From contig NZ_NVQC01000009.1 of NCBI RefSeq assembly GCF_003044035.1, positions 30,001-62,000 of the forward strand: 32,000 nt of DNA, in the 5' to 3' direction. Every line of letters begins with the position of its first letter. Position 1 is the stretch's first letter. The stretch comes from Candidatus Methylomirabilis limnetica (GTDB taxonomy: Bacteria; Methylomirabilota; Methylomirabilia; Methylomirabilales; Methylomirabilaceae). The position numbers were made by a program, and so were the translations under genes. Shown here in pieces: positions 1 to 32,000 of the stretch. Under the pieces are notes generated by a model, which saw nothing but the letters and a program-made list of their open reading frames with translations, was not told the DNA's origin and made no database searches.

Positions 1-409
1 GCCTGATCGCAAGCATAGTAGACATCTACGATGCCATCACCGCTGATCGTGTCTACCACGAAGGGGTGCCCCCCATCAGGCTTTGAGACAGGTGTATGGG
101 CTGGCCATTGAAGGACACCTCGATCTCGACGCGGTGAGGGGACTCATCCAGTGCCTCGGCCGCTACCCCGTTGGGAGCTGTGTTAGGCTCTCGACGGGAG
201 AGATCGGGGTGGTGAGCCGGCCGAACCTTGCCGATCTCTCTAAGCCGGCGCTGCTTCTGGTCATGGATGGGAGCACCCCGTGTCGACCACCAAAGCCCTT
301 CGACCTCGCCGAACAGCCCACACGGCCCTCACGCGCTATTGTGGCTACGCTGGACCCGCGCCAGATCGGAATCGACCCCAACCATGTACTTGACAGTCTG
401 TCTGCATGA
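1..409 (+). pseudogene. HD-GYP-type phosphohydrolase domain protein, 3' part entering from upstream of the window; reading frame broken at a C6 run
   Basis: Frame 3 from nt 3 reads LIASIVDIYDAITADRVYHEGVPPIRL* (stop 84-86), matching the D-x-YDA-x-T-x-DR-x-Y signature of HD-GYP domains. The family-typical continuation (PHQALRQVYG...GRYPVGSCVRLSTGEIGVVS) runs in frame 2 (tracked ORF 83..409). The frames switch inside cccccc at 69-74. Confidence 0.55.
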
Positions 410-595
410 TCAGTGGCCCACATGGGTTGTAGTTGAATGTGGGGCTCCATGATGAAGCCCTTCGCAGAGAAAAGAAGGCATCGATCGCGCTACGGTGGAA
501 GGAGAGGGGGACGATATCTTCTACTACCGGGGTCACTTCAAGCGCCTTACTCACGATAGCCTGGTGTAGCGTCCCATTAAATAGCTTTCCACATC

Positions 596-673
596 CCGTT
601 CGCCCTGAGCCTGTCGAAGGGTCAATATTTTCAACGGGTTCCGTCTGTGTTTCGACAGGCTCACCACGAACGG
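596..673. repeat. Imperfect 23-nt inverted repeat (20/23 complementary) with a ~32-nt loop; GC-rich palindromic intergenic element
   Basis: ccgttcgccctgagcctgtcgaa (596-618) pairs with ttcgacaggctcaccacgaacgg (651-673). It generates spurious ORFs 433..825(+) and 551..733(-) carrying the pseudo-peptide ...VVSLSKH...LRQAQGER... typical of such repeats. Confidence 0.7.
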
Positions 674-821
674 ATTGTACGAGAGGGTGTAGCGGGGCGG
701 GTTTGGGGGGCCAAAAAAGGCTTGACAAATCATGGCCCATCGGGCAAGCTGAATGGTCTTTAAGTTTTTGGGGCTGCCAGGTCCGGTTCAAGGGATCCGG
801 CAGCGCTCTTTTACTGGTGGT

Positions 822-1232
822 ATGAACGAGCGGGAGCAGTTTGTCCGAGGCGCGCTGCTGGGCGCGCTGGGTCTCGTCGTGGCTGGGCTCATCGGTTTTG
901 GGCTCTTCAGGATGTGGGACTGGGCTTTGGGCTTTGCCGCCGGCGCCATCGTAAGCCTGCTGAGCTTCAGGCTCATCGTGCTATCGGTGATCCGTTTCAC
1001 GGGGCGTCCCGCGTCTCGGTCGCGTGGTCAGTGGATCTGGTGGGCCCGATCTCTTTTGAGACTCCTCGGAGTCGCCATCATCCTCCTCCTCGTGATCATC
1101 TACCTGCCTGTAAATCTGGTTGGGGTGGCGCTGGGCCTTCTCGCGGTCCAGCTCGGGATGGGCGGGTATCTCGTTGTGCGTTCGTCGTTTTCGCAAAGCA
1201 GCAATGCCGGGACGGAGGATCGGAAGCTATGA
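822..1232 (+). CDS. Small 4-TM membrane protein, ATP synthase protein I (AtpI/AtpZ)-like
   Basis: Tracked ORF 753..1232. The internal ATG at 822 gives MNEREQFVRGALLGALGLVVAGLIGFGLF... with about four hydrophobic helices. Its stop overlaps the atpF start (ATGA at 1229-1232). Position and topology fit AtpI-like proteins. The start is uncertain (753 is an alternative) and the SD is weak. Confidence 0.55.
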   Translation: MNEREQFVRGALLGALGLVVAGLIGFGLFRMWDWALGFAAGAIVSLLSFRLIVLSVIRFTGRPASRSRGQWIWWARSLLRLLGVAIILLLVIIYLPVNLVGVALGLLAVQLGMGGYLVVRSSFSQSSNAGTEDRKL

Positions 1233-1831
1233 CGAAGAATCGCATCCGACTTATCGCAGTGGTGGTCTGCTTCCTCGGCATGGCGCTCTTCGCGGCCTTC
1301 CCTGCCCTGGCCGCAGAGGAGGCCCATGGAGCGGAGCAGCCCGGGATCATCAACCTGAACAGGACGTTGCTCATTCAGGCTGTGAACTTTCTCATTTTGA
1401 TCGCCGTGCTGTCCAGGTTCTTGTTCAAGCCGCTCACTCAGTTTCTGGCGACACGGGCCGATGGCATCAGGCGTTCTTTGGAGGAGGCGAAGACAGCCAG
1501 AGATGCCGCAGCCCAGACGCAGAAAGAGTACGAAGCGCAGATTCTCGCCACCCGGCGAGAGGCGGCCGCGATGCGAGAGTCGGCGATCCGTGAGGTGGAG
1601 GAGGAACGGCAGCGGTTACTCAAGGTGTCGCGTGAAGAGGCCGCGCGCCTCGTCACAGAGGCCAAAGCGCAGATCGAGCAGGAAGTGAAAAGGGCCAAGA
1701 TCGAGCTTCGCGAGGAGGTGGTGGGCCTCTCGCTGGGGATCACGGAGCGCCTCATTGCCCGTAGCCTCACCGCCGATGATCACCGTCGACTGGCCGAACA
1801 GGTAGCGGCGGAGATCGGGGTCGCCCGGTGA
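1229..1831 (+). CDS. atpF: F0F1 ATP synthase subunit b
   Basis: MTKNRIRLIAVVVCFLGMALFAAFPALAAEE...LLIQAVNFLILIAVLSRFLFKPLTQFLATRADGIRRSLEEAKTARDAA... shows a TM helix followed by a long charged coiled coil typical of subunit b. ATG 1229 is in frame within tracked ORF 914..1831. GTGA overlap with atpH. Confidence 0.9.
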   Translation: MTKNRIRLIAVVVCFLGMALFAAFPALAAEEAHGAEQPGIINLNRTLLIQAVNFLILIAVLSRFLFKPLTQFLATRADGIRRSLEEAKTARDAAAQTQKEYEAQILATRREAAAMRESAIREVEEERQRLLKVSREEAARLVTEAKAQIEQEVKRAKIELREEVVGLSLGITERLIARSLTADDHRRLAEQVAAEIGVAR

Positions 1832-2379
1832 GGGCTGGCGGCCTCTCCAGGCGGTACGCGAAGGCGCTGGTGGACGTCGCAGCCGATCAACAGGTGCTGG
1901 AGGCGGTTGGGCGCGATCTCCATACGGTTGCGGAGACCATGAAACGGAATCGTGAGGCCGCCACCTTCTTCGCGAGCCCCGCCGTCCCGCTGACAGATAA
2001 ACGGCGCGTCCTGCAAGCGATTGCAGGGGGGATAGGCGTAAAGCCGCTCAGCGCCAAATTTCTGAATCTGGTCCTGGAGAAGAGACGGTTCCCATACCTC
2101 GGAGAGATCGCCCTCGCCTATGAGGAGCTGACCGACGAGCGGCTAGGCCGCGGGAAAGCCACGGTGACCTCGGCAGTGCCGCTGTCTGAGCCGATCCTTC
2201 ACGGGCTCAAGGAGCGCCTGCGGATAGCGACAGGGAAAGAGATCTATCTGGAGGCGCGGGTTGATCCCGCCATCGTGGGCGGATTAGTTGCACAGATCGG
2301 TAGTACAATCTACGATGGGTCCCTGAGGACGCAACTGAAAAAGGTGCGCGAGCGCTTACTGAAGAACGAGCACCACTGA
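1828..2379 (+). CDS. atpH: F0F1 ATP synthase subunit delta (OSCP)
   Basis: SRRYAKALVDVA...FFASPAVPLTDKRRVL...VTSAVPLSEPILHGLKERL...ARVDPAIVGGLVAQIGSTIYDGSLRTQL is the classic delta/OSCP pattern. It sits between atpF and atpA. GTG start at 1828. Confidence 0.92.
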   Translation: MRAGGLSRRYAKALVDVAADQQVLEAVGRDLHTVAETMKRNREAATFFASPAVPLTDKRRVLQAIAGGIGVKPLSAKFLNLVLEKRRFPYLGEIALAYEELTDERLGRGKATVTSAVPLSEPILHGLKERLRIATGKEIYLEARVDPAIVGGLVAQIGSTIYDGSLRTQLKKVRERLLKNEHH

Positions 2380-2397
2380 CCCTGAAGGGGTAGCGGA

Positions 2398-3924
<1,527 letters not shown>

Positions 3925-3934
3925 AGACGAGTTG

Positions 3935-3962
3935 CGGGTTTAGAGTTTCGGGTTTCGAGTTG
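3935..3962. repeat. Degenerate heptamer array (CGGGTTT AGAGTTT CGGGTTT CGAGTTG), inverse complement of array 4386-4413
   Basis: Read directly from the sequence. 3942-3957 (agagtttcgggtttcg) is the exact reverse complement of 4402-4417 (cgaaacccgaaactct). A small palindrome cgagttgactcg lies at 3956-3967. Confidence 0.9.
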
Positions 3963-3994
3963 ACTCGGAACACGGAGTTCGAAACTTCTAGCTA

Positions 3995-4423
3995 ATGGCC
4001 ACTTTCCAACGCCTTGAGGACATCGAGGTATGGCAGAAAGCGCGGGAACTGACGCGCGAGGTCTACACGATTTCAGGTCACGGTTCGTTTGCCAAAGACT
4101 TTGCGTTGCGCGACCAGATTCGAAGGGCCAGTGTTTCGATTATGTCCAACATCGCCGAAGGTTTCGAAAGAAGCGGGACAGCCGAATTTGTGCAGTTCCT
4201 TGCAGTGGCGAAAGGCTCGGCAGGTGAGGTCGTCTCGCAAATCTATGTAGCGGGAGATCAGGGGTATATCGACCCGGACCAGCGTGGTCAATTGCTAGCC
4301 ATGGCCGACGAGATCAGTCGGATGATCGGTGGGTTGATGACGTACCTGCGCAAGTCGGGAATCAGAGGTGCGAAGTATAAATTGACCCGAAACCCGAAAC
4401 CCGAAACCCGAAACTCTCAGTGA
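3995..4423 (+). CDS. Four-helix-bundle protein ('23S rRNA intervening-sequence protein' family), inserted between atpA and atpG
   Basis: MATFQRLEDIEVWQKARELTREVYTIS...FALRDQIRRASVSIMSNIAEGFERSGTAEFVQFLAVAKGSAGEVVSQIYVA... matches the remembered family signature (F..L.VWQKA..L, RD.Q.RRA..SI..NIAEG, F..A.GS..E). No SD. The stop TGA at 4421-4423 lies 4 nt before the atpG ATG. Confidence 0.9.
   Translation: MATFQRLEDIEVWQKARELTREVYTISGHGSFAKDFALRDQIRRASVSIMSNIAEGFERSGTAEFVQFLAVAKGSAGEVVSQIYVAGDQGYIDPDQRGQLLAMADEISRMIGGLMTYLRKSGIRGAKYKLTRNPKPETRNSQ
4386..4413. repeat. Perfect tandem heptamer array CCCGAAA x4, inside the 3' end of the four-helix-bundle ORF
   Basis: cccgaaa occurs at 4386, 4393, 4400 and 4407. 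It encodes the tail ...TRNPKPETRNSQ*. Confidence 0.97.
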
Positions 4424-4427
4424 AGCC

Positions 4428-5300
4428 ATGGCCACACTACGAGACATTAAGCGGCGCATTACATCGGTCAAGAGCACGCAGCAGATCACCAAGGCGATGA
4501 AGCTGGTGGCGGCGGCAAAGCTGCGCCGAGCCCAGGAGCGCATCCTGGAGGCCCGCCCCTATGCGTTCAAGATGCAGGAAGTGCTGGCCAGCTTGGCGCT
4601 GAGAGCTGACCCCCAGTATCATCCGTTGCTCCGCAGACGCGAAACCAGCAGGAAGATCGTGGTGGTCATCGCGTCCGATAAGGGGCTCTGCGGGGGGTTT
4701 AATAGCAACATCATGCGCCGATCCCTGGAGATGCTTCGGGGAACGGCTGACGAGGTGACCGTCACCCTGGTGGTGGTTGGACGCAAGGCGCGCGATTTCT
4801 ATCGGCGACGTCCCTACGCCATTCGATCGGAACAGATCGGCTTCTTCGATCGGCTGGCGTACGACCATGCGGCCGCTTTGGGCCAAGAGCTGGCGAACGC
4901 CTACGTGGCTGAAGAGGCGGACGAGATCCATCTGATCTATAATGAGTTCAAGTCGGTCGCGACCCAGCGGGTCGTCGTGGAGCGGCTACTACCCATCGAG
5001 CCGCTGCAGGCTTCAGAGGAGCTTGCCGCCGTCGATTTTATCTACGAGCCCTCGCCGCAGGCGATCCTGGAGGGGCTGTTGCCCAAACACGTCGAGGTGC
5101 AGGTGTACAGAGCGCTCATGGAATCGCTGGCCGGTGAGTACGGCGCCCGGATGACCGCCATGGATGCGGCGAGCAGGAACGCCACGGAGATGATCGACCT
5201 GCTTACGTTGCAGTTCAACAAGGCGCGGCAGGAACGAATTACCAGAGAGCTGCTCGAGGTGGTCGGAGGGGCCGAAGCGCTACGACAGGCGCGTGGGTAA
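4428..5300 (+). CDS. atpG: F0F1 ATP synthase subunit gamma
   Basis: MATLRDIKRRITSVKSTQQITKAMKLVAAAKLRRAQE...ARMTAMDAASRNA..LI..LTLQFNKARQERITRELLEVVGGAEAL is the canonical gamma N- and C-terminus. Confidence 0.97.
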   Translation: MATLRDIKRRITSVKSTQQITKAMKLVAAAKLRRAQERILEARPYAFKMQEVLASLALRADPQYHPLLRRRETSRKIVVVIASDKGLCGGFNSNIMRRSLEMLRGTADEVTVTLVVVGRKARDFYRRRPYAIRSEQIGFFDRLAYDHAAALGQELANAYVAEEADEIHLIYNEFKSVATQRVVVERLLPIEPLQASEELAAVDFIYEPSPQAILEGLLPKHVEVQVYRALMESLAGEYGARMTAMDAASRNATEMIDLLTLQFNKARQERITRELLEVVGGAEALRQARG

Positions 5301-5304
5301 AAGT

Positions 5305-6803
<1,499 letters not shown>

Positions 6804-6887
6804 CGTAAAGTATCGTAAGCGCCGTCACGTCATGGCCTTTGGGGCCCTGGGACGCGACGGACGCAAGAGACGTTTTCTGAGGAAGTG

Positions 6888-7313
6888 ATGGCAGAGCGGC
6901 ATAAGCAAACTTTCAGGCTTGAGGTGGTGACGCCTCAGCGGCTGATCATCAGCGAAGAGGTCGAAGAGCTGGTGGCCCCCGGACAAGAGGGGCATTTCGG
7001 CGTGTGGCCCGGCCACATCCCCTTTATGGCGACGCTGAAGATTGGGGAGCTTTCCTATAAGAAGGGGCAGCAGGAGAGGTTTCTTGCCGTCAACTGCGGG
7101 TATGCCGAGGTTCGTTCCGACAAGGCGATCATCCTGGTGGAGACGGCAGAGCGACCGGAAGAGATCGACATAGCCAGGGCCGAACAGGCAAAGGTGAGGG
7201 CAGAGGAGCGGCTGCGCAGCCTCAGCGACGACACCATCGATCATACCAGGGCCCGGGCTGCCTTGGACCGGGCGCTCGCCAGAATAGCGGTCGCCGCCAG
7301 GGTAAGGGCATGA
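6888..7313 (+). CDS. atpC: F0F1 ATP synthase subunit epsilon
   Basis: [47 protein letters not shown]...[26 protein letters not shown] 6888 lies 4 nt after gagga; GTG 6885 is an alternative start. Confidence 0.93.
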
Positions 7314-8326
7314 TTATCGTGATGAAAACGGGAGCTCCCGAGAGCCAGATCCGAGAAGTCATTCAGCGTGTAGAGGCGCTCGGATACCAGGCCCATGTCA
7401 TTCAGGGTACACAGCGAACGGTCATAGGGGCCATTGGGGACGAGCGGAGCAAGGACCGCCTGCAATCGCTGGAGTTGATGGCAGGGGTGGAAACCGTACT
7501 CCCGATCCTGCAGCCGTTCAAGTTGGCGAGCCGGGAAGTCAAGGGCGGTAAGAGTGTTGTCAAGGTCGGCGATCTGGAGATCGGCGGACAGGCTGTTGTA
7601 GTTATGGCTGGCCCGTGCTCCGTAGAAAGCGAGGCCCAGATGCTACAGACCGCCCAGGCGGTCAAGGCGGCTGGAGCGAAGGTGCTCCGTGGGGGGGCCT
7701 TCAAGCCGCGCACCTCGCCCTATGCCTTTCAAGGCATGGCAGAGGAGGGGCTCAAGCTTCTGGATGTCGCGAGGTCGGCAACCGGCCTGAAGATCGTGAC
7801 CGAGGTGGTCAATCCCGCAGACGCCGAGCTGGTGGCGGAGTATGCCGACATCCTGCAGATTGGCGCCAGGAACGTCCAGAACTTCGCCCTACTGAAGAGG
7901 GTCGGCGAGGTCGGTAAGCCGGTCCTGCTCAAGCGGGGGATAGCGACCACGATCAAGGAGTACCTGATGGCGGCCGAATACATCCTTGCCGAGGGGAACT
8001 ATAATGTGATCCTCTGCGAGCGCGGGATTCGGACCTTCGAAACCAGCACGCGCTTTACCCTCGATCTGAATGCGATCCCGGTACTCAGCAAACTGACCCA
8101 TCTGCCGGTGTTTGTGGACCCCAGTCACGGCACCGGCCACTGGGAGTACGTGTCGCCGATGGCGAAGGCAGCGATCGCCTGCGGGGCCGACGGACTCATC
8201 ATCGAAGTCCACCCGAACCCCGAGGAAGCCCAATCGGACGGCTTGCAGTCGCTGAAACTCGAGAAGTTCCAGCAGCTCATGGACGAGCTACGCCCCGTTG
8301 CCGAGGCCGTAGGCCGCCGGCTGTAG
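7310..8326 (+). CDS. aroF: 3-deoxy-7-phosphoheptulonate (DAHP) synthase, type I-beta with N-terminal ferredoxin-like regulatory domain
   Basis: The N-terminal ~70 aa ([33 protein letters not shown]...) is followed by ...[11 protein letters not shown]...[17 protein letters not shown]...[13 protein letters not shown]....KPVLLKRG...CERGIRTFE...R.TLD...P......HLPV.VDPSH. ATGA overlap with the atpC stop (7310-7313). Confidence 0.9.
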
Positions 8327-8393
8327 CGTAGCCCCTCCCAACCGCAAGCCCGCCCTGCCCCGCTTCACTCTTGACCCCCAGTTACACCGAACT

Positions 8394-8522
8394 TTAGCAT
8401 CGGACTACGGTGATGCCCTCATTCCCTTCTTCTTTGTGCCCAGTGATCGTGGTGAGCCCCCACATATTCATGGGAGACGGGAGGACAAGGCTGCCACTTT
8501 CTGGCTTGATCCTGTCGCGTAG
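8394..8522 (+). pseudogene. Decayed DUF4160-family fragment (no start codon, premature stop)
   Basis: Frame 3 reads LASDYGDALIPFFFVPSDRGEPPHIHGRREDKAATFWLDPVA* (stop 8520-8522). It aligns with the intact copy at 14745..15035 (FYFFSREEHRMHVHVHCGRGEAKFWLEP). There is no ATG/GTG/TTG at the expected N-terminus, and it is truncated just before the repeat element at 8563. Confidence 0.55.
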
Positions 8523-8562
8523 CAGGTAATACAGCACCACGAAGACTTATAGGTAAACACTC

Positions 8563-8726
8563 AGGTGTTTAGGCTATAGGCTGAAGGCTGTTAGCCATTG
8601 CGTATGGACCGAATCAAAAGGCGTCCAGAACCTTTTCGGTCTCCATCATTTTCGCGTCGCATTCGAAAAACGCTTGGCTCATCTGTGCGCGTTCCTACAG
8701 TCTAAAAGCCTACAGTCTATCTACCT
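8563..8726. mobile_element. Miniature heptamer-bracketed cassette, copy 1 (homologous to 31708..31850)
   Basis: aggtgtttaggct + AGGCTAT AGGCTGA AGGCTGT, then a core containing cgaatc...cagaaccttttcgg, then ctaaaagcctacagtctatctacct. The same end motifs (aggtgtttag..., ctaaaagcc...atctacct) and the core block occur at 31708..31850. The minus-strand core reads ...METEKVLDAF*. Confidence 0.6.
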
Positions 8727-8738
8727 AAGTAGTTACAT

Positions 8739-9122
8739 TTACAGTGTGATTGCCACCAGGTCGATTTCGACGCTGGCGCCACGGGGGAGGCTAGCCACGC
8801 CGACCGTGGAGCGGGCGGGTTTGACGTTGCCCAGGTACTCGGCGTAGACCTCGTTCATCTTTGCAAAGCTGTTCAGATCGGTGAGATAAACAGTCGCCTT
8901 GATCACATGATTAAGGGAACTGCCCCCGGCCTCCAGGACCGCCTTGAGATTTTCTAGAACCTGCCGGGTCTGAGCCGAGATGTCGCCGTCGATCAGCGTC
9001 CCGGTAACCGGATCAAGCGCGATCTGCCCTGAAGTGAAAAGCAGGCCACCCCACTTTATGGCCTGCTCGTAGGGTCCGATCGCCTGTGGTGCGCGTTCAG
9101 TGCTAATCGCTTCACGTAACAT
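8739..9122 (-). CDS. ridA: RidA/YjgF-family reactive-intermediate (enamine/imine) deaminase
   Basis: [84 protein letters not shown]...[22 protein letters not shown] gggagga lies upstream. Confidence 0.93.
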
Positions 9123-9141
9123 ATATCCTCCCTCATTCTCA

Positions 9142-9166
9142 CCCTCTCCCCGCCATGGGGAGAGGG
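9142..9166. repeat. GC-rich hairpin (ccctctcccc / ggggagaggg, 5-nt loop) in the uvrC-ridA junction
   Basis: 10-bp perfect stem read directly. It belongs to the same compositional class (C-run/G-run palindromes) as 16353-16439, 18205-18251 and 31496-31580. Confidence 0.75.
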
Positions 9167-9195
9167 GACTGAAAGCTAATTTGCCCCTCCTGATC

Positions 9196-11001
9196 CTACA
9201 CGCTCACGGCACCGACGACATCATGAATGGTTGTGGCCAGCGACTCGGAGATCCCGGCGGCGTGCCGCAGCTCCTCGATGCTGGCCTCGCGCAGGCGACG
9301 AAGGCTCCCGAATTGGGTGAGTAGCGCGCGCCTGCGCTTGGCCCCGATCCCGGGGACATCGTCCAGTAACGAGCGGATCGCCGACTTGCCCCTCAGCGCC
9401 CGGTGGTAGGTGATGGCAAACCGATGCGACTCGTCGCGGATCTGCTGAAGCAGTTGCCTGGCCCTGGACCGTTCCGGGAGTGCGATCGGTGTGGACCTGG
9501 ACGGCTGAAAGACCAACTCCTCCTCCTTTGCCAGGCTCACCATCGGAAGCGAATGCAGCCCCAGCTCCCTCACTACGCCGAGCGCGGCGTTGAGCTGACC
9601 GCGGCCGCCGTCAAGAAGGATGAGGTCGGGGAGCGGCATCTCCTCCGCCTTGTTCAGCCGCCGCCGCACCACTTCGGCCAGCATGGCGAAGTCATCCGGC
9701 CCCTGTACCGTCTTGATCTTGTAGCGCTTGTAAGCCGATTTCTTTGGCTTGCCATCCTCCCAGACCACCTGGGAGCCGACCGCCAGCGTTCCCGAGATGT
9801 TCGAGATGTCGTAGGCCTCGATCCGCCTGGGCGGGGCCGGGAGATCCAGCACCTCCTGCAGCTCCTTCAGGGCTTGCGCGCGACTCTGCGAGGATCGGAG
9901 CGACAGCGCAAGGGCCTCCTGCGCATTTGTCATCGCCAACTGGACGAGCCGCACCTTACGCCCGCGCCGTGGGACCAGCAACTGCACGCGGCGATTCGCT
10001 CTGGAGTCGAGCCACGCCGTAATAAGCGGGGCGTCTTCCAGAGGGTGAGACAGCAGGATCTCCTGAGGGATGTCCCGTGCGCCGAGGTAGAATTGTTTGA
10101 TCAACGAGGACAAAAGGTCACCAGCGGTCTCGGCTTTCAGCTCAAAGGTAAAGGTTTCGCGGCCGATTAGTCTGCCTCGCCTGATCAGGAAGAGCTGGAT
10201 CTGGGCCTCCCCCCCTTCCGCTGCGAGGCCAAAGATATCCTGATTCTCGCCCCGTGGCGAGATGATCCGCTGGCGCTCGAACACCTGGCGCAGCGAGGCG
10301 ATCTGGTCGCGGTATTTCGCCGCCTGTTCGAACTGAAGCGCCTCGGCAGCCTGACGCATCTGCTTGGCAAGTCGTTGTGTCAGGTCCTGATCCTTTCCCT
10401 CCAGCAGCAGTCGTGCCTGATCCACCAGCTCGCCGTACGCGGGCCCATCGATCAGCCCCTCGCACGGACCCGCGCAGCGGCCCAGGTGATATTCGAGGCA
10501 GAGCCGTCGGCCCTCGATTGACCGGCACTTCCGGAGGGGGATCGTCTTATTCACGAGGGCCAGCACGTCCCACATCGCGGTCGTCGGGACATACGGTCCG
10601 TAATAGAGCGCGCCATCGTCCTTGATCCGTCGGACCACCTGCACCCAGGGGAACGGCTCTTTCAGGTCGAGCTTGAGGAAGGGGTAATGTTTGTCATCCT
10701 TCAGGGCAATATTGTAGCGGGGCTTGTGACTCTTAATCAGGTTGCTTTCCAGGATGAGAGCCTCCAGCTCATTTGCCGTTATGATGAACTCCAGATCGGC
10801 AACCTGCTCCATCATGATCCGGATCTGGGACCGCTCTGGTACGTCCGGCGCCTCCGTGAAGTAGGAGGAGACGCGCTTCTTCAGCGATAGGGCCTTACCG
10901 ATGTACAGCACATGGCCTCGCCCGTCACGAAACAGATAGACGCCCGGCGCATCCGGAAGACCCCGCACCTTTTCTTGAAGCACATCGATCTGCTGCATCA
11001 C
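9196..11001 (-). CDS. uvrC: Excinuclease ABC subunit C
   Basis: N-terminal GIY-YIG ([19 protein letters not shown]...), a UVR domain (...[15 protein letters not shown]), the endonuclease domain and a C-terminal (HhH)2 (...[20 protein letters not shown]). GTG 11001 is immediately followed by ATG 10998; either could be the start. Confidence 0.96.
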
Positions 11002-11058
11002 GACTGAAAGATGTCATAGGCGCCAGACGCTGTCAAGGTGCGCCGCCACTCAAGGCCC

Positions 11059-11087
11059 TTGACATCGTTATCTCGAAAGCGTAGGCT
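11059..11087 (+). promoter_or_regulatory. Candidate sigma70-type promoter (TTGACA-17 nt-TAGGCT) for the small + strand ORF
   Basis: ttgaca at 11059-11064, a 17-nt spacer, then taggct at 11082-11087 (the T1, A2 and T6 positions are kept). It lies about 70 nt upstream of ORF 11159. Confidence 0.4.
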
Positions 11088-11158
11088 GTCCCATAGTACT
11101 TGCGGCTTCGTCCGAGGCTGCGCAAGAGAAGGAAGCGATCTAAGAAAGGAGAAAGTGA

Positions 11159-11344
11159 ATGGCGGGAAAGTTCCAACCGTACCGAGGGGAGAAGCGGCGA
11201 AAGGAGACCGCACGCAAGACCAAAAAGGAGGAGAAGCTCCGAAAGAAGATGGGGAAGAAAGAGGGTGCCCTACCGACCGAGGAGAGTGAACCTGTAGTGG
11301 GCGCGCCTCCCGCCGAAGAACCACCACCCCACCCGAACTCATAG
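11159..11344 (+). CDS. Hypothetical small, highly basic Lys/Arg/Glu-rich protein (61 aa) with Pro-rich acidic tail
   Basis: ATG lies 6 nt after aggaga (gaaaggagaaagtgaATG). The unit has its own candidate promoter, and its stop lies inside a strong stem-loop (11326-11357). Caveat: the ORF sits in a purine-rich tract where all three + frames are open, so it could be spurious. Confidence 0.4.
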   Translation: MAGKFQPYRGEKRRKETARKTKKEEKLRKKMGKKEGALPTEESEPVVGAPPAEEPPPHPNS

Positions 11345-11357
11345 TGTCGGGTGGGGT
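11326..11357. terminator. 11-bp perfect stem-loop between convergent typA and the small ORF (possible bidirectional terminator, no clear U-tract)
   Basis: accccacccga (11326-11336) / 10-nt loop / tcgggtggggt (11347-11357). It lies 8 nt downstream of the typA stop (11365-11367 on the minus strand). Confidence 0.45.
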
Positions 11358-11364
11358 CAGCGCG

Positions 11365-13194
11365 TCATCGACCCGCGACTTTCACCCGCTTTCTACCATG
11401 CCTATCTAATACCTTCTTGCGTAGCCGTAGACTCTTCGGTGTGACCTCCAGCAGTTCGTCCTCGGACAGATACTCGACGCAATTGTCGAGACTCATCTGG
11501 CGTGGCGGTGTCAGGCGCACGGAAATATCGGAGGTCGAGGCTCGCATGTTCGTCAGGTGCTTCTTCTTCGCGACATTGACCTCTAAGTCTCGTTCTTTTG
11601 CCGCCTCGCCGACGATCATTCCTTCATACGCCTCGGTCCCTGGTCCGATGAAGAGGATCCCGCTCGCCTCCGCACTCGCCAGGCCGTAAGACGTGGAGAT
11701 CCCCGCCTCCCACGCGACCAGCGACCCGCGGTCACGCCCGCGGATCTCGCCAACCATGGGTTCATAGGCGTGAAACAGGCTGTTGAGCAGCCCGGTCCCG
11801 CGCGTCGCGGTCAGGAACGCCTGCCGAAATCCCAGCAACCCTCGCGTGGGGACAATGAACTCATAGTGGACGAAGCCCTGGTCACCAATACGCATATCCT
11901 GCAGACGCCCTCGCCGCACCCCCAACATCTCCATCACCAACCCGGACTGCTCCTCCGGTACCTCGATGCTGACCCGTTCGAACGGCTCCAACCGCTCTCC
12001 GCTCTGCAAATCGGTCTGAAAGATGACCTCGGGTCTCGAGACCTGCAGTTCATACCCCTCGCGCCGCATCGTCTCGATCACGACGACCAGATGTAGCTCG
12101 CCGCGTCCAGCCACCAGGAAGCTATCGGGGGTCTCTGTGTCATAGACTCTCAGGCTGACATTGTGCTCGAGCTCCTTAAACAGGCGTTCGCGGAGGCTGC
12201 GGCTAGAGCTCCACTTCCCCTCCCGTCCCGCAAAGGGGCTGGTATTCACGCTGAAGGTCATCTGTACAGTCGGCTCGTCTACCAGGAGCGGGGGAAGGGC
12301 AATAGGGTTATCCTTGTCGGCAATCGTCTCCCCGATCCCAATCTCCGCAAGGCCAGTCACCGCCACAATTTCACCCGCCTCCGCCTCCTCGACCTCGATT
12401 CGGTCCAACCCCTGATGCACAAAGAGCTGAGCTATCTTACCGGGGTAGCAAGTTCCATCCTTCGCGATCCGGATGACCTCCTGAGCTCGGCGCAGACGGC
12501 CGGCGTACAGGCGGCCGATGGCGATCCGGCCCTTATAATCATCATAGGCCAGGAGGTTGACCAGCATCTGCGTGGGACCATCCCGCTCGACCATGGGGGG
12601 AGGTAGGGAGCTGAGGATGGTCTCGAACAGGGGCTGCAGGTCAGGGGCCAGTGAGGTTGGAGAAAGCCCAGCGAAACCACGGAGGCCGTCCGTATAGACG
12701 ATCGGGAAATCCGTCTGGTCTTCTGTTGCGCCAAGTTCGATGAAGAGATCGAAAGTCGCGTTGGTCGCGTAGTCGATTCGGGCGTTCGCACGGTCGATCT
12801 TGTTGACAACCACCACAACCTTATGATGGAGCTCCAGGGCCTTGCGCAGAACGAACCGGGTCTGGGGCATCGGCCCCTCCACGGCATCCACCAGCAGCAA
12901 CACCCCATCCACCATGTTCAGGACCCGCTCGACCTCGCCCCCGAAGTCGGCATGCCCTGGCGTGTCCACGATGTTGATTTTCACTTTCCCATAGGTGACG
13001 GCGGTATTCTTGGCCAGGATGGTGATGCCGCGCTCTCGTTCCAGAGGGTTAGAGTCCATAACCCGTTCAACCATCACCTGGTTGTCCCTGAAGATATGGC
13101 TCTGCTTCAGCATGGCGTCCACGAGCGTTGTCTTGCCATGGTCCACATGCGCGATGATGGCCAGATTCCTGAGATCGGTACGCTGCTGTGACAT
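11365..13194 (-). CDS. typA: Translational GTPase TypA/BipA
   Basis: [22 protein letters not shown]...[21 protein letters not shown]....[18 protein letters not shown]...NKIDR; 609 aa, with EF-G-like architecture. Confidence 0.97.
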
Positions 13195-13593
13195 AATGTG
13201 CCTTCTTCGATGCGGTTATAGACTGCGCCGTGCCCGGCAGTGGGCGGCACGAATGCGGAAAACGTAACGTACGCTCAAAACTCAGTATGGGGAGGCGCGC
13301 GAAAGGTCAGAGCCCGAAGGGAAACCGGCTGCGGACCTGCTGGGGCCGTTCTAACAGATGCGGCGTGTCAAGCTGCAACGGCACGAGTCAATCACCTCAT
13401 GAATTCACGGTACTATATCGCAAAGGAGCGGATTCGTCAAACAATTCCAGTGCCGAGCGTGGTGAGACTTTTCGGTTGCGCCGTGCGGCTCGGAGGCGTA
13501 CTATGCCTCGGTACCTGTCTGCCGCGCGTCGCGTGGCGCAGGCAGACGCGTGAGCGGTTCAGTTGGCTGTGTCACACCCATGGAGGATGAAGC

Positions 13594-14184
13594 ATGAAGG
13601 GGACCCGATACGTATCGACGCTTACGACTACCCTGGTGATGATCCTTGCCCTGACGGCGAGTCTTTCAGGATGCAGCCCAGGTTCAGGCAGCTCGACCGT
13701 GCCGCCCGAAACGGCGCCGGTTAAGGCCACCAAGACTGGCGATCTCGCGATTGAGAACGGCTCCACCGTGAAGCTGGAGTACGCGCTGACCGATGACAAG
13801 GGCACACTCCTGGATACCAACAAGGGGAAGGAGCCCTTGGCGTACACCCACGGGCAGGGGCAGATCATCCCAGGGCTGGAGAAGGCGCTAATCGGCCTGC
13901 GCACAGGTGACGCGAAGCACGTTGTGATCCGACCCGAAGAGGCCTACGGACCGATCAGGCCCGAAGCCGTCGTCGAGGTTCCCAAAGAACGAATTCCGGA
14001 GAAATTACAGACAGTCGGGGCCCATCTTGTGGCCCAACGTAAGGACGGGCAACCCATGCAGGCCTTCGTAAAAGAGGTCAAGGAGAAGACGGTCGTCCTG
14101 GACACCAATCACCCCCTGGCGGGCAAGATCCTGACCTTCGACGTCACGATCGTCGGCGTCGAGGCTGCGCAAGAGAAGAAGTAA
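13594..14184 (+). CDS. FKBP-type peptidyl-prolyl cis-trans isomerase, SlyD-like (insert-in-flap), with lipoprotein signal peptide
   Basis: The signal peptide ends in the lipobox LSGC (MKGTRYVSTLTTTLVMILALTASLSGC). The core reads ...VKLEYALTDDKGTLLDTN..KEPLAYTHGQGQIIPGLEKALIGLRTGD...PEEAYG......V......F........LDTNHPLAGKILTFDVTIVGVE. SD ggagga lies 6 nt upstream. Confidence 0.85.
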   Translation: MKGTRYVSTLTTTLVMILALTASLSGCSPGSGSSTVPPETAPVKATKTGDLAIENGSTVKLEYALTDDKGTLLDTNKGKEPLAYTHGQGQIIPGLEKALIGLRTGDAKHVVIRPEEAYGPIRPEAVVEVPKERIPEKLQTVGAHLVAQRKDGQPMQAFVKEVKEKTVVLDTNHPLAGKILTFDVTIVGVEAAQEKK

Positions 14185-14402
14185 GGACTGGCGCGGGACC
14201 AGCCTTCCTGATTTGTCAGTGTAAAATGAGCGCAACCCTTGACTGCTCATGCTCCCAGGCGGCCGCCAGGACGGGCTGCGAGTTATTAGAGGGATAAACC
14301 GCCGGTATAAGCAGCCGTCTAACGCGGCTCACTGAATAGTTTAGGCACCTTGATTTCGGAGCGCCATCTCTAGTAGTTAGGGGAAGCAGGAGGATAGAGG
14401 GA

Positions 14403-14693
14403 ATGAATCCGGAATCACTGGAAGTCTATTGCGCGAACGAGAAGTGTGGCGATCCCGAAGTGGATACGGGCGCCTCGGCTCCCACCGTGCAGTCGAGGAA
14501 GCATCGTCGCATGAGCTATATGGGTAAGCGTCGAATCGGCGTCGGTCGAGCCTTTCTCTCGAGCCTCGTCATGTTCCAGTTTGATCCCAGCGTGCATTCT
14601 CTCCCGCCAGGCAAGTACCACATCTTTCAGTGTTCCGTGTGCAACCGCGAGCGCATTTACCGTGAGCACGGCAAACAGCTCACGGAGGTGTAA
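14403..14693 (+). CDS. Hypothetical protein with split Cys pairs (C-x5-C ... C-x2-C), possible zinc ribbon
   Basis: The ATG is preceded by aggagg (9-nt spacing). The Cys pairs are YCANEKCG near the N-terminus and QCSVCNRE near the C-terminus. I recognise no homologous family. Confidence 0.45.
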   Translation: MNPESLEVYCANEKCGDPEVDTGASAPTVQSRKHRRMSYMGKRRIGVGRAFLSSLVMFQFDPSVHSLPPGKYHIFQCSVCNRERIYREHGKQLTEV

Positions 14694-14744
14694 CCGCGGG
14701 CCCCGGTCTTTTCAATATCGTGTGGGCAGCTCCGGAAAGTTAAC

Positions 14745-15035
14745 TTGATCTCGGCCCAGCAGCCGCTAGGCGCTGAACATCAACGGAGGATATCCCTGAG
14801 CCCGACAATATTCAGAGCTGGGGGATTCCGCTTCTATTTCTTCTCCCGCGAGGAGCACCGAATGCACGTTCATGTTCATTGTGGACGTGGGGAGGCGAAG
14901 TTCTGGCTGGAACCGAAGATCGAACTGGCGCAGAATTGTGGTATGATCGCCAGGCAACTCAGGACGGCGCAAACGCTCATCGAGGAGCACAGCGATGAAA
15001 TCTGCAACGCTTGGCAAAAACACTTCAGGCACTGA
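14745..15035 (+). CDS. DUF4160-family protein (start uncertain: TTG 14745 or CTG 14796)
   Basis: ...SPTIFRAGGFRFYFFSREEHRMHVHVHCGRGEAKFWLEPKIELAQNCGMIARQLRTAQTLIEEH matches the remembered DUF4160 pattern (MPTI.R.GGYRFFF.S.E...PHIHV....EAKFWL.P). A strong SD ggagga lies 5 nt before CTG 14796, which is where family members normally start. Confidence 0.75.
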   Translation: MISAQQPLGAEHQRRISLSPTIFRAGGFRFYFFSREEHRMHVHVHCGRGEAKFWLEPKIELAQNCGMIARQLRTAQTLIEEHSDEICNAWQKHFRH

Positions 15036-15306
15036 GGTAACGAATATCTCGAGGCATGGATTCTGGCTGCTGCTGGCCGACGAGGAGCTCTTCGTCCCGT
15101 TCAAAGAGTTTCCTTGGTTCAAGGATGCATCGGTATCAGAGGTGCTGAACGTTGAGCGACCGCATCCTCACCACCTGTATTGGCCCGATCTCGATGTGGA
15201 TTTAGCCGTTGAATCCATCAGGCATCCAGAGAAATTCCCTCTCGTCTCTAAGGTCTCGCACCCAGCGAGGCGCTCAAGCCGACGCCCAAAGGTCGCGAGC
15301 GGCTGA
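14995..15306 (+). CDS. DUF2442-family protein, overlapping partner of DUF4160
   Basis: ...VTNISRHGFWLLLADEELFVPFKEFPWFKDASVSEVLNVERPHPHHLYWPDLDVDLAVESI matches the remembered DUF2442 pattern (...W..LD.D....L). It overlaps the upstream gene by 41 nt. Confidence 0.7.
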   Translation: MKSATLGKNTSGTEVTNISRHGFWLLLADEELFVPFKEFPWFKDASVSEVLNVERPHPHHLYWPDLDVDLAVESIRHPEKFPLVSKVSHPARRSSRRPKVASG

Positions 15307-15406
15307 TGCGCGTCGTTACGCCCCACCCAAGCGACAGGGGCATCGGCCTCCTGCAGCCAAAGGCGGCGACGGCCATGCGCCTGCCTCGGACGGGAACTCC
15401 GGCACC

Positions 15407-16315
15407 TCACTCAAGGTAGACGAGGCCCTGGCGGTCGATCTCCAGAAGGCGTACGCGGTTCTCGATCCCGAACTCGTGCCGCCATCGCTCCCCCATGCGT
15501 CGGCCGATTTCCTCACCATCCCCGCTGGTGAGCGCGAGCAGCGAAGAGCCCGCGCCGCTCAGGCAGGTAGCCAGCGCCCCGGCCCGCCGTCCCTCGTCCA
15601 GGATCGCCTCCATTCCCGGGAGTAGCGCGGCCCGGTAGGGTTGGTGGAGGCGGTCTTCAGTCCCTGGTGCGAGCAGTTCCAGGCGATCGGTGGCGAGGCC
15701 CGTGAGCAGGAGGGCCAGGCGGGTCAGGTTGAAGACGGCATCAGCAAACGGGACCTGCTTGGGGAGCACCTCCCGCGCGCGCTTGGTGGCGAGTTTGAGG
15801 TCTGGGATCACGACCACCGCCTTCAGGTGAGCGGGAACGGGGACCCTGGCGGCCACTACGCGACCCTCTACGATGGCAGAAACCGTGAGGCCTCCCATCA
15901 AGGCTGGCGTCACGTTATCTGGATGCCCCTCGAAAGGCAGCGCTCTAGCGAGAAGCTCATCCGTCGAGAGCTCGACGCGGGCCAGACGGGCGGCGGCGGC
16001 GATCCCGGCGAGACAGGCCGCGGCGCTGCTGCCAAGGCCGCGCCCCAGCGGGATCCGGTTGATCTGGTGCACCCGCAGGCCGGAAGGCTGGAGGCCCAAA
16101 TCCCGTAGCGTCTCCTGCGCTGCTCGAACCGCAAGGTTCCGCTCACCTGCCCGCTCCAGCTCAGCCTTCCCCTCGCCCTCGACTTGAAGCTGGAGCCCCT
16201 CGCCATCGTCGCTGAGCTCTACCTCGTTGTACAGGCTCAGCGCCATCCCTAGCGTGTCAAACCCTGGTCCAAGGTTCGCTGTTGAGGCCGGTACCCGTAC
16301 TCTAACACGTCGCAT
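15407..16315 (-). CDS. thrB: Homoserine kinase
   Basis: VPASTANLGPGFDTLGMAL..., GHMP motif IPLGRGLGSSAAA, ...EGHPDNVTPALMGG. ATG 16315 (SD aaggaag) is preferred over TTG 16318 from the ORF track. Confidence 0.93.
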   Translation of the reverse strand: MRRVRVRVPASTANLGPGFDTLGMALSLYNEVELSDDGEGLQLQVEGEGKAELERAGERNLAVRAAQETLRDLGLQPSGLRVHQINRIPLGRGLGSSAAACLAGIAAAARLARVELSTDELLARALPFEGHPDNVTPALMGGLTVSAIVEGRVVAARVPVPAHLKAVVVIPDLKLATKRAREVLPKQVPFADAVFNLTRLALLLTGLATDRLELLAPGTEDRLHQPYRAALLPGMEAILDEGRRAGALATCLSGAGSSLLALTSGDGEEIGRRMGERWRHEFGIENRVRLLEIDRQGLVYLE

Positions 16316-16352
16316 CAATCACTCTTCCTTTGAAAATCCCCCCCCACCTGTA

Positions 16353-16439
16353 TCCTCCCCCTCCGAGGGGGGAGGAGCTCGCGTGAGGTGTCCCTTCCCC
16401 CCATGAGAGCCTGCCCCGGACTCGATCCGGGGGGGAAGG
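16353..16439. repeat. Two adjacent GC-rich hairpins (C-run/G-run palindromes) in the thrB/proC divergent intergenic region
   Basis: tcctccccc (16353-61) pairs with gggggagga (16368-76). ccttccc (16393-99) with ccccgga (16414-20) pairs with tccgggg (16426-32) and gggaagg (16433-39). These hairpins are the source of spurious ORFs 16302..16520, 16319..16543 and 16388..16576. Confidence 0.8.
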
Positions 16440-16593
16440 TGAGGATGGGGGGCGAAGTTGCATTTTCGTGTGCCGGGATGCGGCATGGCCCCATGGGGCG
16501 TTCCGCCAAGACTTCCGCATCTCGCATCGGCTGTCCCCACCATATACCGTACTTTGCCGATCCCCGCAAGGAGTAGTTGGTGGGCAAATCTCC

Positions 16594-16622
16594 TTGACTC
16601 TCGCAGCGTTTGACGCTATAAG
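16594..16622 (+). promoter_or_regulatory. Candidate sigma70-type promoter (TTGACT-17 nt-TATAAG) upstream of proC
   Basis: ttgact at 16594-99, a 17-nt spacer, then tataag at 16617-22. This lies 33 nt before the proC ATG, which has SD aaggag. Confidence 0.6.
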
Positions 16623-16654
16623 ACGAGAGGCCTTTTGGACGTAAGGAGCGCGGC

Positions 16655-17470
16655 ATGCTACAAGGTCTGACCATCGGGTTCATCGGGGCCGGCAACATGG
16701 CCGAGGCGTTAATCCGCGGCCTGCTCGAAGCTAAGCTGGTGGCTGCAGACCAGATCATTGCCTCGGACATCGTCGAGGCGAAACGACAGCAGATCCACCA
16801 GCGCCACGGCATCCAGACGGTGACCGAGGGCCGCGATGTGGCCACGAAGGCCTCGATCCTGGTTCTGGCCGTCAAGCCCCAGGACATGGAGACGGCGCTG
16901 AAGGGGATCGCCGCTTCCGTGGATCAGACCAAGACGATCATCTCGGTTGCCGCTGGCATCACGATCGCCTTCATCGCCGAGCGCCTGCCCGCCAAGGCGC
17001 GGATCATTCGCGCCATGCCCAATGCGCCGGCCCTGGTTCTGGCCGGTGCCGCCGGGATCGCGAAGGGTGAGCATGCGACAGCCGAAGACCTGCAGTGTGC
17101 AGAGGCGATCTTCGCCGCGGTTGGCAAAGCGGTCGTGGTTGATGAGACGCACCTGGACGCCGTGACGGGACTGAGCGGCAGCGGCCCAGCCTACGCGTTC
17201 CTGTTTATCGAGGCGCTGGCTGACGCCGGTGTGAAGATGGGGCTTGCGCGGGATGTCGCCAGACTGCTGGCCGCTCAAACCGTCCTGGGCGCAGCAAAGA
17301 TGGTCCTCGAGAGCGGTCGTCATCCGGCCGAACTGAAGGATATGGTCGCCTCTCCCGGAGGGACGACCATTGCCGGGCTGCATGTCCTGGAGCGCGGCGG
17401 ATTGCGCGGGACCCTGATAGAGGCGGTAGAGGCGGCCACGATTCGATCCCGGGAACTGGGCAGGAGATAA
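16655..17470 (+). CDS. proC: Pyrroline-5-carboxylate reductase
   Basis: IGFIGAGNMAEALIRGLL...VLAVKPQDM...IISVAAGI...IRAMPN.PALV..G......G........LSGSGPAYAFLFIEALADAGV..GL.R..A..LAAQTVLGAAKMV...G.HPAELKD.V.SPGGTTI.GL..LE. Confidence 0.96.
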   Translation: MLQGLTIGFIGAGNMAEALIRGLLEAKLVAADQIIASDIVEAKRQQIHQRHGIQTVTEGRDVATKASILVLAVKPQDMETALKGIAASVDQTKTIISVAAGITIAFIAERLPAKARIIRAMPNAPALVLAGAAGIAKGEHATAEDLQCAEAIFAAVGKAVVVDETHLDAVTGLSGSGPAYAFLFIEALADAGVKMGLARDVARLLAAQTVLGAAKMVLESGRHPAELKDMVASPGGTTIAGLHVLERGGLRGTLIEAVEAATIRSRELGRR

Positions 17471-17475
17471 TCACC

Positions 17476-17775
17476 ATGCCGTTCGTCGCCCACTTCATTG
17501 ATGCATTTGCGTCCATTCTGGGCCAGGTACTGGGGCTCTACACCTGGGTCCTCATCATCCGGGCGGTCATCTCCTGGGTCAACCCAGACCCCTGGAACCC
17601 GATCGTCCAATTCCTTTGCCGTGTTACCGACCCGGTGCTTCAGCCGATTCAGAAATTACTGCCACCGTGGCGATTGGGGATCGATATCTCTCCCATCGTA
17701 GCTATCCTGGCGATCCAGTTTATCCAGCAGTGGCTTGTGCCCTCCCTCCGCGAGGTGGCCTCGATGCTTCAGTAA
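17476..17775 (+). CDS. YggT-family membrane protein
   Basis: ...YTWVLIIRAVISWVNPDPWNPIVQFLCRVTDPVLQPIQKLLPPWRLGIDISPIVAIL... is the YggT signature. It sits in the conserved proC-yggT-DUF167 neighbourhood. Confidence 0.9.
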   Translation: MPFVAHFIDAFASILGQVLGLYTWVLIIRAVISWVNPDPWNPIVQFLCRVTDPVLQPIQKLLPPWRLGIDISPIVAILAIQFIQQWLVPSLREVASMLQ

Positions 17776-18083
17776 TGATTCTGGTTCGACAGGAGGGCGA
17801 GGCCGCCTCCTTTCGTGCCCATCTTCAGCCGAAGGCGTCCCGCGAAGCGATCGTCGGCGAAGCCGACGGTATCCTGCGGCTTCGGGTAAACGCCCCGCCA
17901 GTAGATGGACGGGCGAACGAGGCCTGCCTCCGCCTGCTGGCCAAGGCTCTTGACCTGCCGGTCTCCCGCCTTCGAATTGCCGCCGGTCAGCACGCCCGTG
18001 TAAAAACCATCCAAATCGCCGGAGCCTCCGCCGATCTCATCCGCCTCGCGCTCTGCGACCTGCTAGAGCATCCAAAGCGCTAG
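17775..18083 (+). CDS. DUF167 (YggU)-family protein
   Basis: ATG 17775 overlaps the yggT stop (TAATG). FRAHLQPKASREAIVGEADGILRLRVNAPPVDGRANEACLRLLAKALDLPVSRLRIAAGQHARVKTIQI matches the DUF167 pattern (V.P.A....I.G......L.V.V.APP..G.AN). Confidence 0.85.
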   Translation: MILVRQEGEAASFRAHLQPKASREAIVGEADGILRLRVNAPPVDGRANEACLRLLAKALDLPVSRLRIAAGQHARVKTIQIAGASADLIRLALCDLLEHPKR

Positions 18084-18129
18084 CCCCCACTATACTGTAT
18101 GAGGGTCCGTGAAGCTGCAGAAGTTAGGC

Positions 18130-18158
18130 TTGACTCGATCCCGCGTATTTCCTATACT
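18130..18158 (+). promoter_or_regulatory. Near-consensus sigma70-type promoter (TTGACT-17 nt-TATACT) upstream of glpX
   Basis: ttgact at 18130-35, a 17-nt spacer, then tatact at 18153-58. This predicts a ~155-nt leader containing hairpin 18205-18251 and heptamer array 18258-18292. Confidence 0.6.
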
Positions 18159-18204
18159 TCTATTGATTTTAGGGGTGTGGAGCGTGCCCGGTCTACGGCA
18201 CATG

Positions 18205-18251
18205 AAACCCCCCCAACCCCCCCCTTCGCAAAGGGGGGACACAGGGGGTTT
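18205..18251. repeat. Nested GC-rich palindrome (outer aaaccccc/gggggttt, inner cccccctt/aagggggg)
   Basis: Read directly from the sequence. Same compositional class as 9142-9166, 16353-16439 and 31496-31580. Confidence 0.8.
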
Positions 18252-18257
18252 GTCCGA

Positions 18258-18292
18258 GGCTGACCGCTGAGGGCTGATTGCCGAACGCTATT
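18258..18292. repeat. Degenerate heptamer array (GGCTGAC CGCTGAG GGCTGAT TGCCGAA CGCTATT)
   Basis: 7-nt periodicity of the GCTGA core, read directly. It lies in the glpX leader. Confidence 0.7.
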
Positions 18293-18319
18293 TTTTAAGG
18301 AATCGGGACGAGAGATATA

Positions 18320-19282
18320 ATGGACCGAAACCTGGCGCTTGAGTTGGTGCGGGCGACCGAAATGGCCGCTATTTCGTCAGCTCGCTGGATGGGGTTAGGC
18401 AATCCGAGCGCGGCTGAACAGGCTGCGATCGATGCAATGCGCCACGCCTTCGATAACATCAGCTTCACTGGTTCTATCGTTACTGGTGAGGGTGAGCGCG
18501 ACAAGGCGCCAACCCTCTATGTCGGAGAGATCCTTGGCCAGGGCGACGCTCCTGAGGTGGACGTAGCTCTTGACGCCGTTGAAAGCGGGACGATCGTGGC
18601 CCGTGGCCGTCCAAATGCCATCTCTGTTATTGCCGTCGCTGAGAAGGGGTCGCTGCGCCAGGTGCCGGATGCCCACATGGAAAAGATCGCCGTCGGGCCT
18701 AAGGCGGCTGGGGTGATCGACATCACCGCACCCCCTGAGAAGAATCTTCACGCCATCGCCGAAGCGATGAACTGTTCCGTGGAGGATCTCACGGTGGTCA
18801 TTCTTGACCGACCCCGTCATGCCGAACTGGTGAGACAGGTCCGTGGGGTCGGTGCGCGCATCAAACTCATTCATGATGGTGACCTCTCCGCTACTGTGGC
18901 TGTGGCGTTCGAAGGGACAGGCGTAGATGTCCTCATGGGGGTCGGGGGCGCGCGAGAAGGCGCGCTTGCGGCGACTGCGCTTCAGTGTATTGGGGGTGAC
19001 ATGCAGGGTCGCCTGAAGCCGCAGACGGAAGAGGAGGCAGAGCAAGCGCTGAGAATGGGGATCCGAGACCTGGATCAGGTATTTACGATCTCTGATCTAA
19101 CCGGAGGGGGAGAGCGCGACATTATGTTTGCCGCAACCGGGGTGACCGACGGTGATCTCCTGAAGGGGGTTCGCTTCTTCGGCGGAGGGGCCCAGACCCA
19201 CTCCCTCGTGATGCGCTCCAGTTCCGCGACCGTCCGCTTCATCGAGTCGACCCACCGTTTCGACCGGAAGCCGGTCTCATAG
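18320..19282 (+). CDS. glpX: Class II fructose-1,6-bisphosphatase (GlpX-type; possibly bifunctional FBP/SBPase)
   Basis: MDRNLALELVRATEMAAISSARWMGLGN...AA.DAMR.......F.G.IV.GEGERD.AP.LY.GE..G...PEVD.A.D..E.T...........I..A....L...PD.YMEKI.VG is the GlpX signature; 320 aa. Confidence 0.93.
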   Translation: MDRNLALELVRATEMAAISSARWMGLGNPSAAEQAAIDAMRHAFDNISFTGSIVTGEGERDKAPTLYVGEILGQGDAPEVDVALDAVESGTIVARGRPNAISVIAVAEKGSLRQVPDAHMEKIAVGPKAAGVIDITAPPEKNLHAIAEAMNCSVEDLTVVILDRPRHAELVRQVRGVGARIKLIHDGDLSATVAVAFEGTGVDVLMGVGGAREGALAATALQCIGGDMQGRLKPQTEEEAEQALRMGIRDLDQVFTISDLTGGGERDIMFAATGVTDGDLLKGVRFFGGGAQTHSLVMRSSSATVRFIESTHRFDRKPVS

Positions 19283-19304
19283 GCCCACGTTGAGTGTTGC
19301 ACTA

Positions 19305-19345
19305 ATCAGCTATCAGCTATCAGCCATCAGCTCCCAGCTACCAGC
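19305..19345. repeat. Heptamer array ATCAGCT ATCAGCT ATCAGCC ATCAGCT CCCAGCT ACCAGC abutting the hisS ATG
   Basis: Read directly. The last unit ends at the base before ATG 19346. There is no Shine-Dalgarno-like purine run. Confidence 0.95.
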
Positions 19346-20629
19346 ATGCAACTGAAAGGTGTGCGCGGGGCGCCTGACCTCTTGCCTCAAGAGTCCGCGA
19401 GGTGGCAGCGCGTCGAAGCGACAACGCGTTCTCTCCTACAGCGATACGGCTACGCGGAAATCCGGACCCCCGTCTTCGAGCGTACAGAGCTATTTGTCCG
19501 CGGCATCGGCGAGGGGACCGATATTGTCGAGAAAGAGATGTACACCTTCACCGATCAGGGTGAGGTCAATCTCACGCTTCGACCCGAAGGGACCGCGCCG
19601 GTTGTCCGGGCCTACCTCGAACACCAAATGGCCACCCAGTTCCCCTTCGTGAAGGTGTACTACCTCGGCCCGATGTTCCGTCGGGAACGGCCACAATCGG
19701 GACGATACCGGCAGTTCCACCAGATTGGCGTGGAGGCGATCGGCTCTCATCAGCCGGCGGTAGATGCGGAGGTCATCGATCTCCTCTGGGCGCTTATGGT
19801 GGAGGAGCTCCGGATTCCCGATCTGCAGCTTCGCCTCAACTCGATCGGTGACGCAGCTTGCCGGCCCACAATCCGAGATCGCCTCCTCCGCTACATGGCG
19901 GATCGGTCATCAGGCCTCTGCCATGATTGCCAGGGGAGGCTGACGCGCAATCCGCTCCGGATTATGGACTGCAAGCAGGCGGGCTGCCAGAGCCTGGTGG
20001 CGGAGGCGCCAAAGCCGATCGAGAGCCTGTGTGAAGCCTGCGCGGCGCACTTCGCCGAGGTTCGGAGTCTGCTGGATATCCTGAAGATCCCCTATACCAT
20101 CGATGATCGGCTGGTTCGTGGCCTTGAATACTACACGAAAACGGCCTTCGAGGTGATCAATCCCCGCCTTGGCGCTCAGAATGCTCTGGCCGGCGGCGGG
20201 CGCTTCGACGGCCTGATTGAGGCGATGGGCGGGCCCTCTACCCCAGGGATCGGCTTCGCGGTGGGACTGGAGCGGGTCATGGCCTCTCTTCCGTCAGCCT
20301 CAGACGAGGGCGCCCTGCATGGAGTCTACGTTGCCACCATAGGCCGAGAGGCGCAGCGGATCGGGATGGGGCTCTTGCAGGAGCTGCGTCGTCGTGGCAT
20401 GAGAGGCCTGATGGATCTCGAAGCGCGCAGCCTCAAGGGGCAGATGCGCCAGGCGAATAAGGAGCGGGTCCGGTACTGTGTGATCCTTGGCGAAGATGAG
20501 CTCAGGCAAGGTCAGGTGATGCTGCGGGATATGGTGAAAGCTGACCAGGGCTCAGTTGCGCTGGAGCAGATTGTCGAGCATCTGGTGGGACTGGAGGCGG
20601 TGTGTGAGCGCGAGCATGGGACTCCTTAA
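19346..20629 (+). CDS. hisS: Histidine--tRNA ligase
   Basis: ...GVRGAPDLLPQESARWQRVE...RYGY.EIRTPVFE.TELF.RGIGE.TDIVEKEMYTF.D.....L.LRPEGTA.V.RAY.EH.......KVYY.GPMFR.ERPQ.GRYRQFHQ.GVE. These are class II motifs. Confidence 0.96.
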   Translation: MQLKGVRGAPDLLPQESARWQRVEATTRSLLQRYGYAEIRTPVFERTELFVRGIGEGTDIVEKEMYTFTDQGEVNLTLRPEGTAPVVRAYLEHQMATQFPFVKVYYLGPMFRRERPQSGRYRQFHQIGVEAIGSHQPAVDAEVIDLLWALMVEELRIPDLQLRLNSIGDAACRPTIRDRLLRYMADRSSGLCHDCQGRLTRNPLRIMDCKQAGCQSLVAEAPKPIESLCEACAAHFAEVRSLLDILKIPYTIDDRLVRGLEYYTKTAFEVINPRLGAQNALAGGGRFDGLIEAMGGPSTPGIGFAVGLERVMASLPSASDEGALHGVYVATIGREAQRIGMGLLQELRRRGMRGLMDLEARSLKGQMRQANKERVRYCVILGEDELRQGQVMLRDMVKADQGSVALEQIVEHLVGLEAVCEREHGTP

Positions 20630-22400
20630 GCGGACGGAATACTGCGGTCTGTTGGGCCCGCAGCACGTGGGGGAGCCCGTGGTGCTGATGGGCTGGGTGC
20701 ATCGACGACGTGACCACGGCGGTCTCATCTTTATCGATCTTCGGGATCGCGAAGGGGTTGCCCAGACGGTCTTCAACCCCGAGTTTCACCCGGAGGCCCA
20801 TGAGGTAGCCCACCGGATGCGCGCCGAATTTGTGGTGGCGATTCGCGGCAGGGTCCAGGCGCGCCCGCCGGGTACCGTGAATACCGCGCTTCCCAGCGGG
20901 GCTATTGAGGTCGTGGTAGAGGAGGCGCAGATCCTCAATGAGGCCAAACCGCCAGTCTTTCCGATTGAGGAGCAGACTGACGTGGCTGAGGAGACTCGGC
21001 TGACGTATCGGTACCTGGACCTCCGTCGCCCTTCGATGCTGCGCAACCTGCGCCTGCGTCACAAGGTGTCACAAGCCATCCGCGGCTATCTGGATCGACA
21101 CGGATTTGTTGAGGTGGAGACCCCCATGCTGACCCGGAGCACGCCAGAGGGGGCCCGGGACTATCTGGTCCCGAGTCGACTGAATCCCGGAGAGTTCTAC
21201 GCCCTGCCGCAGTCGCCCCAGCTCTTCAAACAGCTCCTCATGGTCGCAGGGATGGATCGGTACTATCAGATCGTCAGGTGCTTTAGGGACGAGGATCTGC
21301 GGGCTGACCGACAGCCGGAGTTTACCCAGATCGACATGGAGCTGTCGTTTGTGGATCGAGAGGATGTGCTTGAGGTGACGGAAGGGCTGGTGGCGGCACT
21401 CTTTGAAGCAGCCGGCAAGCCTTCCCTGCCCAGACCCTTTCCGCGACTCACGTACGCCGAGGCCATCGACCGGTTTGGTCTCGATGCACCGGACACCCGA
21501 TTCGGAATGGAACTTGCCGATTTGACCGAGATGTTGCGCGGGGTCGAGGCAAAGGCGTTCGCCGAGCCGATTGCGCAAGGCGGCGCGGTGAAGGGGATGA
21601 ACGTCAAAGGGTGCGGCTCATTCTCCAGGACGCAGATCGATGGGCTGGTTGAATGTGCGAAGGGGTTTGGGGCCAAGGGCCTGGCCTGGTTCAAGGTTTC
21701 CGCAGATGGGATCCAGTCACCCCTGGCCAAGTTCCTCGGGCCGACGATCCTCAAACGCCTTGCTGAGCGACTGAACGGGGAGGCAGGGGATCTCCTGTTG
21801 CTGATTGCCGATCAGCCGATGACGGCGGCCGGGGCGCTGGGACGTCTTCGGGTCAAATTGGGTCGTGAGTTGAAGCTGATCGATGAGAGCGCGCTTGCGG
21901 TCACCTGGGTCATCGACTTCCCACTCCTTGAATACAATCCCGAACAAGGGCGGTGGCAGGCGATGCATCACCCCTTTACATCGCCGCTGGACGAGGATCT
22001 GCCGCTCCTTGGCGACGATCCCGGAAAGGTCCGCGCCAAGGCCTATGACCTGGTCGTGAACGGGCAGGAGCTGGGCGGCGGCAGCATCAGGATCCACCGC
22101 CGGGATGTCCAGAGTCAGATGTTCGCCGCCTTGGGGATCGGTGAGGATGAGGCGAGGGCCAAGTTCGGGTTTCTCCTGGAGGCGCTTGAGTACGGCGCCC
22201 CACCCCACGGCGGGATCGCCTTCGGCTTGGATCGGATCATCGCGCTGCTTGCTGGGGCCACCTCTATTCGGGACGTCATCGCCTTTCCCAAGACCCAAAA
22301 GGCGCAAGATCTGATGACGAAGGCCCCCTCGTCTGTCGACTCGAGGCAGCTTAGGGATCTGAAGATCAAGCTGGATCTTGATGTAAAGGGCAGCCCTTAG
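20616..22400 (+). CDS. aspS: Aspartate--tRNA ligase (bacterial type; discriminating or not cannot be told from sequence alone)
   Basis: MGLLKRTEYCGLLGPQHVGEPVVLMGWVHRRRDHGGLIFIDLRDREG... (compare the E. coli N-terminus MRTEYCG), ...FYALPQSPQLFKQLLM..G.DRYYQI.RCFRDEDLRADRQPEFTQID.E...GGGSIRIH. It overlaps the hisS 3' end. GTG 20604 (6 nt after ggagg) is an alternative start. Confidence 0.95.
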   Translation: MGLLKRTEYCGLLGPQHVGEPVVLMGWVHRRRDHGGLIFIDLRDREGVAQTVFNPEFHPEAHEVAHRMRAEFVVAIRGRVQARPPGTVNTALPSGAIEVVVEEAQILNEAKPPVFPIEEQTDVAEETRLTYRYLDLRRPSMLRNLRLRHKVSQAIRGYLDRHGFVEVETPMLTRSTPEGARDYLVPSRLNPGEFYALPQSPQLFKQLLMVAGMDRYYQIVRCFRDEDLRADRQPEFTQIDMELSFVDREDVLEVTEGLVAALFEAAGKPSLPRPFPRLTYAEAIDRFGLDAPDTRFGMELADLTEMLRGVEAKAFAEPIAQGGAVKGMNVKGCGSFSRTQIDGLVECAKGFGAKGLAWFKVSADGIQSPLAKFLGPTILKRLAERLNGEAGDLLLLIADQPMTAAGALGRLRVKLGRELKLIDESALAVTWVIDFPLLEYNPEQGRWQAMHHPFTSPLDEDLPLLGDDPGKVRAKAYDLVVNGQELGGGSIRIHRRDVQSQMFAALGIGEDEARAKFGFLLEALEYGAPPHGGIAFGLDRIIALLAGATSIRDVIAFPKTQKAQDLMTKAPSSVDSRQLRDLKIKLDLDVKGSP

Positions 22401-22440
22401 CTGTCAGCGTTCAGCAATGAGCTGACTGCTGATAGCCGAG
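22399..22440. repeat. Inverted degenerate heptamer arrays forming a 16-bp (13/16) hairpin immediately after the aspS stop
   Basis: gctgtcagcgttcagc (22400-15) / loop aatga / gctgactgctgatagc (22421-36). The left arm is nearly identical to 5306-5321 in the atpG-atpD junction. Confidence 0.85.
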
Positions 22441-22457
22441 TGATAATCAAGGAGCAG

Positions 22458-23435
22458 ATGCAACCGGAGCACAAGGTCTCCCTGTCCATCGGGGAAGAGA
22501 TCCAGCAGCTTTTTGGTCGCAAGGACGAGATCAGGAAGCTCATCGAAGAGGCGTTGCAGGTCAAGCTGGTCGCGCGAGATGGACTCGTGAGCATCCATGG
22601 TGAGGCTTCAGCTGTGGCCGTCGGAGAGCAGGTTGTAGCGGAGCTGATCTCGGTGCTGACGCGCGGCGAGCGTGTAACCCCTCAGGATGTGAAGCTGGCC
22701 CTGCGTCTCTTCATCAAGCAAGAGAAGGAGGAGTTCAGACAGATCCAGGGTGAGAGCATCGAGGTTTCGCCAAAGAAGCGGCCGGTCCGGCCAAAGGGCC
22801 CCGGCCAGCGAAGCTACATCGAAGCCGTCCGCCAGCACGACATCGTCTTCGCCATAGGGCCGGCCGGGACCGGTAAGACGTATCTGGCTATGGCCATGGC
22901 CGTGTCAGCCCTCCTGAGGCACGAGGTCAACCGGATCATCTTGACCAGGCCCGCCGTGGAGGCGGGGGAAAAGTTGGGTTTCCTTCCAGGGACGCTCTAT
23001 GACAAAATCAACCCCTACCTTCGGCCCCTGTACGATGCGCTCTACGATATGGTTGAGATGGAGCGCGTCACCCGTATGATTGAGATGGGCACCATCGAGA
23101 TTGCCCCCCTGGCCTTCATGCGAGGTCGAACCCTGAACGATGCGTTCATCGTGCTGGACGAAGCCCAGAATACGACCTCAGAGCAGATGAAGATGTTTCT
23201 GACGCGCCTTGGCTTTGGTTCAAAGGCCGTCATCACGGGGGACATTACCCAGGTCGATCTGCCGACCGGTAGACTTTCCGGCCTAATCGAGGTTCAGCGC
23301 ATCCTGAAAGGGGTCGAGGGGATCAATTTCGCCTATTTCGGCGAGGAGGACGTGGTGCGACACGAGTTGGTACAGCAGATTGTCAGGGCCTACGAAGCGT
23401 ACCAGGCCGCCACCCTACCAGCCGAGGGGCGATAG
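22458..23435 (+). CDS. PhoH-family ATPase (YbeZ-like)
   Basis: ...P.GPGQRSYIEAV..HDIVFAIGPAGTGKTYLAMAMAV..L......RIILTRPAVEAGEKLGFLPG....K..PYLRPLYDAL......IEIAPLAFMRGRTL.DAFI.LDEAQN.T..QMKMFLTRLG..SK.VITGD.TQ.DLP. ATG 22458 follows aaggag. The tracked ORF starts at GTG 22440. Confidence 0.94.
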   Translation: MQPEHKVSLSIGEEIQQLFGRKDEIRKLIEEALQVKLVARDGLVSIHGEASAVAVGEQVVAELISVLTRGERVTPQDVKLALRLFIKQEKEEFRQIQGESIEVSPKKRPVRPKGPGQRSYIEAVRQHDIVFAIGPAGTGKTYLAMAMAVSALLRHEVNRIILTRPAVEAGEKLGFLPGTLYDKINPYLRPLYDALYDMVEMERVTRMIEMGTIEIAPLAFMRGRTLNDAFIVLDEAQNTTSEQMKMFLTRLGFGSKAVITGDITQVDLPTGRLSGLIEVQRILKGVEGINFAYFGEEDVVRHELVQQIVRAYEAYQAATLPAEGR

Positions 23436-23542
23436 GAGGGCGTTAGAGGAGAGTTTCGTTCGGGTTCTTTGCGGTATTACCACCGACGGGTGGAGTATGT
23501 GGGGATTCGCCTTTAAGGAGTCTGCCGGTAGAAGGGGGGCGA

Positions 23543-23989
23543 ATGGCACTACAGGTCATAAACCGACAAAGGAAGATCGGCCTCGACACGAAATTTCTAA
23601 AAAAAGTCGGGCAGGCTACCTTGGCTACAGTAGGGGTTGAAGACGCGGAGTGCGAACTGTTGGTGGTGGGCGACCGGACCATGGCCCGCCTGAACCAGCA
23701 GTATCGGGGAATAGCCCACAGTACTGACGTCCTGTCATTTGCGATGCGTGAAGGGCCGTTTGCGTCGATCTCGCCGAATCTACTCGGGGACGTGGTGATC
23801 TCGGCTGACACGGCCGATCGACAGGCTGCAGCGGCGGGCCACTCTCTGCAAGACGAGTTGGTCGCGCTCCTGATCCATGGTATCCTACACCTCCTCGGCT
23901 ATGACCATCAGATACCATCTGAGGCGAAGAGAATGAAAAGGCTCGAAAGGCAGCTCGGTGCCCCGTTCATTGAGATGGAAGGTGGATGA
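23543..23989 (+). CDS. ybeY: rRNA maturation endoribonuclease YbeY
   Basis: Metal-binding motif HGILHLLGYDH, and ...TDVLSF......LGDVVIS....... It sits in the conserved phoH-ybeY-dgkA-era context. Confidence 0.93.
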   Translation: MALQVINRQRKIGLDTKFLKKVGQATLATVGVEDAECELLVVGDRTMARLNQQYRGIAHSTDVLSFAMREGPFASISPNLLGDVVISADTADRQAAAAGHSLQDELVALLIHGILHLLGYDHQIPSEAKRMKRLERQLGAPFIEMEGG

Positions 23990-24474
23990 GCGTTGTGGAC
24001 TCGTTGAATCCGTTTCGCTGCGCGCTTGAAGGGATCGCAGATGCACTCTCGACGCAACGGCACCTGCGCATCCATGTCGTTGTGGCTGGCTTCGTCGCGC
24101 TGTTCGGGCTGCTGCTAGGGTTGCCGTATGTCGATCTCCTCCTGCTGCTCATGGCCATTGCGCTTGTCGTCATCACAGAGCTCCTCAATACTGCAGTGGA
24201 GTTGACCGTGGACCTCGCATCGCCCGGCGTGAGCTCGATCGCGAGACGGGCAAAGGACACCGCGGCCGGCGCAGTCCTGATCGCGGCTCTGGTCTCGGCT
24301 GCTATCGGCATTATCATTCTTGCGCCTCCCCTGTTTCGCGTCCTCGTCGCAAGTCCATTTTCAGCAAAGTCGGCTATGCTGGCGGTAACCGCCCTCGGGT
24401 TGGGGGGAAGCATTGTCACCGCACTGTTGCCGCGCCGCTCCAGGCAGAACCCATTCCAGCGAATTAACCTCTAA
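23986..24474 (+). CDS. Diacylglycerol kinase family (prokaryotic DAGK/undecaprenol kinase type) membrane protein
   Basis: ...HLRIHVVVAGFVALFGLLLGL......LLLLMAIALVVITELLNTAVELTVDL......IARRAKDTAAGAVL shows 3 TM helices and the E..NTA.E..VD motif. ATGA overlap with ybeY. Confidence 0.85.
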   Translation: MSVVDSLNPFRCALEGIADALSTQRHLRIHVVVAGFVALFGLLLGLPYVDLLLLLMAIALVVITELLNTAVELTVDLASPGVSSIARRAKDTAAGAVLIAALVSAAIGIIILAPPLFRVLVASPFSAKSAMLAVTALGLGGSIVTALLPRRSRQNPFQRINL

Positions 24475-24480
24475 GCAAAG

Positions 24481-25419
24481 ATGACCATCGAATCGAGGCC
24501 GCAAATCACCGGGGGGTTGGATGTGAACAGTTATAAATCCGGCTTCATTGCCATTGTTGGACGTCCCAACGTGGGAAAGTCGACCCTTATGAATCGCCTG
24601 CTGGGACAGAAAGTTTCAATCGTGTCTCCGAGACCGCAGACGACAAGGGCAAAAATTATGGGGATCAAGAGCTTACCTGGAGCGCAATTGATCTTCCTGG
24701 ACACGCCAGGGATCGACAAGTCGGGCGGGTACTTTCACCGGCTGATGGTGAAGACGGCCACGAACACCCTGGAGGGGGTTGACTTAATCCTCTGGATGGT
24801 GGAAGCCCCCGATCCGCTCTCCCATGACGACAAGCTGATCCTGGAGATCATGATGAGTGTCAAGCTCCCGATCCTTCTCGCCATCAATAAGGTCGATCTT
24901 GTTGAGAAAGAAAGGCTGCTGCCCACGATCGATCGCTTTCGAACACTGCTGCCATTTGCCGAGATCGTTCCCATCTCCGCCGTTGAAGGTGACAATGTTG
25001 CGCTCCTTGAGTCGCTGCTGATCCAATACCTCCCGGAGGGACAGCCCCTTTATCCCCTTGATCAGGTAACTGACCAACCCGAGCGGTTCATCATCGCAGA
25101 GATGATCCGCGAGCGGGTCTTCCGCTCGGTCTACCAGGAGGTGCCGTATGCGGTGGCCGTTTTGGTAGAGCAGGTGAGGGCGCGAGAGGGGCGAGCGCTC
25201 ACCGACGTCGAGGCGACCATTTATGTCGAGAAGGATTCGCAGAAAGCGATCATAATCGGTCGTGGTGGGGCAATGTTGAAGAAAATCGGGGAGTTAACCA
25301 GGCCGGAGATCGAGAGGCTGCTCGGCACCCAGATTTTCTTGAAGTTGTGGGTCAAGGTTCGCAGTGACTGGCAGACGGATGATGATGAGCTGAAGCGGCT
25401 TGGCTATCTGCAACCGTAA
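24481..25419 (+). CDS. era: GTPase Era
   Basis: KSGFIAIVGRPNVGKSTLMN.L.GQK.SI.S..PQTTR......I.......Q.IF.DTPG....NK.D.. with a C-terminal KH domain (...VEKDSQKAIIIGRGGAMLKKIG...). Confidence 0.96.
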   Translation: MTIESRPQITGGLDVNSYKSGFIAIVGRPNVGKSTLMNRLLGQKVSIVSPRPQTTRAKIMGIKSLPGAQLIFLDTPGIDKSGGYFHRLMVKTATNTLEGVDLILWMVEAPDPLSHDDKLILEIMMSVKLPILLAINKVDLVEKERLLPTIDRFRTLLPFAEIVPISAVEGDNVALLESLLIQYLPEGQPLYPLDQVTDQPERFIIAEMIRERVFRSVYQEVPYAVAVLVEQVRAREGRALTDVEATIYVEKDSQKAIIIGRGGAMLKKIGELTRPEIERLLGTQIFLKLWVKVRSDWQTDDDELKRLGYLQP

Positions 25420-25472
25420 AAGTGCCAAGTTCTATGACATAGGCTGCCACACTCGACAAGCTCTTTGATCTC

Positions 25473-25507
25473 GAACCTTGAACCTTGAACCTTGAACCTT
25501 GAACGTG
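25473..25507. repeat. Heptamer array GAACCTT x4 + GAACGTG ending 4 nt before the recO ATG
   Basis: gaacctt occurs at 25473, 25480, 25487 and 25494, and gaacgtg at 25501. There is no SD before ATG 25512. Confidence 0.95.
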
Positions 25508-25511
25508 AAAC

Positions 25512-26261
25512 ATGCCTTTACATACAACCGAAGCGATTGTGATTGGCGGACACAATCTTGGCGAAGCAGATCGGATTATTCCGTTCTTCACGAGACAACT
25601 GGGAAAGGTTCGGGCAGTTGCTCGTGGGGCAAGGCGGATTCGTAGCCGATATGGCGGGAGCCTCGAGCTGTTCACGCTCGGGCAACTCGTCTTCTTCGAG
25701 TTGCCTAATCGAACCCTCCACAAGATCAACGAGTTCTCTGCTGTCGAGCCGTTCGCTGAGCTCAAAGCGGATCTGGGGAGGCTGGGTCGGGGAGCCTACC
25801 TCGTGGAGTTGGCAGGTGCATCTGTCGAGGAGGCGGAGCCAAACGAGGAGATCTTCCTCCTGCTTCGGGATGCTCTTACGCTGCTCGTCTTACATGATGA
25901 CCCGCGACTTCTCAGAGCCTTTGAAATCCGCCTCCTCAGAATTGTCGGATACCTTTTGGAGCTCTATCGCTGCCTGATATGCCGGTCTACGCTAGAGCAC
26001 AGTGCTGAGCCCGCTATCAGCCCAACCCGCGGTGGGCTGGTCTGTTCCAGATGTCGGCCACGAGCGCAAGACAGCTTATCCATCTCATTGGAATCATTGG
26101 GATTTCTACGCTCGGCCCTGCATGGCGGACTGGAACAGTCGCTTACCTCGCCTCTTGTCCATCCTCACACTACTAGCCTTCAAGAGGTCTTGAGGGTGTG
26201 CATTGCGCACTTTTTCGGTAAAAGACTTCGGTCCCTTGCCTTCCTAAGCCTCGTTGAATAG
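25512..26261 (+). CDS. recO: DNA repair protein RecO
   Basis: The N-terminal OB region reads TEAIVIGGHNLGEADRIIPFFTRQLGKVRAVARGARR.RS......LELFT.G. The zinc motif is C.IC...(x)...GGLVCSRC. It sits in the position typical after era. Confidence 0.9.
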   Translation: MPLHTTEAIVIGGHNLGEADRIIPFFTRQLGKVRAVARGARRIRSRYGGSLELFTLGQLVFFELPNRTLHKINEFSAVEPFAELKADLGRLGRGAYLVELAGASVEEAEPNEEIFLLLRDALTLLVLHDDPRLLRAFEIRLLRIVGYLLELYRCLICRSTLEHSAEPAISPTRGGLVCSRCRPRAQDSLSISLESLGFLRSALHGGLEQSLTSPLVHPHTTSLQEVLRVCIAHFFGKRLRSLAFLSLVE

Positions 26262-26283
26262 GGCGTTAGTGGAGGAGGTGTAG

Positions 26284-27282
26284 ATGCGGGCGCTGAGTGT
26301 GAATAGTGCGCGCCCGATCGAAGATCATCCACTCATGCTGATCGAGCTGCCGGCGCCGATCCCGGGCCCGGGTGAGCTCCGCCTGCGAGTTCAGGCCTGC
26401 GGTCTCTGCCGGACCGACCTACACATCATCGAAGGCGACCTGCCACTCCCCACACTCCCCATCGTGCCCGGCCATCAGATCGTCGGTATCGTCGATCAGG
26501 TCGGAGAGGGCGTGACGCACTTTCAGGCTGGTGATCGGCTGGGTGTTCCCTGGCTGTACTCCACCTGTGGTCGGTGTGCCTTCTGTTGGCGCGATCAGGA
26601 AAATCTTTGCGACGCAGCCCGCTTTACCGGCTACCATGTGAATGGGGGGTATGCGGAGTTCGTGGTTGCGCCAGAGACATCTGCGTATCCGCTCCCGACC
26701 GGCATCTCGAGCGCCCACCTGGCCCCTTTGCTCTGTGCGGGGGTCATCGGCCTCCGAGCCCTGCGACTGAGCGAGGTCAGGCCCGGAGAGCGCCTGGGGC
26801 TGTATGGGTTCGGTGGTTCGGCTCACATCACAATCCAGGTTGCGGTTCACTGGGGATGCGAGGTCTATGTCTTTACCAGGAGCGAGGCGCACTGCGCCCT
26901 GGCCCGCCAGCTAGGCGCCCACTGGGCGGGACGGGTCGAGGATGACCCGCCTGGGCTACTCGATAGCGCGGTCATCTTCGCGCCTGTCGGGGGGCTGGTG
27001 CAGCAGGCGCTCCGGGTCCTCAGAAAAGGGGGCACGATCGCACTCGCCGGCATCACGATGAGCCCGATCCCGGAGCTTGACTACGCCCTACTATACCAGG
27101 AGCGGACTGTCCGGAGCGTGGCCAACAGCACCAGGCAGGATGTGCGCGACCTCCTGCGCTTGGCAGTAGATATCCCGATCCGAACCGAGGTCCGCGTCTT
27201 CCCCTTCGAAGAGGCCAACCACGCCCTCCAACTCCTTAAGCAAAGCCGGTTCAACGGCGCCGGCGTCCTGGCCATCTCCTAG
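26284..27282 (+). CDS. Zinc-dependent alcohol dehydrogenase family (MDR) oxidoreductase
   Basis: ...ELRLRVQACGLCRTDLHIIEGDLP....P.VPGHQIVG.V..VGEGV..F..GDR.GV.W....CG.C..C......LC structural-Zn Cys cluster, and a Rossmann motif LYGFGGSAH. Confidence 0.9.
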   Translation: MRALSVNSARPIEDHPLMLIELPAPIPGPGELRLRVQACGLCRTDLHIIEGDLPLPTLPIVPGHQIVGIVDQVGEGVTHFQAGDRLGVPWLYSTCGRCAFCWRDQENLCDAARFTGYHVNGGYAEFVVAPETSAYPLPTGISSAHLAPLLCAGVIGLRALRLSEVRPGERLGLYGFGGSAHITIQVAVHWGCEVYVFTRSEAHCALARQLGAHWAGRVEDDPPGLLDSAVIFAPVGGLVQQALRVLRKGGTIALAGITMSPIPELDYALLYQERTVRSVANSTRQDVRDLLRLAVDIPIRTEVRVFPFEEANHALQLLKQSRFNGAGVLAIS

Positions 27283-27312
27283 GGGCACATATATTGAGTT
27301 TTATTTTGTCCG

Positions 27313-27342
27313 TTGACAGGTTGGGGGGGGGTGGTATACAGT
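27313..27342 (+). promoter_or_regulatory. Candidate sigma70-type promoter (TTGACA, then TATACA/TACAGT at 16-18 nt) upstream of the radical SAM gene
   Basis: ttgaca at 27313-18, then tataca at 27335-40 or tacagt at 27337-42, preceded by an AT-rich stretch (27290-27310). Confidence 0.35.
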
Positions 27343-27416
27343 ATCGTCCGGTGTCGGCTCTTAATATGATTGTCCCGTTCTCGGGAGAACGGCGCCGGAG
27401 AAAGCGAGGAGCAGAG

Positions 27417-29744
27417 ATGACACCCTCTGGTCGGAGCGCAGCACTCGCCATAAAGGAACCTATGCACCAGTGCGCTGAGTCACAGCAGACCCTTCTCCTA
27501 CCTCAAGCGAACAAGTACAGGACCCTTCGGATCGTCCTTGTCAAACCCTCACAATACGATGATGATGGGTACGTTACCCGCTTTTGGAAGGGCGTACTGC
27601 CCAGCAACACCCTCAGCGTGCTCCGGGGCTTGACCGAAGACATTAAGGAGCGCCGTGCCCTTGGCGACATCGCCATCCAAGTCGATACCTTTGATGAGGT
27701 AGCGGAAAAGATCCCGGTGGCGCAGATCGTCAAATGGAGCCGCCATCCTTCCACCAAGCTGGTGGTATGCCTGGTGGGAGTCCAGACTACCCAGTTCCCG
27801 AGGGCGCTTGCCATGGGGAAGCAGTTCCGTGAGTATGGGATTGACGTCATGATTGGCGGATTCCACACGAGCGGAACCATCAACATGCTCGGCGATCAAG
27901 GGCCGGACATCCAGGAGCTCTATCGAGAATCAATCGTGGTCGTCTCCGGCGAGGTCGAAGGACATTGGGAGGGGATACTGGCCGATCTCCTCAACGGACA
28001 ATTGAAGCCCCTCTACTCCTTTGCCCAGGACCTCAAGAATCTGGTGGACATCGAAAAGGCTCCCCTACCTGTCATCAGTCCCAAAACGATGAAGCACTTT
28101 GCCAGACCCAACTTCGGGACGGTTGAAACCTCTCGAGGCTGTCCCTTTTCGTGCAGCTTCTGCACCATCATCAACGTGCAGGGTCGGATGATGCGGGAAC
28201 GCTCTCCGGAAGCCATTACGGATCTCATCCGGAGAAATTTCTCTGAACGTGGCATCAACTTCTACTTCTTTACCGACGACAACTTTGCCCGGAAGAAGTG
28301 GTGGCGCGAGACCTTTGAGTCGATCATCCGGCTGCGAGAGGAAGGGATCAAAATCACCTTCATGATGCAGGTGGACCTGGCCCATAAACCGCAGGACTTC
28401 GTACGCCTCGCAGCCGAGGCCGGATGCACCCAGGTGTTCGTCGGTATGGAGAGCGTCAACCCTGACAACCTCAAGGCCCAGGGAAAGGGACAGAACAAGG
28501 TTGATGAGTATCAGGCCATCATTCGCGAGTGGCACGATGTCGCCGTCGCTGTCCACGTCGCCTACATCATCGGCCTGCCCTTCGACACGAAGGCGCAGGT
28601 GGCCCTCGATATCCAGTATCTCATAGATGAGATCCAGGCGGATCAGGTCTCCTTCTTTATGCTGACCCCGATGCCGGGCGCCCAGGATCACCTGGAGATG
28701 ATAGAACGCGGTGAGTGGATGGATCCCGATTTCAACAAGCGGGATTCGTTTCACCCCACGACTAGACATCCCCATATGACTGCCGAGGAGTGGACTTCCG
28801 CGTATGAGGCAGCCTGGAAGTCATTTTATGGCAAAGAGAACCTTACAAAGGTCCTCTCCCGCTGGAGCCACGATCCATATACGTACTGGAACCTCTTTAA
28901 TTTGTACGTGTGGTACAAGAACGCTGCGCTGATCGAGAAGCAACATCCGATGGTTGCCGGCTTTTTCCGTCTCAAGGACCGGCTTACACGGAGATCGGGA
29001 TTTTCGATCGATCCGTTGCCGGTTCATCTCTGGAAGCGTACGAAAGAGATATGCCGTCTGTTCGTGGCGTGGGCCCGCTTCGTGAAGGAGATGGAAGAGA
29101 TATGGCTCCAGACCCGTCCTCGCAGTGAAAGGGAGAGGCAATTTTTCGACGAGGTTCAGCGAATCCAGGGAGAGATCTGGCAGACCTTGAAGATCGCGGA
29201 GTGGCAAAAGGCGTATAGTGATGTCAAGACGGCGATGCCCGCTAAGGCCCGGGCCCTGCTTGATCCCTTTGAAGAACTCTCCTCTAAGCTGTTGCTCAGC
29301 CGCAATGACCTGAATGCGTTCCTGAAGAAGTGGGGAAGCCTTCAGGCCAAGATCCAGACCCTCCAGCGCGGTTGGGCATGGGGGGACGGACCTGCCAAAA
29401 AATGGCTTGAGCAGATCCAGGCCCTCCATCGAGATGCCTGGCAGGGGATGAAAGTCCACGAATGGCAAGCGGTCTACTCCGGCTTCAAGGGGAGGCTTCC
29501 GTCGAGACTGGATTTACGCTATGCCAGGTTTGATGCCTTGAGCAATCGGATGGTCTGCTCTCGCCAGGATCTCAACACATTCCAGACCAGAACGCGGGGG
29601 CGCCTGAGCGGGATGCGATTCTGGAACTTTCAGCCTTTCAGGTTTGCGGGCACCTTTTTTAAGGAGTTTCTGCTAATCATAACGTTCGCTAGGAGCGTCT
29701 TTGCATCGTTTCGATCGGAACTACCGAGGGCGATACAGCAGTGA
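27417..29744 (+). CDS. B12-binding-domain-type (class B-like) radical SAM protein with ~270-aa C-terminal extension containing a tandem duplication
   Basis: ATG 27417 lies 5 nt after gaggag; the tracked ORF starts at 27294. The N-terminal Rossmann-like part reads RIVLVKPSQYDDDGYVTRFWKGVLPSNTL...LVGVQTTQFPRAL...GIDVMIGGFH. The radical SAM motif is CPFSCSFC (28140-28163). Function unknown. Confidence 0.85.
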   Translation: MTPSGRSAALAIKEPMHQCAESQQTLLLPQANKYRTLRIVLVKPSQYDDDGYVTRFWKGVLPSNTLSVLRGLTEDIKERRALGDIAIQVDTFDEVAEKIPVAQIVKWSRHPSTKLVVCLVGVQTTQFPRALAMGKQFREYGIDVMIGGFHTSGTINMLGDQGPDIQELYRESIVVVSGEVEGHWEGILADLLNGQLKPLYSFAQDLKNLVDIEKAPLPVISPKTMKHFARPNFGTVETSRGCPFSCSFCTIINVQGRMMRERSPEAITDLIRRNFSERGINFYFFTDDNFARKKWWRETFESIIRLREEGIKITFMMQVDLAHKPQDFVRLAAEAGCTQVFVGMESVNPDNLKAQGKGQNKVDEYQAIIREWHDVAVAVHVAYIIGLPFDTKAQVALDIQYLIDEIQADQVSFFMLTPMPGAQDHLEMIERGEWMDPDFNKRDSFHPTTRHPHMTAEEWTSAYEAAWKSFYGKENLTKVLSRWSHDPYTYWNLFNLYVWYKNAALIEKQHPMVAGFFRLKDRLTRRSGFSIDPLPVHLWKRTKEICRLFVAWARFVKEMEEIWLQTRPRSERERQFFDEVQRIQGEIWQTLKIAEWQKAYSDVKTAMPAKARALLDPFEELSSKLLLSRNDLNAFLKKWGSLQAKIQTLQRGWAWGDGPAKKWLEQIQALHRDAWQGMKVHEWQAVYSGFKGRLPSRLDLRYARFDALSNRMVCSRQDLNTFQTRTRGRLSGMRFWNFQPFRFAGTFFKEFLLIITFARSVFASFRSELPRAIQQ

Positions 29745-29812
29745 CGTTATGTGCTGCGATCGTCATCTCGAAACTTTTCTGCCTTGTCTTTACGTAATTC
29801 GGCGTCATCGGC

Positions 29813-29841
29813 TTGACAATGCGCATTAAATATGGTTATAT
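29813..29841 (+). promoter_or_regulatory. Candidate sigma70-type promoter (TTGACA-17 nt-TTATAT) giving a ~190-nt leader for the cold-shock gene
   Basis: ttgaca at 29813-18, a 17-nt spacer, then ttatat at 29836-41. The next credible start codon is GTG 30040. Confidence 0.55.
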
Positions 29842-30039
29842 GGCTGCAATTTTGGGGATAGACTTCTCACAGCAGACTCACCGATGGCCGTGTAGTCTCG
29901 CTGCGATGAAATGTACCGGGGTGCGAACGGGGAGTCGCATGTGTAGAGAGGAACAATCTCTCTGGTCCGCCGCAGGCCCACAGTTGGGAACACCTTCTGG
30001 CGGTCCTGAGAGAGCTATGAAAAAGGAGGGAAGGAAGAA

Positions 30040-30243
30040 GTGAGGGTAAAAGGTAAGATCAAGTGGTTTAATGACAGCAAGGGGTACGGCTTTATTGAGC
30101 GACCGGATGGCGATGACGTTTTTGTACATTTTTCCGCTATCCAGGGCTCCGGCTTCAAGACGCTGGCTGAGGGTCAGGAGGTCGAGTTTGAGGTTGTCGA
30201 TGGGCCAAAGGGGAAACAGGCCGCGAACGTCGTCGGGCTTTAA
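30040..30243 (+). CDS. Cold-shock protein (CspA family, CSD)
   Basis: [60 protein letters not shown] contains the RNP1 (KGYGFI) and RNP2 (VFVHF) motifs. GTG start after aaaaggaggg. Confidence 0.95.
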
Positions 30244-30269
30244 CTCCGATCCTCTGTAACGAACAAAAA

Positions 30270-30302
30270 GCCCCCGCGAGGAAACTCGCGGGGGCTTTTT
30301 TT
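30270..30302. terminator. Rho-independent, bidirectional terminator between convergent csp and the Tim44-like gene
   Basis: aaaaa-gcccccgcgag-gaaa-ctcgcgggggc-ttttttt: an 11-bp perfect GC-rich stem with a GAAA loop, a T7 run on the + strand and an A5 run upstream for the - strand. Confidence 0.92.
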
Positions 30303-30304
30303 AA

Positions 30305-30325
30305 CTGAAGGCTGATCGCTGAAAA
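30305..30325. repeat. Short heptamer array CTGAAGG CTGATCG CTGAAAA
   Basis: Read directly from the sequence. It lies immediately after the terminator and 9 nt from the Tim44-like stop codon. Confidence 0.6.
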
Positions 30326-30333
30326 CGGAAAGC

Positions 30334-31302
30334 TCAGTTCTCTGCCTGGTTGATGGCCGAGAGGATCCAAGGGTTCGGACCGACCGGGCGCGTGACGGTC
30401 CAGAACTCCTCAAACTTCACTGGATTGGTCCGGTTTCCTTCCACAACCTGGGAGGTTCCTTCGTCTACTGTGTAATCGAGGAGGTTCGCCAGGAATCGCA
30501 CAGTGACATAGTCCTGCCCTTTTTCCTGCCACGCTTCGGTTAGTTCGATAGAGCGGACAGCGATGTTCTCCAGGCGGTTGATCCTACGTGCCGTCTTGAG
30601 CTGCTCCACGTCCTCAGCAAGCTGGGAATACATCTGGGGCGTGAGGATCGCGCGGACTGATTCAAGATCACGATTCCCCCAAGCCGCCTGGACCCTGAAA
30701 AAGAGATCGGTGCATGCCTCTCGAAAGCGCCCCTCCTCAAACCCGGAGTCCATCTGGCGGACATACGCCAAACCTTGATCCAGATCGGTTTCCTGGACCA
30801 TTGTTGCCTGCGAAGTCGCCACCTGGTAGCGTTCTGACTCTCGTTCAACCAGGGCCACGCGCTGATATGGCCCCCCGACAGGCGCCGGCTGCCTCCTCTG
30901 CTTCACCACCCAATAGATCGCAAAGCCGATCCCGCCCAGGATCACCATGTCCATCAAGCCGAACCCGCCGCCACCCATCCCGCCAAGGCCGGCGAAGCCC
31001 AGGCTCCGGAATAACATTCCGCCTAGAAGCCCGCCAAGCATACCTCCCGCCATGCTCCGCATGAACCCACCTCCGAACATGCCGGACGCCGGGGATGCGA
31101 GCGGAGACCGCGGCTCGGTCCGTGACTGAGCAGGGCTGGATGGCCTGGAATAGCTACGACTCGGGCTGGAAAAGCTGCGCGACCCGCGACTCCCAAAGCC
31201 GCCTCCGCCGCCCGCCCGCGCCCACGCATCGGGCACTGCGGCCGGCAGCGTGAAAACCACTGCAAGAACGATCAACGCCAAGCACTGTCCGTACTTCCGC
31301 AT
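30334..31302 (-). CDS. Tim44-like domain protein with signal peptide, Ser/Pro-rich and Gly-rich regions and one TM helix
   Basis: Signal peptide MRKYGQCLALIVLAVVFTLPAAVPDAWA, then GGGGGFGSRGSRSFSSPS..., a Gly/Met-rich segment and the TM helix ILGGIGFAIYWVV. The C-terminal ~150 aa (...FEEGRFREACTDLFFRVQAAWGNRDLESVRAILTPQMYSQL...TEAWQEKGQDYVTVRF......W.....NPW.L..I) fits the Tim44-like fold family. SD ggaggagg. Confidence 0.85.
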   Translation of the reverse strand: MRKYGQCLALIVLAVVFTLPAAVPDAWARAGGGGGFGSRGSRSFSSPSRSYSRPSSPAQSRTEPRSPLASPASGMFGGGFMRSMAGGMLGGLLGGMLFRSLGFAGLGGMGGGGFGLMDMVILGGIGFAIYWVVKQRRQPAPVGGPYQRVALVERESERYQVATSQATMVQETDLDQGLAYVRQMDSGFEEGRFREACTDLFFRVQAAWGNRDLESVRAILTPQMYSQLAEDVEQLKTARRINRLENIAVRSIELTEAWQEKGQDYVTVRFLANLLDYTVDEGTSQVVEGNRTNPVKFEEFWTVTRPVGPNPWILSAINQAEN

Positions 31303-31425
31303 CCTTACCTCCTCCTATCGCTGGCACCAACCCCAGCGGGCTGACAAAAAGACTACTAATAGCCAATCCACCGATAGAAGTATAAGCAATCCTCCCGGGC
31401 AACGCAAGTGAAATTCAGTCTCATC

Positions 31426-31611
31426 GTAACCATTCAGTGAGAGGGGGGAAATCATTAAATAAAATGCAGTATGTTTTTATAAAATCCCCCTTAATCCCCC
31501 TTTTCCAAAGGGGGAAACGGGTAGTCCCCCTCTTTGGAAAAGAGGGGCAAGAGCCTGCCCCGGCATGTAATAAGCCGGGGGGAGATTTTCTACCCGTAAC
31601 TGAATGGTTGC
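31426..31611. mobile_element. MITE-like ~186-bp element: 13-bp terminal inverted repeats (12/13) enclosing three GC-rich hairpins; possible CTCATC target duplication
   Basis: gtaaccattcagt (31426-38) pairs with actgaatggttgc (31599-611). Internal hairpins lie at 31496-31515, 31526-31547 and 31556-31580. ctcatc occurs at 31420-25 and at 31613-18 (1-nt offset). Confidence 0.5.
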
Positions 31612-31707
31612 CCTCATCGCTTCTGACGGAGCAGATCAGTAATGAGCCGATAGAGTTTCCGGTTCTTTGGGCAGATACGCATTGACGATATTCCAGAGGT
31701 AACTGCA

Positions 31708-31850
31708 AGGTGTTTAGACTGAAGGCTGAAGACTGGAGGTTCTAAATTATCTCGCAAGGCACGAATCGAGCCATTCAAGACCTTTTCGGAGTTTTGTATA
31801 ATCACGCATGACTTGCCCCTAAAAGCCTTCAGCCTTCAGCCTATCTACCT
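31708..31850. mobile_element. Miniature heptamer-bracketed cassette, copy 2 (homologous to 8563..8726) with minus-strand relic resembling a four-helix-bundle protein C-terminus
   Basis: aggtgtttagact + AGACTGA AGGCTGA AGACTGG (31716-36), then a core with cgaatc...caagaccttttcgg, then ctaaaagcc + AGCCTTC AGCCTTC AGCCTAT (31824-44) + ctacct. The arms are 17/19 complementary. The minus strand reads ...NSEKVLNGSIRALRDNLEPPVFSLQS (part of tracked ORF 31614..31805). Confidence 0.6.
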
Positions 31851-32000
31851 TGTACCTCCAGAGATCAGCATCAGGAGACGCGGGCTATGCGTGGCGGAAG
31901 AGACGAAGGATCTTCAGGCGGACCGTTCCCCTCACGACCCAAGGCCTCCGCCAGTACGAGGCTTTCCGCGTGAGGGATAAAGGGGGCAGGAGTTTGATCT

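Follow-up and report, generated by a model that had tools for sequence, protein, structure and literature searches.

The locus considered here lies in a 32-kb stretch of DNA from Candidatus Methylomirabilis limnetica (the window, to whose positions all coordinates refer), at the junction between two genes of the atp operon. The upstream host gene is atpA, encoding the F1 alpha subunit (2398-3924, plus strand, in the ORF list; Pfam ATP-synt_ab, E=5e-85), and the downstream one is atpG, encoding the F1 gamma subunit (4428-5300, plus strand; Pfam ATP-synt, E=2e-101). As the initial annotation had stated, a further ORF stands between them on the same strand (3995-4423); it encodes a four-helix-bundle protein of 142 aa (PF05635/TIGR02436, Avd-like), named WP_107561093.1 at NCBI. 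An array of heptamers begins 3 nt after the atpA stop, and the cassette ends in the junction TGA-agcc-ATG (4421-4430, plus strand), where its stop codon (4421-4423) and the atpG ATG (4428) are indeed separated by the 4 nt originally reported, vs 7 nt in three related lineages (L001, L002 and L005). A GGAG-like motif is absent upstream of both starts, in agreement with the earlier remark that the ORF has no SD and atpG no strong one. No plus-strand promoter-like or terminator-like sites were detected in a scan of 3700-4600, and neither an Rfam search of 3500-5500 nor PADLOC returned a match.

Heptamer arrays in inverse orientation were claimed on either side of the ORF, and both can be delimited. 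The left one, or 5′ arm (3928-3962, plus strand), is degenerate (GAGTTGC GGGTTTA GAGTTTC GGGTTTC GAGTT, unit RGTTTCG), and TRF places it at 3928-3961 with period 7, 4.9 copies and 74% matches (alternatively period 14, with 85%). The 3′ arm (4385-4417, plus strand, TRF) consists of (ACCCGAA)x4.3 plus ACTCT, the array proper being called at 4385-4414 as ACCCGAA x4.3 with 100% matches; it is part of the 3′ end of the ORF and encodes a non-conserved tail (..TRNPKPETRNSQ). The perfect 16-bp long-range complement is also real: the sequence AGAGTTTCGGGTTTCG (3942-3957, plus strand) is found again, exact, on the minus strand at 4402-4417. Allowing at most 2 mismatches, 4 complement matches were observed vs a mean of 0.02 in dinucleotide-preserving shuffles of the window, and the complement lengthens to 20 nt at 95% and to 32 nt at 88%.

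Between the left array and the cassette ATG stands a proximal, degenerate copy of the 3′-arm repeat (ACTCGGAACACGGAGTTCGAAACT; 3963-3986, plus strand), a direct repeat 71% identical to 4392-4415, which pairs locally with the 5′ arm. The resulting local hairpin (3930-3993) is predicted at -25.6 kcal/mol (z=-3.0), and the proximal repeat and hairpin are better kept in L002, L005 and L004 than in the window. In the MFE fold of 3920-4430 (-187.6 kcal/mol, z=-2.8) it is the long-range stem that forms and encloses the ORF, as expected if the ORF could be looped out; the duplex of 5′ and 3′ arms is predicted at -41.7 kcal/mol vs -26 for the local hairpin. Both the exact 16 nt and the MFE fold thus give the element terminal inverted repeats able to enclose it in a stem, as in intervening sequences (IVSs), while its 7-nt units, at least 3 in tandem within the spacer of two co-directional genes, also make it a heptanucleotide SSR array. 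The GGTTTCG unit forms an array within the 32-kb window only at the cassette, with no second one elsewhere. The window holds further heptamer arrays, without an ORF and built of other units, and an AGCTGAT/ATCAGCT inverted pair 14 kb apart, probably coincidental. Across all loci, no other cargo genes were found between inverted heptamer arrays, bar this pair in the window.

Profile searches uphold the attribution of the protein to the four-helix-bundle family, with matches to PF05635 (122.6 bits, E=1e-35; cut-off 33.8) and TIGR02436 (114.9 bits, E=2e-33; cut-off 24). The four helix bundle/S23/Avd-like family is large (18,668 clusters at 50% identity in the search result). The AlphaFold model (pLDDT 86.9) has four long helices in a predicted fold like that of XCC0516/BT_0352; the folded core comprises residues 1-~122, and the C-terminal tail from ~129, which is the translated array, is modelled as disordered. 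Foldseek matches include 2GSC (TM 0.93), 2RLD (TM 0.87), Avd (4DWL, TM 0.84) and also the DGR RNP 8UB7. The crystal structures 2GSC and 2RLD contain 5 chains each, and by homology to these two only the protein may be of the pentamer type. Matches to specific Avd profiles are weak (PHROG 3206, 3e-6; NCBIfam DivGenRetAVD, NF033474, 17 bits vs a cut-off of 80). No nuclease or recombinase domain was recognised with Pfam and NCBIfam profiles or Foldseek, nor was a HUH/Y1 transposase domain detected, PF05635 being the sole domain found, with a plain four-helix-bundle fold.

The initial annotation described the ORF as wedged into the junction, and comparison of occupied and empty sites argues against a recent event. 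The cassette is found at atpA|atpG in four Methylomirabilis lineages (the window, L001, L002 and L005), where the cassette proteins of the other three are 78-95% identical (aa) to that of the window and their atpG 85-98%. The cassette ORF has a dN/dS of 0.20-0.33, indicating purifying selection, and atpG dS among the cassette-bearing lineages is 0.7-1.0; the cassette is therefore an old, vertically inherited resident of Methylomirabilis and not a new insertion. Neither target-site duplications nor fresh insertions came to light. In an alignment of three Methylomirabilis junctions, the repeat part of the 3′ arm (through 4415) does not vary, and the 5′ arm decays within the genus with no compensating changes (16 nt are kept in L001, and L002 shows 7 mismatches in 31). 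More distant relatives (L087-L089) carry at the same junction a heptamer hairpin without an ORF, whose 5′ arm can be aligned with that of the window, and in L085 a DUF559 cassette takes the place of the ORF with no apparent harm. In most bacteria the junction measures 6-60 nt and holds no element; a heptamer array was present in 20 of 80 unrelated atpG loci. The cassette gene (IVP) has a lower dS than atpG, and GC3 stands at 0.64 vs 0.78-0.81.

The geometry is no local accident, since most of the 84 closest relatives of the cassette gene (L001-L084, from many bacterial phyla) have it. A period-7 array lies beside the gene in 64 of these 84 loci, at a density of 3.77/kb vs 0.175/kb elsewhere; none of periods 5, 6, 8 and 10 is enriched, period 9 shows enrichment but in only 4 loci, and 18 of 76 loci are without an array by the criteria used. 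The inverted-repeat score between the flanks is at least 12 in 52 of 76 loci (control mean ~8). Both arms have the same consensus unit in 18 of 33 loci and differ by at most 1 nt in 27 of 33, the unit is identical in only 3.9% of between-locus pairs, and GT[TC] is contained in all 58 of 58 5′ units. The arms are reverse complements that co-vary between loci around a retained GTT core. The distance between units correlates with that between proteins (Mantel r=0.20, a value reached by 0 of 2000 permutations). Mismatches between arms comprise 54 G:U, 52 A:C and 63 of transversion type, and hence the asymmetry of G:U vs A:C that tests for selection on the sense-strand RNA is lacking (54 vs 52); with no G:U excess, complementarity may be kept at the DNA level. 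By heptamer phase, mismatches reach 22% at phase 7, 13% at phase 4 and ~1% in the GTT core, a clustering at one phase that selection on an RNA stem alone would not predict.

Other properties of the window element are more restricted. An upstream local hairpin was found in only 7 of 75 loci and is therefore a trait of the clade, not of the family. GGAGG-type motifs are seen between array and ATG in many of the relatives whose sequences were read, so that SD absence is likewise a trait of the Methylomirabilis clade; counting SDs upstream of members (39 of 72) proved uninformative, because GGAG-like strings occur within the arrays themselves. The distance from the cassette to the next gene has a median of 39 nt, a short gap being common but not universal. 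Two plasmid copies (L176 and L178) have no complementary arms. No conserved 23S motifs were found in 85 sequences (the window and L001-L084), and with 0 of 84 closest relatives in rRNA, rRNA IVSs are the exception for this clade.

The relatives are similarly embedded in operons. In 74 of 77 loci the upstream neighbour has the same direction as the gene (96%, vs a 67% baseline; p=3e-10), and in 63 of 75 so does the downstream one; host junctions include accB|accC (Xanthomonas, Dyella), cheR|cheD (Nitrospira) and NAD kinase|SDF; copies exist on plasmids too. Specifically, the crystallised Xanthomonas member, XCC0516, lies between accB and accC and is flanked by the GGGAATC repeats of that genus. 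In its arms all 4 of 4 units are mismatched at the seventh position and the other 26 positions pair, and the order of variant units is mirrored between the arms. For Xanthomonas, 186 GGGAATC arrays and 70 inverted pairs are reported (PMC4692102), and a gene flanked by inverted copies of a genome-dispersed repeat is thus found in this genus.

Taken together, the window element is rather probably one resident example of a promoterless cassette that is widespread. An Avd-like gene occupies the hairpin loop between two inverted arrays of ~7-nt units; the cassette lies, sense-oriented, in the spacer that separates two co-transcribed host genes (atpA and atpG in this case), and the survey places the same unit of gene plus inverted arrays, with co-varying arms, in many phyla. 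It would be transcribed only by read-through of the atp operon. In the transcript, the 5′ arm would have two possible partners, the proximal repeat (local hairpin) and the 3′ arm (a stem of 20-32 bp), the latter giving around the ORF the geometry that RNase III cuts in rRNA IVS members. Ribosomes translating the ORF would have to melt the 3′ arm and would stop 4 nt before the atpG ATG, so that atpG initiation could be coupled to translation of the cassette. The encoded pentamer-type protein, we predict, probably binds the repeat arrays of its own element, and the ORF-less heptamer hairpins at similar sites would be derivatives or partners of the ORF-bearing form. The systematic seventh-position mismatch of Xanthomonas suggests that the complementarity of the arms may be a by-product of inverted binding-site arrays, or of copying at the DNA level, and not a selected RNA stem.

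This reading can be taken one tentative step further, with odds that we would put clearly below even. PF05635 proteins would then be dedicated partners of heptanucleotide arrays, each clade having its own unit (GTT-core here, GGGAAT in Xanthomonadales, the 9-nt GTTCAAANN in another clade), and the gene-bearing hairpin would be the ‘master’ copy of the ORF-less heptamer hairpins in operon spacers and rRNA helices.

The alternative that survives best, possible though not the account we prefer, is an element acting at the DNA level, whose arrays are protein-binding sites or portable homology arms, whose RNA stem is incidental and whose gene recombination or repair would copy into resident heptamer hairpins or remove from them, in the manner of RAYT-REPIN. 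The near-equal numbers of G:U and A:C mismatches fit it well, and pairing alone needs no invariant GTT core with 7-nt spacing across phyla; nor does a selected stem sit easily with the Xanthomonas arms, systematically mismatched at the seventh position yet mirrored in the order of their variant units. The same kind of junction is occupied by ORF-less heptamer hairpins and solo arrays, and XCC0516 is flanked by the very unit that forms the Xanthomonas arrays and inverted pairs (PMC4692102). The proximal and distal 3′-type arrays, being direct repeats, could delete the ORF precisely and leave an L088-type hairpin, and the lower dS and GC3 noted above fit exchange of the cassette independently of the host genes. 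However, the protein has no recognisable nuclease or recombinase domain, the 96% sense-orientation bias shows that transcription of the host operon matters, and the rRNA members are demonstrably processed at the RNA level (PMC4990558); the lack of target-site duplications and fresh insertions and the absence of another array of the same unit from the window likewise count against this account.

An element kept for the benefit of the host is improbable. It would make the hairpin an mRNA processing or stability device that sets atpIFHA vs atpGDC expression, with the four-helix-bundle protein co-opted as an RNA chaperone or regulator. The hairpin is indeed kept at atpA|atpG in different Methylomirabilota lineages whether or not they have the ORF, no change is seen in the 3′ array repeats of the three junctions aligned together, purifying selection on the ORF is long-term and the alternative pairings, called similar in energy, have a switch-like geometry; but the same cassette in unrelated operons (acc, che, NAD kinase) and on plasmids behaves as mobile or selfish, most bacteria do without any element in their 6-60 nt, and L085 replaces the ORF with DUF559 apparently unharmed. 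Still less credible is an orphan DGR remnant, an Avd gene left behind after loss of RT and TR: the Avd similarity that would suggest it is weak (PHROG 3206, DivGenRetAVD, 4DWL), the DivGenRetAVD score of 17 bits falls far under the 80-bit cut-off, the neighbours are atpA and atpG, the gene tables returned for related loci hold no reverse-transcriptase Pfam match, and the heptamer-array architecture is foreign to DGRs. Mere coincidence of an ordinary hypothetical gene with slippage-generated simple repeats can practically be dismissed, for although heptamer arrays are fairly common in the intergenic DNA of these genomes (0.175/kb; 20 of 80 unrelated atpG loci), a 16-nt exact complement is expected 0.02 times, and the enrichment is confined largely to period 7, the units of the two sides being complementary and co-varying across 84 loci.

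One architecture is common to three oddities so far described apart: the rRNA IVSs excised by RNase III, the excess of heptanucleotide tandem repeats in many bacterial genomes and the four helix bundle/S23/Avd-like family. If PF05635 proteins are dedicated partners of the arrays, 23S/16S IVSs and the heptamer excess would belong to one selfish system, and if the protein acts on the arrays, the role of the IVS ORF, a question 30 years old, and that of the inverted ends become directly testable. Xanthomonas campestris offers a tractable case, with its accB-XCC0516-accC locus, a crystal structure and catalogued GGGAATC arrays. There are also consequences for annotation: (i) translated arrays yield spurious N- or C-terminal extensions in many database entries, and (ii) cassettes split essential operons (atp, acc, che) without being flagged. 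A general link of heptamer arrays to PF05635 genes, as drawn here by sequence comparison, is apparently new, no paper making it having been found; in the literature covered, which included few subscription journals, a remark on Coxiella was the only trace of it.

Among known systems, Avd of diversity-generating retroelements, a nucleic-acid-associated cofactor, shares a homologous fold and family with the cassette protein, and homologues crystallise as five chains. In contrast, the cassette has no RT, TR or VR, does not reach the equivalog model (17 vs 80 bits) and lies in a genomic context wholly unlike that of a DGR.

In RAYT systems, inverted copies of a short repeat stand on both sides of one small protein gene, and the REP repeat also occurs as numerous intergenic hairpins without an ORF; the RAYT proteins are HUH/Y1 transposases. 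This is reportedly the subject of RAYT and REP-REPIN work by Nunvar (2010) and by Bertels & Rainey (2011). The cassette gene likewise lies within inverted short repeats and has ORF-less counterparts, but its product is a four-helix bundle of ~120 aa in which no catalytic motif was detected, and its repeats are tandem heptamer arrays and not single palindromes.

Heptanucleotide SSR arrays have been described in Xanthomonas (GGGAATC) and Nostoc (GGGGAYT) (Rehm et al. 2015, PMC4692102) and, as TAACTGA, in Beggiatoaceae and cyanobacteria (PMC4679880), the cyanobacterial STRR being likewise of this kind. They resemble the window arrays in that 7-nt units are repeated in tandem, typically to ~4 copies, within the spacers of co-directional genes; those of Xanthomonas often form convergent inverted pairs, and it is precisely the Xanthomonas unit that flanks the XCC0516 orthologue. 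The GTT core of the present clade differs from GGGAATC and TAACTGA. These arrays have been treated as G-quadruplex or translational elements (PMC4692102, PMC4679880), and a term search of both papers found no mention of a four-helix-bundle gene.

The closest parallel is provided by the 23S rRNA IVSs of Coxiella burnetii and Leptospira, which encode the same protein family (PF05635/‘S23p’). In the Coxiella IVS, 2-3 tandem heptamers precede the S23p ORF, the terminal stem measures 28 bp, and RNase III cuts at the first repeat (PMC4990558); this mirrored-heptamer structure is taken from the text of that paper and not from the IVS sequence. As in the window, terminal inverted repeats form a stem whose loop contains the ORF, tandem heptamers adjoin it (their copy number differs among Coxiella strains; PMC4990558), and short ORF-less and long ORF-bearing forms coexist. 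The differences are that the window host is a spacer in a protein-coding operon and not rRNA helix 25 or 45, that the window ORF is under purifying selection whereas that of Coxiella is reported as decaying, and that the 3′ arm overlaps coding sequence. The original proposal of an IVS-style cassette outside rRNA therefore holds for what is shared with the Coxiella IVS, i.e. tandem heptamers, stem and family (PMC4990558); an rRNA setting is found for none of the 84 relatives. By this analogy, the IVS-style reading is supported as an architecture, from which RNase III could excise the ORF as it does the IVSs of rRNA.

The atp operon of the window runs in the order atpI-like, atpF, atpH, atpA (2398-3924), a 142-codon ORF (3995-4423), atpG (4428-5300), atpD and atpC. 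The product of this ORF is WP_107561093.1, annotated as 'four helix bundle protein'; the gene that follows is annotated as the ATP synthase gamma subunit. Profile-HMM searches bear out the family assignment proposed in the initial annotation (PF05635, E=1e-35; TIGR02436, E=2e-33), the family comprising 18,668 clusters at 50% identity (E<=0.001) and its domain having been termed functionally uncharacterised as late as a 2024 survey (PMC11270868). A profile of the protein and 24 relatives matches the crystal structures 2GSC (the Xanthomonas member XCC0516, E=4e-22) and 2RLD, both with five chains as deposited. The AlphaFold model (pLDDT 87) is a four-helix bundle whose tail is disordered from about residue 122, and Foldseek matches it to 2GSC (TM 0.93), 2RLD and Avd, the accessory protein of diversity-generating retroelements (DGRs; 4DWL, TM 0.84).

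As had been noted, the ORF is bracketed by heptamer arrays, namely a degenerate array of period 7 on the left (3928-3961) and a perfect (ACCCGAA)x4.3 on the right (4385-4414), and the reported 16-bp complement is present: AGAGTTTCGGGTTTCG at 3942-3957 is found again, exactly, on the opposite strand at 4402-4417, where shuffles give an expectation of 0.02. The initial annotation had missed that (i) the right array falls within the ORF, where it codes for the non-conserved tail, (ii) the right-arm repeat has a second, degenerate copy (3963-3986) with which the left array can fold into a local hairpin and (iii) other, ORF-less heptamer arrays exist in the window. Four such arrays lie outside ORFs, three of them in spacers of co-directional ORFs: (AGCTGAT)x3.9 at 5334-5360, between atpG and atpD; (ATCAGCT)x5.9 at 19305-19345, its exact reverse complement 14 kb away; (GAACCTT)x4.6 at 25473-25504, whose reverse-complemented unit, GGTTCAA, also flanks relatives of the cassette gene; and (AGCCTTC)x2.7 at 31824-31842. 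A proteobacterial MAG (L007 1628-1650) shares the AGCTGAT unit.

A 25-sequence alignment, run as query against one genome for each species, returned 80 related loci (50-78% identity) from Acidobacteriota, Nitrospirota, Planctomycetota, Verrucomicrobiota, Desulfobacterota, Bacteroidota, Ignavibacteriales, Gammaproteobacteria, Brocadia, Mariprofundus and others, and 84 loci were analysed, including the window and three others. Over the ~330 nt on the flanks of the gene there are 3.77 period-7 arrays per kb vs 0.175 per kb elsewhere, with at least one flanking array in 64/84 loci. Periods 5, 6, 8 and 10 are not enriched beside the gene in these 84 loci, and an enrichment of period 9 (0.37 vs 0.027 per kb) is confined to four, which matches the clade with 9-nt units. 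Since the period-7 enrichment is smaller against intergenic DNA alone (an estimated ~3-4-fold per junction), the reverse complementarity of the two sides is the stronger evidence: the best inverted repeat between flanks scores at least 12 in 52 of 76 loci (control mean ~8), with arms up to 60 nt long. The units vary by locus (GTTTCGG, GTTTCAG, GTTTCTG, GTTCAAG, GTCCAAA, GGGGTTC, TGGTTTG and so on), and the consensus is the same in both arms in 18/33 loci and at most 1 nt apart in 27/33, whereas only 3.9% of between-locus unit pairs are identical. All 58 5'-arm units contain GT[TC], against ~22% expected for random heptamers; the unit logo reads G-T-T/c-Y-M-N-R, and arrays have a median of 4.4-4.6 copies. 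A protein sub-clade with a different N-terminus (L071, L076, L077, L082-L084) has arms of inverted ~9-nt, not 7-nt, units on GTTCAAA / GTTTAAAC. Unit distance correlates weakly but significantly with protein distance (Mantel r=0.20, 0/2000 permutations) and identical units are found across different phyla, which suggests that the gene moves together with its arrays. Many homologues in the databases carry C-terminal tails (for example NPKPETRN, NLKLET) or are extended at the N-terminus, as by GFGFRVSGFEFRVS; such extensions (e.g. P0013, P0021, P0041, P0065, P0071) are translated heptamer arrays, that is, gene-calling artefacts.

These genes are embedded in operons. By crude ORF calls, 74/77 loci have a co-directional gene upstream and 63/75 have one downstream, against 67% of other adjacent pairs in the same loci (p=3e-10 and p=6e-4, respectively). 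The median gap is 76 nt on the upstream side and 39 nt on the downstream side, and the 5' array usually begins no more than a few bases from the stop codon of the upstream gene. Inverted arms look alike in either orientation, so the bias must lie with the ORF, which appears to depend on read-through transcription; the purifying selection seen on the protein agrees with this. The window showed neither a promoter-like or terminator-like site on the plus strand nor an Rfam match around the cassette.

The initial annotation pictured the ORF as wedged into the junction by insertion. Instead, the same gene sits at the same junction in three relatives, an ENA metagenome contig (95% aa; atpG 98%), Ca. 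M. lanthanidiphila (81%; atpG 91%) and a groundwater Methylomirabilota MAG (78%; atpG 85.5%), and sequence comparison thus indicates an old resident rather than a fresh insertion. The protein is maintained, since pairwise dN/dS of its folded core is 0.20-0.33 (atpG, 0.06-0.10). Among the window and these orthologues (L001, L002, L005), dS is lower in the cassette than in atpG in all pairs (0.36-0.60 over 3995-4381, closest pair excluded, vs 0.74-1.04 over 4428-5297), and GC3 is 0.64 vs 0.78-0.81 in the atp genes; both would fit exchange of the cassette between lineages independently of host genes, or alternatively could reflect constraints on its RNA. Over three junctions aligned together the 3' array repeats are unchanged and the 5' array decays, with no compensating changes.

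A metagenome scan with atpG as query (80 loci) placed atpA and atpG 6-60 nt apart in most bacteria. Three lineages (L087-L089, atpG 67-73% identical) have an 86-90 nt spacer consisting of an ORF-less hairpin of inverted heptamer arrays (-34 kcal/mol, z=-3.5 in L088) that can be aligned with the window over its 5' arm and apex (…TTTCGAGTTGA…). At this junction (965-1500), a close Methylomirabilis relative (L085, atpG 88% identical) keeps the 5' heptamer hairpin and lacks the four-helix-bundle ORF; its place is taken by a DUF559 ORF (Vsr-like endonuclease, E=2e-40) with its own GC-rich inverted repeats (…GGGGAGAGGGTTTGGGTGAGGG … CCCTCACCCAAACCCTCTCCC…), which is a second kind of small inverted-repeat cassette at the same site. 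It follows from the ORF-less hairpins and this replacement that the hairpin is ancestral at the junction and its content has turned over. The proximal and distal right-arm arrays of the window are direct repeats, and if they recombined the ORF would be lost, leaving just such a hairpin as in L087-L089. ORF-less arrays or hairpins also occur in the atpG-atpD spacer of unrelated soil bacteria (L119 1081-1173, L153 1656-1689, L154 2211-2316, L098 2367-2393), including GGGATTA-type units similar to Xanthomonas and Nostoc repeats.

A distant branch follows this pattern too: XCC0516 orthologues lie between accB and accC in Xanthomonas and Dyella, where the left array reads GGGAATC GGGAGTG GAGAATC GGGAATC and the array to the right mirrors it with CCCATTC-type units. 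The arms of one Xanthomonas locus (L165 2429-2459 and 2838-2872) are mirrored unit by unit, variant units GGGAGT and GAGAAT included, so that 26 positions pair and the seventh base is mismatched in 4/4 units (C:T, G:G, C:C, C:C). Further copies lie between cheR and cheD in Nitrospira nitrificans (GTTTC-type arms) and on plasmids of Riemerella (GGTTCAA/TTGAACC) and Nostoc ((GGGGAAA)n/(TTTCCCC)n); one Calothrix plasmid copy has no arms, and the arrays of one Nostoc plasmid copy are non-complementary.

Taken together, a promoterless Avd-like gene bracketed by inverted heptamer arrays, sense-oriented in operon spacers, here long-lived and protein-coding, and with ORF-less hairpin counterparts, is firmly supported. 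The cassette would be co-transcribed with the atp genes and its arms would form a stem in the transcript that RNase III may cleave. The suggested looping-out of the ORF is reproduced by the predicted fold of 3920-4430, in which a long-range stem closes it (-187.6 kcal/mol, z=-2.8); the duplex of 5' arm and 3' array reaches -41.7 kcal/mol vs -26 for the local hairpin in the window, and the two are nearly equal in L002, L005 and a further locus, L004. Ribosomes on the cassette ORF would melt the 3' arm and terminate 4 nt before the atpG ATG (7 nt in orthologues), which could give translational coupling, and the encoded pentamer-type protein may bind to these repeats.

The chief alternative places the role of the arrays at the DNA level: they would act as binding sites or as arms of homology, related to the gene much as REPIN repeats are to RAYT genes. 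Arm mismatches (54 G:U, 52 A:C, 63 transversion-type) have no wobble excess; in the main clade they peak at unit phases 7 (22%) and 4 (13%) and almost spare the GTT core; and the seventh-position mismatch is systematic in Xanthomonas. For these reasons a purely RNA-level reading calls for caution, and the fixed spacing of a conserved core is more suggestive of a binding-site array than of a mere stem. The two readings are compatible, not mutually exclusive. A DGR remnant is excluded (Avd equivalog 17 vs 80 bits; reverse transcriptase absent from all context tables), as is a chance origin of the gene-array arrangement.

The gene annotation, IVS elements (23S rRNA intervening sequences), heptamer SSRs and Avd were already known. 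In Xanthomonas, Rehm et al. catalogued 186 arrays and 70 convergent inverted pairs of GGGAATC, for the most part lying between genes of the same direction, and read the repeat as G-quadruplex-forming, with no mention of an XCC0516-type gene (PMC4692102). Full-text literature searches found neither a general bracketing of PF05635 genes by inverted heptamer arrays in protein-coding operons nor a link between heptamer SSRs and this family, the sole prior remark being on heptamers beside the IVS ORF of Coxiella (PMC4990558). On a bolder reading, the four-helix-bundle protein may act as partner to heptamer repeats generally. In Coxiella the IVS has a 28-bp terminal stem, cut by RNase III at the first of 2-3 tandem heptamers, which precede the S23p ORF (PMC4990558). 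A stem enclosing the ORF is the geometry of the family's rRNA IVSs, and the earlier proposal of an IVS-style layout holds, the predicted stem closing the ORF as in Coxiella: by its architecture, the cassette can be classed as an IVS-type element resident in mRNA operons.

Follow-up and report, generated by a model that had tools for sequence, protein, structure and literature searches.

Heptanucleotide repeat arrays at the gene junctions of Candidatus Methylomirabilis limnetica and a probable hairpin element with a four-helix-bundle protein gene in its loop

Heptanucleotide repeats and the 'S23p' proteins of family PF05635 are two old puzzles that have been linked before in the 23S rRNA intervening sequence (IVS) of Coxiella alone. 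That IVS carries an S23p ORF, a variable number of tandem heptamers in its 5' part and a terminal stem of 28 bp that RNase III cleaves, while the S23p protein itself is apparently not made in vivo (PMC4990558). Genes designated 23S_rRNA_IVP also occur within cas operons (PMC3936711). Turning to the repeats, tandem 7-nt units in a few to tens of copies, intergenic and with several unit families per genome, are characteristic of the STRR of heterocystous cyanobacteria and of the LSSRs, among which heptamers are the commonest class in many prokaryotes according to work cited in PMC4679880. The TAACTGA repeats of marine Beggiatoaceae, cyanobacteria and Bacteroidetes are direct repeats of 2-6 copies found directly upstream of starts without a Shine-Dalgarno motif, and their patchy phylogenetic distribution suggests horizontal spread (MacGregor 2015, PMC4679880). 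The Beggiatoaceae genome studied holds 169 direct sets and one indirect set, with no associated gene identified (PMC4679880). Elements of Geobacter metallireducens (GGGACCG x4; MTYCTGA x5 sites) consist of 4-5 tandem heptamers per site at many sites per genome; their authors read them as regulator sites or RNA elements and reported no link to a four-helix-bundle (4HB) protein gene (PMC2700814). Strand-switching loops mentioned in a figure legend of that paper suggest that the MTYCTGA sites are inverted pairs. Regulatory roles have been proposed for heptamers more than once, the Beggiatoaceae TAACTGA being an example (PMC4679880; bioRxiv 10.1101/2022.06.06.494920; PMC2700814). A further system of interest is Avd, a pentamer that binds an RNA stem-loop in the DGR ribonucleoprotein (bioRxiv 10.1101/2023.10.23.563531).

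The DNA considered here is a 32-kb stretch of the NC10 bacterium Candidatus Methylomirabilis limnetica, referred to as the window. Period-7 repeats were called by TRF at 3928-3962, 4385-4414, 5334-5360, 19305-19345, 25473-25504 and 31824-31842. A lag-identity scan of the window returned five strict arrays at period 7 against 0.02 in shuffled sequence and none at periods 4-6 and 8-12; with a relaxed threshold period 7 gave 11 arrays where 0.8 were expected, and other periods gave 0-4. Seven nucleotides is the sole enriched short period in the window. Further tandem arrays, at 5305-5325, 8693-8718, 18258-18292, 22399-22440, 30305-30325, 31716-31736 and 23451-23471, are degenerate, and most of them hold up as a hairpin or through inverted pairing with a stronger array. 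Intergenic sequence makes up 11.7% of the window and contains 12 of the 13 arrays (binomial P = 7.7e-11); the remaining one, 4385-4414, encodes the disordered tail of a 4HB ORF. One array adjoins the hisS ATG, another lies 4 nt upstream of the recO ATG and 4385-4414 ends 13 nt before the atpG ATG; the three leaders contain no GGAG-type motif. These results bear out much of the first-pass annotation of the window, including the distances to start codons that it gave; it had described STRR-like heptamers confined essentially to gene junctions, some of them beside start codons devoid of a Shine-Dalgarno motif and several arranged as inverted pairs. Its statement that most units share an RGCTGAW core applies to about nine of the 13 arrays; the remainder, at 3928, 4385, 25473 and 23451, form a separate GTT/AAC class.

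The units found in the window are AGCTGAT, AGGCTGA, CCCGAAA and GAACCTT, and differ from those of STRR1-3 (CCCCAGT, TTGGTCA and CAACAGT). The arrays also differ from STRR in their host and in that many are arranged as inverted pairs, and such pairing is equally what separates them, along with the unit, from the TAACTGA repeats. A cyanobacterial origin was rejected: HIP1 (GCGATCGC) has a single site in the window, atpA-G-D-C are contiguous, and Candidatus Methylomirabilis supplies the closest sequences to both atpG and hisS, the latter sharing 87% identity with its M. lanthanidiphila counterpart. By description rather than by sequence comparison, the Geobacter MTYCTGA unit resembles the GCTGA class of the window in containing CTGA. 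An Rfam search of the window gave no match, rRNA or other.

The array in coding sequence is part of a composite feature on the plus strand of the atpA/atpG junction, where the 4HB gene (3995..4423, 142 aa; TIGR02436 / PF05635 '23S rRNA intervening sequence protein', Pfam 1e-35) lies in sense between the two ATP synthase genes. Its 5' arm (3928..3962; TRF) begins 4 nt past the atpA stop and consists of five degenerate heptamers with a GTT core, namely GAGTTGC, GGGTTTA, GAGTTTC, GGGTTTC and GAGTTGA. Its 3' arm (4385..4416; TRF 100% match) is (ACCCGAA) x4 followed by ACTC, has an AAC core, overlaps the final 12 codons of the ORF and leaves a gap of 11 nt to the atpG ATG. The two arms pair in the minimum-energy fold of 3920-4430 and close the ORF in the loop, with an inverted-repeat score of 22 and 28 Watson-Crick pairs of 32. 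In that its terminal inverted repeats form a stem of about 28-35 bp around a PF05635/TIGR02436 ORF, which lies in sense within the host transcript, the feature resembles the 23S rRNA IVSs of Leptospira, Coxiella burnetii, Xanthomonas and Brucella. It differs from them in its host, an mRNA operon rather than helix 25 or 45 of 23S rRNA, and from the Coxiella IVS, whose unit is GACAGAT, in that both entire arms are tandem heptamers with a conserved GTT/AAC core. Excision by RNase III has been demonstrated only for the Coxiella IVS.

The assignment of the 4HB product is secure by profile (PF05635 122.6 bits, cutoff 33.8; TIGR02436 114.9 bits, cutoff 24) and by predicted structure. Its AF2 model has four long helices (pLDDT 88), and Foldseek aligns the model to 2GSC (Xanthomonas XCC0516), also the closest PDB match in sequence, with a target-normalised TM of 0.93 and an rmsd of 1.4-2.0, and to 2RLD, the BT_0352 reference fold, with a TM of 0.82-0.87; both structures are pentamers. 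The family has a conserved motif, GxxRxxxSxxxNxxE (Lin et al., quoted by Zhang and Ye 2013, PMC3936711). In the window protein R44, S48, N52 and E55 are spaced as in that motif and are invariant in 28 relatives, with Q41, likewise invariant, in place of the G. Among orthologues dN/dS is 0.2-0.33, with dS close to that of the flanking atpG, showing that the protein is under purifying selection. Foldseek also recovers Avd (4DWL and 8UBE; TM 0.64 query-normalised, 0.81-0.84 target-normalised), which shares the fold and the basic pentameric barrel, the median pI of the 4HB relatives being 9.1. Sequence identity to Avd is 10-15%, however, and a role as the DGR accessory protein was rejected on the NF033474 score (17 bits against a cutoff of 80) and on the lack of a reverse transcriptase among the window genes; neither a reverse transcriptase nor a template or variable repeat was found near the 4HB gene in the window. 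We know of no catalytic function for the protein. Whether the window copy is expressed is doubtful: it lacks the Shine-Dalgarno motif that is present in 55 of 81 relatives, and no promoter of its own is evident in the element. Phage carriage of the gene was rejected as well, IMG/VR yielding only three distant matches at 38% identity.

The association of gene and arms recurs well beyond the window. Comparison was made with 80 loci from about 15 phyla, chosen as the closest relatives within one PF05635 subfamily rather than as a family-wide sample, in which the 4HB gene has long ORFs on both sides. These loci contain 351 period-7 arrays, against 8-94 at other periods, and 132 of the 351 lie no further than about 100 nt from an end of the 4HB gene. 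With a score of at least 14 as the threshold, inverted repeats flank the gene at 70 of 79 loci and at none of 395 control positions. A GTT/AAC core is present in 84% of the near-gene arrays, and wherever both arms could be typed (32/32 loci) a GTT-type arm stands 5' and an AAC-type arm 3' of the gene; the order GTT arm, ORF, AAC arm, is the commonest architecture (32 loci). The median stem is 31.5 nt, and in most loci the 5' arm begins 0-13 nt past the upstream stop codon. Between co-directional neighbours the 4HB gene is sense in 35 cases and antisense in two, a bias that suggests that the element depends on the transcript or is selected through it. Arm unit and protein identity are correlated (permutation p < 0.002), and arms with a 9-nt period occur in an exclusive protein clade spread over three phyla (p < 0.0002), showing at the level of sequence that arm type is co-inherited with protein clade. 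A full-text search, which covered few subscription journals, returned no published statement that 4HB genes are generally linked to heptamer arms, and a hairpin-bracketed 4HB gene as a general rule has apparently not been described before.

Judging from the loci compared, the element appears to be an old one in Methylomirabilota that has passed down vertically. The atpA>atpG junction with the 4HB gene measures 503-504 nt in the window and in L220, L221 and L007. The nearest relatives of the window element (95%, 81% and 78% identity) are all at this junction, which argues for vertical residence and against fresh transposition. The four ACCCGAA units of the 3' arm are identical at 28 of 28 positions in the orthologous elements of L220 and L221. 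In L093, at about 95% nucleotide identity to the window, the junction is instead a 55-nt gene-less hairpin with a shared right flank, and in L095, L097 and L099 it spans only 6-38 nt. Presence/absence at this one junction is thus shown, as is slippage in unit number, and the former may reflect loss alone. No second site with the same element was found in these 32 kb or at syntenic loci.

The greater number of window arrays belong to the GCTGA/TCAGC class and are solo arrays or TCAGC-first hairpins, all gene-less. At the atpG/atpD junction, an inverted-heptamer hairpin on the plus strand (5303..5362; fold -30.8 kcal/mol, z -4.9) is formed by a TCAGC-type arm at 5305-5325 and (AGCTGAT) x4 at 5334-5360; relatives have loops of varying length between the same arms. 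A second plus-strand hairpin, TCAGC/GCTGA with a 5-nt loop (22399..22440; fold -26.4 kcal/mol, z -5.2), occupies the aspS/phoH junction. Its counterparts in L089 and L090 keep the same arms around a loop of about 190-200 nt with a promoter-like motif, and in strain L003 substitutions strengthen the stem. Two inverted AGGCTGA-type pairs have longer loops. In the convergent aroF/ridA spacer (8571..8718; plus-strand fold z -2.4), arms at 8571-8598 and 8693-8718 enclose about 95 nt, and 8599-8692 contains no credible ORF but only chance-sized small ones. The pair at 31716..31844 (TRF, lag scan and hairpin scan) has arms at 31716-31736 and 31824-31844, a loop of about 87 nt and fold z values of -4.0 on the plus and -5.3 on the minus strand. 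The two short hairpins, together with the minus strand of 31708-31850, thus reach fold z values of -4.9 to -5.3. No intrinsic terminators were found at the hairpins within 3800-8800.

Among the solo arrays, the plus-strand TCAGC-type array that abuts the hisS ATG (19305..19345, ATCAGCT x about 6; TRF) has a counterpart in M. lanthanidiphila at equal position and spacer length with the unit CTTCAGC instead. In L090 both arms of a hairpin are present at this place, separated by a loop of about 65 nt, and the array is missing at the orthologous junction in L091 and L092. A degenerate plus-strand array with a GCTGA core upstream of glpX (18258..18292; GGCTGAC, CGCTGAG, GGCTGAT, TGCCGAA, CGCTATT) was read by eye, lies under the TRF and scan thresholds and was not found at the orthologous junctions of L089-L092. 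Also read by eye and below thresholds is a weak plus-strand array of three units with a CTGA core (30305..30325), which lies in a convergent spacer beyond the terminator hairpin of csp. The solo array of the other class, AAC-type GAACCTT x4.6 on the plus strand (25473..25507; TRF 100% match), stops 4 nt short of the recO ATG; in L089, L090 and L091 the orthologous junctions carry GTT/AAC hairpins without an ORF. Length polymorphism, for which the first-pass annotation had proposed to look, is seen in this array, strain L002 having lost or never gained one of the GAACCTT units present in the window.

The idea that AGCTGAT arrays are tied to 4HB genes was rejected. None of 80 metagenome loci with (AGCTGAT)3 encodes a 4HB protein, and no near-gene array among the 80 related 4HB loci has a GCTGA core. 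Nor does the window offer more than one 4HB gene for its at least 12 arrays, contrary to the plural four-helix-bundle ORFs of the first-pass annotation: an HMM search of all ORFs of at least 70 aa gave no other, Pfam and NCBIfam gave none among the unassigned ORFs, and hhalign comparison with the ORFs at 31421-31708 and 14403-14693 revealed no further 4HB gene. The earlier idea of a protein with its cognate repeat therefore stands for the GTT/AAC class and falls for the RGCTGAW class, so that its overall reading is partly supported. Of the AGCTGAT arrays, 28 of 80 have an inverted partner within about 100 nt, with a polarity of 23:5, and the metagenome contigs that bear (AGCTGAT)n range in GC from 32 to 70%. 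The class behaves like the known STRR/LSSR heptamers of cyanobacteria, Beggiatoaceae and Geobacter, and shared architecture alone suggests its kinship with the GTT family. The gene-less hairpins also recall REP/BIME, short multicopy hairpin-forming intergenic palindromes in enterobacterial operon junctions, for which RAYT has been proposed as a dedicated mobilising protein. RAYT is an HUH transposase unrelated to 4HB, and REPs, unlike the window elements, are not made of tandem heptamers.

The explanation we favour, and consider somewhat probable as a whole, is that the arms and 4HB gene constitute an intercistronic hairpin element of the IVS type. The heptamer arrays would belong to small hairpin elements of the gene junctions, in some cases as the one arm that survives. 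Each arm would consist of about 4-5 units of 7 nt in tandem, the second arm being the reverse complement of the first. The GTT-first/AAC-second family would form the stem of an IVS-type element with a TIGR02436 gene in the loop, and the TCAGC-first/GCTGA-second family would have the same build without a gene. By analogy with the rRNA IVSs, the arms would pair in the operon transcript and the stem of roughly 30 bp would probably be cut by RNase III, thereby releasing the cassette and leaving the flanking cistrons usable. Since the 4HB stop codon (4421-4423) falls outside the stem and would be stripped by cleavage, a simple scheme of excision followed by translation fails. The basic protein, itself probably a pentamer, would probably bind the periodic repeats, each protomer taking about one unit (5 x 7 = 35 nt, the median stem being 31.5 nt), in a manner that would parallel the binding of an RNA stem-loop by Avd in DGRs. 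Gene-less hairpins and solo arrays could then be derivatives or targets of such elements.

Much of the same evidence could be accommodated at the level of DNA, with the arms serving as terminal inverted repeats of a transposon or MITE for a transposase or recombinase elsewhere or for the 4HB protein itself, the ORF-less hairpins being non-autonomous and RNA pairing irrelevant. Mismatches in the stems look neutral, sense-strand G.U (90) being in no excess over A.C (89), and so give no sign of RNA-level selection over a neutrally decaying DNA inverted repeat. The patchy occupancy of atpA>atpG in each of the two Methylomirabilis clades, the insertion in L093 alone of hairpins about 60-100 nt long at atpH>atpA and atpD>atpC, and the sharing of gene and arms by several phyla would all suit mobility, an idea raised for IVSs by Ralph and McClelland (as cited in PMC4990558). 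We nevertheless regard this as rather unlikely, because no target-site duplication is visible at 3925-3929/4416-4427, no identical element was found at two sites of the loci compared and no transposase lies nearby, because arm units vary among elements of one genome as copies made by a single transposase would not, and because the 35:2 sense bias inside operons is left over.

Two other readings set the 4HB gene aside or nearly so. The arrays could be host regulatory sites that bind a global RNA- or DNA-binding regulator or replace the Shine-Dalgarno motif to tune the downstream gene, the 4HB protein being incidental or itself the regulator. Their positions at or near the hisS, recO and atpG starts are suggestive, as are the proposals made for the Beggiatoaceae TAACTGA repeats and for heptamers upstream of Nostoc recF/recO, and other species retain an array or hairpin at these junctions, three of them at era>recO and two at glpX>hisS. 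What makes such a role unlikely is how little else is retained: unit, arm number and even repeat family differ at orthologous junctions (CTTCAGC versus TATCAGC; GAACCTT versus GTTTCGG/CCCGAAAC; AGGCT-type units in L097 at atpA>atpG), some relatives lack the array altogether, a loop of 5 or 190 nt separates the same arms at one junction, and the atpG leader beside the ATG is unchanged with or without the element. Arrays also sit in the convergent 3'-3' spacers (8571-8718, 30305-30325). Alternatively, the arrays may be neutral microsatellites, by-products of slippage with a preference for 7-nt units like the LSSRs of Mrazek and colleagues, tolerated in non-coding DNA, functionless and unlinked to genes. 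Such an origin would account for unit number being polymorphic between near-identical strains, for the rapid turnover between species, for the occurrence of (AGCTGAT)n across the GC range given above and for the neutral appearance of stem mismatches, and would fit the reported abundance of heptameric LSSRs (cited in PMC4679880). It is already weakened as a complete explanation, and we hold it to be very unlikely. Inverted partners are not a product of slippage, yet they accompany 28 of the 80 AGCTGAT arrays, and polarity is biased both there and in the ORF-less hairpins of the GTT/AAC family, 22 of which are GTT-first and four AAC-first (hairpin scan). The bracketing of 70 of 79 subfamily genes, the tracking of protein clade by arm period and the unchanged 3' arm beside flanking genes with a dS of about 0.7 are also left unexplained.

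For the favoured hairpin element, what is new is that one PF05635 subfamily in about 15 phyla lies between GTT-core heptamer arms of fixed polarity and clade-specific period. A 'function unknown' label is thereby turned into testable statements: binding to a defined repeat, a stoichiometry of one unit per protomer and RNase III cleavage of a defined stem. A bolder extension, which we consider improbable, would make the TIGR02436 pentamer a sequence-specific reader of periodic RGTT repeats, with one unit of 7 nt (9 nt for one clade) to each protomer, and would make the protein and its two inverted arms an autonomous intercistronic element that spreads horizontally. The 23S rRNA IVSs would then be a special case that landed in rRNA, Avd a domesticated relative, and gene-less hairpins and solo arrays (STRR-like repeats) non-autonomous derivatives or landing sites, and the decades-old puzzle of STRR and heptamer repeats would gain a protein partner. 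For annotation, it matters that many such ORFs end in 10-15 codons that come from the repeat and encode a disordered tail. The elements also split operons (atp here; cas in the literature) and may pass as functional partners of their neighbours. Finally, a weak plus-strand GTT-type remnant in the phoH/ybeY spacer (23451..23471; GAGTTTC, GTTCGGG, TTCTTTG), read by eye and below thresholds, is possibly a decayed arm.

Two of the window's heptamer arrays flank a gene at the atpA>atpG junction, giving an arm-gene-arm element. It centers on the only four-helix-bundle (4HB) gene of the window (3995-4423, plus strand), which lies between atpA and atpG, hits PF05635 with an E-value of 1e-35 and exceeds the TIGR02436 cutoff. 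The arrays that flank it are reverse complements with 28 of 32 Watson-Crick pairs, and in the minimum-energy fold of 3920-4430 the stem of the two arms closes the entire ORF. AF2 confidently models the product as a four-helix bundle in which residues 128-142, encoded by the 3' arm, are disordered. Foldseek ranked XCC0516 (2GSC) and BT_0352 (2RLD), both pentameric, ahead of Avd, the accessory protein of diversity-generating retroelements. The surrounding operon (753-7313) reads atpI-atpF-atpH-atpA-[4HB]-atpG-atpD-atpC, with atpA, atpG, atpD and atpC contiguous; since no a and c subunit genes are present between atpI and atpF, they must be encoded elsewhere.

This architecture recurs across phyla. 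A homologue scan with the 4HB protein, using one genome per GTDB species, gave 582 confirmed relatives, and the best 80 of these, all nearest relatives of one subfamily, were analyzed over 1.21 Mb. They span about 15 phyla, with members in Methylomirabilota, Acidobacteriota, Nitrospirota, several deltaproteobacterial orders, Planctomycetota, Verrucomicrobiota, Chlorobi, Chromatiales, Zetaproteobacteria, Chloroflexia, Spirochaetes and others. Period 7 accounts for 351 arrays in the 80 loci, compared with 8-94 at periods 5, 6, 8, 9 and 10, and 132 of the 351 fall within about 100 nt of the 4HB gene ends, a zone covering roughly 2% of the total length. When the best ungapped match between 200 nt upstream and 250 nt downstream was taken, 70 of 79 4HB loci reached an inverted repeat score of at least 14, compared with none of 395 control positions of identical geometry (maximum 13). 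Polarity is fixed, with the GTT-type strand always upstream and the AAC-type always downstream, and the units include AGTTTCG, GGTTTCT, AGTTCAA, AGTCCAA, AGTCTCA and GGTTCGG. A GTT/AAC core is found in 84% of near-gene arrays as opposed to 37% of distant ones. Among ORF-less hairpins of the 80 loci, 22 are GTT-first and 4 AAC-first. The median stem is 31.5 nt, or about 4.5 units; it stops a median of 39.5 nt short of the ATG, and the 3' arm starts a median of 26.5 nt past the conserved domain. Between co-directional neighbors, called as long ORFs rather than from annotation, the 4HB gene is sense in 35 loci and antisense in 2 where both neighbors were callable. Together with a 5' arm that in most loci starts 0-13 nt past the upstream stop codon, this bias places the elements in intercistronic operon junctions. 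Genes labeled 23S_rRNA_IVP have been reported within cas operons (PMC3936711).

The closest relatives of the 4HB protein (95%; 81% in M. lanthanidiphila; 78%) all reside at atpA>atpG. By nucleotide identity of atpA and atpG, the window and loci L220 and L093 form one clade and L221, L095 and L097 another; in each, some genomes carry the element, in a junction of 503-504 nt, and others lack it. The shorter junctions measure 55 nt in L093, which has about 95% nucleotide identity to the window and where AGGGTATAGGGTTGAGGGGTTAGGGTT/AACCCGAAACCCTCAG forms a weak loop-less hairpin (z -1.3) and the right flank ctcagtgaagccATG is common to the window; 32 nt in L095, with GGGTT units alone; 38 nt in L097, with AGGCT-type heptamers; and 6 nt in L099. 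Compared between the window and L221, the 4HB gene has a dS of 0.57, similar to the 0.74 of atpG; its dN/dS is 0.2-0.33. This makes the element an old resident, kept under purifying selection and repeatedly lost or, less likely, gained. The 3' arm (ACCCGAA x4, 4385-4412) is identical at 28 of 28 positions in the window, L220 and L221, in the latter two downstream of position 5387, in contrast to a dS near 0.7 in flanking atpG and to strongly differing 5' arms. In the 5' leaders of the L220, L221 and L007 elements, the 5' arm is followed, ahead of the ATG, by a short AAC-type stretch (for example CTCGAAACCCGAAACTCGAAACTC in L221) that is degenerate in the window copy (3963-3994). Local pairing of this stretch with the 5' arm could replace pairing with the distal 3' arm, so that two stems would be alternatives.

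The first-pass annotation had proposed a single system of protein plus cognate repeat. Arm units do co-vary with the protein as that idea predicts, but co-inheritance of a single element predicts the same. The higher the protein identity, the smaller the arm-unit distance (Spearman -0.17, permutation p < 0.002), and groups with a common unit across phyla show protein identities of 0.60-0.70 within and 0.57-0.59 to the rest. Clear 9-nt units occur in the arms of five of six elements from deltaproteobacterial, Thermodesulfovibrionales and Acidobacteriota genomes. These six form an exclusive protein clade, the five nearest neighbors of each being the other five (p < 0.0002), so arm type and clade are inherited together.

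As for function, the Coxiella intervening sequence (IVS) combines the same protein family with variable-number tandem heptamers and a 28-bp stem cleaved by RNase III in vitro (PMC4990558), and by analogy the stem here may be an RNase III substrate. The 4HB protein could in turn bind the arms, as suggested by Avd, which shares its fold and is a basic pentamer that binds an RNA stem-loop (bioRxiv 10.1101/2023.10.23.563531). The median pI of the 4HB family is 9.1, and five protomers at 7 nt each would span 35 nt. Against a simple RNA model, the stem mismatches (G.U 90, A.C 89, other 105) are distributed as in neutral decay and carry no sense-strand signal, and the 4HB stop codon lies outside the stem. 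For both reasons the element may instead operate at the DNA level in a transposon-like manner, a reading set against the absence of a target-site duplication at the element, of a second copy in about 32 kb of genome plus syntenic loci, and of a transposase nearby in the window.

Heptamer junction arrays are already known from cyanobacteria, Beggiatoaceae, Bacteroidetes and Geobacter and as LSSRs (PMC4679880, PMC2700814, bioRxiv 10.1101/2022.06.06.494920), as are IVSs carrying the PF05635 protein S23p and the Coxiella IVS heptamers (PMC4990558). Within an incomplete coverage of the literature, no paper was found on the general bracketing of this PF05635 subfamily by inverted GTT-core heptamer arms of fixed polarity, its placement in mRNA operon junctions across phyla, or its protein-clade-specific repeat period.

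Within the window, which together with syntenic loci makes up the scope in this genome, the period of seven stands out. A lag-identity scan put all five of its strict arrays at period 7 (0.02 in shuffles), with periods 4-6 and 8-12 empty; a relaxed threshold gave 11 against 0.8 expected, with 0-4 at the remaining periods. The array and stem thresholds were our own and were applied identically to controls. Tandem Repeats Finder reported 3928-3962, 4385-4414, 5334-5360, 19305-19345, 25473-25504 and 31824-31842. The annotation had located the arrays in gene junctions, and on a map built from Pfam and gene calls on syntenic contigs 12 of 13 are intergenic in a window that is 11.7% intergenic (P = 7.7e-11), the exception being the array that encodes the tail of the 4HB ORF. 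Read directly, its repeat units match the sequence; the spacings it gave to the starts of hisS, recO and atpG hold as well, and the three leaders are free of GGAG-type motifs. Several of its arrays are too degenerate to count as tandem arrays (8693-8718, 18258-18292, 22399-22440, 30305-30325, 31716-31736, 23451-23471), but most of these are real as hairpins or as inverted partners of stronger arrays. A GCTGA/TCAGC core (AGCTGAT, AGGCTGA, GGCTGAC and complements) marks about nine arrays and a GTT/AAC core four: 3928-3962 (GAGTTGC GGGTTTA GAGTTTC ...), 4385-4416 (ACCCGAA x4), 25473-25507 (GAACCTT) and a remnant at 23451-23471. Inverted pairing is common, with short hairpins at 5303-5362 (fold z -4.9) and 22399-22440 (z -5.2) and inverted pairs at 8571-8718 (loop about 95 nt) and 31716-31844 (about 87 nt). 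The window is 59.7% GC with one HIP1 site, and its host belongs to NC10 rather than to the cyanobacteria. For the hisS protein, identity to the Candidatus Methylomirabilis lanthanidiphila sequence is 87%, with metagenome relatives closer still and exact copies on 22 metagenome contigs.

A metagenome scan with (AGCTGAT)3 matched at least 120 contigs of 32-70% GC. The supposed tie of these arrays to four-helix-bundle genes is not supported, as the family HMM found none in the 80 loci examined among the matches listed. In the same 80, arrays most often have 4.6-5.7 units and 28 are paired with an inverted array; the loops, one excepted, measure 2-107 nt, and the TCAGC arm leads in 23 pairs and follows in 5. 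Given the broad GC range, the missing gene and the inverted partners, the GCTGA family is a widespread STRR/LSSR-like repeat with the hairpin build of the GTT family but no gene. On metagenome contigs L100-L179 (e.g. L108, L134, L147, L158, L174), (AGCTGAT)n often abuts different heptamers such as TAGCTTC, AAGGGCT, GTCAGAA, GACCGCT and AGCCCAT. Cyanobacterial STRRs likewise form composite arrays of differing heptamers.

Change of the same kind is seen at other junctions. At glpX>hisS, the M. lanthanidiphila array is equally long with CTTCAGC in place of TATCAGC; in related locus L090 two arms are present, about 65 nt apart (z -5.9), and L091 and L092 have no array. At aspS>phoH, the same pair of arms encloses 5 nt in the window and about 190-200 nt, including a promoter-like motif, in L089 and L090. 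At era>recO, a solo GAACCTT array in the window corresponds to ORF-less GTT/AAC hairpins in L089, L090 and L091 (z -2.9 in L089, -5.1 in L091), the L089 units being those of the 4HB arms in the same genome. The expected array-length polymorphism is seen as unit slippage, near-identical strains differing by one GAACCTT unit. L093, roughly 95% identical to the window across atpA and atpG, carries additional hairpins at atpH>atpA and atpD>atpC (4337-4418 and 8461-8585) that are absent from relatives; the former has arms of 8-9-nt GCGTC/GACGC units, and in the latter GTT-type and AAC-type heptamers flank a loop of 43 nt (z -4.5).

Several further spacers are variable. In the phoH>ybeY spacer (window 23436-23542), L003 has a 223-nt insertion immediately 5' of the GTT-type remnant, and the G run just 5' of ybeY is G6, G7 or G8 depending on strain. 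The spacer 3' of the DAHP synthase gene is a variable-cargo hotspot, with a heptamer-armed hairpin in the window (8327-8738), BrnT/BrnA in L093 (10042-11246), MNT/HepT plus BrnT in L095 (9837-12420) and a ParE toxin with antitoxin in L097 (9829-12000). The FKBP/GHMP kinase spacer holds a DUF4160/DUF2442 pair in the window (14403-15306) and Gp49/HTH_3 and Polbeta/HepT pairs in L003 (1102-2966), whose hisS protein is identical. Gene calls on a syntenic contig give hisS and aspS a 26-nt overlap (20604-20629). Lastly, a poly-C/poly-G hairpin (18206-18255, AAACCCCCCCAACCCCCCCC...GGGGGG...GGGGG) lies 3' of the DUF167 gene, and its C-run length varies among near-identical strains. Similar C-run/G-run hairpins occur in relatives, at DUF167>glpX and in the aspS>phoH loop of L089 and at atpG>atpD of L099, and look like a second family of junction hairpins.
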